Below are positions 1 through 64,000 of a DNA stretch of 64,000 bases, piece after piece. Positions within the stretch are counted from its first letter, which is position 1, and every line of letters begins with the position of its first letter. The notes below the pieces were generated by a model. It was not told the DNA's origin and made no database searches. It saw only the letters and a program-made list of their open reading frames with translations. Source of the stretch: Octopus vulgaris. Taxonomy: Eukaryota. A program made the translations under genes and the position numbers. The stretch covers positions 112,902,001-112,966,000 of the forward strand of contig OX597820.1 of the NCBI GenBank assembly GCA_951406725.2. Direction: 5' to 3'.

Positions 1-29
<29 letters not shown>

Positions 30-32
<3 letters not shown>

Positions 33-209
33 GAATTCATTAAAAAAAAAGACGAAGACAGGTGGTGTAGACAACAAACAGATGTATTAGTATAACGCTC
101 GGGAAGCGAAAAAGTCTTTAACGTTTCGAGCCTACGCTCTTCCACAGAAAGGAATACAGAAAGAAACAAGGAGAGAAAATAAAGAATATGTAGTGGCTAG
201 CAATCTATC

Positions 210-210
<1 letters not shown>
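30..210 (-). mobile_element. Short HHR-bearing element, family A (Penelope pseudo-LTR/retrozyme-like), inserted in (TA)n
   Basis: Homologous copies at 50514-50672 (+), 55781-55980 (-) and a degenerate one at 62591-62790 (-); flanked by (TA)n; HHR-like motif at 116-151. Confidence 0.7.
116..151 (-). ncRNA. Minimal type I hammerhead-like motif (A6U core variant)
   Basis: Minus strand CTTT-CTGTGGA-A-GAGC-GTAG-GCTC-GAAA-CG-TT-AAAG: stem I CTTT/AAAG, stem II GAGC/GCTC, palindromic ACGT stem III. Confidence 0.55.
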
Positions 211-240
<30 letters not shown>

Positions 241-243
<3 letters not shown>

Positions 244-450
244 CCAAACAAGAAAACACAAAAACACAAAAAAGCACAACAACGCGAGGACGTGGAACAA
301 ATAAAGTATTATTGGACGCTCAGGAAAGAAGGGAAGAAGGAGGGTTTGACGTTTCGAGCGGAGCTCTTCGTCGGAAACATAGAAGAAGGAAAGATCTCGA
401 GAAGGGAAGACAGAGGAAAAAAATCGTCAGTGGTACTCACGGTGTGTTGA
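241..450 (-). mobile_element. Short HHR-bearing element, family B
   Basis: Reverse complement matches 62345-62536; abuts (TA)n; related to family A downstream of the HHR. Confidence 0.7.
344..378 (-). ncRNA. Minimal type I hammerhead ribozyme (U4C core variant)
   Basis: Minus strand GTTT-CCGACGA-A-GAGC-TCC-GCTC-GAAA-CG-TC-AAAC; GUC cleavage triplet; identical to 62401-62435. Confidence 0.65.
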
Positions 451-999
451 AAGAATGAGGAAGGGAGTATTCATTGCATATTGTAGAGAATATGTCTTTT
501 TTTAAACTTAATAGTTATCTCAGGTTTTGAATTTCATGTTGCTGTGATCTTATGTTACAAGAGAAGATCACAGTGGCAAGAAATTTAAGTTAGAATGAGG
601 TGCAGCTGTTTATTTTATTGTTTTGTATGTGTCTGCTGATTGGTTTTATTTCGTCTTCGTTGATTGGATATTATTTTACTGGCTCTTGATTGGCTGGGGG
701 TTTTCTTTTTGCAGCCTGGTGTAATTTTTGTTGACTTTGGATGTTTGTATTCCGTTTTGCTGTTTATTTTTATTGGATTTATGAAGAAATTTGTGTTAAC
801 AGTGCACTAGTTATTTGCTGAATTTATCAGTTAATCTATGTTTGTTTATAGTCAGGTCTGTTTCTTTCATTTAAACGATATAATCTAGTTCATGCAAAAA
901 TTTGGTAACGTTTCTTATTGAATTTCGTAGATGCTGATAAAAGAATTCATAGTTGAGTGAGGTTTCGTGGATTGACTTTGTTAAAGTGCGTTTGAATTT

Positions 1000-2620
1000 T
1001 CTTCAGATCAAGATTAAAGAGTTTAACGTCTCTTTAATGGAACTGCAGCAGCATCAACTGGTTTTGTGATATCAGGAACAAAGAAGCCTAAAAATTTTAC
1101 CCACTTTGTATCGTGAGTGTCAACCCTTCAGTGTATCGAAATCTCACCTTTGGCAAGTTCTAGACTTCGAGAGGCAATATATTACAATTAACAACCTCGG
1201 TACTAAAATAGTTATGAACGCTATGAATTTACTATTATACCATCACGATTCGTACTAGGTTAGAAAGGAGGCAGCCGTTTATTCGACATCTTCATGGAAA
1301 ACTAAAGGCGGCTGAGGTCGCAGTCCTTGTTGAATCACTGATAATGGATAGTCTCGTGAATGCACATCACCCCAAGGCTTAGAGCTGTACACAGATGAGT
1401 GGCTAGTGATTTCAAGAAAGATGAATGAACACATTATGGACAAATTTAGAAAGAACTTATGGTTTAAAAATAACCATCATGACAACCCAAACCACATCAA
1501 CCTCTTGGGAATTACACTGGACCTTACGACTGGCAAATGTTATCCTTAAATAATGTTTAGAAGAGACTGTATACAGAATTTTAGCTACCGAGAAACTATA
1601 ATTAGAAATGTTGTGAAATATATAATCTCTCCTCAGATAGAGATATCTTTAACATAGCCACAACCCATTACTATAGAGATCCAGGAAAAGTGACTTTAAG
1701 AGAAATTAGCACATATGGAGAATCTCCAAACCCACCTTAAATGAGAGTTGAGGAAAAAATGCCCTTGTTTAATCCCCCCATTCGATTTTGATGTCTTCAC
1801 TAACATAGTTATGAATATCTTGTCTCTAATTAAATATCGGCTTTGAAGCAAGTACATGTATCATAAACTCTTTATTACACATAAGGTTATGGTGAGCTGT
1901 AATTTCCTAAATAATATCGCATGTAACAACAGGAGAAATGCTTTATTCTACATTATTTCGAAAGAAAACAAAGAAGGAGGAAGACCCCAAAACATTCAAA
2001 TGACAGTTAAATTCTTCCAAGAAGTACCAGAGAAGCTCCCGACACCAAGATACAATTCAGCAAACACAACTCACCACTCAAGCAAACTATGGAGACTTAA
2101 AACATGACTTAAAAGACTACACCAGGTTCTGCTGTTAAGCTACTTAGACATGGCCTTGGCCAATCATGACTGAAACCTAAGTTATGATACTTTTATCCCA
2201 AGTACCCCCAACACATTCGCCAAAATTAAAGGACCTGCTTGCACAGAGCATTATGCCTCTCCAAGGTAGTGGTCTGTAGGGCGATTCTCACCCAGTGGTA
2301 TTCCAGATTATGTCACAGGACTTACCACTATTGTGTTCAAGGGAGCGTCTGACTCGACACATGCACTCCATCGGGTCTATAAATAAGGAAAATCCACTCC
2401 TCGTCGCATTTTATCCGAAAACTTGGAAGCAGGGAATAGCATCGTCCGGTATAACATGAAACATTCTCGATACAGCACTCCATTATTTGCTAGGGACAGA
2501 GGAACACGCAGCCATCACTTTTGTCTCTCCGAGAAACTGCACATATTGCAGCAGTTAGATGTCTCTCTTATAAAAAGAAAATGAACTGTCATTCTGCTGC
2601 CGCTAGCTGGGCTCCCACTT
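1000..2620 (+). pseudogene. Decayed Penelope-like element (RT and GIY-YIG remnants)
   Basis: Frameshifted motifs AEVA (~1310), LYTDE for LYRDD (~1390), ITLDLTTGKCYP (~1520), FNPPF (~1770), CLSKVVVCRA (~2260), CLSEKL (~2525). Confidence 0.65.
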
Positions 2621-2839
2621 TTGGCCAACTTTAAACTGCAATATTATCTAATTAGTTTTTGCCCTACTTAGATCAACAGCCCACTTCTTTCCTCTACACG
2701 ATACCCGAACTGCCTTCCTACTGTCTACAAAAGAATTAATTCCAAGTTATGAGCAACTAACATTTTCCATAAACTATCGATAACCGCATAAAATTTCTAT
2801 AATCTTTCATGGTTCTCTACAAACTTTTACTCTGATAGG

Positions 2840-3061
2840 AAGGTGTGTTCAAAGTTAGTACTTCGGCAGTTGGCACCTAATTTGAATGCAACAAGGGTGA
2901 ATCTATTGGAAATGGTTGAAACCAATGAAAATACTTCATCGTTTTTTCGATCTAGTAACAGAAGAGGAAATATGGCCGTATTTTATAAACCAAAAACGAA
3001 AGCGCAGTCCATGGAATGGCGTTACTCCTCTTCTCCAAGGCCCAAAATGTTCAGGAGCTAG
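2840..3061 (+). mobile_element. Mariner transposase fragment
   Basis: KVCSKLVLRQL (WVPRxL-like) and YKPKTKAQSMEWRYSSSPRPKMFR, typical of mariner transposases. Confidence 0.75.
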
Positions 3062-3084
3062 CGATGCTATAAAACTGGTTTATA

Positions 3085-3165
3085 AACATTGAAAGGCTGT
3101 GGGGGTCCACCAAAATAGAATAGTAATCAAAGGGCTCCATAGAAAAAGATGGTCGAGAACCCCTA
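3085..3165. mobile_element. hAT-type MITE terminus
   Basis: Ends GGTCGAGAACCCCT, resembling hAT TIRs; the other end was not found. Confidence 0.35.
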
Positions 3166-3299
3166 ATCTAGAGGATGACACCCTACCAGTATGTTTAATT
3201 TGAACGAGCTATGTCAGTTAATATAACCGGCTACAGCGATTTTTGAATCCTCATATGCACGTATAAGTGCATAAAATATGTGTATAACTACGCACACTT

Positions 3300-3389
3300 A
3301 TATATACATATAAATATATGTATATATATTTTCACGTATATATCTACATGTACATATGCATATATATATATATATACATACATACATAC

Positions 3390-3468
<79 letters not shown>
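3300..3468. repeat. (TA)n/(TACA)n microsatellite
   Basis: Direct inspection. Confidence 0.95.
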
Positions 3469-3472
<4 letters not shown>

Positions 3473-4576
3473 ATATTTCGGAATGGTCATTTTGCCAGTT
3501 TAGCCAATAAAAACACACGCACTATATATTTGGTGTTATTTTGCTTCAGTGATATTTATTTTTTACATTAATCTTAATCTTATTTCGGCCAAAGTTCTTT
3601 CGTCACACTCCTGTGACCGCATCAGTGGTCCTTTGTTTTCTTCTCACTTACTTGTGTCTCTCCTTACTAACCGTCAGCCATTTTGTATTTCTATTGTATG
3701 TCTTCATTTGCGCATGCTTATATCTCTATGTGCGTCTATGTTTATTTAGTGTGTGTGTGGGGGGGATGTCTGTAATATTTGTATCTTCTGGTTATATACA
3801 TTCTTGTAATTTGTATTTTGTTTTTGTTGTTGTTGCTTTTGTTCTAATTTTGTTCATGTGTTTACATCCACCCATTATTATCATTACATATGCTTGTATG
3901 TATGTATAACAACAATATTAGTAATAATAATAATAAATCTAATCGGAAAAAAAAAAAAAAAAAAGAATATACATATACATATATATATACATACATATAC
4001 ATATACATATATATATATATACATATATACACACATATATACACATATACATATACATATGTATACACATATACATATATATAGATATTCATTTCTATTT
4101 CTTTAATTACCTGTGTATTTATTATGTTTGCAGGATCCACTATTGTCATATGTTGTGGTGTGCGCTATTGCTCCATTCTAGTTTTCTATTCAGGCTAGGT
4201 TTATTTTCTATTATATGTGTAGCTTCTGTAATTTGTCTAATTGTTGCATCTGTTCTATGTGTGGACAATATCTTAATCTCTATGTTATTGATTGATCCCC
4301 CGTGTTCTTGTTCGGCGTGTTGGTACAGAATCGATGAGTAAGTGAGAAGAAAACAAAGGACCACTGATGCGGTCACAGGAGTGTGACGAAAGAACTTTGG
4401 CCGAAATAGGATTAAGATTAATGTAAAAAATAAATATCACTGAAGCAAAATAACACCAAATATATAGTGCGTGTGTTTTTATTGGCTAAACTGGCAATAT
4501 GACCATTCCGAAATATAACAATATCTGTTTCAACACACGACTTCACATAAAAAATCTTGCACAACAAATATTTAAA
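3466..4576 (-). mobile_element. 5'-truncated Penelope-like element with inverted pseudo-LTR
   Basis: 3466-3651 and 4336-4523 form a ~186-bp near-perfect inverted repeat; minus 4146-4333 encodes a GIY-YIG C-terminus ([33 protein letters not shown]); flanked by (TA)n. Confidence 0.8.
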
Positions 4577-4577
4577 C

Positions 4578-4648
<71 letters not shown>

Positions 4649-4678
4649 TGTATGTATGTATGTATGTATGTATGTATG

Positions 4679-4725
<47 letters not shown>
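4577..4725. repeat. (TA)n/(TATG)n microsatellite
   Basis: Direct inspection. Confidence 0.95.
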
Positions 4726-4726
<1 letters not shown>

Positions 4727-5379
4727 TATGTACATGTAGATATATACGTGAAAATATACATCTATATATGATATATGTGTGTGTGTAGAAATATGTATAC
4801 GTATATATACAAACACGCGGCCATCTTTTATTAATTAAATGATTCCTTAGAAATGTAAAACAGTTTCAATATATTCTTATATTTCTTCGATGTCTAGACT
4901 TAATATAAGATGGAACCAGAAGTGAACAACCACGTGGTGGGACTGAGAAACCATTCGATGTTACTAGAAAACCAAATGGTGATATTGGAAAACTATATGA
5001 TGGTGAAGGTTTACTCGTCTAAGCGTTTGAATAAGGTGTTGGCGATGTAAAGAATATTGTTAATAGCAGTATTGGATTTAGGACAAATAAGGCCCTGTGC
5101 TAGTTGAGTTATGAGACCCCTTACTTGGACAATCAGTCACACATGCTCAGGAAATTTAGGAGTTCACATTATTAATTTCACTTTTATAAATTTTAGGGAA
5201 AAATTTGAACGTTTGACATTTGAAAAATTCATCATAAAAAATTTGGTGAGCAGGAAGATGGACTTCCCCACCTGGTCAACGGGGCTTAAGCACACCTAAG
5301 CACATTGGAAATTCTGGCACTGGTTTGTGGCAAGGGTTACTAAAAGTGTGTTAAATGTGAATTTATTATCTAGTTGTAG

Positions 5380-5690
5380 AAAGAGGAGGTTTTAAAGCAG
5401 TTGTCCATATTTATCTTCTTTCCCTTTCACATCAGCAGAGCAGCTGACCTATATGATGGTACGTACTAGTCTGTCCCAAATAATTATATCTGGCCTGTTA
5501 TGTTTACCCTTTGAATTGTTGGGAAGTTTCCACCAATATTCCTTGTAATGATGTTTATATATGTATGCAATAACAAATTTTCCCCAGGACAGTTTTTTTT
5601 TTCGAATTGCATCGTATATTGTTTTAGCGACATCGTCGCGTCGTATAGGGTGGCAGTACCTGTTTTCAACTGATATCTAGATTTTACGGG
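5380..5690 (-). mobile_element. RLE-type non-LTR retrotransposon (R4/NeSL-like) 3' fragment
   Basis: Minus translation gives IRRDDVAKTIYDAIR (RHD motif region) and KHNRPDIIIWD (restriction-like endonuclease). Confidence 0.65.
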
Positions 5691-5979
5691 GTTTTAATGT
5701 ATACAAACAAGCAAGCAATCAGAGAATTTTAGTAGTATATAGACAGTGAATTTCCTCTACAGACTAGTCAAGTATCCCAGCACTGGTATGGCGAATACGT
5801 TGTGGTATTAGAGGAGAGTTCCGATTGCCATATCCTCCTGGTGGCAGGTACTTTTACCAGGTGCAGAGACTTTAGTAGCCATGAGTGGGACATAGAGTCG
5901 AATGCAGTGTTTTCTTACTTCGGACCGAACAGCCTTAATTATCAAAAGTTGCTTGGCACATCCCCACACTGTCTTCTTT

Positions 5980-6250
5980 CTCCCACCTGCCCATCAGTCA
6001 TTATGTTGTTGGACTCATAATGATCTTGGCATTTCCGTAGATGTTTTTTCACGGAAGCGTCTGTCTGCTTGTGTTCCTTAACACGCATAGCGGCAACATT
6101 TGGTAATTTCTTGAAAATGGGGTCATAACCCCGAAATATTGAATACAAGGTAAGTCTACATTAATTCATATATTTGTTTTCTTGTGATTTGCCTTGCATT
6201 TACTTCGCATTGTTGTGGCTTCACTCACGATCCTTTATTCAATATATTCT
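5980..6250 (-). mobile_element. Penelope-like GIY-YIG fragment
   Basis: MRVKEHKQTDASVKKHLRKC resembles the RxxEH...S.V..H segment of PLE endonucleases. Confidence 0.45.
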
Positions 6251-6336
6251 GCACAACGCTTCATAGTAATTATTCCAATATAATATATATATATATATGT
6301 ATGTGTGTAGCAATAATAAATCTCTGAGCGAGATGT

Positions 6337-6427
6337 TCCCATTTCCAGCCTGACGTGATACACATGGATCCGAGTTTCTGGTTATTGACCCGTCATCAGC
6401 GCGTGACACCTGCCGGCTGGTGATGGG
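6337..6427 (-). ncRNA. Degenerate type I hammerhead ribozyme with extended stem I
   Basis: Minus strand CCAGCC...CACGCG-CTGATGA-CGGGTCAATAACCA-GAAA-CTCGGATC-CATGTG...GGCTGG, plus outer CCCAT/ATGGG pairing; mismatches in stems II and III. Confidence 0.5.
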
Positions 6428-6511
6428 AGACGATTTCTCAATGCAAATATATATACTTTTTCCAGAGACGAAAAGTCACTGATCTCGAAAAAGGACAAAC
6501 ATATATATATA

Positions 6512-6957
6512 ATGGGTCATCCCATAAATCATGTTTTCTCAATTGCATGAACTAAAAGTTGGGAGTGGGGAACGGGATAAACTAACTGCATCAACTTGTT
6601 ATGAAAGCAGATAGTAATTTTACCGTAATCTTATTCTTAGTGCAAGTTTTGAAGAGTACGGTTAGATTTTAACAGTTATTTTTTCAAAGCTATAATGGAA
6701 GTGATAATGGAGCATATTTTGCTCTATGAGTTCAATAAAGACATTCACCGGACATTGCCCCGTCTGATTATTATTTATTCTGCAGTCTTCAAAATCATTT
6801 GGACGGAAAAAATATGAATACTGTAGACGCGGTCAGAACGGTATCGGAGGAGTATTTTTCATTACGGACAAGTGAATTTTAGAAGAAGGGTCTTGCAAGC
6901 CTACCAGGAACTTTTTTATCTTAATTTCGAAAATAAAAGTTTTAAGGGATGACCCAA
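6512..6957 (+). mobile_element. Internally deleted mariner (non-autonomous)
   Basis: TIRs TGGGTCATCCC/GGGATGACCCA, TA flanks, internal SPDIAPSDYYLFCSLQNHL. Confidence 0.85.
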
Positions 6958-6992
6958 TACACACACACACACACACACATATTTCTACATAC

Positions 6993-7057
<65 letters not shown>

Positions 7058-7058
<1 letters not shown>

Positions 7059-7641
7059 TTTGTGGAGAATGGCGATTTGACGTCTATATCTAGCATGTTG
7101 ACTGTCCACTTTTCGTGTTCAGTCCTTAATTGGTATATATAAATATTTTAATCTTCGGATTCTTTCTTTAATATGCTAGACCACTGGTTCTAATTGATAA
7201 ATATCAATTTTTACCCTAAATTTAATTTTATATAAATATTTGTTCTCTAACCGATAAATTAACTGCTGCTAACTATTAGCTGCAGGCTAGTTTTCTCGGG
7301 TCTCATCGCGCCAAAGTAGAGACATTTGAAATATATATTTCAAATGTAATAGGCCGTACTCCATGCACGCGATATTTCGGTATCGTGTTGGCATTTAGTA
7401 TAGCAAATTGCATTTTATATGGGACCATGCTGATGATGGTTGCACTTTTCCTTGCGGAAAATAACAACCGAAACTAAATTTAGTACATGGGTAAATATTT
7501 ATTTCGTATATTTTTCACTTGTTTATTGCTTTGGTTTTGTGTTGAGTTTGATCTGAGAACATAGACTTTTTGTGGAGAATGGCGATTTGACGTCTATATC
7601 TAGCATGTTGACTGTCCACTTTTCGTGTTCAGTCCTTAATT

Positions 7642-7650
<9 letters not shown>
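7058..7650 (+). mobile_element. HHR-bearing 510-bp unit with ~80-bp terminal direct repeat (retrozyme/pseudo-LTR-like)
   Basis: 7058-7140 is repeated at 7568-7650 (period 510); flanked by (TA)n; canonical HHR inside. Confidence 0.8.
7425..7490 (+). ncRNA. Type I hammerhead ribozyme with canonical core
   Basis: CCATG-CTGATGA-T-GGTTG-[CAC TTTTCC TTGC GGAAAA TAA]-CAACC-GAAA-CTAAATTTAG-TA-CATGG: all three stems pair; predicted cut after GUA (7485). Confidence 0.85.
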
Positions 7651-7682
<32 letters not shown>

Positions 7683-7684
<2 letters not shown>

Positions 7685-7924
7685 CACGTTAAAATGCTCG
7701 AACCGATCGTGACGATGCCGGACCCTCCGGCCCCTGTGCAGGTGGCACGTAAAAGCACCCAATCCACTCACGGAGTGGTTGGCGTTAGGAAGGGCATCCA
7801 GCCGTAGAAACTCTGCCAGATTCAGACTGGAGCCTGGTGCGGCCCCTGGCTTCCCAGACCCGGTCAAACCGTCCAACCTGTGCTAGCGCGGAAAGCGGAC
7901 GTTAAACGATGATGATGATGATGA

Positions 7925-7927
<3 letters not shown>
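7683..7927 (+). mobile_element. SINE (family 3) 3' part with (GAT)n tail
   Basis: GTGGTTGGCGTTAGGAAGGGCATCCAG core and CGGACGTTAAACGATGATG tail; matches 47200-47450. Confidence 0.8.
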
Positions 7928-7965
<38 letters not shown>

Positions 7966-7967
<2 letters not shown>

Positions 7968-8350
7968 GTGGGTGTGTGGTTAAGTAGTTTACTTTCTAAC
8001 TTCATGGCACCATGATTGTCTTATATTTTTGAGGCCGACGAAAGCCTTGTGAGCGGGTTTGGCAGACAGAAACTGAAAGAAGCTTGTTGTATACTTATAT
8101 GTTTATATATTGGTACATATGAGTGAGTGTATGTATTAGTGTGTTAACATTGTGTGATAGTTGTGAACAAGCATACCCAACATACTAGCAGCTTATCTTC
8201 GTTTCCAATCTGTTTGGCTATAGGGAGATTTTACCTTGCTTGGAAAAAAGTGAGCATTGGCAACAGGAATGGCATCCAACACCTGTAGAAAATCTACCTC
8301 AACAAATTCTGTCTAAGCTACCATAGAAAAGTTAAATTGACGACAAAGAC
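7966..8350 (+). mobile_element. Degenerate SINE (family 1 head)
   Basis: Shares GCCTTGTGAG..GGTTTGGCAGACAGAAACTGAAAGAAG with 22225-22633. Confidence 0.65.
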
Positions 8351-8369
8351 AATGATATATAAAGAAGGA

Positions 8370-8760
8370 GGGAGATGGCGAAGGTGGGCCATTCTTTGCA
8401 GTGGTTGCTAGGGTGAGATGTGCATGGAAGAAGTTTTAGAAGCAGAGTAGCATTGTTATAAGGAGAGTATATGTTGAATGTGTGAGATGTGGGGAAGGGA
8501 ATAATACATGCAAAACAGCAGAGAAAGTTAGAGAGAACAGAAATGAGAATGTTTTTGGTAGATGAGAGAGGGAAGAAGAAGATAAACATTTGGTTGTGTA
8601 GAATGGAAATAAAGCCAGTGGTGAATGTTGTGAAGAGATATGGGATGAAATGACTGGGTTTTCTTCTGAGAAAGAATGAAAGAGATTGGTTGATGGAAAT
8701 ATCAGGAACTAGTTTAAAAGAGGGGCAGAGGTGACAACTGTTCCTGCAGTGATGGTGCAT
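8370..8760 (+). mobile_element. Decayed RTE-like LINE fragment
   Basis: ARVRCAWKKF and RKLERTEMRM motifs of RTE RT C-termini. Confidence 0.5.
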
Positions 8761-8974
8761 TTGGTACAATACCCAAAATATTACCTAAGAGGCAGAAGAA
8801 TATTGGAACTGAGGCAGGCGTCATTGACCTGAAGAAAAGTACAATCCTGTATTCTACAAGAATCTTTAGAAAGATTCTTCAGACTTGAGGAGCCTTGCTG
8901 TCATCAAATTTCAAGACACCATCAATGTTATAAAAAATAAACTTTGATAATAATAATGAATCCTTTTGTTTATT

Positions 8975-9170
8975 TTTTTAAGGCCAGCAATTTTAGAGGA
9001 TGGGTGCTAGATGGCTTCATTGGCCCCAGTTCATGGCTGTTACTTTAATTTATCAACCCTGAAAGGATGAAGGGCAAAGTCGAGAGCAGTGGAATTTGAA
9101 CTCAGGACATAATAGGTTGAAAGAATTCTGTTAAGCATCTTATCCAGTGCAATAACAATTCTGTCAACAC
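8975..9170 (-). mobile_element. SINE (family 2), degenerate
   Basis: GAAAGGATGAAGGGCAAAGTCGA..GGAATTTGAACTCAG (B-box on minus). Confidence 0.65.
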
Positions 9171-9216
<46 letters not shown>

Positions 9217-9219
<3 letters not shown>

Positions 9220-9703
9220 TACACAGATAGAGATATTAAGGCCAACAGACCAGATATAATTACACACAGGTAGAGAAATTAAGGCAAAGAGACCAGATAT
9301 AGTTGTCAGAGATTATGAAGAAAAAAATACTTTCTAATTGATGTATCAATACCAGCAGATGACAATGTGTCTCTAAAAGAAATGGAGAAACTTTCAAAAT
9401 ACAAAGACCTGGAAATAGAGGTAACTCGAATGTGGAATCTAAAAACAGAAACAATTCCTATCATAGTAGGTGCATTAGGCATGATAAAAAAATATTCAGA
9501 CAAATACATAACAAAAACACCAGGACTTACAAACACATATAACATACAGAAAATTGCACTACTGGGCACTGCACACATCCTACACAAAACACTTCCAATA
9601 CAGTAACCATCAGAGCATCACAACAAAACACAGCACATACCCAAGGCACACAGAGCTGAGCTTGGTAGTGAAGTGAAAGCAAGTTATAAAAATAAAACTA
9701 CTG
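9217..9703 (+). mobile_element. R4/Dong-like RLE retrotransposon 3' fragment in (AAT)n
   Basis: NRPDI...LIDVSIPADDNVSLKEMEKLSKYKDLEIEVTRMW...IPIIVGALG; both ends abut (AAT)n; short tandem duplication at the 5' junction. Confidence 0.85.
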
Positions 9704-9720
9704 AATAATAATAATAATAA

Positions 9721-9930
9721 TCCTTTCTACTAAAGGCACAAGGCCTGAAATTTTAGGGAGGGGACTAGTCAATTACATTGGCCCCAGTATTTTACTGGTA
9801 TTTAATTTATCGACCTTGAAAAGATGAAAGGCAATTTGATGGAATTTGAGCTCAGAACTTGAAGACAAACTAAATATTGCAACACATTTTACCCAGCATA
9901 CTAACGATTCTACCAGCTTGCCACCTTACT
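9721..9930 (-). mobile_element. SINE (family 2)
   Basis: Homologous to 25406-25626. Confidence 0.7.
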
Positions 9931-9954
9931 TATAATAATAATAATAATAATAAT

Positions 9955-10593
9955 ATTGCAAAAACCTGGATTTGCCCCATGAAAAAAACTGGTGGGAACA
10001 CAATCCACCTCCAGTGCTTGAAAATGACCACATCTCACTCCTCTGGAACTTCACCATTCAAACTGACAGAAAGATAGATGCAAATAGGCCAGACATCATA
10101 TTGAAAGACTTCAGACAAAGAACATGCCTCCTCATTGATATGACTGTCCCAATCGATATAAACGTATCTGTCAAGACCTACCAAAAACTGAGCAAATATA
10201 AAGATCTTGAAATAGAAATCAGCAAAATGTGGAACCTGAATTCTAAAACAATACCTGTTGTCATAGGTGCCCTGGGAATGATAGCGAAATGGGGCTGATT
10301 GCTACCTAACTCAGATACCAGGAAACCCCAAAATGGCAGAAATTCAAAAGATAGTGCTCATGGGAACTGCTCATATCCTACGCAAAATACTCTCTATGTA
10401 ATCCCAAGGTTTAAAACAAACTTTTTATTTTTTTATTTATTAGACATTCTCTAGTACAACACTAAAAAAAAAACCTAAATATATGATACACTAGGCATAA
10501 CAACAACGTGAACTTCCAACCTGTTGTCTCTTGAGGTCTCTGGGTGAGACTTGGAGCCAACTTGTACAGACATAAAGCAAAAGTCAAACATAG
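9955..10593 (+). mobile_element. Second R4/Dong-like RLE 3' fragment in (AAT)n
   Basis: WWEHNPPPVLEND..LLWNFTIQTDRKIDANRPDIILKD..LLIDMTVP..KLSKYKDLEIEI; different 3' UTR from 9217-9703. Confidence 0.85.
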
Positions 10594-10616
10594 AATAATA
10601 ATAATAATAATAATAA

Positions 10617-11156
10617 CCAGGCTGTGGTTCTTGTGGCTTCTCATCATAACTGATTGGAAGTGTTATCGTGTACATGTTTTGTCTTGGTATAAAAGATGGG
10701 CTACAGCAAATATTCTGCTCAATACCACAGATTTGCTTGTCAGTCACTTGATCAAAACCAGTTGAACAGGTCCATTGGTGGCTCTGATCATATGTGTATC
10801 TCTGATCACAAGCAGAAGTAGTTGGGGAGCATCATAGCCATGTGTTGAGAGGAATTCTTTGGGTTTTGAATAATTCACCCTCAGAAATATGGGTGCTTCA
10901 TTCATCATCTTTAAACAACCATTATTCAGGGACCTTTTGAGAAGGATGGGTTACTTGACCTGAAGAAAGCTCTAACTGGACCCCCACCTGCAAGGCCATG
11001 CTCTGTTTATCTTGATGAGATCACCACATGCACACATATGGTTGTGATGCATGTGCCTAGTGTACCCTTTACTGATGGGTAGTCATTATGGGTATATTGG
11101 GCTTCGTATATTTGTACCCCAGTGTCACTATGATGGCATGCATTGCTCTCTCATTC
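10617..11156 (+). mobile_element. ~550-bp non-coding (AAT)n-inserted element
   Basis: Homologous to 12372-12925; shared right end CTCTCAYTC followed by (AAT)n. Confidence 0.75.
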
Positions 11157-11238
<82 letters not shown>

Positions 11239-11613
11239 TCAACAACAGCATTTTTATTAGCCACAAGGGTCCAAAAGATACAATAAAATACAATGAACAT
11301 TAAATAGGGCTTTTATAAAATCATGCCGGGCAGGAGATAAATAATATGAGAAAGGGTGGGATAAAAGATATTACACTGTTAATGTAGGAAGTAGTTAAAA
11401 ATTTATCAGATGGGTAGACATGATGGGTATATTGGGCTTCATATATTTGTACACTGATTCAAGTACTTGACAGGCACTTTATCTTATCAATCCTCAAATT
11501 GATAAAAGATAAATTTGTTGACCTTGACAGTATTTGAACTTATACAAGAAAACCAGGAGGAAATGATGCAAAGTACTCTATTCAATAAACTAATGATCGT
11601 GCAAGTTGCTACC

Positions 11614-11615
<2 letters not shown>

Positions 11616-11662
<47 letters not shown>

Positions 11663-11676
11663 TAATAATAATAATG

Positions 11677-11708
<32 letters not shown>

Positions 11709-11902
11709 CATAATAATGATAATAATAATGATAATAATAATAACGATAATAATGATAATAATAATGATAATAATAATAATGATAATGATAATAATAACAA
11801 TAACAATAATAATAATAACAATAACAATAATAATAATAACAATTATAATAATAATGATAATAATAAATATAATAAGAATAAGAATAATAATAATAATAAT
11901 AA

Positions 11903-11956
<54 letters not shown>

Positions 11957-12082
11957 TAATAATAATAATAATAATAATAATGGTAATGATAATAATAATG
12001 ATAATGATCATAATAATAACGATAATAATGATAATAATAATGATAATAATAATAACGATAATAATGATAATAATAATAATAA

Positions 12083-12115
<33 letters not shown>

Positions 12116-12177
12116 TAATAATAATGATAATAATAATAACGATAATAATGATAATAATAATGATAATAATAATAACG

Positions 12178-12265
<88 letters not shown>

Positions 12266-12298
12266 TAATAATAACAATAATAATAACAATAATAATAA

Positions 12299-12340
<42 letters not shown>

Positions 12341-12366
12341 TAATAATAATGATAATAATAATGATA
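11616..12366. repeat. Long (AAT)n array with GAT/AAC variants
   Basis: Direct inspection; ~750 bp. Confidence 0.95.
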
Positions 12367-12371
12367 AAAAT

Positions 12372-12925
12372 GCCCTGATGCAGTACCAGGCAGTGGCTCT
12401 CATGGCTTCTGATCTTAACTGATTGGAAGTGTTATCATGTACATTGTTTTGTCTTGGTATAAAAGATGGGCTACAGCAAATATTCTGCTCAATACCACAG
12501 ATTTGCTTTTCAGTTGTTTGACCTTAACCAGTTGAGCATGTCCCTTAGTGGCTGACGATATGTGCATCTCTGATCACAAGCAGAAGTAGTGGGGGAGCAT
12601 CATAGCCATGTGTTGAGAGGGATTCTTTGGGGTTTGAATAATTCACCTCTGGAAACATGGGGGTTTCATTCCTTATTCTTAAGCAAACCTTATTCAGGGA
12701 CCTTTTGAGTGGGAAGGGTTACTTGACCTGAAGAAAATTCTAACTGGGCCCCACCTGCAAGATCATGTGTTGTTTATCTTGATATGAGATGATCATGTCA
12801 AGCACATATGGTTGTCAGGAATGTACCTGGTATACCCTTATCAGATGGGTAGTCATGATGGTTATACTGGGCTCTGTATATTTTACCCCAGTGTCACTTT
12901 GATGGTATGCACTGATCTCTCACTC
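12372..12925 (+). mobile_element. ~550-bp non-coding (AAT)n-inserted element, second copy
   Basis: Homologous to 10617-11156. Confidence 0.75.
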
Positions 12926-12993
<68 letters not shown>

Positions 12994-13032
12994 TGATGAT
13001 GATGATAATAATTATAATAATATTAATAATGC

Positions 13033-13066
<34 letters not shown>

Positions 13067-13235
13067 TCTTTCTACTATTGGGACAAAGGCACCAGTTTTG
13101 AGGGGAGGGGTCAATTTGATTATATAGACCCCAGTACTTGACTGGTACTTATTTTATTGATCCTGAAGGGATGAAAGACAAAGATGTCTATGGCAGAATT
13201 TGAACTCAGAGCATAAAGAGTCAGAAGAAATGCTA
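13067..13235 (-). mobile_element. SINE (family 2)
   Basis: GACCCCAGTACTTGACTGGTACTTATTTTATTGATCCTGAAGGGATGAAAG..TTTGAACTCAG. Confidence 0.7.
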
Positions 13236-13329
13236 ATAACAACAATAACAATGATGATGACAACAACAACCACAATAATGCATTTCATACTCAGCAATTA
13301 TGATAATGATATTAATACTACTAATAATA

Positions 13330-13535
13330 ATTGTTTCTAATTTTGGCAGCGATTTTGAGGGAAGGGGTAAGTTAATTATATCAACCTCAATGCTCAGCTA
13401 GTCCATAGTTTATGAAGCCTGAAAGGATAAAAGAAAAACTTAACCGAACCAGATTTGAATGTAAAGAATCAGACGAAATGCCGCAAAAATATTTCTCTAC
13501 CAATGCTTTAACCATTCTGCCAGCTTAATGCCTTA
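13330..13535 (-). mobile_element. SINE (family 2), degenerate
   Basis: Same layout as other family 2 copies. Confidence 0.55.
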
Positions 13536-13736
13536 ATAACAACAACAACAACAACAATATCAACAACGATGACAACAACAAATGTAACAATAATACATCT
13601 CCCAATGTACAAGTGTAATAATAGTATAATAATGATAATAATAATTAAAGAAGAAGAAGAAGAAGAAGAAGGAAGAAGATGATGATGATGAAGAAGAAAA
13701 GAAGAAGAAAAGGGAGAAGAAAAAAGAAGAAGAAGA

Positions 13737-13768
<32 letters not shown>

Positions 13769-13914
13769 AGATGATTATGATGATCATGATAACAAAATTG
13801 ATTTATTTAACTAGCCACAAAGGGCCCAAGAGGGAGAGGAGTACAAGCGGGAAATACAAATAAAAAAAAATCAACAATTACGACAGAAAGCATGAGGGTA
13901 ATGCTTAATGTTAT

Positions 13915-13917
13915 ATG

Positions 13918-13967
<50 letters not shown>

Positions 13968-14029
13968 AATGATAAACAATAGTGTTATAATAATAATAAT
14001 AATAATGATAATAATAATATATAATAATG

Positions 14030-14090
<61 letters not shown>

Positions 14091-14116
14091 TAATAATGAT
14101 AATAATGATAATAATG

Positions 14117-14157
<41 letters not shown>

Positions 14158-14210
14158 AATGATAAACAATAGTGTTATAATAATAAAATAATAATGATAA
14201 TGGTAATAAA

Positions 14211-14242
<32 letters not shown>

Positions 14243-14269
14243 TAATAATGATAAACAATAATGATAATA

Positions 14270-14315
<46 letters not shown>

Positions 14316-14440
14316 TAATAATGATAAACAATAATGATAATGATAATTACAATAATAATCTTAACAATAATAATTATAGTAGTTATAATAATAATGGTAC
14401 TAACAGCAACAACAACAACAACAATAATAATAATAATAAT
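13915..14440. repeat. (AAT)n/(GAT)n array with internal duplication
   Basis: GATAAACAATAGTGTTATAAT occurs at ~13971 and ~14161. Confidence 0.95.
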
Positions 14441-15528
14441 GTTAGCAGCAATGTAAAGAAGAGCAGGGGAGGTGGAGAAGGAGATTAGAAATAGCAAAAC
14501 AAACCGTTAACATTGGCAACTACATGCGAACTGGCATCTTCTTGGAAAGTATCAAGACTAGCAGCAGAGTGTAACGAAAAGGAGTATATAGAGAGAGATT
14601 GTGAAAGTTCCCAGTCTTCTAGCATGTTCCTTGCATAGTAAACTGACCTTATCATTGCCCGTGCACACATACATAGCTCATTTAAAGATGCACTGCTATA
14701 TATGCTTACATATACACTCATACACATGGTCATATATTGTAAGATACATAGTAGTCAATCTCGATGGTTGTTTTTTTTGGATTTGTTTTGAGTTTTTTTC
14801 ACTTATTTTTTTTTTTACCTATATTCTAAGCAAAAGAAAAAAAAACATAAATGAAATTTTTAAAATGTTCAGTAATTTGGTTACAGTTTAGTCTACTATG
14901 TTGCACAGCTGTTCGTCTGAACATCACTCATACTATTTCATTCATACTTACACGATAAGTAATGCATATATAATGATATATAATACACACATAACGTACG
15001 TAGAAAATATGCATGTACATTTATTTACATATATATATACATACATGCATACATAAAATATATGCATACATATGTACATGCATACATAGCATGCACACAT
15101 ACATAAATATATACATACGTGCACATATGCATACATATATGCATGCATACGTACATGCATGCATATGCATACATAGATGCATGCATATATAGATATGAAT
15201 ATATATGCATACATACAAATATTATGTTTATATGTATTTTCATAAATGTAGACAAGATATGTGTATATATATCTATGTATGCAATTATGTATGTAGGTAT
15301 GTGTGTATGGCTGAATATGTAAATGTGTGGCCAGAGCTCAAGGGCTGAAATGCATAAAAGAATATGTGTGTGTTTATGTGCATACACACACATACACACA
15401 AACATATGTGTGTATGTGTGTGCATGCATATATAAGATGCATATATGAATTCATTATGATTTCATATACATATGCATTATAATTTGCGTGCATATGTGCA
15501 TGTGTGCGTGTATGCAGACACACACATG

Positions 15529-15529
<1 letters not shown>

Positions 15530-15576
<47 letters not shown>

Positions 15577-15578
15577 TT

Positions 15579-15616
<38 letters not shown>

Positions 15617-15658
15617 CAGACAAACAGATAGACAGACAGACAAACAGACAGACAGATT

Positions 15659-15689
<31 letters not shown>

Positions 15690-15738
15690 GGATAGACAGA
15701 CAAACAGATAGACAGACAGACAAACAGACAGACAGATT

Positions 15739-15769
<31 letters not shown>

Positions 15770-15890
15770 GGATAGACAGACAAACAGATAGACAGACAGA
15801 CAAACAGACAGACAGATTGAAAGATAGATAGATAGATAGATGGATAGACAGACAAACAGATAGACAGACAGACAAACAGACAGACAGATT

Positions 15891-15921
<31 letters not shown>

Positions 15922-15935
15922 GGATAGACAGACAA

Positions 15936-15968
<33 letters not shown>

Positions 15969-15970
15969 TT

Positions 15971-16001
<31 letters not shown>

Positions 16002-16050
16002 GGATAGACAGACAAACAGATAGACAGACAGACAAACAGACAGACAGATT

Positions 16051-16081
<31 letters not shown>

Positions 16082-16126
16082 GGATAGACAGACAAACAGA
16101 CAGACAGACAAACAGACAGACAGATT

Positions 16127-16157
<31 letters not shown>

Positions 16158-16206
16158 GGATAGACAGACAAACAGATAGACAGACAGACAAACAGACAGA
16201 CAGATT

Positions 16207-16237
<31 letters not shown>

Positions 16238-16286
16238 GGATAGACAGACAAACAGATAGACAGACAGACAAACAGACAGACAGATT

Positions 16287-16320
<34 letters not shown>

Positions 16321-16445
16321 CAGACAGACAAACAGATAGACAGACAGACAAACAGACAGACAGATTGAAAGATAGATAGATAGATAAATAGATAGATAGA
16401 TAGATGGATAGACAGACAGACAGACAGATAGACAGACAGATAGAT
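15530..16445. repeat. (GATA)/(GACA) array organised into ~80-bp higher-order units
   Basis: Marker GATTGAAA recurs 11 times at 72-80 bp spacing (15575 to 16363). Confidence 0.95.
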
Positions 16446-16737
16446 GGTGCACGAAACTCTCAGCTCTTGAGTCACTTTTGTTACTCCCAGATATATACGA
16501 GCTATACCTTAGATGCACATATCAGTTCATATATATACATTCAAACATGCTATAATATATGTGTGCGTTTGTATGTGTATGCATATATTTATATATATAC
16601 TTGCACATGTATATATATGAATATATGCATGCACACACACACACACATATATATATAAATGCATATTTTATATATGTACATACACATATGTATGTGTATG
16701 AATATATACATATATATATCTATAAATGTCTGTTTGT

Positions 16738-16781
<44 letters not shown>

Positions 16782-16981
16782 GGCTAATATGTGTGTGTAT
16801 GCATATACACATACACACATATGCATATACACATATATGCACACAGGTAAGCACACGCAAATAAAATGATGAACATTTATTCCCTATATCATCATCATCA
16901 TCATCATCCTCATCTGTTTGTAAATCTTTATTTGTGAGATATGCAGTGTATCATCCTCATTATTTTCATCATCATCATCAT

Positions 16982-17143
16982 AGGCACAGGTGTGGCTGTG
17001 CAGTAAGAGGTTTACTTCCCAACCACATGGTCCTGGGTTCAGTCCCACTTCATGGCACCTTGGGCAAGTGTTTTGTATTATAGCCTAGGGCCGTCTGAAA
17101 CCTTGTCAGTGGGTTTGGTAGATGGAAACTGAAAGAAGCCCAT

Positions 17144-17176
<33 letters not shown>

Positions 17177-17397
17177 ATCTATGTGTCTGTGTATCTACAT
17201 GTGTATATCTTTGTGTCTGTGTTTGTCCCCCACCACTGCTTGACAACCATTGTTGGTGTGTTTATGTCCCTGTATGTTAGCAGTTCAGCAAAAGAGCCCA
17301 ATAGAATAAGTACAAGGCTTAAACAGAAAATAAATACTGGGGTCGATAATTTTGACTAAAATTCCTTAAGCCAGTGCCCCATGACCACAGTCTAAGG
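16982..17397 (+). mobile_element. tRNA-derived SINE (family 1) interrupted by a hAT element
   Basis: A/B boxes (TGGCTGTGCAG; GGGTTCAGTCCC); tail resumes at 18274 (ACTGAAACAAATAAAAG). Confidence 0.85.
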
Positions 17398-18265
17398 CAG
17401 TGGTTCTTAACCTTTTTCATCGTCTTACCCCCTGAGTCTCTCCAGGGTATTACCGTGGCCCCTATGATAAATTTTGTAATGGTGAACTTTGTGTAAGATA
17501 AAACAAAACTATATGAAAATCCTAATTTATTGCAAATGTTACTAGAGCTAAAAAACTGCATGGAACTACTGAACATCATACAAAACCTACTTATTCACTC
17601 AGTGGAAGGGTTGATATTGTTTAGCAGTCGTATTACATCGAAACGAGGAGCAGTGATTGACAGACAACACCGCATGTTGGTGTCAATCACAAGCCCACTA
17701 TGTGCTTTCGTTTTCAGTGCCATTATTGCTGAGAACCCAGCCTTGAGGGTGACTGGATCAGCATGGTCAGTGCGCACATTGAAAGAAGAGGATGGTTGTC
17801 CTTCAGTTTCACTGAAAGTAATGGAAACTCTTGTTCAGAAAAACCGACATTCAACTGAGCATCCTCATGAATTTCAAGAAATTCTACCTTCACAGCAACA
17901 TCAGTATCACTGATGGCACTGTCCTTCACTGAAAAGGTCCTGCAGATCCATGCATCAGTACAGCAGTTGTCTAATCCTAGGAAGCAACTTTCAATGACAT
18001 CATTCACTGCCAGAAGATGAGCTGAGATCTCTTCACAGAAACTGCATTCAGCTTCTGACATAGAATAAGAATAGTTGTCATCTGAGGGGAAAAGTTGTGA
18101 CTTAGGAGTTACAGAGCAGAACAAAGCACATACAGTTATGATACCACCACCAGATGCAATACACGACATTGCAATACTTCAAATACAGGAGATAAATTAC
18201 TTTCTCTCAAACCCTTCATGACACCCCCACGAAACTCCAAACAACCCCCAGATTTAGGACTGCTG
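17398..18265 (-). mobile_element. Non-autonomous hAT (Charlie-like) element
   Basis: Imperfect TIRs CAGTGGTTCTTAACC/GATTTAGGACTGCTG; 8-bp TSD GTCTAAGG/GTCTAACG; minus-strand remnant AGFSAIMALKTK..MRCCLSITAPRF (hAT dimerisation domain). Confidence 0.8.
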
Positions 18266-18477
18266 GTCTAACGACTGAAACAAATAAAAGTTAAGAATCA
18301 TTTTTAACTCTAGTATCACTGCTTGTATGAATTGGACAATTAGATATTATCCAATGTGTTGGAGGATGATATGTTGTTCAGTATCTCTGACTTGCTATAG
18401 TTTCTGTGACAGCATGTCCTTACTGACACCAACCACTTTACAAAGTGTCTTGGGTGCATTTTTGTGGTACTAGCACA

Positions 18478-19600
18478 AGGGAGGCTGCATTATGTTGATG
18501 ACACCTTCATATTCTGGCTCTACCTGGAGGATATCCAAGTACTACAAGATCGCATGAACCCAATGAAGTCATCCATACAGTTCACAATGGAAAAGGAAAA
18601 GGACAATCAGCTGGCATTCTTGGACGTATTAATAACACACACTGAGTATGGGCCCAGGGAATCTGTATACCGCAAGCCAACCTTCACAAGACAATACCTC
18701 AACTTCAACTCCCACCATCTATACAGTATAAAGAGAGGGATTGCTCAGTGCCTAAAACATCGAGCAAAGACTATAAGTAGTGATCCTAATACACACCAGG
18801 AAGAAATGATCCGGCTAAGAGATAATCTGCTATGCAACAACTACCCAAAGAACATACTATCCACTCCAATTAGAAAGAGGAGAGAGGATGAAACCCATAA
18901 ACTGAGCACAGTCAGTCTACCTTATGTCAAAGGCCTATTGGAAAAGATGTAAAAGGTATGTGGCCCATATGACATCAGGACAGTATTCAGAAGTAATATG
19001 ATGCTTCGCAAGTATCTTTCCAAGTAAAACCACCTTAGGAAAGAATATGACCAAAAACTGAATGTATTCTATCCCATGCAGTTGTGGTAGGTTATACAAA
19101 GGTGAAATATGCCACCCCCTTAAAGTAAGGATAGGAGAACATCATAAAGCTGTGACACAAAGGGATGTTGAAAAATCGGGTATAGCCAGACATGTATGGA
19201 AAAACAGAGACCACCTCCTGCTGTGGGATGAATTTAAAATAATTGACAGAGAACACTGATGGAAAATACAAAGATTAAAAGAGGCTGTACATATGCCAGG
19301 ACACAATAACCTCCTTAGCAGACCACGATGCAGATATGAATGTAATATGGGGGCCAGTGTTAAGAAAAGATAAAATACTAGGTTTATAAACCCCCAAAAT
19401 TCACTCCATAATTGTCCACAGGCATATAGTGTAGTGGGTAAGTGCACAGGCTACAAACCCTCAGATTCTAAGTTAATAATATAAAAAGGGAATAATATCA
19501 GCAACATACCTAAGGAACAAGAACAGAGGAAGCTTGGGTATGAAAGCTGCTGAGTACATCTATTTGTCCATTGTAAATAATGTACATAATTCCTCATCTT
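18478..19600 (+). pseudogene. 5'-truncated Penelope-like element (RT C-terminus and GIY-YIG)
   Basis: YVDDTF, LAFLDVLI, VYRKPT, YSIPCSCGRLYKGE..LKVRIGEH, with stops and frameshifts. Confidence 0.9.
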
Positions 19601-20106
19601 ATGAATTTTCTGAGATTCTTATGAAGAAAACAATATAACAAGGAGCTACTCTTATATATGGTGTGTATGTGTTTGTGTGCATGTGTGTTATATATGTGCG
19701 TGTGTATACATGTGTGTGAGTGTGAATGAGTGTCTGTTAGTGTTCCCTTGTCTTGAGACTGCTTGATCATTGTAAATGAGTGTCACTGTCTTACAAGCAG
19801 TGCCATTGATTTCCAGTATTCTGTGAAAACATGTCTGGCGACGAGAAAGTATAACTTTGCTTGGAAACAGATGAGAGATAATGACATTAGCAGGTGAGAG
19901 TTAAGTTGTTGTTGAGGTAATGATGATGGTGATGTGCATGTATGCATATTGAAATATAGAGAATATACAAAGAGTTTACATCAACTTATATTATGTAATA
20001 GTTTGAATACTTTGAATGCTCAGTTTGGTTTACCACTAAAGCTCCAGCTTCAGCTGCAACGGAAAAACATGATGTTGCAACTGCGGATTGTTGTTGTTGT
20101 TGTTGT

Positions 20107-20463
20107 TGAACGTATGGTCTTCGTCCCAGAGCTTGCAAGATGGGAGAAGTCCGAAACATGGTCCTTAGCTATTCGTAAGACCCGCAGAAGAGAAAGCAGG
20201 TCAACCCCCGACGCCGAGTGCATCAACGGATGGATGAATGCGCATCCAGGCTCAGTGGTTGCATAGGAAGTTGGGGGCAAGAAACAGGAAGAAAGAGTGA
20301 GAGAAAGAGTACAACAGGGGTCGCCACCACCCCCTGCTGGAGCCTCATGGAGCTTTGGGTATTTTCGCTCAATAAACACACACAACGCCCGGTCTGGGAA
20401 TCGAAACCATGATCCTCCGACCGCGAGTCCGCTGCCCTAAACACTGGGCCATTGCACCTCCAC
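20107..20463 (-). mobile_element. tRNA-derived SINE (family 4) with (CAA)n tail
   Basis: Minus strand TGGCCCAGTG A-box and GGTTTCGATTCC B-box; homologous to 30359-30716 and 56368-56736. Confidence 0.85.
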
Positions 20464-20749
20464 TGCAACTGCTGATCAAAGGCAGCCAGAAGTGGTTTCT
20501 GAATAGACATAGATTTAAATGAAAAAAAAAAAAACGAAACATTTGCCTTTTCATTTTTTATTTTAATCTATAAATTATATATAGATGCAATGATTATTTG
20601 AAACAGAACTCAATACATTGGGGAGAGTTGACAGCTGTATTCAATACATAGAAAAGTGATAGTCTTCTCAGGTTTCACTGTTATCTCATCCTGACTAAAC
20701 AACAAAGGGTGACACTTGAGTAGACAGTCATTTTTATTATATATAGACA

Positions 20750-20990
20750 CATCATTGTCATCATTGTCATCATCATTTAAGGTCCATTTTCCATGCTGGC
20801 ATAAGTAAAAATTGTTCGATAGGAGCTGGTGAACCAGAGGACTGCACTGCTCTCTGATGTCTGTTTGCTTTGGCATGGCTTCTATGACTAGATGCCCTTA
20901 CAGAGTGTACTGGGTGCTTTTTACATGGTACCAGCACCAGTGAGATGATCAGGTAACATGCAATACAAAGACCCCTCCCGAAAGAGTGGA
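20750..20990 (-). mobile_element. SINE (family 3), degenerate
   Basis: CATTTAAGGTCCATTTTCCATGCTGG tail on plus; GATGCCC core. Confidence 0.6.
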
Positions 20991-21594
20991 AAGTAGTATT
21001 GAGGGAGGAGGTCTTGTGTCAGTTGATTAGATGTTAGAGTATGAAGACAAGAGAGAGAAATAGGTGACTTGTTGTTGAGAAGATACTTGGCTACATCAAT
21101 TCAAAAAGGAGAGAGGAGAGAAGAGAGAAAGAGAGACAGAAACAGAAGATGGTGAAGAAGTTGAGTTGGAGAGCACACTTAAGTTACAGGGATGGGTATA
21201 CAAGTAAAGAGGTACAGAGGATTGGATAGGGTGAGTGGGCATGAAGGTTCATTGAGTGAGAGTGCGAGTTTGGTGGGGAGGAATATGCAGTGAGTGAGCA
21301 TCAATGGAGGGATAGGGAACATCAGTTGGGAAGATGAGTTGCTGGGGAGAGAGAGACTTGTCGGGGACAAACTAAGCCCTGGTAATTTGCAAGAGTGCAA
21401 GGGGAGAGTAGAAGATTGAGGGGAGGAGAATGCAGTAGGTGGGGAACATGGGTAGAAGGATGGAGGGGAGGTGTGGGGAACAGAAAGCTTTAACCCATTA
21501 TTTACATGCTGTTATTTATAGCTTCATGTGCTTCAAGTTTCACCATTTTAAAAAAGAATTATTTCACAACCTTGCAAAGTTTCTAAATTCTAAC

Positions 21595-21629
<35 letters not shown>

Positions 21630-21820
21630 CACACGTTAATTTTGAACACTATCAACACAGCATTGGTGGATAAATTTTTTTTATCACTTGCAACATCAGT
21701 GGACAAACACCAATATTCCCATGTGACAGGCTTGATAAGCGTTGAAGGATTCCTCTTAACATGGAACCAATGGTAGCCTTAACTCATAAATGAAGTATAT
21801 CTATATAATATATATATATA

Positions 21821-22216
21821 CTAGCAGTATCGCCCGGCGTTGCTCGGGTTTGTAAGGGAAATAACTATATAAGCATTTTTAGAGAGTTATAGCCAAAAAA
21901 GGACAATAAAATGCATTAAAAATGGAAAAAAAATGATGGTAAATTTTTTTTAAATCGTTGACTCATCGTAGACATTTTTAGAGAGTTACTTCCCTTATAT
22001 AATAGCGAAAAAATGCATTAAAATGGAAAAAAATGGTGGTAAAATTTGTTTAAATCGTAGACTCATCGTAGACGCGCGCTAATACCCAGAAGGGCTCGAT
22101 ATGAATCACGACTATAAGATACCCGCTTTTGGTTACACTGCACCGTAAAATGTGGGAGTAGTTAGGAATCTAAATCGTAGGAGACAGACACACAACTTAA
22201 CTTTTATATATAAAGA
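21821..22216 (-). mobile_element. Non-autonomous Helitron-type element
   Basis: Minus strand starts TCTTTATATATAAAA and ends with hairpin CCCGAGCAACGCCGGG then CTAG; ~100-bp internal duplication; inserted in AT. Confidence 0.8.
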
Positions 22217-22224
22217 TATAATAT

Positions 22225-22633
22225 AGGCGCAGGCGTGGCTGTGTGGTAAGTAGCTTGTTTACCAACCACATGGTTCCGGGTTCAGTCCCACTGCGTGGCA
22301 CCTTGGGCAAGTGTTTTCTACTATAGCCTCGGACCGACCAAAGCCTTGTGAGTGGATTTGGTAGACGGAAACTGAAAGAAGCCTGTCGTATATATGTATA
22401 TATATATATGCGTGTCTATGTTTGTGTGTCTGTGTTTGTCCCCCTAGCATTGCTTGACAGCCGATGCTGGTGTGTTTATGTCCCCGTCACCTAGCTGTTC
22501 GGCAAAAGAGACCGATAGAATAAGTACTGGGCTTACAAAAGAATATGTCCCGGGGTCGAGTTGCTCGATTAAAGGCGGTGCTCCAGCATGGCCGCAGTCA
22601 AATGACTGAAACAAGTAAAAGAGTAAAAGAGTA
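22225..22633 (+). mobile_element. Full-length tRNA-derived SINE (family 1)
   Basis: A/B boxes, CACCTTGGGCAAGT CORE-like block, GACTGAAACAAGTAAAAGAGTAAAAGAGT tail. Confidence 0.9.
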
Positions 22634-23156
22634 ATATATATATTGTCCTTTACGGCTGTTTTTTTTTATGTCTTACAGTTACTTAATGACTGTACTTGTG
22701 CTACTGGCATGAGAAAGCTGCTCAGTACACACTGTAAAGTGGTTGGTGTTAGGAAGGGCATGCAGCCATAAGAACCATGCCCAAACTGATATTTGAGCTC
22801 TGTTCAGCCTTGCAGCTTACTGGGTCTTGTCAAACTATCCAATCTATGCCAGCATGAAAAGTAGGTATTAAATAAAAATGATGATGACGATATATATGCA
22901 TGCATGTATATATACAATAGGTATAGGTGTGTGTATGGTTGCATGGCACCTTGAGAAAGTGTCTTATCTCTGCTCCTGGGCTGACCCAATTCTTGTTTGT
23001 GGATTTGGTTGATAGAAACAGAAAGCAATCTCTTGTGTATACATACATCCGTATATATGCACAGACACATACATATATAGATAGATATAAACATATATGC
23101 ATACATACATACAGACACATATATTTATATGTATATGTGTGTGTATATGTGTGTGT

Positions 23157-23196
<40 letters not shown>

Positions 23197-23494
23197 AGAT
23201 AGATAGATAGATACATGCATGCATGCATGCATACATAATACATACATACATATCTACATACATACATACATACATACATACATGTACAGGTATGGTGATG
23301 CAAAGAGGAAAAAATAGAACTCGAAATATGAGTATATGTATATTTTTTATTGATTTTTACAGAAACAATAAAGTGACTGAAGGTCCAAGAGTTCAGAAAG
23401 TACCAACACACAAAACTCTTGGAACTTGAGTCATTCTGTTACTTCTGCTAAACATTAACAAATATATATGTTTGTATGTGTATATATGTATATA

Positions 23495-23762
23495 TTTTAC
23501 ACCCTTCTATACGTCGGATATACAGATATCCCAAAGCGGGGATAGACACAACCGTCTTCACACGACGAACTTCGAATTACTCCACTAAACACGATACTTC
23601 AATAACTACAAACTCTCAACGATCTCATAGTTTCCCCACGACTTCCACAAAATTTCAACGACTTCTACGACCTCTTGTTTCAACCAGTACGCTACTCTAT
23701 AAGAGTTCGGCTAGTCCATTCTTCCAAATCCCACAGGGGTGTCAATGACTCCGGCCACAACA
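23495..23762 (-). repeat. 3' LTR
   Basis: Direct repeat of 27764-28032; begins TGTTG on minus after the PPT. Confidence 0.9.
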
Positions 23763-23849
23763 TATTCCCCTTTGAGATTTACCTCCTAGGGAAGTTTAAT
23801 ATTTATTCCAGTTAGGCACTACTTCCAACCGTTCTGTTTGTCACCTCTT

Positions 23850-26800
23850 TCTTATGCTATTACGCCTAGGTTCGACTTTTGGTGCCGTTGGAACAGTAAA
23901 GGTGTCATAGAGCACTTCCATGGGTATCTTTTCTCCTTTTCCGCTTATCTATTTTTTAGTTGGTTTAAATATCTTTTGTGTTCCCAATTTTCGTCGCTTA
24001 TCATATACGCCATTTTGCCTATTCGTTTTGTTACTACTCCGTCTTCCCAACCTTTCCCATTTATATATATTTTGAAAAACACCTTCTCACCTATATTAAA
24101 ATACTTTGTCGTATTTCCAGCATTTTCCCTTTTGTTTCTTACTGGTAACAGTTTGTCAACAATTGACTTTATTTTTCGAGCAAAAGACTTGCCTGAACAA
24201 GTGTTTGAGTTTGGTGTTACCCTGAAGAATTCTTGTCAATGCTGCTTAATCGATTAGCTCGTTCCTTGATTTCTTTAGATGTTCTGTTAAATGCATCCAC
24301 TAACCGTTCCGCTTGACCGTTTGATCTTGGGTGATATGGCGGAGTAGAGATGTGCTCAATTGCGAACATTTTACAAAAGATTTTAAGCTCATACGCCCTA
24401 AACTCCATACCGTTATCGGATACTATGGTATCCAGGACACCATATTTTGCAACAAGTTCATGAAGAAATTCTATTGTTACCGTAGAGGTTGGTTTCCTAC
24501 ATATACACATTTCCGGTCACTTAGTATAACTATCTACTACAATTAGGTAATATGCGCCATTTACTAGTCCAGCAAAATCTATGTGAAGCCTGGTCCATGG
24601 ACTGTCGGTTTTAGGCCACGGTTGGAATTTTACCGGTGGTGACTTGACTGCAAGGGCACAACTTCTGAAGGATTTCACCAATTCTTCAATGCCACGGTCC
24701 ATTGTAGGCCAATATGCGTAACTTCTCATTAGTGATCTCATTCTCGAAATCCCAATATGAAATTCCTTCACTAAACGCTTTTGTAATCAGGCTGGTACGA
24801 CGACTCTTTGTGCATACATCACACAGTGAGAAATGGTTCGCCTTTGTGCTGCGCATGTTTTTATTTTCTTTAGCCTTCAGTGTTTCTTTCATTTTTATAA
24901 TGAATTTATCGTTCTCCGATTTCAATTGTATGTCTTTTAAAGTAACTGGTAGTTCACGAATGATGTTACACAAAATATTTTTAATTCAATTTTCCGCTCG
25001 CAAAACGGTAATCACAATATCTTCAAACGGTTCCGCTTTTTTCGAAATCAGTCTTGATAGACAATACGCATGGCCTAATTTATTGGATGGAATATACTCC
25101 ATCTTGAAATCGTTGTTTAATAATGTAGCCCAGCGTTGTAACCTATTAGCAGGATAAGTAGGAATTCCGCTTTTCGATCCAAATATCGATAATAACGGTT
25201 GGTGATCAGTTTGTAGACGAAAACTTCTACCATGCAAAATTCTGTGAAATTTTTTCACGGTAAAAATGATCGCTAAAACTTCTTTACCGATTTGACTCTA
25301 ATTTTTCTCTGCTGATATCAGAGAATGTGAGGCATGAACCCCCGCCTTCATGCTACCATCTTTATATTTATGTAGCATAACTGCTCCTATACTGTGCTCA
25401 GAAGCAAGGCGGCGAGCTGGCACGCCGGGCGAAATGCGTTGCCGTATTTCGTCTGCCGTTACGTTCTGAGTTCAAATTCCGCCGAGGTCGACTTTGCCTT
25501 TCATCCTTTCGGGGACTATAAATTAAGTACCAGTTACGCACTGGGGTCGATGTAATCGACTTAATTCGTTTGTCTGTCCTTGTTTGTCCCCTCTATGTTT
25601 AGCCCCTTGTGGGTAATAAAGAAACATATACTGTGCTCAGAAGCGTCTGAAGCTAAAACAATCCCAACCAACGACAAATCAGATATTATCTTTTTAATTT
25701 TGTCAAACGCCTTTTGGCAATTTTCTGACCAATTCCATTTCATATCTTTTTCCAGCAAATTATTCAGTGGAGCCCTAACCTTATGCATATTTAGGATATA
25801 ATTTTGGTAATAATTTGCCAGTCCTAAAATTGCTTGTAAGGTCGCTATATTAGTCTGAGGTGGTATAATTTTAATTGCGTCTGCCCTCGACCGGTCAGGT
25901 CGTCATCCATTTCTGTGAATAGTTTGTCCTAAATATCTTATTTCTTGTAAAACAAATTCACACTTTTCTTCACTCAAGGTAAAGCCATAATACGTAATTA
26001 TTTTTTCAAATGCATATCTTACGTGCTCGATGTGTTGATCCCTGGATTCACTTTTGATGAGTATATCGTTCAGATATGGAATTGCGAATTCCCAGTCCGC
26101 TAACATTACACCCATAATCTGTTGAAAAATCCCTGGTGCGACTTTTAAACCAAATGGTAACCTGTTGTACTTATACAGTCTTTTATGTGTGTTACCTGTT
26201 AGGTATTTCGAGCATTCATCGTCTACTCTAATTTGTAGGTACGCGTCAGAGAGATCCAATTTAGAAAATATCTTTCTACCGTTTAATTTCGCAAAAATAT
26301 CCTCCAGAGTAGGTAGCGGTTAGTGGCACGTTTTAAGACATTCGTTTAGACCAATGGAAAAATCAGCGCACACTCTGATTTTATAATTTTCTTTTCTTAA
26401 TATACACAGTTGGTGCTGCCCATTTAGAATACTTCACTTTTTGGATAACTCCAATTTTTTCTAGTCTCTCGAGTTCTTCGTTGACTTGCTTCGTCGCTGC
26501 GAAGGGTACCGTTCGTTTTGTTTTAAATTCTGGTATGACGTTCTCTTTTATTTGAAAATACGTCTTTGTCTTGGTACACAGACTTAATTTATCGCACCTA
26601 ATTTTTTACTTTTTCTTTCAATTCGTCTTACGACTTGTTTTTACTGGAGGTAAAACCATTTACGTTTTTTCAGAACAGATTTATGGGAAGGTCCCATAAA
26701 TTAAACAATTCTATCCAGTCAGTACGGAACAAGTTTGTTGCATTTTTCAACACAAAAACTTTTGCTTTCAAGGTTTTACCCCGAAATGTAACTTCAGTTA

Positions 26801-27600
26801 TCCTTTTGGCCCCCAAATGTAATTTTTTCCCGAGGCACTTTCCGTAATTTTTCTTATTTTTTTCTGTGTTAGTGTTAATAATTGTAATATCACTGCCTGT
26901 ATCTAACTGTAATTTCATGTTCACATTATTAATTTTTATGCACACAAACTTTCTTTTGTGAACCTCGCCTAGACTTTCTGTGGAGAAAACCTTTCCAGAA
27001 TTTTTTACTCTGCAATGCGAGCTTTTATGTCTGATTTTTTTACAGTTCCTTATACGTTAGAGGTCGACACATATGTATGTGAGAGTATTCCTTTTCTTCA
27101 ATTTTATTTGCGTCATGTCGTAGATTAATAATTCTCTGCCACTGCCCGCAGAGTTAAATTCTGGTCCTGTTCTAATTTTGTCAATATCCGAGCATGTATC
27201 TCTGCATCTTTGCTTGCAGTTAACCTTTGAACAAAAATTAGACATGTGAACATGTTTGGGGTTAATTCTTTTAGTTTGAATTTTTCGTATTCTCGATTGA
27301 CGACTCCGGCATAGGTGACAAAATCTTCATAATCTTTTTTAATAAATTTAAACACTCCCAGCGAATATTGAAAATTTTCGATAATAATTTAATTGTTTTA
27401 TTGAAACAAATTTCAAATGATTTTTGGGGGCAGAATGTAGTTACAGTACTTTTCGTGTTTGACAGGGGATCATTTTCTTAAAAGTTGTCGTACCTTTTCA
27501 TTGTCCATCCAATTTTTGCATTTCTCTTTGAAGATTTCTTCATATCTTCGGAAATATGCAGAAAAAGTCATATCTTCTGGGTTATAACTAAATTCTGCAA
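23850..27600 (-). pseudogene. Gypsy gag-pol pseudogene
   Basis: Ordered gag-PR-RT-RH-IN ORF fragments broken by stops, frameshifts and a SINE. Confidence 0.9.
25406..25626 (+). mobile_element. SINE (family 2, Meta-domain-like) inserted in Gypsy RNase H
   Basis: GAGTTCAAATTCC B-box, GCCTTTCATCCTTTCGGGG block; perfect 18-bp TSD TATACTGTGCTCAGAAGC (25388-25405 and 25627-25644). Confidence 0.92.
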
Positions 27601-27763
27601 TTCAATATTAATTCCGGCAACTGTCGGTACTGTTGTTGTTGTAAATACTATTGTTGCTGTTGCAACTGCACCACGGAGGCTAATAAACCTTCCATATCAA
27701 CTAATTTTTCTTTGATTTTGTATCAAAAGAAAATCTTACGTCCGACGTACGTTTCGTCGCTAC

Positions 27764-28032
27764 TTTTACACCCTTCTATACGTCGGATATACAGATTTCC
27801 CGAAGGGGAGATTAACACAACTGTCTTCACACGACGTGCTTCGAATTACTCCACTAAACACGATGTTTCAATAACTACAAACTTTCAACGATCTGCACAT
27901 TTTCCTACGACTTCCACAAAATTTCAACGACTCCCAGAACCTTTTGTCTCAACCAGTACGCTACTCTTTATAAGAGTTCCGCTAGTCCATTCTTCCAGTC
28001 CCACAGGGGTGTCAATGACTCTCATAACAACA
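27764..28032 (-). repeat. 5' LTR
   Basis: Direct repeat of 23495-23762, adjacent to the PBS. Confidence 0.9.
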
Positions 28033-28095
28033 ATATATATATGGATATGTGTGTGTATGTATGTATGTATGTATGTATGTATGTATGTATGTATG

Positions 28096-28166
<71 letters not shown>

Positions 28167-28272
28167 ATAAGATTAGCTCGTATACGAGTGGGTATATATT
28201 TGTAAAAAATGAAGTTCGAAAATGCTGCTATATTAGACAAATTTTTAATTTTTATATATATATAATATATAT

Positions 28273-28841
28273 ATACTTCAATGTATTTTTAAAGATTGTC
28301 ATGACCAATTTGCTCGTAGACGGTTGATTTCTGTAGTTATTATCGGTGTTTTTTATGGGGGGGGGGCGTTTTAAGTAAGAGCTTTGACTGTTATTTCAAT
28401 AGGTAGGTATACTTGGTATATCCTTTAATTAATTCTAATCCTTCGGCTATTTAATGCATTTTGGGCCTGCAATCGCCTGTATTATTCATTCTGTTATTAT
28501 AATTTTTAATTGTTACACTAGATAATAACAAAGTCAGTAATATCTTCGCAAACATTTTTCTCCTTAATTATTTGCTCCGTATTGAAATTGTTTTTACACT
28601 GGTGACTGCTATGGTTTGGCGCAAAACAAACCAGTTGCAGCGCAGACTTCAACGTGACGAGTTGGGGCTTTTCATCATGGTAACACGTGCTGAGGAAGGT
28701 GAGGCTATAATGCCAGTCCAGAAACTGGTCCACGTGAGTCCAAATACCTTAATGTATGTTGAAGATTGTCTTGACCCGTTTGCTCACAGACGGTCGATTT
28801 CTGTAGTTATTATCAGTGTTTTTTCGGTGATTTAAATAAGA

Positions 28842-28843
<2 letters not shown>
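28273..28843 (+). mobile_element. HHR-bearing ~470-bp unit with ~100-bp terminal direct repeat
   Basis: AAGATTGTC..GATTTCTGTAGTTATTATC at 28292 and 28762 (period 470); flanked by (TA)n. Confidence 0.75.
28684..28736 (+). ncRNA. Type I hammerhead ribozyme
   Basis: CACGTG-CTGAGGA-AGGTGAGGCTATAATGCCAGTCCA-GAAA-CTG-GTC-CACGTG; 6-bp stem I; GUC site at 28730. Confidence 0.75.
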
Positions 28844-28892
<49 letters not shown>

Positions 28893-29561
28893 CCTTTTTG
28901 ATGCGACTCTACTCTATACTGTGTTCTTCCTCTATTCTTCTCCAATTCCCTTTTTCTCCCCTCCCTCCTTCACCGTTTTCTATCTCTATCTCTCTCTCTC
29001 TCCCCTTTCTCTTTTTTTTCTCTCTCTCTCTCTCTTTGCTCCCACGTGACCATTGTCCATCTTTCTTTTCCTCACGTGACCATCTTTCTATTCCTGCACA
29101 GGCATTCAAAAGAGTGGACGTGTTTTTCTCTTTCTCTTCTCTCTTTTCAAAAAGATGTTTCTCCCACCGTTCACTATTTTCCTCTCGTTCTGGTCTAACG
29201 ACCCTCCATGCTTGTTTTCGTTCGGTTTCCTTGTATATCTCCACTGCTCTATTTTTGTTCCCAACTTTGACCTTCCATAAAGCCAAAATTTTATTTTGAT
29301 ACTTATGTGAGCAACTGTCTTTGAAGACACATATTGTCGTTGAATGATTGAAATGAGGAGTAGATAGACAGCCAAAAACTGATGAAGAGTCCTTTCTTTG
29401 TGTTTACTTGTCCTGAGTTCTATTTTTTCGTTCGTTACGTATTTAACTCGTTTGTTTACGTATTTCATGTTATTTGTACCGTTAGTGACGTCCTGTACCC
29501 ATATTATGTATATATATGTATATATTTATATACATACACACATACATGTGTGTAAATTATT

Positions 29562-29596
<35 letters not shown>

Positions 29597-29619
29597 TACA
29601 TATACATATATATATCTCC

Positions 29620-30042
29620 TGCTGGGTAACCATGTACGCCCTCTACAGCAAGATACCTGTTTCTGCCTCTCTGTCTCATCATCTGACACAAGATCACCTC
29701 CTCCCCTCTCAAGAGATTTTTGTCTGCGAGTTACTTGGTGACCCTGTCAGTGCTGGTGCTACTTAAAAAGCATCCAGTCCACACTGTAAAGTGGTTAGCG
29801 TTTGGAAGGGCATCCAGCTGTAAAAACCTTGCAAAAACTGACCTTGCCTGTGGTTGTGTCACTTAAAATGCACTCAGTTAATTCTGCTGGGTGGTTGGTG
29901 TTAAGAAGGGCATCCAGTCGTAAAAGCCCTGCCAAAACAGACTCAGAAGTCTGGGGCAGGTTTCTGCCTGGCCAACTCCTATCAAACCGTCCAAACTATG
30001 CCAGCACAGAAGGCGGACATTAAACAATGATGATGATGATGG
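29620..30042 (+). mobile_element. SINE (family 3) with duplicated core
   Basis: Two AAGGGCATCCAG blocks; GGACATTAAACAATGATGATG tail. Confidence 0.75.
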
Positions 30043-30358
30043 TATGAATATATATATATATATATATTTGATTCTCTAAACTTTTTGAATGTTCCAATGT
30101 CCTGGTTGCTGCTTATGGTAGAGCTATGTTCCATAACATCAAGGAGGATTACACCTTCCCATGCCCAACAATCATAACTATGACTTATAGCGCTATGACA
30201 AGAAGACAGAAACATATGCATGTGTATATACATACATACACACATATATGCATACAACATATACATACGTACATATATACGTACTTACATACATACATAC
30301 ATCAATTCAATAAAATTCCTTAAACTCGAACTCATGAACCCCACTCCAAATCTACATG

Positions 30359-30716
30359 TGGAGGCGCAATGGCCCAATGGTTGGGGCAGCGGACTCGCGG
30401 TCGGAGGATCGCGGTTTCAATTCCCAGACCGGGCGTTGTGTGTGTTTATTGAGTGAAAACACGAGGCTCTGGCAGGGGGTGGTGGCGACCCCTGTTGTAC
30501 ACTTTCGCTCCAACTTTCTCTCACTCTTTCTTCCTGTTTCTTGTCCCCGACTTCCTGCGCAACCGCTGAGCCTGGACGCGCATTCAGCCATCCGTCGATG
30601 CTCTCGGTGTCGGGAGTTGACCTGCTCTCTCTTCTGCGGGTCTTACGAATACCAAAGGACTACGTTTCGGACTTCTCCCACTGGACGAAGACCGCTACGC
30701 TCAACAGCAACAACAA
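30359..30716 (+). mobile_element. tRNA-derived SINE (family 4)
   Basis: TGGCCCAATGG A-box, GGTTTCAATTCC B-box, CAA tail. Confidence 0.85.
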
Positions 30717-30837
30717 ATCTATATAGACAAAACATAAGAAGTGACTCTAAAGTAAAATTTCAGTGTGCACTAAAACAGGGGTACAAACTGTTAACCACCA
30801 CATTTTTTCCTCTTTGACTTACCCAAAAATTCTTTTT

Positions 30838-30876
30838 AATATTTGATAAGATGGATACATTGAAACCGGTTGTATT
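30838..30876 (+). ncRNA. Minimal hammerhead-like motif (U3-A8 core)
   Basis: AATAT-TTGATAA-GATG-GATA-CATT-GAAA-CCGG-TT-GTATT; palindromic ACCGGT stem III. Confidence 0.45.
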
Positions 30877-31001
30877 TTAAATCACTCTCCATCACAAATA
30901 TATTAAACATCCTCTAAAAATATACTTCTTTGCCTTTTCCAACTTTATTTACTTTTTTAATCATAATTTTTTATATGTATGGATTTTTAACTTCTCTTTC
31001 A

Positions 31002-31102
<101 letters not shown>

Positions 31103-31260
31103 ATATATATGTTATATATATATATACATATATATAAGTATATATATATGTTTACATATATATAAGTATGTATAGATATATATGTGTATATATATGTGTG
31201 TATATGTATATATATACATATACACACACATGCACACACACACATATATAGATAGATATA

Positions 31261-31359
<99 letters not shown>

Positions 31360-31363
31360 TATA

Positions 31364-31757
31364 AGTGCAGGAGTGGTTGTGTGGTAAGAAGCTTACTTCT
31401 CAACAACATGGTTCCGAGTTCAGTCCCACTGCATGGCACTTTGGGCAAGTGTCTTCTGCTATACCCTTGGGCCAACCAAAACCTTGTGAGTGGATTTGGG
31501 AGACAGAAACTGAAAAAGGCCCATACATATATATATATATATGTATATATTTGTGTGTGTGTTTGTCCCTCCACCATCCCTTGACAACTGATGTTGGTGT
31601 GTTTATGTCCCTGTAACCTAGCAGTTTGTCAAGAGAGACCAATAGAATAAGTACTAGGCTTACAAAGAATAAGTCCTGGGGTCGATTTGTTCGACTAAAT
31701 ATGGTGCTCCAGCATGGCCACAGTCAAATGACTGAAACAAGTAAAAGAATAAAAGAA
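31364..31757 (+). mobile_element. tRNA-derived SINE (family 1)
   Basis: Homologous to 22225-22633. Confidence 0.85.
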
Positions 31758-31854
31758 TATATATATATATACATCAATCGTTGGCTAGCATTGAGAAATG
31801 GATGTAAAAACAAACAAATGAATGAATGATCAATGTATTTATATATATAATTAT

Positions 31855-32105
31855 CATCCTCATCATTTGGTGTCTGTTTTCCATTCTGGCATGGATAAGA
31901 CAGCTTGACTGGAAATGGTAAGCCAGAGAGCTGCACCAAGCACTAGTCTGTATTGGCATGGCTGGATGCCCTTTCTAATGCCAACCACTTCATAGAGTGT
32001 ACTGGGTCTCCTTCACATGTCACCAGCATGGGTGCCTTCAAGGTGTCACTGGCACAGACGACTCTTACATGTCACTGGCACGGGTGTCTTTCACGTATCA
32101 CCAAC
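31855..32105 (-). mobile_element. SINE (family 3), degenerate
   Basis: GGCTGGATGCCCTTTCTAATGCCAACCAC core on plus. Confidence 0.65.
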
Positions 32106-32203
32106 ACTGGTCATAATTATGATTTTGTATAAGGAAATATATAATGTATATACATGTAGATAGATAGAGAGAGAGAAGGGGGGAGCGAGAGAGGCAGATA
32201 GAG

Positions 32204-32258
<55 letters not shown>

Positions 32259-32959
32259 AACAGATAGTATCAAAATACTATAAATGTATGTCTATATTTG
32301 GTAATGAAGTCCATTCACTGCAGATGTCCATTACCATAGATATCAAGTAAAATATATATAAATTGTTTTTTACAATTATTCATCCCAAAATCTCAGCCAA
32401 ATCTAAGTCTTCACCCAAAGTTTGCTCTAGAAGTTAATTAACAAAAATTATCAATAAAGAAAAGATGTATATATTGTAAAAAGTTAATAATTATACAATA
32501 AGATAAGTTACACGAGTAAATAAACAGAAAAGAAAAAATATCAAAAGAATATATTGCAAATCCTTTAAAAGATCTTTCTTCCTGATAATATAAGCCAATG
32601 ATACAAGAGCTAACAGGATTTTAAAGAAACATAAAAACAATTGTTATTATATGGTGAATATCATTAATAACATGTAAAATGAACAAAAAAGTAATTAATT
32701 AAATTCTAAAAATTAATAATTTAATTAAACTCATGGTCAGCTTCAATCCTTGTGGTTTATCGTTTTAATTGTTTTTGGTTTGATATATGATATGTGTGTG
32801 TTTCTACACATATACATTGTCAGGTTTGATCAATTTGAAAAGAAGCATACTAAATAGTTTTGAAGAAGGAAATATTTAAAATGAGGAATTTTTCATTTGA
32901 ATTTGGTAGAGTTCAGTCAAAGAAATGGGCAGTAAGATGATGGAATGGAAGAGAGCAAG

Positions 32960-33480
32960 AAAAGTTTAAGAAGTACCACTTCCTTCTGCAGCAGAATCAT
33001 CTGGATCTTCTCTTCTTAAAGAAGAAGCAGCAGACATTGAAAATTTTGCATTATTTTCTTTTTAAATAAATTACGCAGAGTATTTTGTCATTGGCTATTT
33101 TTCTGGACAGTCTAAAAGTGTTGTGTTACTTGATTAGAAAAATAATTCACACTTGACTTCCCATTCTCTGATCTAGATTGAATCATTCTTACAATGTCTG
33201 TGAGCTGATGCCAGATATATTCTCTTGGTATATTCTCTTCTTCCTCAGCATTCAGTTGTTGCAGCATCTTTCCAATAAAGTTCCTTCAGCTTTGTTGATG
33301 GACAGTTTCTCATATGCTTCTCAATCAAGTTATTTATATCCTCTTCAATTGTCTGAACAGAATTTCTTCAAATATAGGCTCTGCCTCAAGTCTAATATTT
33401 CAAAGACAATGCCATAGTGTTCATCAAGAAAAGTTCAATTAGAAAATCTCTTCTTGTCGAGTCATCAAAAGAAGTTACTT
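32960..33480 (-). mobile_element. Possible decayed pogo/Tigger transposase C-terminus
   Basis: Minus translation IEEDINNLIEKH..KLKEL resembles Tigger C-terminal helices; heavily frameshifted. Confidence 0.35.
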
Positions 33481-33554
33481 AAAGTTACTTAAAAACAGGT
33501 TCAAGATGTTTTGTACATACTTTACAAAAATTGCTATTACTTGATAGGGTTATG

Positions 33555-33859
33555 TATATTTCTTTATTGCCCACAAGGGGCTAAACATAGAGGGGACAAA
33601 CAAGGACAGACAAAGAGATCAAGTCAATTACATCGACCCCAGTGCAAAATTGGTACCTTATTTATCGACCCTGAAAGGATGAAAGGCGGAATTTGAACTC
33701 AGAACTCAATTGCCTGAACAGAATTTCTTCAAATATAGGCTCTGCCTCAAGTTTAATATTTCAAAGACAATGCCATAGTATTCATCAAGAAAAGTTCAAT
33801 TAGAAAATCTCTTCTTGTCAAGAACTCAGAACGTAACGACAGACGAAATACCGCTAAGC
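33555..33859 (-). mobile_element. SINE (family 2) containing a 114-bp templated insertion
   Basis: 19-bp TSD ATTACTYGATAGGGTTATG (33536-33554 and 33860-33878). Confidence 0.85.
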
Positions 33860-34199
33860 ATTACTCGATAGGGTTATGGCAGAAAAGTGGTATTAGGAGG
33901 CATGAAATGATTTAATGAAATTATCTTCCCTTTAAAAGAAAATTAAACTAATATTCTTGATATTAAAATTCTGTAAACTTACATATTGTATTTCCCACAC
34001 CATATACCCTACACCCTGATTAACCAATCCCACCCAGAACTGCAATATAGCCCATTCTAATGTTTTAAAACCCTATAAATTATCACAATAACAAACTGTC
34101 AACGCTACTTTGACCCTGCAAAGTAAATGGTAGGTGAGGTGCCTCCTGGGATAGTGTGCAAGTCTATCACAGAGAATCTTTCATAGAGATTTTAGTAAA

Positions 34200-34450
34200 C
34201 TTAACCATGTAGAATTGCCCTATAAATTTGTCCAAAAACATTGTCATCTAGAAATTGTCTTATAGTATTGGTCATATGAAATCATCCAATAGAATTGTCC
34301 AATAAATTTGCCCAACAAAGTTGCCGTTAAAATTAATCTATTGGCTCATCCCAATAGAATTGACCTCCAAAAATGCCCTGTAGAATGCTTTATAACATTG
34401 GCCCAAAATATTGCCCATACAGAATTGCCCTATAGAATTTCTCCATAAGG
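34200..34450. repeat. Degenerate minisatellite (TAGAATTGCCCTA-like)
   Basis: Repeated AGAATTGYCC motifs. Confidence 0.6.
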
Positions 34451-34574
34451 GAACAACAATATATATTTGAATTTGAGCTGAACTCATTTCCAGTGATCTG
34501 GGATTCAAACATCACAACCATTAAATGCACTACCACTGTATATCACAAATGCACCAAATCATAAAATGTGGATA

Positions 34575-34740
34575 CATCAACAAACACATGAGCATACATT
34601 CAATATATACTACATAAAGATCATTCAACATATATTACACATGCATACATTTAACATTTACTACATGAGCATACATTCAACATATACTACATGGGAATTA
34701 TCCAACACATACTAAATGTTCATACATTCAACAAATACTA
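34575..34740. repeat. ~26-bp minisatellite (CATACATTCAACATATACTACATGAG)
   Basis: About 6 degenerate copies. Confidence 0.65.
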
Positions 34741-34741
34741 T

Positions 34742-34950
34742 TCTTTTACCTGTTTCAGTCATTTGACTGTGGCTATGCTGGAGCACTGCCTTGAAGGAGT
34801 TTAGTTGAAGAAATCAACCCTAAGATTTATTCTTTGTAAGCCTAGTACTTATTCTATCAGTCTCCTTTGCCAAAGCGCTAAGTTACATGGACATAAACTC
34901 ACCAGCATTGTTTGTCAAATGATGGCAGGGGGACAAACACAGATACACAC
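34742..34950 (-). mobile_element. SINE (family 1) 3' half
   Basis: TTCTTTTACCTGTTTCAGTCATTTGACTG..GCTGGAGCAC on plus. Confidence 0.75.
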
Positions 34951-35006
34951 ACACATGCATAAACATATACATATCTATCTTTCTATCTATCTATCTATCT
35001 ATCTAC

Positions 35007-35122
<116 letters not shown>

Positions 35123-35845
35123 TTATATATATAAAACTGGGAATGTGTGTCTATCTGTCTGTGTGTTTCCCTAAAACTTGAGAACTACACAACCAATTTC
35201 ATTCAAATTTTACACATGCCTTACTTAGGGTCCGGGGAGTGTCATTGGCAAAAAAAAATGTTCAACTTCTTGCCTAGAGCGAGCCCATAGCAATATCATA
35301 TCTTCTCCACTACTTCAGTATTATGTGTTAAAAGTGAAACAAAAACATTTCTCTATTTTATGTCAGATACTTTCACTTTAACAATAAAAATAATAATAAC
35401 AATTGAATTATATGTAGTAAGTAATAATTAAAATCAAACTAAAGTATAATATTATCGTAACATAACAAAAGTAAAAATATAGCAATTGGTATAAAATTGC
35501 ATCAATGACTTGAACTTGAATCAGTGGTTTCACATGAATGGGAATAAATAAAATATAAAATTTAAGTGCAGAAATGGAATAGTCCAGATGGAGGTGTGCA
35601 CGGCTTTTACATTAGATTATTTGCTAATTAGCTAGCATTAAGCATTCTACTGAGTACCGCTTCTGTTAATTGCGTTATTTTTCTGTTTGCGTTGTGAGAA
35701 AATTGCTGCCTCCATTTAAGAGAGTCGAAGTTGTGAATTTATTGTTTATACCAACTGCTTTGAACAGTGCCCGTTGTGAAACGGTGATTTTCGCCCTACG
35801 GGGCAGAAAATTTTGTATTATTTGAAATTTGCTACCTTTGAGGTG

Positions 35846-37267
35846 ATGGAGTTCGACTTAACGTCGAAGGACGATTTTCCCGTGATGGGAAAAGGTGAAA
35901 CCATGGAAAACCCAGTAACCAAACAGTCATTCTCGGCCGCGGTGGGCGGCGCTATGATAGAGGTCGAATTCAAGATCGAACAGCTGTATGAATACAGGAA
36001 TCTTGTAAAGGTGGAAGGAGGAGAGATAAGGCTGGTACCGCCGCAAGCGAAAGTGCAAGAAATCAAGGAAAGGATTGTAACTTATAAAGTGTATAGCTTT
36101 AAGGAAAAAAGATTATGGACGCGAAAAACGAAATTGTTGAGAAGTGCCTGTCCCCGGTGTGGGACAGAATTCGTCACATCGCGAGAGGCGCACGTAGTGC
36201 TACGGTAGAGGTGCACTTCGACACGGCAGAAGTGGCGAAGGAGGTGTCGTCGTTAACCTTAAAAAGCGACGACATCATGTTGTTACCCTCGTATATGGGG
36301 AAACGAACTGCAAAGTTAGTGGTAGATGACATACCCAGAGGGTACGACATCATGTGGGTGGCAGCGGCGGTACTACACAACATGGAGCGGGAAATTTCAA
36401 TTCTGCAAATGAGAAGGAAGGAAGTGGTACGCTGGAAGGGTCAGACCTTGGAACTCCTCGTACAGGCAGAGAACAAGATCTTGGAGAGCCTGCCTGACAG
36501 AATTTTTAATGAGGACGGCACGTCCATGAGAGTGTCGGTGGAGGGACGTAGACCCAGATGCTTCAAGTGTGGAGAGAAGGGTCACGTCCGGTCCAACTGC
36601 ATTAAGAAAAAAGAACAGAAGAAACGCCTCCTCAAAGTGTACCTGTCACTGAAGGGGAGGAAACAAGCAAGAACAACCAAATGAAGAAGACAAGTACGGA
36701 AACGAAAACGGATTCAAAAGAACCAATGGACTACACACAAGTCACACACAAAAGAAAAAAGAGAACACCCAGGACTCCCCTCCCCAAACAAGGAAAAAAA
36801 CAACAAACACAGCAGACACACACATTAAACAAATCCCCCAACCCTACCCCCATGGCACTGTTTTCATTGGAAAACAGTTTGCCAAACCCCTCCCCATAAA
36901 ACAAGACATCAAAAAGTGCATATCGAAAAACGAAAGAATTATAGCCTTTGATGAAAAAAATGAAAAAGTTTACAAATGCTGCAAACTCGCGAGATTTCCA
37001 CTGTATAGTAGAACCTCAGATGGGAAGGCGACCGCTCGTTTCGCGAAGGTAGGGGAGAACGAGTGGAAGGAGGAGGTTCTTCAGGAACACCTGAGGAACC
37101 GTCTTATTAGAGATGTAACCAAGGAGGTAATGGAGGGTAAACTGGCAATAACCCCGGCAACCACACCCACCCAGAGCCCAGTGGCAACGCCGGTCAAGAA
37201 CCCTGCAGCAACGGAAGAAAGGGAAGCAGGCAGATTGAAACTGTCATGCTCCCTCTCGCAACCGTGA
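35846..37267 (+). pseudogene. ORF1 of copy 1 (three frameshifts in A7 runs)
   Basis: Fragments match the copy-2 ORF1, including CFKCGEKGHVRSNC. Confidence 0.85.
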
Positions 37268-37295
37268 GTATATACATTTCCTTCTCTCACCCACA

Positions 37296-40200
37296 ATGGC
37301 TAAGCTGGGCTGTATAAATGTACGTGGAATGGGGTCGAAACGGAAACAAATTTGTTTCCTGAACGACCTCACGACACACAGTGTAGATATTGCTATTGCA
37401 ACCGAGTCCAAGATGAGCGAGACCCAAGCGTTCTCGCCTCTTCTAAATGGTTTCGAGAAATTTATTTCTCCTAGCCGAGGAAGAGGCAGAGGCGTGGCAG
37501 TCTTCATCAGGAAGAGCTTGGACTTGCAGGTAAGTACTGTCTTTCTGGACCCAGAAGGCAGGCTGGTTGTCCTGGATGTGACTCACGTAAGTAAACAGTC
37601 CTTCAGGTTGGTAGCTGTCTACGCCCCGAACGAGGGTAGACAGACGGGTTTTTTCCGGAACCTGGAGCCCTTTTTAGCGACGTCGAAAACAGTAATCCTA
37701 GTAGGGGACTTTAACACTGTCCTTGAAGCGCACATCGACAGTGTTGGCTCAACCAATAGGAAGGGGAACCCTAGCCTCAAGGGTCTACTAGAGAGCTTTG
37801 ATCTAGTGGACCGTTACCGACTGGATGAGCCGAGCGTTCCACAGTGGACGTGGAGTAACAACGACGGCTCACACAGATCGTATCTAGATAGGATATTTAT
37901 TAAGAAAAGAGATAAGGATACGTTTAGTTGTCCACAATTTCATATTGTACCTTACTCGGATCACAAATTTGTGACGTGTGAGGTGCAATTAGACAAGTGT
38001 CATAGACAGGGACCCGGGTACTGGAAGCTGAACAAGGCTATTTTGAATTGTGAAGACTTCCGTACCCGGATTAAGGTGTTAGTTCAGAGGGCATTGTGTG
38101 GCACCATCATTAACAATAGATGGTGGCACGCCCTCAAAAGAGCCATTCGTTTAGAGTCCGTCAGATTTAGCAATCAGCTAAGGATAGATAGGGCTAGTCT
38201 AGAGGGCGATTTAGTCAAGAATCTAGACGAGGCAATGGAAGCTGGCTCTGCATCCGGAGTGTTGGCGGCAAGGACGGTATTGTACCGTCACCTTAACTCC
38301 AAGTACGAAGGTTGCAGAGTCAGAGCTAAGCTGCGTGCTGGGAAACGAGAAGGTATTAACGTGGCCGGATGGGCCCGTCGTGTGGAGAGTAAGAGAGGCA
38401 ATAGAGCCTCAATTAAATCTTTGACTGACGAACAGGGACAAAAGATCTATGGACAGGAGGAGATGCAAAAGTTTCTTCACCAGCATTTCGCTCGCGTGTT
38501 CGGGGGTGGTGGTTCGCTGGATCGGGGGAGGGCCTTAAAGGACTTCCTGGCCGGCGGACCGCGGCTCGCGGGGCGTGAAGTGGAGTGCTGTGAGGGAGCG
38601 ATCACTCCCGCGGAGATAAAGGAGATACTGGCCGGATGCGCCGGGGAGAAGTCGCCGGGGTTGGATGGTCTGCCCTATGAGTTTTACCAAAGTATGCCGG
38701 ACTTGTTCGGGGGAATACTGGCAGGCGTCTACACGAACTGGCAGCAGAATGGGAGAATCCCCAGTTCTGTAAGCCGGGGAGTGGTGACGCTAATCCAGAA
38801 AGACCCGAGCAAGGGGGATAATATTAGTAACTACAGGCCCATAACTCTACTTAATGTAGAGTTAAAGATTCTGGCCAAGGTGTTAGCAAAAAGGTTGACG
38901 GTTGTCGTGGAGAAACTTGTAGGGAGAGCACAGACATGTGCAATTCCAGGCAGGTCGATCCAGGACAATCTTCACCTTATACGCTACACCTTAGATAGGG
39001 TGGGTAAATTAGCCGGCAAAGGTGGGGTAATGGTCCATTTAGACCAAAGTAAAGCCTTCGATAGGGTAGACCATGGGTACCTGGCGACGGTCCTCGAAGC
39101 GACTGGGCTGGGCCCTGAATTTCGCGGGTGGATCTCCGCTATGTATAGCGGCATCAAGTCCACCGTCCAGATAAACGGTTACCTAACGGAACCGTTTTCG
39201 ATCAAGTGTTCAGTGCGTCAGGGGTGCCCCTTGTCACCACTTTTGTACGTATTGGCTCTTGAGCCACTGCTGCGAAAGTTGGAGAGGCTGGGGAGTAACT
39301 CGGATGAAATCGGAGGTGGGAGGACGGTGACTGCTTACGCGGATGACGTCACCCTCATCGTGTCCAAAGAGGCCCAACTACCTTGTGTGGAGGAGGTTAT
39401 CAGAGGATACGAGGCGGTGGCAGGAGCAAAGGTTAACAAGGACAAATCGGTTGGCTTGCGCCTCGGCACCTGGAGGAGCAAGCCGATATCGTCCAGTGTC
39501 GTGGGACACTGGACGGATGGCCCTGTTAAGTTGCTGGGAGTTTGGTTTGGACCAGACTCCCAAACGGAGAAGAACTGGAGCGAGGTGACGAGCAGGGTGG
39601 AGGCCATAGTACGGACCTGGTCCGGAAGGTCTCTGTCCCTGAAAGGAAGGGCGGAGGTGGTGCAGATGTTTATTGCATCTGTAATCACCTACCGCCTGAC
39701 CGTTGTCCCTTGCCCCGATTCATGGCTTAACAAGTTGGAACGAATCCTTTTCCGCTTTTTGTGGAAAGGAGGAAAGCCACTTGTGAGACGATCCGTTTGC
39801 TGCCAAGAACCGTTAAAGGGCGGGTTAGGGATGCCTTGGTTGATGATGCGCAGACATGCGTTGAGGCTAAGGCACCTCTGGCACCACCTGGAGGGTGATA
39901 AGGTGTGGAGTCCGCTGGCAGAGGGATTTTTCCCGAGACCGGCCTCCTTAGTTAATTTTAAACCCGGTTACATCAAAAGATGGAAACTGACTCCATGGCA
40001 AAAAGAGTGCCGACAGGCACTCACGCTGATCCACAAGACGGGTAAGGCCGGCTGCGGAAATACCACCTCGGTATTTTATAGAGGGCTGGTGGAGGTAAAA
40101 AATGACGACGTCCTAGGAGGGGCTCTGGGGTTTGATGAAGACCAGCTCGCCAACCTGTTTAAAAAAACTTTCAGGTCGGGGTATTTGGATAATTTCCAAA

Positions 40201-40583
40201 GATCCCTGGCCTGGCAGTGCTACAGGAATGCTTTACCTGTTCGCGAGAAGTTATCGCGGCACGGAGTTCAAGTGCCACCGACGTGTCCAAGGTGCGGGTT
40301 GGACGATGAAACCGTCCAGCACGCCTTTGTTCACTGTCGGAAGTTGTCCGACTTGATAAGTTACGCAGAACACGTGTTGTCCCATCTGGGACGAGTACAG
40401 CTGTCGGCTGAGTCTATGATTAAGATGATACCGCCAACTGGACTCTCGAAGGAAGGTGAGGCATGTTTCCACTGCACGGTGGCAGTGGTAAAGGAATGCA
40501 TGTGGAGAACGAGAATGGAAGGAGCCGCGATAGGGTCCTTCATCTCCGACCCGGCTTGCTCACTTACTTCAGATATCATCTGA
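37296..40583 (+). CDS. ORF2 of copy 1: APE endonuclease, reverse transcriptase, zinc finger (C-terminal frameshift)
   Basis: NVRG, GDFN, SDH, PGLDGL, DQSKAFDRV, QGCPLSP, YADD, CPRC..HAFVHC; 1-bp deletion near 40547. Confidence 0.9.
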   Translation: MAKLGCINVRGMGSKRKQICFLNDLTTHSVDIAIATESKMSETQAFSPLLNGFEKFISPSRGRGRGVAVFIRKSLDLQVSTVFLDPEGRLVVLDVTHVSKQSFRLVAVYAPNEGRQTGFFRNLEPFLATSKTVILVGDFNTVLEAHIDSVGSTNRKGNPSLKGLLESFDLVDRYRLDEPSVPQWTWSNNDGSHRSYLDRIFIKKRDKDTFSCPQFHIVPYSDHKFVTCEVQLDKCHRQGPGYWKLNKAILNCEDFRTRIKVLVQRALCGTIINNRWWHALKRAIRLESVRFSNQLRIDRASLEGDLVKNLDEAMEAGSASGVLAARTVLYRHLNSKYEGCRVRAKLRAGKREGINVAGWARRVESKRGNRASIKSLTDEQGQKIYGQEEMQKFLHQHFARVFGGGGSLDRGRALKDFLAGGPRLAGREVECCEGAITPAEIKEILAGCAGEKSPGLDGLPYEFYQSMPDLFGGILAGVYTNWQQNGRIPSSVSRGVVTLIQKDPSKGDNISNYRPITLLNVELKILAKVLAKRLTVVVEKLVGRAQTCAIPGRSIQDNLHLIRYTLDRVGKLAGKGGVMVHLDQSKAFDRVDHGYLATVLEATGLGPEFRGWISAMYSGIKSTVQINGYLTEPFSIKCSVRQGCPLSPLLYVLALEPLLRKLERLGSNSDEIGGGRTVTAYADDVTLIVSKEAQLPCVEEVIRGYEAVAGAKVNKDKSVGLRLGTWRSKPISSSVVGHWTDGPVKLLGVWFGPDSQTEKNWSEVTSRVEAIVRTWSGRSLSLKGRAEVVQMFIASVITYRLTVVPCPDSWLNKLERILFRFLWKGGKPLVRRSVCCQEPLKGGLGMPWLMMRRHALRLRHLWHHLEGDKVWSPLAEGFFPRPASLVNFKPGYIKRWKLTPWQKECRQALTLIHKTGKAGCGNTTSVFYRGLVEVKNDDVLGGALGFDEDQLANLFKKTFRSGYLDNFQRSLAWQCYRNALPVREKLSRHGVQVPPTCPRCGLDDETVQHAFVHCRKLSDLISYAEHVLSHLGRVQLSAESMIKMIPPTGLSKEGEACFHCTVAVVKECMWRTRMEGAAIGSFISDPACSLTSDII

Positions 40584-41118
40584 AGAGCAAAATGGGGCTG
40601 GAGAAGAGGACCCTGCCGCGGGGTGTGTACGAGAAAAGATGGAAGGAAGTAGAAAGAAAGGTGGGTGTGAGAAACCCAGCTTGATCATGGAGGAGAGAGA
40701 GGAAGTGGAAGCTGCAGGGCCTCACAAATTGCCGGGGTGTAAAAACGCCAGTGAGACGACAAGGTTACCTACTGTTGTTTGCTATACTAGTTAAGCAAAG
40801 GTTAATATTTTTATAACGAATTTAAACAATTTTTAAACGATTCTCTTAAATGTTTTTGTATGTATGTCCTGTATTTGTAATTCTGTGTACCGATTTTTAT
40901 AATCGTAATAAAGAAATATCTACTGAGTACCGCTTCTGTTAATTGCGTTATTTTTCTGTTTGCGTTGTGAGAAAATTGCTGCCTCCATTTAAGAGAGTCG
41001 AAGTTGTGAATTTATTGTTTATACCAACTGCTTTGAACAGTGCCCGTTGTGAAACGGTGATTTTCGCCCTACGGGGCAGAAAATTTTGTATTATTTGAAA
41101 TTTGCTACCTTTGAGGTG

Positions 41119-42543
41119 ATGGAGTTCGACTTAACGTCGAAGGACGATTTTCCCGTGATGGGAAAAGGTGAAACCATGGAAAACCCAGTAACCAAACAGT
41201 CATTCTCGGCCGCGGTGGGCGGCGCTATGATAGAGGTCGAATTCAAGATCGAACAGCTGTATGAATACAGGAATCTTGTAAAGGTGGAAGGAGGAGAGAT
41301 AAGGCTGGTACCGCCGCAAGCGAAAGTGCAAGAAATCAAGGAAAGGATTGTAACTTATAAAGTGTATAGCTTTAAGGAAAAAAAGATTATGGACGCGAAA
41401 AACGAAATTGTTGAGAAGTGCCTGTCCCCGGTGTGGGACAGAATTCGTCACATCGCGAGAGGCGCACGTAGTGCTACGGTAGAGGTGCACTTCGACACGG
41501 CAGAAGTGGCGAAGGAGGTGTCGTCGTTAACCTTAAAAAGCGACGACATCATGTTGTTACCCTCGTATATGGGGAAACGAACTGCAAAGTTAGTGGTAGA
41601 TGACATACCCAGAGGGTACGACATCATGTGGGTGGCAGCGGCGGTACTACACAACATGGAGCGGGAAATTTCAATTCTGCAAATGAGAAGGAAGGAAGTG
41701 GTACGCTGGAAGGGTCAGACCTTGGAACTCCTCGTACAGGCAGAGAACAAGATCTTGGAGAGCCTGCCTGACAGAATTTTTAATGAGGACGGCACGTCCA
41801 TGAGAGTGTCGGTGGAGGGACGTAGACCCAGATGCTTCAAGTGTGGAGAGAAGGGTCACGTCCGGTCCAACTGCATTAAGAAAAAAAGAACAGAAGAAAC
41901 GCCTCCTCAAAGTGTACCTGTCACTGAAGGGGAGGAAACAAGCAAGAACAACCAAATGAAGAAGACAAGTACGGAAACGAAAACGGATTCAAAAGAACCA
42001 ATGGACTACACACAAGTCACACACAAAAGAAAAAAAGAGAACACCCAGGACTCCCCTCCCCAAACAAGGAAAAAAACAACAAACACAGCAGACACACACA
42101 TTAAACAAATCCCCCAACCCTACCCCCATGGCACTGTTTTCATTGGAAAACAGTTTGCCAAACCCCTCCCCATAAAACAAGACATCAAAAAGTGCATATC
42201 GAAAAACGAAAGAATTATAGCCTTTGATGAAAAAAATGAAAAAGTTTACAAATGCTGCAAACTCGCGAGATTTCCACTGTATAGTAGAACCTCAGATGGG
42301 AAGGCGACCGCTCGTTTCGCGAAGGTAGGGGAGAACGAGTGGAAGGAGGAGGTTCTTCAGGAACACCTGAGGAACCGTCTTATTAGAGATGTAACCAAGG
42401 AGGTAATGGAGGGTAAACTGGCAATAACCCCGGCAACCACACCCACCCAGAGCCCAGTGGCAACGCCGGTCAAGAACCCTGCAGCAACGGAAGAAAGGGA
42501 AGCAGGCAGATTGAAACTGTCATGCTCCCTCTCGCAACCGTGA
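41119..42543 (+). CDS. ORF1 gag-like nucleic-acid-binding protein with CCHC knuckle
   Basis: Open frame from 41086 (first ATG at 41119); SFSAAV N-terminal motif; CX2CX4HX4C. Confidence 0.9.
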   Translation: MEFDLTSKDDFPVMGKGETMENPVTKQSFSAAVGGAMIEVEFKIEQLYEYRNLVKVEGGEIRLVPPQAKVQEIKERIVTYKVYSFKEKKIMDAKNEIVEKCLSPVWDRIRHIARGARSATVEVHFDTAEVAKEVSSLTLKSDDIMLLPSYMGKRTAKLVVDDIPRGYDIMWVAAAVLHNMEREISILQMRRKEVVRWKGQTLELLVQAENKILESLPDRIFNEDGTSMRVSVEGRRPRCFKCGEKGHVRSNCIKKKRTEETPPQSVPVTEGEETSKNNQMKKTSTETKTDSKEPMDYTQVTHKRKKENTQDSPPQTRKKTTNTADTHIKQIPQPYPHGTVFIGKQFAKPLPIKQDIKKCISKNERIIAFDEKNEKVYKCCKLARFPLYSRTSDGKATARFAKVGENEWKEEVLQEHLRNRLIRDVTKEVMEGKLAITPATTPTQSPVATPVKNPAATEEREAGRLKLSCSLSQP

Positions 42544-42571
42544 GTATATACATTTCCTTCTCTCACCCACA

Positions 42572-45500
42572 ATGGCTAAGCTGGGCTGTATAAATGTACG
42601 TGGAATGGGGTCGAAACGGAAACAAATTTGTTTCCTGAACGACCTCACGACACACAGTGTAGATATTGCTATTGCAACCGAGTCCAAGATGAGCGAGACC
42701 CAAGCGTTCTCGCCTCTTCTAAATGGTTTCGAGAAATTTATTTCTCCTAGCCGAGGAAGAGGCAGAGGCGTGGCAGTCTTCATCAGGAAGAGCTTGGACT
42801 TGCAGGTAAGTACTGTCTTTCTGGACCCAGAAGGCAGGCTGGTTGTCCTGGATGTGACTCACGTAAGTAAACAGTCCTTCAGGTTGGTAGCTGTCTACGC
42901 CCCGAACGAGGGTAGACAGACGGGTTTTTTCCGGAACCTGGAGCCCTTTTTAGCGACGTCGAAAACAGTAATCCTAGTAGGGGACTTTAACACTGTCCTT
43001 GAAGCGCACATCGACAGTGTTGGCTCAACCAATAGGAAGGGGAACCCTAGCCTCAAGGGTCTACTAGAGAGCTTTGATCTAGTGGACCGTTACCGACTGG
43101 ATGAGCCGAGCGTTCCACAGTGGACGTGGAGTAACAACGACGGCTCACACAGATCGTATCTAGATAGGATATTTATTAAGAAAAGAGATAAGGATACGTT
43201 TAGTTGTCCACAATTTCATATTGTACCTTACTCGGATCACAAATTTGTGACGTGTGAGGTGCAATTAGACAAGTGTCATAGACAGGGACCCGGGTACTGG
43301 AAGCTGAACAAGGCTATTTTGAATTGTGAAGACTTCCGTACCCGGATTAAGGTGTTAGTTCAGAGGGCATTGTGTGGCACCATCATTAACAATAGATGGT
43401 GGCACGCCCTCAAAAGAGCCATTCGTTTAGAGTCCGTCAGATTTAGCAATCAGCTAAGGATAGATAGGGCTAGTCTAGAGGGCGATTTAGTCAAGAATCT
43501 AGACGAGGCAATGGAAGCTGGCTCTGCATCCGGAGTGTTGGCGGCAAGGACGGTATTGTACCGTCACCTTAACTCCAAGTACGAAGGTTGCAGAGTCAGA
43601 GCTAAGCTGCGTGCTGGGAAACGAGAAGGTATTAACGTGGCCGGATGGGCCCGTCGTGTGGAGAGTAAGAGAGGCAATAGAGCCTCAATTAAATCTTTGA
43701 CTGACGAACAGGGACAAAAGATCTATGGACAGGAGGAGATGCAAAAGTTTCTTCACCAGCATTTCGCTCGCGTGTTCGGGGGTGGTGGTTCGCTGGATCG
43801 GGGGAGGGCCTTAAAGGACTTCCTGGCCGGCGGACCGCGGCTCGCGGGGCGTGAAGTGGAGTGCTGTGAGGGAGCGATCACTCCCGCGGAGATAAAGGAG
43901 ATACTGGCCGGATGCGCCGGGGAGAAGTCGCCGGGGTTGGATGGTCTGCCCTATGAGTTTTACCAAAGTATGCCGGACTTGTTCGGGGGAATACTGGCAG
44001 GCGTCTACACGAACTGGCAGCAGAATGGGAGAATCCCCAGTTCTGTAAGCCGGGGAGTGGTGACGCTAATCCAGAAAGACCCGAGCAAGGGGGATAATAT
44101 TAGTAACTACAGGCCCATAACTCTACTTAATGTAGAGTTAAAGATTCTGGCCAAGGTGTTAGCAAAAAGGTTGACGGTTGTCGTGGAGAAACTTGTAGGG
44201 AGAGCACAGACATGTGCAATTCCAGGCAGGTCGATCCAGGACAATCTTCACCTTATACGCTACACCTTAGATAGGGTGGGTAAATTAGCCGGCAAAGGTG
44301 GGGTAATGGTCCATTTAGACCAAAGTAAAGCCTTCGATAGGGTAGACCATGGGTACCTGGCGACGGTCCTCGAAGCGACTGGGCTGGGCCCTGAATTTCG
44401 CGGGTGGATCTCCGCTATGTATAGCGGCATCAAGTCCACCGTCCAGATAAACGGTTACCTAACGGAACCGTTTTCGATCAAGTGTTCAGTGCGTCAGGGG
44501 TGCCCCTTGTCACCACTTTTGTACGTATTGGCTCTTGAGCCACTGCTGCGAAAGTTGGAGAGGCTGGGGAGTAACTCGGATGAAATCGGAGGTGGGAGGA
44601 CGGTGACTGCTTACGCGGATGACGTCACCCTCATCGTGTCCAAAGAGGCCCAACTACCTTGTGTGGAGGAGGTTATCAGAGGATACGAGGCGGTGGCAGG
44701 AGCAAAGGTTAACAAGGACAAATCGGTTGGCTTGCGCCTCGGCACCTGGAGGAGCAAGCCGATATCGTCCAGTGTCGTGGGACACTGGACGGATGGCCCT
44801 GTTAAGTTGCTGGGAGTTTGGTTTGGACCAGACTCCCAAACGGAGAAGAACTGGAGCGAGGTGACGAGCAGGGTGGAGGCCATAGTACGGACCTGGTCCG
44901 GAAGGTCTCTGTCCCTGAAAGGAAGGGCGGAGGTGGTGCAGATGTTTATTGCATCTGTAATCACCTACCGCCTGACCGTTGTCCCTTGCCCCGATTCATG
45001 GCTTAACAAGTTGGAACGAATCCTTTTCCGCTTTTTGTGGAAAGGAGGAAAGCCACTTGTGAGACGATCCGTTTGCTGCCAAGAACCGTTAAAGGGCGGG
45101 TTAGGGATGCCTTGGTTGATGATGCGCAGACATGCGTTGAGGCTAAGGCACCTCTGGCACCACCTGGAGGGTGATAAGGTGTGGAGTCCGCTGGCAGAGG
45201 GATTTTTCCCGAGACCGGCCTCCTTAGTTAATTTTAAACCCGGTTACATCAAAAGATGGAAACTGACTCCATGGCAAAAAGAGTGCCGACAGGCACTCAC
45301 GCTGATCCACAAGACGGGTAAGGCCGGCTGCGGAAATACCACCTCGGTATTTTATAGAGGGCTGGTGGAGGTAAAAAATGACGACGTCCTAGGAGGGGCT
45401 CTGGGGTTTGATGAAGACCAGCTCGCCAACCTGTTTAAAAAAACTTTCAGGTCGGGGTATTTGGATAATTTCCAAAGATCCCTGGCCTGGCAGTGCTACA

Positions 45501-45961
45501 GGAATGCTTTACCTGTTCGCGAGAAGTTATCGCGGCACGGAGTTCAAGTGCCACCGACGTGTCCAAGGTGCGGGTTGGACGATGAAACCGTCCAGCACGC
45601 CTTTGTTCACTGTCGGAAGTTGTCCGACTTGATAAGTTACGCAGAACACGTGTTGTCCCATCTGGGACGAGTACAGCTGTCGGCTGAGTCTATGATTAAG
45701 ATGATACCGCCAACTGGACTCTCGAAGGAAGGTGAGGCATGTTTCCACTGCACGGTGGCAGTGGTAAAGGAATGCATGTGGAGAACGAGAATGGAAGGAG
45801 CCGCGATAGGGTCCTTCATCTCCGGACCCGGCTTGCTCACTTACTTCAGATATCATCTGAAGAGCAAAATGGGGCTGGAGAAGAGGACCCTGCCGCGGGG
45901 TGTGTACGAGAAAAGATGGAAGGAAGTAGAAAGAAAGGTGGGTGTGAGAAACCCAGCTTGA
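42572..45961 (+). CDS. ORF2 (1129 aa): APE endonuclease, reverse transcriptase, C-terminal zinc finger
   Basis: All catalytic motifs intact (GDFN, YLDRIF, SDH, WKLN, DQSKAFD, QGCPLSP, YADD, KGGLG, CPRC-HAFVHC). Confidence 0.97.
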   Translation: MAKLGCINVRGMGSKRKQICFLNDLTTHSVDIAIATESKMSETQAFSPLLNGFEKFISPSRGRGRGVAVFIRKSLDLQVSTVFLDPEGRLVVLDVTHVSKQSFRLVAVYAPNEGRQTGFFRNLEPFLATSKTVILVGDFNTVLEAHIDSVGSTNRKGNPSLKGLLESFDLVDRYRLDEPSVPQWTWSNNDGSHRSYLDRIFIKKRDKDTFSCPQFHIVPYSDHKFVTCEVQLDKCHRQGPGYWKLNKAILNCEDFRTRIKVLVQRALCGTIINNRWWHALKRAIRLESVRFSNQLRIDRASLEGDLVKNLDEAMEAGSASGVLAARTVLYRHLNSKYEGCRVRAKLRAGKREGINVAGWARRVESKRGNRASIKSLTDEQGQKIYGQEEMQKFLHQHFARVFGGGGSLDRGRALKDFLAGGPRLAGREVECCEGAITPAEIKEILAGCAGEKSPGLDGLPYEFYQSMPDLFGGILAGVYTNWQQNGRIPSSVSRGVVTLIQKDPSKGDNISNYRPITLLNVELKILAKVLAKRLTVVVEKLVGRAQTCAIPGRSIQDNLHLIRYTLDRVGKLAGKGGVMVHLDQSKAFDRVDHGYLATVLEATGLGPEFRGWISAMYSGIKSTVQINGYLTEPFSIKCSVRQGCPLSPLLYVLALEPLLRKLERLGSNSDEIGGGRTVTAYADDVTLIVSKEAQLPCVEEVIRGYEAVAGAKVNKDKSVGLRLGTWRSKPISSSVVGHWTDGPVKLLGVWFGPDSQTEKNWSEVTSRVEAIVRTWSGRSLSLKGRAEVVQMFIASVITYRLTVVPCPDSWLNKLERILFRFLWKGGKPLVRRSVCCQEPLKGGLGMPWLMMRRHALRLRHLWHHLEGDKVWSPLAEGFFPRPASLVNFKPGYIKRWKLTPWQKECRQALTLIHKTGKAGCGNTTSVFYRGLVEVKNDDVLGGALGFDEDQLANLFKKTFRSGYLDNFQRSLAWQCYRNALPVREKLSRHGVQVPPTCPRCGLDDETVQHAFVHCRKLSDLISYAEHVLSHLGRVQLSAESMIKMIPPTGLSKEGEACFHCTVAVVKECMWRTRMEGAAIGSFISGPGLLTYFRYHLKSKMGLEKRTLPRGVYEKRWKEVERKVGVRNPA

Positions 45962-46246
45962 TCATGGAGGAGAGAGAGGAAGTGGAAGCTGCAGGGCCTC
46001 ACAAATTGCCGGGGTGTAAAAACGCCAGTGAGACGACAAGGTTACCTACTGTTGTTTGCTATACTAGTTAAGCAAAGGTTAATATTTTTATAACGAATTT
46101 AAACAATTTTTAAACGATTCTCTTAAATGTTTTTGTATGTATGTCCTGTATTTGTAATTCTGTGTACCGATTTTTATAATCGTAATAAAGAAATATCTAC
46201 TGAGTACTGCTCTTAGTTTATTTCTGATCCATAAAGGCCTATAGCT

Positions 46247-46630
46247 TCAACAGAGTACTGCTTTTTGGTTTACCGTAAGGTTTGTTGTTATTATTATTTC
46301 TGTTTAACTATTGTTATCACGTTTGTTGGTTCCTCATAAGGGAAGCGTTGTTGTGTTGCATTTGTTAAATAATTGTAAACCATAACCCTCCCCCTTTGGG
46401 AGAAGAAGCTTTGGTTATTGTTTAAAAATTGAATTGTGTCCCTGTTTGGGGAAATTGACAATATTTTCACCGTTTACACGGAAATATTTTCGTTAAAATG
46501 TCTTCGATAGAAGAAAGTCCAAAAATGAATTTCACTGCAGCTGTCGGATTGTAGCCACACTTCTATACAAGAGGGAGGACAAGATACAATTGATCGAAAT
46601 TACAAGAGACGGGCTAACAATTCCAGTCTG
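46247..46630 (+). mobile_element. 5' relic (UTR and ORF1 start) of a related Tx1-like element
   Basis: Starts TCAACAGAGTACTGCT (cf. TCTACTGAGTACCGCT); T-rich leader; ATG ~46498 gives MSSIEESPKMNFTAAVG versus ORF1 MENPVTKQSFSAAVG. Confidence 0.5.
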
Positions 46631-46820
46631 TTATATATTTTCAGCATTGTTATCTATAGCGATATCAAGATATAACTTTGTATTTTGTATTTTATGTGTA
46701 GATGTATATATATAGATGTACATGTAATATGTACACATATATATACACATATATACATGCACTAGCACTATGACCTGGCAACGACGGGTCTTTAATGCTA
46801 GTATATATATATATACACAC

Positions 46821-46867
<47 letters not shown>

Positions 46868-46869
<2 letters not shown>

Positions 46870-47014
46870 GATAAGAAAAGAAATGGAGCAACAATTAAGA
46901 ACTAGAAGTTGATCACTGGTATTAAAAGGTCATAGTTTAATTAAACTATGACCTTTTAATACCAGTGATCAACTTGTAATTGTTAATTGTTGCACCATTT
47001 CTTTTTCTTATCTG
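46868..47014. repeat. Spacerless palindrome with ~73-bp arms
   Basis: 35-bp perfect arms (46906-46975) centred at 46940/46941, extending with a few mismatches. Confidence 0.95.
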
Positions 47015-47152
47015 AATATATTAAACCACAGTTTACCATTTAAATTACCAACTACTATTAACCTTACAGCAAGGCCTATACATAGTGAGGCAATACACCA
47101 GCAGTGCCTGCGGATACATTTATCCCTTAGACGGTTGCATAACCTCTAACTC

Positions 47153-47199
<47 letters not shown>

Positions 47200-47203
<4 letters not shown>

Positions 47204-47450
47204 CATAAAATACACCAATCTGACCGTGGCCGTTGCCAGCCCGCCTGGCACCTGTGCAGGTGGCACATAAAAAGCACCCACTACACTCACGGAGTGGTTG
47301 GCGTTAGGAAGGGCATCCAGCTGTAGAAACATTGCCAGATTAGACTGGAGCCTGGTGCAGCCTTCTGGCTTCCCAGAACCCCGGTCGAACCGTCCAACCC
47401 ATGCTAGCATGGAGAACGGACGTTAAACGACGATGATGACGATGATGATG
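47200..47450 (+). mobile_element. SINE (family 3)
   Basis: Homologous to 7683-7927. Confidence 0.85.
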
Positions 47451-47459
47451 ATATATATA

Positions 47460-47690
47460 TATTTCTTTACTACCCACAAGGGGCTATCACAGAGGGGACA
47501 AAGAAGGACAGACAAATGGATTAAGTCGATTACATCGACCCCAGTGCGTAACTGGTACTTAATTCATCGACCCCGAAAGGATGAAAGGCAAAGTCGACCT
47601 TGGCAGAATTTGAACTCAGAATGTAACGGTAGACGAAATACAGCTATGCATTTCACCCGGTGTGCTAATGTTTCTGCCAGCACGCTGCCT
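47460..47690 (-). mobile_element. SINE (family 2)
   Basis: Reverse complement of the 25406-25626 family. Confidence 0.85.
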
Positions 47691-47709
47691 CGTATATATA
47701 TATATATAT

Positions 47710-47872
47710 TACAGGCTTCTTTCATTTTCCACCTACCAAATCCACTCACAAGGCTTTGGTCAGCCCGAGGCTATAATAGAAGACACTTGTCCAAGATGCC
47801 ACACGGTGGAACTGAACCAGGAACTATATGGTTGGGAAGCAAGCTTCTTACCATGCAACCACTCCTGCACCT
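47710..47872 (-). mobile_element. SINE (family 1) head
   Basis: Reverse complement of the 22225-22390 region. Confidence 0.8.
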
Positions 47873-48688
47873 ATATTTACATACATTTAACATATACTAC
47901 ATGACCGTCCATAAATGCAATATGGATATCATTTGTACATGTTCACAAACCCTTGTTGCATGAATACATGCACCAAACATTGACATGAAGTTCTGTATAC
48001 CAAATAATGCAGCTGTGCATATGCACCAGTCCTTAAAATACATGCTTTTCCCCAATTATTAGAACATGCAAATATGGTTTAAACATTGTATTTACTTGCA
48101 TGGATGAGCCAAACATGACATGCTCATGCATAGACTAAGTTTTGCATGTGTACATATACTCCAAAGATTATGTGTGCATGCATGTATCAATGGACCTTGG
48201 CATATGTCTACATGTAGGAAACGGTAACTCTGGTTCATATTCCTCAAACATTGATATGGCTACATATACACCGATCATTACTACACAATTTGTTCTTGTT
48301 GAATCTCTACACCATAATATAGCCCCCTAACCACCTCCCCCCTATTTGTGTTCACTCACTACCTTCCTTCCTTCCCTCTATCTCCACCTCCACCTCCCCT
48401 TTCACCATCTTAAGAACTTGCTCATCCACTCACCTTGCTTCCACTTCAGTTTCATATACTTCCCTGTAACTTGAGGCCCTCTCACACCCCAGCCCACCTG
48501 ACCACTGGTCACATCTTCTCGGTCTTCTCTCTTCTTTCTCTTCTCTTTTTCCTCTCTCTCTTCTCCATCTCTTTTCTCTCACTCTCTACTCCTCTCGTTT
48601 CTCCCTCCCATTCTCTTCTCTCTCTCTCACTTCTCCCCTTCTCTCTCACTCTCTCCTTTCTCTCACCTTTCTTCTCTCTCACTCTCTC

Positions 48689-48730
<42 letters not shown>

Positions 48731-48734
48731 CCCT

Positions 48735-49030
48735 GGCACAAAGCCACCTCCTTCAATACTACTCCCCATTCATCTAAGGAGTCTTTGTCTTGCATGTTAT
48801 TTGAGTGAACCTACTGCTGCTGATACTACATAAAAAATCACTCAGTTTACTCTGTAGAATGCGTGGCATTGGGAAGGGCATCCAGCCATAGAAGCCATGA
48901 CAAAGCAGGCAGTAGTGGTGGGAGTAGTCTTGTGACTTGCTAGTTTTGGTCACGTTGTCCAGCCCAGAGCAGCATGGAAGAAGGATGTTAAATGATAATG
49001 ACAACAACAATGATGATGATGATGATGATG
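48735..49030 (+). mobile_element. SINE (family 3), degenerate
   Basis: GGGAAGGGCATCCAGCC core; GGATGTTAAATGAT tail. Confidence 0.65.
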
Positions 49031-49299
49031 TATGCACACATAATGAGATATGCATGTTGAGTGGCAGATGGCTGAACACCAATGACTTCACACATTATTA
49101 TATGCATGCATAATGAAATATTGACTACATTATGCATTGATACAAAAATATGCATACATAATTATGCACACACACATATGCATTGAAATTGATGCACATA
49201 GACAGATGTGTAGGAAATGTGAGAGCAGATGTACATACATATTGACATGCATACACACACACACACTCACACACATACACACACACACAAAAGGTATTT

Positions 49300-50080
49300 T
49301 TATATAAGCTTAAAGCTTATGGCAATCACCGAAATGACTAAGGAAGATAGTCTAATAAAGGGGCATCTAAACCCTCAAGCTTCTATAAAAATACCATTAT
49401 TATTATTTACAGGATTGTAGAACATGGCACCATATAAAAAAAACCCATTTGCACTGAAAGCATATAGAAAGTTTGTTTACTAAAAAACAAATACGAACTA
49501 AAATAGTTCTTAAATTTGACAGAAACAGGGGAGGCTAATTCACAGGTGTAAAGGTAACACACTTAGTCGCATTAACAAAGGGATGTGTGTTTGTGTCCCA
49601 TGTGGATAGGAAAACCTTCTTTTCTCTGTTGAGGGCATATATGACCCTAAAATAGACTACTTTCCTTAGTCATTGCACAGTGATCGCTTTAAGCATATAT
49701 AAAAATACCATTATTATTATTTACAGGATTGTAGAACATGGCACCATATAAAAAAAACCATTTGCACTGAAAGCATATAGAAAGTTTGTTTACTTAAAAA
49801 CAAATAGGAACTAAAATAGTTCTTAAATTTGATAGAAACGGAGGAAGCTAATTCACAGGTGTAAAGGTAACACACTTAGTCGCATTAACAAAGGGATGTG
49901 TGTTCGTGTCCCACGTGGATAGGAAAACCTTCTTTTCTCTGTTGAGGGCTTATATGACCCTAAATTAGACTAATTTCCTTAGTCATTGCACAGTGATCGC
50001 TTTAAGCATATACCATTATTATTATTTACAGGATTGTAAAACATGGCACCGTATAAAGAACCATTCACACCGAAAGCATA
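49300..50080. repeat. ~310-bp unit x2.2 preceded by an inverted copy of its end
   Basis: TACCATTATT unit starts at 49392, 49706, 50011; 49300-49380 is a diverged reverse complement of 49628-49700. Confidence 0.85.
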
Positions 50081-50165
50081 CATATATATACATATATACA
50101 CAATTGCAGCGTGAAAGGTGTTTATAAGCCATTTAAAAACACACAAAATTCATTTCAAAATTTAA

Positions 50166-50216
50166 TTTGTCAAAATATTTTTGTTGCTTTGAAGCCGCGA
50201 CCTGTTCACTGACAAA
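50166..50216 (-). ncRNA. Decayed hammerhead-like motif with G3-C8 core swap
   Basis: Minus strand TTTGTCA-GTGAACA-G-GTCGC-GGCTTCAAA-GCAAC-AAAA-ATAT-TT-TGACAAA; G12 and one stem II base altered. Confidence 0.4.
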
Positions 50217-50513
50217 ATTCTGTGCTGCATCTGAGAAATTAACGGTTAGTTCATGATGTGTGTGTGTGTGTGTGTGTATGCATGTATGTGCATATGCATA
50301 TGTGTACGCGAGTATGCATGCATGCATGCCTATACACATAATGTACATATGTATGTTTGTGAGTATTTAGGTATGTAGACGTGTCTGTGTGTGTGTTTAT
50401 ATGTGTATGTACATGTACACCATATGTTTATCTACTGATATGTGTGTCTGTTCAAGTTGTAAATATGACTGTTACTCTGTCGAAGGTGGTATATATATAT
50501 ATATATATATATA

Positions 50514-50672
50514 TCTTTATTTTCTCTCCTTCTTTCTTTATGTGTTCCTTTCTGTGGAAGAGCATAGGCTCGAAACGTTAAAGACTTTTTCACTTCCCAA
50601 GCGTTAAACTAATATATCTGTTTGTTGTCTACACCACATGTTTCGTCTTTTGTTTTTTCTTGTAAATTCTCC
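50514..50672 (+). mobile_element. Short HHR-bearing element, family A
   Basis: Reverse complement of 30-210; motif CTTT-CTGTGGA-A-GAGC-ATAG-GCTC-GAAACGTT-AAAG at 50548-50583. Confidence 0.7.
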
Positions 50673-51192
50673 CACCATCCTCAACGTTCACTGGAGTGAC
50701 TTCGTCACAAACATTGAAGTCTTGGAGCGGGCCAAGATCCCCAGCATTGAAGCCATGCTACTGAAGTCCCACCTCCGATGGAGAACCATCGCCTTCCTAA
50801 GATTGCCCTGTTTGACGAACTCTCCACCGGCCATCGAGTGAGAGGAGCTCTGAGGAAGCGCTACAAAGACTGCCTCAAGAAGTCTCTAGCAGCATGTCAT
50901 ATTAACCACCAATGCTGGTCAGACCTGGCTGCAGACCATGATGTCTGGTGCCACATGATCTTCAACGTAGTCAGAAAGTTTGAGGAACAAAGAAGCAACG
51001 CACTTAAAGACAAGAGACGCAGGAGGAAGGCGCGAGCTGCCTCTGACACCACACCAGATGTTACCTTCGTCTGTGGACACTGCTCACGGACCTGCCTTTC
51101 CTATATCGGACATGTCAGTCATGAGCGTGCATGCACGCAACGTGGGCAGCCTTCCTGATCTTCGTTCGCGAAGCTGAGCCATGATGATGATG
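50673..51192 (+). mobile_element. RTE-clade (BovB-like) LINE 3' fragment
   Basis: ILNVHWSDFVTNIEVLERA..LRW; RLPKIALFDEL..RYKDCLK; C2H2 CGHCSRTC..HERAC; (GAT)n tail. Confidence 0.9.
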
Positions 51193-52938
51193 ACATATAT
51201 GTATTTCAGTATCATGCATCTCAACATGTACATATGGATTTCTACATGTAAATGAGAGGAAGGGGTGATTATAGATGGGTACTCCCATGTAGAATCTGAG
51301 TGTTACCCCATTCGGATATATATATACATATATAATCAACAGGTTTTATTCAAGAAAATAAACATGCAGATTGAAACACCATGCACAAACACTGACATTT
51401 ATTGCAAACTGAACACTGCATGCACACTCAAACACACACACATGCACACACAGATATGCATATGTGTTAGTGTTTGTCTGCTTTGTTATGTCAAGTTGTA
51501 TACAAAAACAATTTAACATTAAACTGAATGATTACTCAATACAGTTTAGTGGAACTTAACTTTTACAAGGGACAACTTGACAGTGAGCTCACTTGCCTTA
51601 GTCAGACACTCTAAAGAAGGCAAACAAGCTAAAATTTTGAAGTCTGCCTTTTTCTTGTAAAAGTTTATTATATATATATTTGTGTGTGTGTTTGTGTGTG
51701 CATGTACGTGTGCATGTGTGCGTGTGTCTGTGTGTGTATGTATATTTATATCTATTTATCTACATGCATGCACACACACACAAATAACACAAATGCATAA
51801 AAAAACATTATGATATGCACAAGAATACACTAAAAGTGCACCTCTTAATCGCAAACATATTGCAGTGTATACAACAGTTAATGACATTTACCTGTAAAAA
51901 TATTGACACAAATACATATTTGTATTTACACATACAGGTGTAAAAGCAGTAAAAATGTTCACAACCACACACTACACACCTATTAACACATACTCACAAA
52001 TGTGTAGTTTTGCATTACACATTCACAAATATAGCTGAACAAACATCCTCATCTGTACCCCATTATTGTTGTCATGACAACTATTGTTGTTGCTTTCTCT
52101 GGTTGTCATAGTCACTCTAGCTGTCTTTGTTAAAGTAATTATTATGACTATTATTGGCTGTTGTTATTGTTATTATTTAGCCTCAGGCCAATGATTAAAG
52201 GAATTTGAGATATGACAGACCTCCACCCCACTTTTTTTTCTACAGGTATTGTAGAAAATACAGGTATTGTTATGATGAACCATGTCACCCAAATTGTTCT
52301 TTTTGACTTTACAAATGGCCAGGTGGGATTGGAGAGGAAATTAGCTGCTACTTTTAGCATCTTAAATGATTGCATGGAGCCTCCATCATTTGCTCATTGC
52401 TATTATTGTTGTTATTGTGTGTGTTCATGCAGTTGTTGCTGTTGTTATTGTTGTCCACGTTGTTATTGCTACTATTGTAGCTCTGTTGCCATCTGCAGCT
52501 AATACTGCACAGTACAGATGCACCGACAAAATGAATGCAAGGCTGCAACACTACTGCATCCGATGTATGCAGCTTTTCAGTCTTCATATAAACAACTTTT
52601 TCTTTGGGTACATCCTCTTGGTAATTGCCATAGTTGTGTATATATAAGTATATATATGCATGAACAGGAGTGTTGGGCAAGTGTATGTATGTGTATGAGT
52701 TTATGTGTATTTGTGTGTGTGTGTGTGTGTGTTTGCAAGTAAGTGGGTATGTATGTTTGAATAATTATATGTGGATAGGTTATTTAGTTCGAGCTCTTGT
52801 AGCATATTTAGCAATCACAGTCAGGGTCATACTGGAGCACCGCCCTCTTTGTATGTGTATGTATATGTATGCTGACAAATGTATATATTAGTACAATTAT
52901 ATACAGGTATGCAGAAAAGTATCCATGTATGTATATCA

Positions 52939-52974
<36 letters not shown>

Positions 52975-53789
52975 TTATATATATATATATGCATGTATGT
53001 ATATGCATGCATATATGTGTGTAGGTATGTGTAGGTATATACATGTGTAGGTATGTGTAGCTATATATGTGTATGCATGTGTAGGTATATGTGTGTATGT
53101 ATGAGTTGCAATTAGATGTGATTGTAGAAATATTGTGACTGTCCATCTACCCTGTCATCTACCTGTCTCTTTCATTTCTTGACACTCCCCTCTCTATTCC
53201 TCTCCCTTTTCTATCTCCACCCCAGCCCTCAATCTTTCTTCACAAAACTCTGCCACTCCCACCTGTCTCCCTCAATCTGTCACACCTCACCTTGCACTCT
53301 GTCACTCCTCCCTCTCTTTGTAACTCCCTCCTACTCTGTTACTCTCTCAATTCCTCTGTCACTTTGACTTTGAAAAGTGCTCTCTCTCTCTCTCTCTCTC
53401 TCTAACTATCTATCTACCTATCTATTCATCTCTCTCTCATGTTCTCTGCCACTCCCACCCCTCATTTCTATATCAGCTTATCACATCAATTCTATAGTTA
53501 ATCAGCCCCAAATGGCTATTTCGCTTATGGAATGCAAATTCTATGAACCAAGATCTATCCAGACACAACATATGTTCATAAACACCACTACCAAATCCCA
53601 CCGCTCTACCATTAACAGACCATCACTAGATCACCATCACCACCACCACCACCACCAACCTAAATTCCATTGACATCATCACCACCAACACCAGCAGCGA
53701 TATCATTATGGTCAACAATTTCATGATAGTTATAGAAAAGAGAGGGAATTGATTAACAGAAGTTTGTAGAAAGACTGACAGATAAGCAG

Positions 53790-53976
53790 ATGGGTGAATG
53801 TACAGCTGGATGGATGGATGGATGGATTAGTAGATCGATGGATAGATAGACAGACAGACAGATTAATAAATAGACAGACAGCTGGATTGATAGATAACTG
53901 GATAGATGGATAGATAGCAAGATAAATTGATGGATATATTATTTGCATACATATTTGTGTGTGTGTGTAGGTAGGC

Positions 53977-54071
<95 letters not shown>

Positions 54072-54075
54072 CAGA
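53790..54075. repeat. (GATA)/(GACA)/(GATG) microsatellite
   Basis: Direct inspection. Confidence 0.9.
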
Positions 54076-55724
54076 GAGTGAGAGGAATGGAGAAGTGAAT
54101 GGAATGGTCAATCGAGCTGATAAAACTAAAAAGGTGAAAATATTTTTCAAAAGCAAAACTTAAGAAAGCAACATTTCCTCAGGTTGTTGTTATACACCAC
54201 CACTACCACCACCACCACCACCACCGCCACATCATCATCATCATCATCAATATCATCATTGTTATTGCTGTTATTATCTTCACTACTACCATTATCATCA
54301 GCCTCTTCCTCAGTATTATGATCAATTGGCATTACAAGACATGTTGCAAAGATACAACCAAATCTCTTGACAACAGCTTATTCTTCCTTCAGCTTAAAAT
54401 GTGTATCATAGAGTAGAAAGTGAAGCTTGTGACTGTATGTAGCCAAAACTCTGCAGAACTGATATTTCCTAAGGATGTGCTGGTAAGGCTCAAAGACTCC
54501 AGTGGTCACATGCAATGCAGGAGAAAATTGGTTTTGCAACAGAAGCACAAAGCAAATGAATTTCAGAGAACCAGAAAGTTCAGATGTGCTTTAATGCAGC
54601 TATTAGTTTTGGAGCTTTCACAATCGGCTTGATTGTCATACTGCAGGATATGGGTTGGGCTGATTTGCAAGGTTCCTGTTTGAGTAATGGTGGGGAATTT
54701 GTTGAGGAGGAAAATTTTGGCTACAGTATTGGGCAAATAAAGGATTAATATCCTGTTGAATATTTTCTTAGTCAAGAGCCAGTCCTGCAGTCATTCTTGT
54801 ATAGAATGGAAATGAATGATAGAAGAATATGTAGAGTTTTCTCTCTTGTATTAGTGTTCCTTGCATCCTTCAGAATGATTGTAAACAAGGTTAGTACAAT
54901 TTTTGTGATAACATGTATTTCAGTGCCAGCTGTCTGATACTGTCCTAAGCAGTACTGTGTCATTCGAAACCTTAAGAGTAACATTATTCTGTATGTATTA
55001 AAGATGAACAAATTTGAAAAATTCTGTTAAGCCTTAGGTAATGCCAATGAATGAAAATAAAGCAAAAATAATTTTGTATTACATTGTGTCTATGTTGTTT
55101 AAAAACCCTATAATATTTTGGAAAAAAATTCCTAATTTCAAATAGAAGAAGGAAAATATTCAAAGAGTTTGGAGAAGTGTTGAGCTTCTCTATCACTTCC
55201 CTCTCAGCACATCCCGTTAATTTTATATTCCATCAGTCCTGAGTGGCTATTACCTATTTGCTTAAGAACCATAAATTCTGTTGAAATAGAATAGTCTTAA
55301 ATTTAATAAGACTTAATGGGAATTTGACAAAAGTACTTTAAGGGAGTTTCTATAAACAATATGAAGGGCCATAATCATGGGATTATGTGAAGAAGTTTAT
55401 TCAAAAAGATAAAAACGGCTACATAGGAATTTCTTGATGTCTCAGATGTACCAAGCACTGTCATCGGTAGCATAATGAAGGTAAAAGTGAAATGTCTATT
55501 TTGTAATTAAGCCATATTGTTATTAGTCTTCTTTATTGGTATTTTGTATCATGCTATACAGCCTTATCAAAAGTTGTTCAATGCTGCATGTAACTACTTC
55601 ATTTTCACCTATCTGCTTATTAGGGATCACACACTTGAAATGGCCATAGCATTCATTCTACATAAAATACACATGATTTCAGTTAAACTTATGATTTCAC
55701 TTAAGCACTTAAGAATAATGTGTG

Positions 55725-55780
<56 letters not shown>

Positions 55781-55781
<1 letters not shown>

Positions 55782-55980
55782 AGGGAGAGTTTACGAAAAA
55801 AACAAAAGACGAAGACAGGTGGTGTACAAAACAAACAGATGTATTAGTATAACGCTCAGGAATAGAAAAGGTCTTTTACATTTCGAGCCTACGCTCTTCT
55901 ACAGAAAGGGACACAGAAAAAACAAGGAGAGAAACAAGGAGAGAAAAAAAATGTGTGTAGTGGCTAATGATCTATCAGGG
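55781..55980 (-). mobile_element. Short HHR-bearing element, family A
   Basis: Homologous to 30-210; minus motif CTTT-CTGTAGA-A-GAGC-GTAG-GCTC-GAAATGTA-AAAG at 55873-55908. Confidence 0.7.
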
Positions 55981-56367
55981 CGATATGAAATGTTTGTGTG
56001 TCGATAACATGTACACACACACAAATACATCCTTACACATTCATACAAAGTTACATTTTAAACAAAGATATATAATAGATGCAATGTATATACAAATGTA
56101 CATTCATGCACTTTGCACCTGAACATACTTTTAGATTCACATAATCATTAATACACCCCCCACACACACACACGCACACACATGCACACATGCACACATA
56201 CACACATGCATGTATGTATGCATGGATCAACAGATAATTTGAAGAAACTAACAGGAAAACAAATTAATTAGAGTTTAAAGTTGGAGTACACTGCGAATGG
56301 ACAAATAAAATGAGGTACTACAACTGTTGCTACTGCTGCTGTTGCTACTGCTGCTGTTACTGTTGCT

Positions 56368-56736
56368 GTTGAGCGAACGGTCTTTGTCCCAGAGCTCGTA
56401 AGATGGGGGAAGTCCGAAACGTGGTCCTTTGCTATTCGTAAGACCCGCAGAAGAGAGAGCAGGTCAACCCCCGACACCGAGAGCATCGACGGATGGATGA
56501 ATGCGCATCCAGGCTCAGCGGTTGCATAGGAAGTCGGGGATAAGAAACAGGAAGAAAGAGTGAGAGAAAGATGGAGCGGAAGCATACAACAGGGGTCGCC
56601 ACCACCCCCTGCCAGAGCCTCGTGGAGTCTTAGGTGTTTTCGCTCAATAAACACACACAACACCCGGTCTGGGAATCGCAACTGCGATCCTCTGAGCGCG
56701 AGTCCGCTGCCCTAACCTCAGGGCCATTGTGCCTCC
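56368..56736 (-). mobile_element. tRNA-derived SINE (family 4)
   Basis: Homologous to 20107-20463; embedded in (TGC/TGT)n. Confidence 0.85.
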
Positions 56737-57325
56737 TGCTGTTGCTGCTGCTGTTGCAAGTGTCCCTTGCAGGGTTAACTACCACTACAAATGTCATCAA
56801 ATGTCACTACCATGGTTTCTGTCATACAACTACTTTTCTAAAGTGATTCCACCACCGCCGCCGCCGCCGTTGCTGCTGCTGCTGCTGCTGCTGGTACAAC
56901 TGTTAATACTAAGATTTCTATCATTTTTTCATAAGGCTCATGTAAGTGTTCCCAGGTAGTGCAGTGTCAAGCAGACAGCATAGCTGTTACCGCAAGATAG
57001 GTTATTAGTCAACCAAAGACAACATAACCAGATGTGCGTCAGTATGTACCTCGTGCCTCTGCGTGTGTGTGTGTGTGTGAGCATATGTGTGTGTGTTAGC
57101 GTGTTTATGTTCTGTGGTTGTTTGTACTTGTGTCTGTATTTGTGTACGTGTGAGTGTCTGTGCGATTGCGTATGTATACCTGTGTGTATGTGTATGTGTG
57201 TGTATATGTGTGTTCTTGTATAATTGTGCATGTGTGTGAATTTGGGTATGTGCCCATATGTAAGTGTATTATGCATGTGTACTTGTGTATGTGTGTGACC
57301 ATACATGTCCGTGTGTATGCATATA

Positions 57326-57716
57326 CTCTTTTACTCTTTTACTCTTTTACTTGTTTCAGTCATTTGACTGCGGCCATGCTGGAGCACCGCCTTTAGTCGA
57401 GCAAATCGACCCCAGGAATTATTCTTTGTAAGCCCAGTACTTATTCTATCGGTCTCTTTCGCCGAACCGCTAAGTGACGGAGACGTAAACACACCAGCAT
57501 CGGTTGTCAAGCAATGCTAGGGGGACAAACACAGACACACAAACATATATATATACATATATACGACGGGCTTCTTTCAGTTTCCGTCTACCAAATCCAC
57601 TCAGAAGGCTTTGGTTGGCCTGGGGCTATAGCAGAAGACACTTGCCCAAGATGCCACGCAGTGGGACTGAACCCGGAACCATGTGGTTGGTAAGCAAGCT
57701 ACTTACCACACAGCCA
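57326..57716 (-). mobile_element. tRNA-derived SINE (family 1), near full length
   Basis: Reverse complement of 22225-22633. Confidence 0.9.
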
Positions 57717-58434
57717 CGTGAATATTTGTGTGTTCATGTGTATGATAAGTGTTTAATTGTAGCCATGGATGGATCTGTCTGGCCCTTATTCACTGGATTG
57801 GGATTTTCCCTTAAGATGGTTTCTTCCCAATATTCTGGCAAAGGGTTATCTTTGAATCCACATCCTATCAGCTCCAGTTATCATTGTTACTTATCTCCCA
57901 TTCAGTCCTGCCCCACCTAATAGATGATTACAGGCATCCAACTTTCATCACCCCAACTTTTTATATCTCTGGGGACCGTTTTGTTACATGTATCCTTCTT
58001 TACTGAAGACAATTATGTGTGAGTTGAGAGAGATTTGGCTGCGGTTTCTAGCATGTGAGATGACTGCATAGAGGTTTCTTCATTAAATCGGGGGCAAGGA
58101 TATAGTTCTAGAGATTTGAAAATTTCCGGATGAAAGTCTGGATGAAATGTGGGGGATTAGGGGAGAGTGATACTGAATAAGATCCACAAAATGAAGAGGA
58201 ATAATTGTGGTAAACGAGTTTGAATGGAGAAATATTCATTTTTTACTTGTTCAGAGGAGCAGAGACTGTTATAGTAGCAACAGAAGAAAAAAAGAAAAGA
58301 TCATATTGTGTATAGACAAACTAGGAGTTGGGGGGAGCAGTTGAGTGATAAGAAATTAGTGGGGTTTTTTTTCCATGGATTTAGCAAAAAAATTTATAAA
58401 ACAAATGAAACGAAGATGAAATGGTGACACTTAC

Positions 58435-58582
58435 CGTTTCAGCTGTTATCCACTGAAAGACCCAATGGTAAAATGAAGAAAGAGTGACCAAGCTAATGGC
58501 ATCAGAGCAAATGCTCTGGCCAGCAGCTAGGTAGATAAAGGTCGCAGCATTGAGAATGGTAACTGCCAACTCTTAGAAATAT
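58435..58582 (-). other. Candidate 148-nt exon of a host transcript
   Basis: Minus strand polypyrimidine tract TTTTCTTCCCTCTTTCTTTTAG acceptor and ACG|GTAAGT donor around apparently non-repetitive sequence; every frame contains a stop. Confidence 0.45.
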
Positions 58583-58846
58583 CTAAAAGAAAGAGGGAAG
58601 AAAATTTTAGAAAATATTTAAGATTTTGGTAGGAAAAATGAACTATTTTGTTTCCAAATACAAAGAAATATTTTTTTTTTTTTTTCATAAAATAAGGATG
58701 AAATCAATCCCACTTTTGAACATAGAATGAGAAGAAAGATAAAAAGAACACTGCAAAGCATTTAATACTATCGAATTTCTACCAAACTATTAGACCAAAA
58801 TATTACATCATTTTGTGGTTTAGTGATGGAGCTATTAGTTTTATTG

Positions 58847-58877
<31 letters not shown>

Positions 58878-58969
58878 ATCTCTCCAAAGAAGGACAAATG
58901 TCTGAAATATAAAAACTTCTTTTCTTTAAAGCATAAAAAAATATTCCATTGTCTGAAATATTCATATTA

Positions 58970-59133
58970 TAGGCATCAGCTTAGCTATGTGGTTAAGAAG
59001 TTTTCTTTCTGACCACATGATTTTGAGTTCAATCTCACAGCATAGCACCTTGGGCAGATGTGTTCTGCTAGAGCTCTGGACCAACCCAACCCTTGTGACT
59101 GGATTTAATAGATAGAAAGTGAAAGAAACCTAT

Positions 59134-59168
<35 letters not shown>

Positions 59169-59410
59169 TGTGTGTGTGTTTCCTTGTCATGGCATCACAT
59201 GATGGTTGTAAATATGAATCCCCATCATGCAAACAATGTTGTTCATTGCCAATCCTCTGTAAAAGCATGATCAGCAATGAGGAAATATTACCTGGCTTAC
59301 AAACAAGTGAGGGCTGGCAATGGAAAGAGCATCCAATTCTGGAAAATCTACCTCCACAAATCCTGTCTGACCTGTGTGAGCATGAAAAAGTGAATGTTAG
59401 AATGATGATG
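58970..59410 (+). mobile_element. Degenerate SINE (family 1 head with family 3-like tail)
   Basis: CACCTTGGGCAG block; similar to 7966-8350. Confidence 0.65.
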
Positions 59411-59517
59411 TTTTCTGATGCAGAATATCAATTTCTTTGGATTCTATTGTTACCAAGAATCTTACAATATTCCGTCACATTCATTTGCAATCTTTGACAG
59501 AATTTCATCAGATTCTC

Positions 59518-59741
59518 TAATTCTTTAGCATTTAAACTGACCACATCAGATCCAAATATTGTGCTTTGTTTTACATTCAAACCATCCGGATTCAGCTGCA
59601 CACACCTGTCTTACATTGCTATTTTATAAAGAAACAGTCACTTCATCAAAATCCTGAAGCTATGAGACAATGCTTAATTAATTCAAAGTAATACGAACCA
59701 GAAAGCATCACACTTGACAGAATAATCGAAATGCTAAAGGC
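59518..59741. mobile_element. MITE (piggyBac-like ends), degenerate
   Basis: CTTTAGCATT/AATGCTAAAG TIRs; homologous to 60732-60942. Confidence 0.6.
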
Positions 59742-60077
59742 TTCAGGTAGATACCAGTCAAAAGGGGATCATTTCTTGATTGTAAGTTTCCACAGCAAAA
59801 ATGCATTCTTGTATCAATGTAAAGAATCTAGCTCAGTTCTTAACAAAGACTGACTGTATTTAGCATATGCAAAGAATTACAGGGTGTAGAGTGGTGAGGC
59901 TTAAGCACTAAATTTGGAAGATATTATGTGGTAGGAATGGTGAAGTGTGATGAGTATGTGTTGTTAATCTGCATCAAATGTTGAGCCCATGGGATCTGTG
60001 ACAGCAGCTTCATATCAAAGCTATAGTCTGAAGAGTGCAGAAAAGATTGACTGAGCTGATATTGGACGTGTGTGTAA

Positions 60078-60108
60078 GTGTGTGTGTGTGTGTGTGTGTG
60101 TGCGTGCA

Positions 60109-60140
<32 letters not shown>

Positions 60141-60240
60141 CGTGAGCATGTGTATGTGTGTGTGTATGTGTGTGTATGTGTGTGTATGTGTGTGTGTGTG
60201 TGTATGTGTGTGTGTATGTGTGTGTTTGTGTGTGTGTGTT
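60078..60240. repeat. (GT)n microsatellite
   Basis: Direct inspection. Confidence 0.95.
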
Positions 60241-60731
60241 TGATGAAGAATTTTGTCAGGATAGGAAGGGCTACATGATCTTCACCAAAGCTCCATGATT
60301 GACAGGAAGAAGTTATCTTTAGACCAGAGAGCTGGAATAAATGTTTGCAACAGTGGAGACTCTGCTAAAGGCTTCCATGGACTAAATAGGAGTGTTAATC
60401 TGGATAGTGGACAGATTAAGCTTAACATCAAAACTGAGATATACATATATATATATCTATATAAACCTAGGACATCAGTTTATTTCATAAAATGATTCTG
60501 AAATAAACAAAGTACACAAACAAAAGTTACTCCCTATTCTTTCCCCCAAACAACTCCTTATCCTGCCTCCAAGCTATCCCTTGTTTGTCCCAACTACTCA
60601 CTATTCTTTCCCAATAAATACTCCCTATTCTCAAGACCTATGAACTGCTAGTCCTCTTGCAAACTGTAGCTTCAAGTTTCACGCTAGGAATGTGAATGTT
60701 CTCATCACTGACCAGGAACACAAAAACACAA

Positions 60732-60942
60732 TTAACTCTTTAGCATTTAAACTGTCCATATCCGACCCAAAATATCCTACCTGTTTTATGTTAAAACTAA
60801 CCGGATACAACCTCTTACTCAACAAAATCATTCTAAAAATATACAAACACAGCATTGAAATCTTGAATCTACAAGATAATGATTAGTTCAAAACAATGGG
60901 AATAAAGAAGCAATACAGAGAAATCTGAATGCTAAAGGGTAA
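60732..60942. mobile_element. MITE (piggyBac-like, TTAA-associated ends)
   Basis: TTAACTCTTTAGCATT ... AATGCTAAAGGGTAA. Confidence 0.65.
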
Positions 60943-61146
60943 AATGAACCTTTGAGAATATAAGAGTGATGTACTACATGTTGTATAGAAACGAAATTAA
61001 TTAATTTCCCATCTAGTTGGATAAAAAACAAAATCCTAGCATTAATTGTTGACATTTTCAAAGGAAAGGTAGACAATTTTTTGAAAATTACTAATATTAC
61101 AAAATTAGGGAAAGGAAAATCTAATTTTTCCAGGTTATAGAATATA

Positions 61147-61712
61147 TTGGGTTGTCCGGAAAGTTCGTGCCGATTTATAGTAGCTTACCTTTCGACTTAT
61201 TTTAGAACATGGTTGAGTCCATAAAGTAGGATTTGACTACACCTCCATTTAGAGCACAGTTTAAGCTATCTTTTCGAGGAAGAAGATTTATATTCCTATA
61301 ACCTGTGTTAATTTTGTAACCCTTTAAAATGGAAGATAAGAAAGTTCATCTTTGGCACTTGATGCTTTGGGAACCAGACAAAAATTGCTGCAGCTCTGCT
61401 GGGATGTGTTACCCCACCCTCTATATTCCCCAGATATTGCTCCTTCGGACTTCCACTTATTCAGGTCTCTGCAGAATAATCTTAATGGTAAAAATTTCAA
61501 TTCCTTGGATGACCTAAAAAGATACCTTGATGAATTCTTTGCCATGAAACCACCTCAATTCAGGGAAGCAGGTATTTTTAAGTTAAAGGAAAGATGGAGA
61601 CGCATTGTGCAACAAAATGGTTCATATTTGGTTGATGAAAAACGTGATGGCAACTATTTATTGACCTTTTTCCTTCCTTTAAAAATCGGCATGAACTTTC
61701 CAGACAACCCAA
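61147..61712 (+). mobile_element. Internally deleted mariner
   Basis: ~28-bp TIRs TTGGGTTGTCCGGAAAGTTCGTGCCGAT, TA TSD; HPLYSPDIAPSDFHLFRSLQN C-terminus. Confidence 0.92.
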
Positions 61713-62344
61713 TACTTTAATTGCCTATTTACTTGGTTATGTCATTTTTAATCCTTATATATATTTCACCAGTTATGTGCTCCATGCTTTTTATATATAA
61801 CACACACACACACATACACACACACATACGCGTACACACACAGACACACACACTCACACACACACACTCACACACACGCATGCAGAAACATATATATGAG
61901 TATAAGTAATTATTTTGGACTTGGGTATACACCTTTTAGTATGCTGATTAAAGCACATTCACTGTCTTTGGCTACCTGATGTCATCAACAGGTTGGATAG
62001 AAGTGCCACTGGATTACTTCAGGAATTCCTTCATATCTGTCGGGTATATAACAAATGAGAGAATGAGAAAGAAAATGGAATTCCCAAGATTATTTATTAA
62101 TCACAATGATCATTTTGACCCATTTTGCATCAGGTGAGTGAGGTACCATTTGAAAAAGCTGACGAGACACATCTGCTCTGAGGGATGCACCACAACCAGC
62201 TGTCGAAAATCTCACAGGCGAGAGACTAATGCAGGGTGGGCTGAAACAATTGTGATTAATAAAGAATCTTGTGAATTCCATTTTCTCTTTCTCTCATTTG
62301 CTTGAATATATATGTATATATATATACATATATATATTTTTAGT

Positions 62345-62534
62345 ATGTGACCTCGTCTGTATCACTAGCAATTTTTTTCCCCTGTCTTCCCTTCTCCTAT
62401 GTTTCCGACGAAGAGCTCCGCTCGAAACGTCAAACCCTCCTTCTTCCCTTCTTTCCTGAGCGTCCAATAATACTTTATTTGTTCCACGTCCTCGCGTTGT
62501 TGTTTTTTTGTTTTTGTTTTCTTGTTTTGATTAA

Positions 62535-62536
<2 letters not shown>
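62345..62536 (+). mobile_element. Short HHR-bearing element, family B
   Basis: Reverse complement of 241-450; followed by (TA)n. Confidence 0.7.
62401..62435 (+). ncRNA. Minimal type I hammerhead ribozyme (U4C)
   Basis: GTTT-CCGACGA-A-GAGC-TCC-GCTC-GAAA-CG-TC-AAAC; predicted cut after 62431. Confidence 0.65.
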
Positions 62537-62590
<54 letters not shown>

Positions 62591-62593
<3 letters not shown>

Positions 62594-62790
62594 GTCAGAA
62601 TTATGCAAAAGAAAAAAGACACAAGACAGAGACAGGTGAAGTAACAATAAACGAGATGTATTAGTTTGAGCCTCAGGAAAAATGGAAGTTGTTGCTGTTT
62701 CAAGCCTAAACTGTTCTACAAAAACAATTGAGGAAAAAAAAAAGATTGCGAGAAAGAAAATAAATTGTGTCTGAATTCATGGTTGCACAG
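62591..62790 (-). mobile_element. Degenerate family A element
   Basis: AGACAGGTG..GATGTATTAGT..TCAGGAA similar to 30-210; HHR decayed. Confidence 0.55.
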
Positions 62791-62814
62791 TGTGTATATA
62801 TATATATATATATA

Positions 62815-63505
62815 CAGGGGTTTGACAAAATAATGGAAACACCTAGCATCATAGCATTATAATTTTGAAATATCTATAAAACCGTCAAAAGCTTGTTTAT
62901 TTTTATGTTTTTTGATTTATTATTAGTGTTCCTTAATATGTTTTGCTAAAATTGCCGGTTATTTTCAGATATCATCAGAAAAAGGTAATTAAAATTCATT
63001 AAAATGACAGATCTATCGGGCTTTCAAAGAGGTCAAATAGGCGCTAGCATAACGAAAACAGCCGAAATGTTTGGTGTATTAAGAAGTCCTGTCTCGAAAG
63101 TAATGACAGCCTTTGAGAAAGAGGGAAAAACCTTCTCCTCGAAACAAAACTCCGGAAGAAAACCAAATCTTTCAGATATGGACCATCGGACTCTTACGTG
63201 AATTGTTAGGAAGGATCACAAAAGTACGGCTCCCAAAATTACTGCAGAGCTTAATGACCACCTCGAGAACCCAGTTTCTATAAAAACTGTTCACTGGGAG
63301 CTGCACAATGCCAGATTTCACGGGAGGGCTGCAATCAGAAAACCACTACTTTCAAAAACAAACGTTGCAAAGCGTTTAGAGTGGATTAAAACCTACAGAA
63401 TTGGTCCCTAGAGCAGTGGAAGAATGTTATTTTCTCGGACGAGTCATCCTTTAGCTTATTTCAGACCATCGGCCGAGTATACGCGTGGAGACACCCAAAA
63501 GATGT
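62815..63505 (+). mobile_element. Tc1-like transposon, 5' half
   Basis: TA|CAGGGGTTTGACAAAATAATGGAAACACC TIR; transposase from 63004 (paired-like HTH, SGRKP, RKPLLSK, WKNVIFSDES), truncated. Confidence 0.88.
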
Positions 63506-63534
63506 ATAGTTATTACATATACAGGCATATATAA

Positions 63535-63577
<43 letters not shown>

Positions 63578-63856
63578 TATGTAAGACATAAATACATATA
63601 TATAAATAATGATATATACATACATATACACATGGGCGCGCATAAACATCTTTTGGTATATATATATAGAAAAAGAAAAATGTAGCAGCTAGCGAAAGAA
63701 AGAGGGATGGAGAAGAGGAACGCATTGTTTAAGGACGCTATCAAATTAACGAATAGGGAGAGTAAGGATACTTTGCGTAAGGAAAGAAAAAGAAAGAGGG
63801 ATAGGTAACGGAATATGTGTAACAAACGTACACATAAAATAAAATTACGCACACAC

Positions 63857-63935
<79 letters not shown>

Positions 63936-64000
63936 AGTATATATTAGCATATAAATACACATATAAGATCACACATAAATATATGGAAATATGCACGTAA

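Follow-up and report, generated by a model that had tools for sequence, protein, structure and literature searches.

Metazoan non-LTR retrozymes, as described by Cervera and de la Pena 2020 (PMC7229834), are short, low-GC, non-coding tandem repeats of 150-450 bp with a type I hammerhead in each unit, dispersed as monomers to multimers in genomes that also contain PLEs. Expression and circles were demonstrated there for coral, mussel and axolotl retrozymes. The available text of that paper proposes mobilisation by PLEs and contains neither V shapes nor two fixed ends. Li, Clavereau and Pollet 2026 (bioRxiv 10.64898/2026.07.22.740005) likewise regard non-LTR retrozymes as non-autonomous PLE derivatives, a link drawn in the available text from co-occurrence and pLTR homology in Xenopus. 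The sections at hand give sizes of 51-972 bp and families mostly of seven units or fewer, favour local tandem amplification in a sample of vertebrates, three insects and a coral, and report that one of nine predicted Xenopus retrozymes cleaved in vitro. The standing hypothesis that animal retrozymes move via circular RNA with the help of PLEs has, as far as these texts go, been supported by co-occurrence and pLTR homology.

The EN+ PLEs Neptune, Poseidon and Naiad are known for partial tandems, an adjacent inverted copy placed head to head, a tail at one end and a bias towards (TA)n (Craig et al. 2021, 10.1101/2021.04.23.441226), and for palindromic head-to-head junctions (Arkhipova et al. 2013, PMC3846280). 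The consulted portion of Frangieh et al. 2024 (PMC11167929) identifies the tail as the stretch between two internal reverse transcriptase (RT) start sites, and indicates that in vitro insertion did not need hammerhead cleavage. PLE hammerheads lie in the repeat and are distinguished by an extra base between positions 9 and 10.1 and a palindromic helix III, according to the accessible part of Cervera and de la Pena 2014.

Here we describe a locus in a 64-kb window of the Octopus vulgaris genome (the window being the whole stretch of DNA analysed) that combines these two sets of features. It very probably represents an insertion of a non-coding, hammerhead-bearing family (a non-LTR retrozyme), likely mobilised in trans by a PLE, probably of the Neptune clade. 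By every feature testable from sequence the element is an animal non-LTR retrozyme, sharing with those of PMC7229834 the type I hammerhead per unit, the low-GC non-coding tandem structure, the dispersal as monomers to multimers and the presence of PLEs in the same genome. It differs from them, as described in that text, in its larger unit (502-513 nt), in a stem II with a second hairpin and a stem III of 4 bp, and in that the octopus family is known from sequence alone. The unit falls within the size range of Li et al. 2026, and their two-unit rule is satisfied by the family but not by the window copy, which has one hammerhead; the link to PLEs comes from insertion anatomy, no pLTR homology having been found in the PLE loci sampled. 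With EN+ PLEs the family shares the partial tandems, head-to-head inverted copies, palindromic junctions, one-end tail, (TA)n targets, two internal RT start sites and a hammerhead in the repeat, whereas its tail measures 96 nt against 30-40 nt, it has no reading frame, and its start sites coincide with TA tracts matching the target, those of Anolis Poseidon lying in an AC-rich stem-loop unlike the target (PMC11167929, in the part available). Plant LTR retrozymes, with a type III hammerhead in LTRs and a unique centre, differ from its type I motif and head-to-tail units. A literature search found no paper on this family, which may be listed in repeat databases or in the supplements to Cervera and de la Pena 2020. 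Both the kind of element and the individual PLE traits have been published before; the additions here are the slightly larger unit, a tail of 96 nt and an insertion record of unusual clarity.

Structure of the locus

The insertion and its flanks comprise the following features.

7058..7643, + strand: insertion with a single arm, 1.15 units long; its 3' end lies at family site A and its 5' end is arbitrary
7059..7568, + strand: non-coding repeat unit, 510 nt
7058..7141, + strand: exact 84-nt terminal repeat, copy 1
7568..7651, + strand: exact 84-nt terminal repeat, copy 2; final 8 nt run into (TA)n
7005..7055, no strand: (TA)n target, left side
7644..7682, no strand: (TA)n target, right side
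7322..7347, no strand: internal palindrome, 26 nt; centre of three head-to-head junctions in relatives

A first-pass annotation of this DNA had reported a 510-bp unit with repeated ends, placed in (TA)n and showing no protein homology, and all three points were confirmed: two exact 84-nt direct repeats lie at a spacing of 510, TA repeats occur on both flanks, and a trimer of the unit holds no stop-free frame longer than 65 codons. Each 84-nt repeat consists of 76 nt plus TATATATA, the latter blending into the microsatellite. The unit has a GC content of 33% and folds more stably than 100 of 100 shuffles (z -5.5); in most relatives it is 502-513 nt long. The RT and GIY-YIG reading frame by which an autonomous EN+ PLE is recognised is absent from the unit and joined to it at none of 138 insertion loci, and neither an own poly(A) or simple-repeat tail nor a tRNA was found in the element. 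Because it contains a single hammerhead, the window copy is a product that could not release a 510-nt monomer, contrary to the suggestion in the annotation that this locus may be a source of ~510-nt monomers. Multi-unit relatives could yield them, such as the one at G000:C14:46.82 Mb, which is 99% alike to the window copy. A short interspersed repeat with a (GAT)n end (7684-7927) adjoins the element in the same TA tract, and a second copy of it lies at ~47161-47462.

A dispersed family in the octopus genome

The genome searched comprises 2.8 Gb in 227 contigs. A DNA search returned 119 matches on many contigs from the best 40 of 1396 candidates, the best 30 matches being 96-100% alike. Exact matches to four short motifs numbered 741, 535, 1665 and 713, compared with 2, 0, 0 and 0 for the controls. 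The first 100 motif places correspond to 58 insertions, which extrapolates to ~970 insertions as a lower bound, one common subfamily being absent from that motif list. Family members are 76-100% alike, with older subfamilies at 76-85%, and the old subfamilies show an identical closed unit. Hammerheads occur by the hundreds, and consecutive tandem units each carry the type I motif. These copies indicate a dispersed family with recent mobility, and the description of the element as a young retrozyme in the first-pass annotation is supported by the hundreds of hammerheads, set in tandem units that are non-coding and as much as 100% alike.

Two hammerhead variants that looked solitary were considered as PLE ends and rejected, both being older subfamilies. 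L008 and L009 (G000:C6:126.38-126.39 Mb), two insertions 7.6 kb apart that are nearly identical and share a flank, are probably a local duplication or an assembly duplicate and were entered as a single count. Part of the unit was present in 20 sequencing runs from nine studies, none of them recorded as RNA; in four presumed-RNA runs, searched as contigs, the unit was partly covered and no joints were found, a result given no weight in either direction.

Structure and conservation of the hammerhead

The predicted ribozyme is made up of the following parts.

7425..7490, + strand: type I hammerhead; predicted cut after A7485
7425-7429/7486-7490, + strand: stem I
7430-7436, + strand: core CUGAUGA
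7437, + strand: extra U between A9 and G10.1
7438-7442/7465-7469, + strand: stem II with G10.1-C11.1
7446-7451/7456-7461, + strand: inner hairpin in stem II
7470-7473, + strand: GAAA
7473-7484, + strand: palindromic stem III

The type I core is present (C3-U4-G5-A6-N7-G8-A9, G12-A13-A14, A15.1-U16.1 and H17), with three helices of which helix I is open. An intact canonical hammerhead had been annotated here, and the full pairing, the second hairpin within stem II and the 12-nt palindrome of stem III are as described, but the core is not strictly canonical owing to the extra U7437, which, like the palindromic stem III, is a feature of PLE hammerheads (Cervera and de la Pena 2014). The motif was the sole match of a scan across the window, compared with one match in total in 100 first-order Markov 64-kb sequences scanned with equal stem lengths. 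The minimum-energy fold of 7421-7492 is a three-way junction (5 of 200 shuffles equally stable; z -1.98), a signal that is weak once more flanking sequence is included (z -0.90). No hammerhead family among the Rfam models matched at up to E 10, a miss that the long stem II insert may explain.

In an alignment of 18 distinct hammerhead copies, 97.8% of cells were paired in stems I, IIb and III, compared with at most 45% for slid controls, and five pairs were altered on both sides. The covariation score was reached by none of 500 shuffles, a control inflated by the relatedness of the copies. Stem II, which MAFFT misregistered, was excluded from this alignment and scored by script on 14 representatives: three of its pairs switch type, and G10.1-C11.1 is retained in nine of the 14, the window copy among them, the commonest young subfamilies having G-U or U-U in its place. 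Compensatory changes across subfamilies that are 76-100% alike show that the predicted ribozyme fold has been kept by selection. In a predicted circular monomer, stem I forms with a probability of ~0.06 and stem II of ~0.09; a hammerhead left mostly unformed would protect the circle, yet counts against free activity.

Insertion anatomy

Insertions were annotated in two sets. Set 1 comprised 103 insertions picked via the hammerhead motif or full-length likeness and is biased to long copies, while set 2 comprised 35 further insertions picked via a motif near the 3' end, namely 15 new ones within the first 30 motif places and 20 chosen ones, biased to short. The following landmarks recur.

7133, + strand: site A at unit 75, the first of the family's two fixed 3' ends, with an internal TA tract after it; the window copy ends at this site, at 7643
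7229, + strand: site B at about unit 171, the second of the two fixed 3' ends, with an internal TA-rich tract after it
7134..7229, + strand: 'tail' of 96 nt from site A to site B, carried by a single arm in V insertions
7530..7556, + strand: 5'-end hot spot in the family, at unit 472-498 and 45-70 nt 3' of the cut

The 3' ends of the family are restricted to sites A and B, and the 5' ends vary; two one-armed insertions in the chosen sample of 20 end outside both sites. Among the 67 two-armed insertions of set 1, 62 were A/B, one was A/A, none was B/B and four had a broken end, and all 28 of set 2 were A/B, so that across both sets 90 of the 91 two-armed insertions with both ends intact pair A with B. 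A further 36 insertions of set 1 were one-armed (29 A and 7 B). In set 2, one locus with two arms 235 nt apart was scored as two singles. A (TA)5+ tract adjoins 159 of 169 A/B ends and, when examined for target-site duplication, insertion ends blended into (TA)n. The region spanning the tail (7089-7235) folds stably (z -4.3).

In V insertions the two arms abut head to head through their 5' ends, in most cases to within a few bases. In set 1, 86 of 169 arms were longer than 510 nt, 22 exceeded two units, the longest reached 3338 nt and 16 insertions had both arms over one unit. Arms run through up to 6.6 head-to-tail units with no foreign sequence. Short 3' fragments make up most insertions in the 3'-picked sample. 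The terminal redundancy of the window copy is attributable to fixed initiation and variable termination. The first-pass annotation had ascribed it to reverse transcription around a circular or tandem RNA and had proposed a check for permuted or tandem copies; a fixed start with a variable stop accords with the former, circle and uncut tandem fitting equally, and the check returned tandems and variable 5' ends but no free permutation, the 3' ends being fixed at two sites. That annotation had also set a retrozyme against a solo PLE pseudo-LTR with tail, an opposition that dissolves in a family that inserts with the full PLE signature.

The PLE-like character of every insertion trait and the predominance of short 3' fragments would equally suit solo or truncated pseudo-LTRs with a tail, derived from an autonomous PLE yet to be found among PLE families that were examined in part (best 150 of 6136 and 141 of 5887 candidates). 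Such an origin is difficult to reconcile with head-to-tail arms of up to 6.6 turns free of foreign sequence, with the identical closed unit of the old subfamilies, and with the 138 insertion loci, of which none is joined to a Neptune reading frame and only two hold Neptune fragments, as separate insertions. It is largely refuted for the examined copies, and we consider it highly improbable.

The 5' ends cluster at the hot spot, with 36 of 70 falling within unit 472-498 in the 3'-picked sample and 16 of 35 in its unbiased first batch. Both arms ended within 5 nt of each other in 16 of 30 V insertions of this sample (permutation mean 4.5; 0/20000). A transcription start, with both cDNAs running off one RNA end, would explain the hot spot, as would a reverse-transcriptase stall at a long predicted rod followed by fold-back. 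Neither arm can derive from its partner in 21 of 74 V insertions, and B arms stop near site A in 15 of 74 compared with 6.7 expected, in a window set after seeing the data. Separately templated arms favour two priming events on RNA, at least in part of the cases.

Arms stopping near the start of their partner resemble LINE twin priming. A SINE-like or satellite repeat spread by LINE or DNA-level mechanisms, with inversions from twin priming, would accommodate this tendency of B arms as well as the 21 insertions that require separately templated arms, and the genome contains young APE-type LINEs that are intact, including a pair within the window. The element, however, lacks an own poly(A) or simple-repeat tail and a tRNA, its two internal fixed ends and multi-unit copying are PLE traits, and dispersed single insertions with sharp ends are unlike the spread of a satellite, making this origin very unlikely.

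Nature of the template

Stops within 3 nt of the predicted cut were found twice in 217 crossings, compared with 2.5 expected, and a motif just past the cut occurs about as often as one spanning it (713 vs 741). Templates cut at the hammerhead (linear monomers) were rejected as the main template because the 5' ends ignore the cut site, which makes a circle or an uncut multimer the likely template. The two arms of one V differ by a median of 0.3% (36 of 38 V at ≤2%), compared with a median of 4.2% between insertions, where 28% of comparisons are at ≤2%; six complex insertions and pairs with <80 shared columns were excluded from this comparison of 38 V. By this likeness, both arms of a V derive from one template lineage.

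Variation within insertions was assessed in 59 insertions aligned with MAFFT over 332 clean columns. Private variants common to all passes numbered 11, nine of them spanning both arms, while 71 were confined to one pass and eight were present in only some passes. The all-pass variants would fit one circular template or one uniform donor, and the partly shared variants point to some tandem growth after insertion. For the template of long arms, the alignments leave circle and uncut multimer at about even odds.

One reading, which we advance tentatively, is that the family records rolling-circle copying, by a PLE RT, of a small RNA circle generated by the ribozyme. Priming would have occurred twice on a single template, at two TA tracts separated by 96 nt, each tract serving one target strand. 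The same family and machinery may instead have operated without circles, a possibility we entertain without asserting it, with long uncut tandem transcripts as templates, arrays also expanding by unequal exchange and a hammerhead that is weak or protein-dependent. The cut site without an excess of 5' ends is in keeping with such transcripts, as are the short insertions stopping at the hot spot, which could be the 5' end of a linear transcript, and partly shared private variants in four insertions (L190, L195, L201 and L212) fit duplication in place. Unprocessed RNA was also the dominant substrate in the available part of Frangieh et al. 2024 (PMC11167929). Against templates of this kind stand the hammerhead fold, kept through compensatory changes in subfamilies 76-100% alike, and the units within an insertion, which are often identical across 330 columns yet unlike the nearest other insertion (L156, L157, L158, L159 and L183). 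Moreover, no multi-site order of unit variants repeats between the 59 insertions, as a mixed tandem donor would give.

Candidate PLE machinery

At least three young Neptune-type families, 45-55% alike, are present in the genome, as judged from a PLE survey of the best 150 of 6136 and 141 of 5887 candidates. The three intact families have RT and GIY-YIG frames of 775-781 codons with a Neptune-type cysteine linker and end in (TA)n, and in two of them a pair of TA-flanked 3' ends lies at a spacing of about 38 nt. The unit showed no likeness to 30 GIY-YIG loci by blastn, nor to 41 and 5 PLE loci from the sampled families by nhmmer, Naiads not being among these. The element was joined to a Neptune reading frame at none of the 138 insertion loci, and the Neptune fragments at two of them are separate insertions; a same-strand fragment in L028 was rejected as a partner, as it stops in its own (TA)n ~670 nt ahead of the element. 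The mobilising partner is inferred by kind and would probably belong to the Neptune clade.

Proposed mechanism and significance

Under mobilisation of the retrozyme by a PLE, multi-unit loci would be transcribed, and cleavage of the RNA at its hammerheads would release ~510-nt monomers that then become circular by ligation. (TA)n would be nicked by a PLE protein, and reverse transcription would begin at two internal sites on one RNA lineage, at A on one target strand and at B on the other. Synthesis would circle the unit for a variable distance before the two cDNAs were joined at their far ends, often via fold-back or microhomology. In the window copy only the site-A arm would remain, after 1.15 turns. 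Counting against this explanation are the 96-nt tail, longer than in PLEs (30-40 nt) and in the local Neptunes (~38 nt), the absence of a partner with sequence likeness among the sampled PLE loci, the low stem I and II probabilities in the circle, the G-U or U-U at 10.1-11.1 in the commonest young subfamilies, and the partly shared variants. The single cleaving case among nine predicted Xenopus retrozymes (Li et al. 2026) and the in vitro insertion that could dispense with hammerhead cleavage (Frangieh et al. 2024) weigh on the same side.

The octopus family backs the PLE half of the standing hypothesis via insertion anatomy at >100 loci; circles are not established. Its main value is as a test system for unexplained steps of PLE integration, its regular insertions making the copying mechanism testable, and it offers sharp predictions in start sites A and B, the cut site and the 5' stop hot spot. 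If the rolling-circle reading is true, circular retrozyme RNA, the PLE tail and head-to-head PLE insertion would be one mechanism, and a 510-nt substrate and three intact candidate enzymes would be at hand for in vitro work.

Additional repeats in the genome and window

Two intact Neptune frames lie in tandem, 4270 nt apart, at G000:C3:5853500-5863200 (L246), with a long coding stretch upstream of the RT frame, likewise seen in L076-L079. The commonest young Neptune family (L052, L076 at G000:C16:20.84 Mb, and relatives) has a degenerate hammerhead-like stretch near its 3' end, with UGAUAA for CUGAUGA and a palindromic stem III, conserved in many copies; it was recognised by eye, the motif scan having missed it. 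Within the window, positions 35646-46211 hold a 5.3-kb head-to-tail duplication whose copies are 99.9% alike, each with a zinc-knuckle frame and an endonuclease/RT/zf-RVT frame (1114 and 1148 codons), the first ORF1 being interrupted; this is a young LINE in tandem. A decayed Neptune-type PLE RT fragment, ~33% identical to the young families, occupies 18491-18928. A 313-nt unit in 2.3 tandem copies at 49384-50080, with no hammerhead by motif scan, could be another PLE-type partial tandem.

What the first reader, a model, noticed from the sequence alone, without database searches (positions are those of the whole stretch)
35646..46265. Young Tx1-like LINE in head-to-tail tandem whose 5' junction recreates its own target
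Seen: two 5.27-kb copies joined without spacer, with TCTACTGAGTAC at 35646, 40919 and 46196. The element start (…GAGTACCGCTT) mimics the flank it interrupted (…GAGTACTGCTC), and a fourth variant (TCAACAGAGTACTGCT, 46247) heads a related relic. Copy 2 has intact ORFs, abundant CpG and no poly(A). Known: many Tx1-group L1s are sequence-specific (snRNA, tRNA arrays, microsatellites, other transposons). I do not recognise this target as U1/U2/U5/U6, 5S or tRNA. Inference: the family may target a motif TCWACWGAGTACYGCT found at the start of its own kind, regenerating it with each insertion and building arrays. This would be a self-targeting strategy and a possible new site-specific APE integrator.
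Basis: partly seen in the sequence, partly recalled or inferred. Interest (0 to 1): 0.8.

Follow-up and report, generated by a model that had tools for sequence, protein, structure and literature searches.

The report
Octopus LINEs stacked on one site
Two near-identical full-length Tx1-type jumping genes and the remains of older relatives sit nose to tail inside a Helitron-like element, each preceded by the same or a similar 12-letter word, most likely because this family prefers that site and re-creates it with each insertion, a known way for such elements to pile up, though aiming at its own relatives' front ends is not excluded.

Summary
Two 5.27-kb L1-Tx1 copies (ORF1 with zinc knuckle; endonuclease-RT-zinc finger ORF2) differ by no substitutions and four one-base losses, probably long-read errors. 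TCTACTGAGTAC lies at 35646, 40919 and 46196, a variant at 46247. New here: the sequence after 46247 really is an internally deleted sister Tx1; a 39-bp head-like scrap lies between; and the whole stack sits in a non-autonomous Helitron-like unit (35120-46801). Short-read contigs suggest roughly 25 near-identical, mostly full-length copies per genome, and show a second tail-to-head junction with a different 11-base spacer followed by the same CGCT start. So the element most likely begins at CGCT, the 12-mer is a target-site duplication, and the 'mimicry' is the head of an older relative inserted earlier at the same site. Serial insertion into a TSD-regenerated target is described for R1 and for SINEU-3/Tx1-Mar. 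True self-targeting (the 12-mer belongs to the head) predicts the same local structure and stays open at about 25%. Other copies' flanks and the 40919 junction itself could not be read. A new, probably site-preferring member of a known kind.

The parts
35120..35645 (+). 5' part of a non-autonomous Helitron-like host unit: A|TC start inside an (AT)n tract, (CTGT)-like microsatellite, AT-rich interior
   Evidence: sequence, motif scan; same end structure at 22216-21821 on the minus strand; features as listed in PMC4344730
35646..35657 (+). 12-mer TCTACTGAGTAC, first copy (likely target-site duplication)
35658..40918 (+). Tx1 copy 1; identical to copy 2 but for four one-base losses (near 36105, 36607, 36755, 40548), likely sequencing errors
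40919..40930 (+). 12-mer at the tandem junction
40931..46195 (+). Tx1 copy 2, intact; starts CGCT, T-rich 5' UTR, no poly(A)
41119..42543 (+). ORF1, 474 aa, CCHC zinc knuckle; 50% identical to Octopus sinensis LOC115216432
42572..45961 (+). ORF2, 1129 aa: APE endonuclease, reverse transcriptase (YADD), C-terminal zinc finger
46184..46189 (+). AATAAA, 6 bases before the element end
46196..46207 (+). 12-mer, third copy
46208..46246 (+). 39-bp scrap that begins like a family head (TGCT + T-rich); possibly a collapsed older insertion
   Evidence: anchored start frequency 77 of 105574 positions; whole-piece alignment to the relic head weak, 31 of 876 background stretches as good
46247..46258 (+). 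variant 12-mer TCAACAGAGTAC in front of the relic
46259..46758 (+). internally deleted sister-family Tx1: 5' UTR, ORF1 start (46498-46547), a later ORF1 block (46548-46613), 3' UTR-like tail (about 46606-46758)
46772..46801 (+). Helitron-like 3' end: hairpin 46772-46790, CTAG 46798-46801, followed by T of an (AT)n tract

Best explanation
This is a young L1-Tx1 retrotransposon that likely prefers one kind of site and has, with older relatives, likely hit the same site inside a Helitron-like element several times, each insertion probably duplicating the 12-mer so that the next copy lands just upstream of the last. Shown: the anatomy of the element, the order young copy, young copy, scrap, deleted sister element, a 12-mer before each, and the Helitron-like ends around the stack. 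Inferred: the endonuclease nicks the bottom strand at the left edge of the 12-mer, reverse transcription starts there, the second nick 12 bases on makes the duplication, and the upstream copy of the site stays intact for reuse; the element proper starts at CGCT, so what follows each 12-mer is simply the head of an earlier arrival (TGCT being a CpG-decayed CGCT). Inferred further: because AATAAA lies only 6 bases from the end, the transcript would be cut inside the downstream 12-mer, carry a few target bases that pair with the primer, and leave no genomic poly(A). The multicopy target may be this Helitron's interior; that is not shown. Copy 1 may be a second insertion, an unequal exchange or an assembly duplication (I put about 65% on its being real); the site-reuse argument does not depend on it.
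For: Relic is a true sister Tx1: DNA similarity to the element's first 290 bases without the motif, z 4.2 (global 0 of 500, local 1 of 500 shuffles as good; 0 of 351 window stretches), GAGTAC-to-Phe spacing 278 bases in both; its frame is the best non-element hit of an ORF1 profile among 2570 six-frame pieces, E 0.037; 52 contigs leave it at 46546 with letters reading PPEVEVG (my hand translation), matching PPEVKVA in an ORF1 relative. Independent junction in run X2, depth 89.9, about three single-copy depths: tail 46195, an 11-base spacer CCCTATTCACT, then CGCTACTGTT, then the element's UTR at 40961, i.e. tail-spacer-CGCT with another spacer. Variant 12-mer differs at 2 of 12, compatible with an old duplication. 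Helitron-like ends with an internal control in the same window. Precedent: tandem SINEU-3 'sandwiching a TSD' by sequential insertion into a Mariner, many Tx1 targeting other transposons (PMC4494074); R1 and other dimers by double insertion (PMC5932611).
Against: No 12-mer closes the stack after the relic's tail (best match 4 mismatches), as a pure TSD stack would predict unless it was deleted. The X2 spacer resembles the 12-mer (6 of the first 10 aligned letters, by hand), which fits a loose target consensus but equally a head that includes it. Flanks of the other copies were not seen (1175 loose ends and 62 joints hidden), so family-wide specificity is untested, and the X2 junction was listed only because both its sides lay on my reference. 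The 39-bp scrap is weakly supported as a separate insertion. The 40919 junction is not confirmed by reads.
Confidence: 0.5

Rival explanations
1. Self-targeting: the 12-mer is part of the family's own head; the endonuclease cuts at the first base of a relative's head, so every copy anywhere is a new landing pad. The head homology would help the 5' end join, and the T/G-rich head would complete the upstream copy's poly(A) signal.
For: Every tail read so far (46195, 40918, the X2 contig) is followed in register by a head or a head-like start; 24 of 38 aligned letters of the X2 insert match the element's first 42 bases, part of that inside the 12-mer (hand alignment). No closing 12-mer after the oldest member. 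Exact-match contig depth is flat from ORF1 to the 3' UTR (X1 1674, 1550, 1762; X2 521-879), so most copies are full length. The 40 bases after the 12-mer are 75% G+T.
Against: The X2 junction lacks the 12-mer and resumes at CGCT exactly where a TSD reading puts the start. The X2 junction is an ascertained case and is only about 3-4% of summed 3'-end depth (16% of exact-match depth). The TSD model gives the same local structure by a published mechanism.
Confidence: 0.25
2. One ordinary insertion with a 12-bp TSD, doubled by mis-assembly or by unequal exchange (possibly a longer array collapsed to two), that landed next to an abundant sister element without sequence preference.
For: Zero substitutions and only homopolymer-type differences between the copies; no read shown across 40919; flat depth also fits one array; sister-family sequence is very abundant (summed depth 1600 to 11000 single-copy units, which over-counts).
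Against: The family is so uniform that 155-255-base contigs at about 25-fold depth match with no difference, so identity does not mark an artefact. It leaves unexplained the variant 12-mer in front of a confirmed sister head 51 bases away, the head-like start after the third 12-mer (about 7 in 10000 positions) and the separate tail-to-head junction in X2.
Confidence: 0.15
3. The Helitron captured the sister-element fragment with its two motif copies long ago and spread it; the young Tx1 targets a fixed site of this Helitron family, as Tx1L does Tx1D, and the relic is cargo rather than an earlier insertion at this locus.
For: Helitron-like ends enclose everything; read depth is very high over the whole right flank 46250-46690; the relic has no TSD of its own and ends just before the Helitron hairpin; Helitrons capture sequence (PMC4344730).
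Against: Many contigs carry the undeleted ORF1 at 46546, so much of that depth comes from the sister LINE itself; depth over the left half of the unit was not measured; the X2 junction shows no Helitron sequence.
Confidence: 0.1

Closest known systems
Octopus L1-Tx1 families (O.sinensis_103_LINE in Martelossi et al. 2023, PMC10294476; 13 recently active L1-Tx1 families with 421 near-full-length insertions in O. vulgaris, PMC13282606)
   Same: RT near-identical by eye to O.sinensis_103_LINE, classed L1-Tx1 with 21 RT members; length 5.3 kb and about 25 copies fit the reported average (5436 bp, 32 per family)
   Different: No target or tandem analysis in the parts I read or searched; species of the window not established
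SINEU-3 and Tx1-Mar of crocodilians; Tx1L of Xenopus; Tx1-9_AMi (PMC4494074)
   Same: Tx1 machinery, preference for a site inside another transposon, tandem insertions sandwiching a TSD
   Different: Host here is Helitron-like rather than Mariner, piggyBac or Harbinger; autonomous full-length copies are stacked; family-wide specificity not shown here
R1 tandem dimers and arrays, 'double insertion' (PMC5932611)
   Same: element-TSD-element junctions from reuse of one site, open to expansion by unequal exchange
   Different: R1 clade, rDNA target, 33-base TSD
HeT-A/TART/TAHRE telomeric arrays (PMC5537684) and Zepp clusters (PMC3446292)
   Same: same-direction head-to-tail order; clusters of own kind
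   Different: interior site with a TSD and an intact endonuclease; Zepp copies are nested, not abutting heads; no 3' promoter shown here

Membership tests
L1-Tx1 non-LTR retrotransposon | two ORFs, ORF1 with zinc knuckle | tested here: met
   (zf-CCHC above cutoff)
L1-Tx1 non-LTR retrotransposon | ORF2 with APE endonuclease, RT and C-terminal zinc finger, catalytic residues present | tested here: met
   alignment to L1 endonuclease structures keeps N, E, Y, GDFN, D, SDH
L1-Tx1 non-LTR retrotransposon | RT groups with Tx1 references | tested here: inconclusive
   no tree built; RT near-identical by eye to a sequence that PMC10294476 classes as L1-Tx1
Target-specific Tx1 (criterion of PMC4494074) | more than 20% of a family's flanks share one target type | not testable with these tools
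   no genome held; read tables truncated
Target-specific Tx1 (criterion of PMC4494074) | target is an snRNA, tRNA, 5S gene or microsatellite | tested here: not met
   no Rfam match at or near gathering score in 34500-36200 or 45800-47200; hits are AT-repeat noise
Double-insertion tandem (R1, SINEU-3 type) | same TSD on the left, at the junction and on the right | tested here: met
Double-insertion tandem (R1, SINEU-3 type) | copies independent (differences or distinct 5' truncations), junction real in reads | tested here: inconclusive
   copies 1 and 2 identical but for likely errors; junction not displayed; relic is clearly independent
Non-autonomous Helitron (host unit) | 5' TC, 3' CTRR with upstream hairpin, inserted between A and T | tested here: met
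   35120 and 46772-46801, hairpin -3.6 kcal/mol; criteria from PMC4344730
Non-autonomous Helitron (host unit) | multicopy family sharing this interior; the two ends belong to one unit | not tested
HeT-A-like terminal arrays | added to chromosome ends without TSD | tested here: not met
   interior locus with flanks on both sides and a repeated 12-mer

The most novel reading that the evidence does not exclude
An octopus Tx1 lineage whose endonuclease aims at the first bases of its own lineage's heads, so that every copy founds a landing pad, the head homology secures full-length 5' joining, and the downstream head completes the upstream copy's poly(A) signal: a self-docking LINE that builds HeT-A-like arrays inside chromosomes, with abundant deleted relatives and a Helitron spreading the pads.
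Probability: 0.22. Interest if true: 0.78.

Novelty: new member of a known kind. Interest (0 to 1): 0.42.

Why it matters
Site-preferring non-LTR elements are sought as gene-insertion tools, and this one is intact, very young, apparently mostly full length, and lacks a recognised RNA-gene target; its endonuclease can be tested directly on a 12-base site. If the target is a Helitron, it adds a host type to Tx1's list; if it is the family's own head, it would be a targeting strategy I did not find described for Tx1 (ten full-text searches) and would explain how LINE arrays start away from telomeres. If neither, it is an ordinary double insertion.

Tried and rejected
Whole-genome junction census: no genome held. 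RNA-gene target: rejected. Metagenome relatives (80 loci, best segments 25-40% identity), viral (2) and prokaryote (0) collections gave no close relative, no motif match and no terminal repeat in 82 of 82 loci; one short contig (L071) had out-of-order ORF2 pieces on opposite strands, not followed up. Element-tail pattern: 0 hits in viral contigs. Motif in prokaryote genomes: 20 hits, taken as chance and not examined. Direct protein search with the relic frame found nothing. Unfiltered tblastn E-values for the relic (best 6e-6) are not evidence on their own: control stretches gave lower values through low complexity, so I rely on the profile test. Similarity of the relic's tail to the element's 3' UTR is marginal (66 against a shuffle maximum of 65, 0 of 300; AT-rich), and of the left flank not significant (15 of 300). 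Motif words were absent from 12 supplement files and from the part of file 24 held as text in PMC10294476; most of files 13-33 were not searched, and repeat libraries deposited outside the papers could not be seen, so a prior description of this family's target there is not excluded. Earlier-findings look-ups by place and sequence were empty.
Full report
Observation. The 12-mer TCTACTGAGTAC stands at 35646, 40919 and 46196, the variant TCAACAGAGTAC at 46247. The two units (5273 and 5277 bp) have no substitution and four one-base losses in copy 1: three of the six A7 runs and one GG. That pattern is typical of long-read error (my knowledge), so both copies may be intact; the read tables list no indel at those places, but one copy would fall below the 3% listing threshold. 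Copy 2 encodes a 474-aa ORF1 with a CCHC knuckle and a 1129-aa ORF2 with APE endonuclease, RT and zinc finger; the endonuclease keeps the catalytic residues of L1 structures. ORF1 is 50% identical to an Octopus sinensis protein, and the RT is near-identical by eye to O.sinensis_103_LINE, classed L1-Tx1 in the supplements of PMC10294476. The host is therefore an octopus; the species is not established. I built no tree.

Surroundings. The stack lies between an A|TC start at 35120 and a hairpin plus CTAG|T at 46772-46801, both in (AT)n tracts; a second, 400-bp unit with the same ends lies at 22216-21821. These are the terminal marks of non-autonomous Helitrons (passages of PMC4344730). That the two ends belong to one unit is inferred. 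No RNA family explains the site.

The relic. 46259-46548 resembles the element's first 290 bases even without the motif (z 4.2; global 0 of 500 and local 1 of 500 shuffles; 0 of 351 window stretches; with both anchor motifs left out z 3.0), and the distance from GAGTAC to the Phe of the F-x-A-A-V-G motif is 278 bases in both. An ORF1 profile built from 147 of 150 relatives (three zinc-knuckle-repeat proteins dropped) ranks the relic's frame first among non-element pieces of 2570 (E 0.037), at ORF1 residues about 172-192. In run X1, 52 contigs leave the reference at 46546 with letters that read PPEVEVG by hand, like the PPEVKVA that precedes this block in a relative. The relic is thus an internally deleted copy of an abundant sister Tx1 family. 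At least 16 near-fixed differences from read consensus lie in 444 bases (only 40 of 437 variant rows shown), mostly transitions. The 39 bases between the third 12-mer and the relic begin like a head (77 of 105574 background positions, a test defined after seeing the data), but match the relic head as a whole only weakly (31 of 876).

Reads. One laying was possible (4 of 24 listed runs; two gave almost no reads). Contigs that match the element without a difference have depths of 1550-1762 in X1 and 521-879 in X2; against medians of 65 and 27 for apparently single-copy contigs (11 and 14 values; higher, multi-copy rows and a few others left out) this gives about 24-27 and 19-32 copies, equal at both ends. 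The tool warns that depth is no copy number, so this is rough; it agrees with 421 near-full-length insertions in 13 active L1-Tx1 families reported for O. vulgaris (PMC13282606, parts 1-2 of 3 and a supplement search). One X2 contig (depth 89.9) joins the tail at 46195 through 39 other letters to 40961. They begin with an 11-base spacer CCCTATTCACT and then CGCTACTGTT, where the window has TCTACTGAGTAC and CGCTTCTGTT. This is an independent tail-to-head junction, probably of a sister subfamily. It was listed because both sides lay on the reference, so it gives no rate. The exact 40919 junction and the flanks of other copies were not displayed (62 joints, 1175 loose ends, 14906 pieces hidden).

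Mechanism. In target-primed reverse transcription the new element's tail is joined to the sequence downstream of the first nick and the bases between the nicks are duplicated (established; passages of PMC4494074, PMC1919474). If the 12-mer is that duplication, the left copy keeps its upstream flank and can be cut again, so newer elements collect on the left of older ones. The observed order (young, young, scrap, decayed sister) fits. The X2 junction, with another spacer and the same CGCT start, favours this boundary. Repeated hits on one 12-base site by two diverged families point to real site preference; tested Tx1L and TRAS1 endonucleases read about 10 bases around the nick (PMC1919474). The AATAAA 6 bases before the end suggests, by inference only, that transcripts end inside the downstream 12-mer and prime by pairing, which would explain the missing poly(A). 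Against this reading, no closing 12-mer follows the relic, and the X2 spacer is partly alike to the 12-mer. Self-targeting predicts the same local picture and needs no lost TSD; I give it about a quarter.

Comparison. It is an L1-Tx1 element by anatomy. It works like SINEU-3/Tx1-Mar (tandems sandwiching a TSD inside a DNA transposon; PMC4494074, passages and section 15) and R1 dimers (PMC5932611, passages). Membership of the target-specific class needs more than 20% of flanks to share a target and could not be tested. It is not a HeT-A-like terminal array (PMC5537684, passages) nor a Zepp-like nested cluster (PMC3446292, passages). PMC9115989 has no mention of Tx1 (term search); PMC3747384 was seen in passages. 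Ten full-text searches showed no account of targets for cephalopod Tx1 or of a Helitron or own-head target; most hits were seen as listings only, subscription papers and Repbase entries are outside the library, and unseen supplements and deposited libraries may bear on this.

Verdict. Real, and richer than first described: a probable site-preferring octopus Tx1 stacked with its relatives inside a Helitron-like element. The simplest mechanism is known; the self-docking reading stays open and one genome-wide junction census would settle it. Interest 0.42.

Noticed in passing
window 21821-22216 (minus strand): A complete 400-bp non-autonomous Helitron-like element (TC start, hairpin, CTAG end) with an internal direct repeat.
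   Followed up: partly
window 46761-46802: The Helitron-like 3' end is palindromic overall (ACTAGCA...TGCTAGT around the hairpin), so it reads as a 3' end on both strands.
   Followed up: no
window 46250-46690: Summed contig depth of the sister-family 5' region is some thousands of single-copy units, higher than over the related ORF2; thousands of Tx1 5' ends or a non-autonomous deleted derivative may exist in this genome.
   Followed up: partly
window 42645-45750: Many contigs at 88-95% identity lie on ORF2 (summed depth 40000-290000 in X1 against about 1600 for exact copies): several older subfamilies share this ORF2 but not the 5' UTR and ORF1.
   Followed up: no
window 15550-16450: Tandem array of about 80-base units built from TATC and TGTC microsatellite blocks.
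   Followed up: no
window 33356-33445 and 33717-33820: A local duplication of about 100 bases on either side of a SINE-like insertion (seen).
   Followed up: no
L071:4-186 and 583-1719: A metagenome contig with two Tx1-like ORF2 pieces on opposite strands.
   Followed up: no
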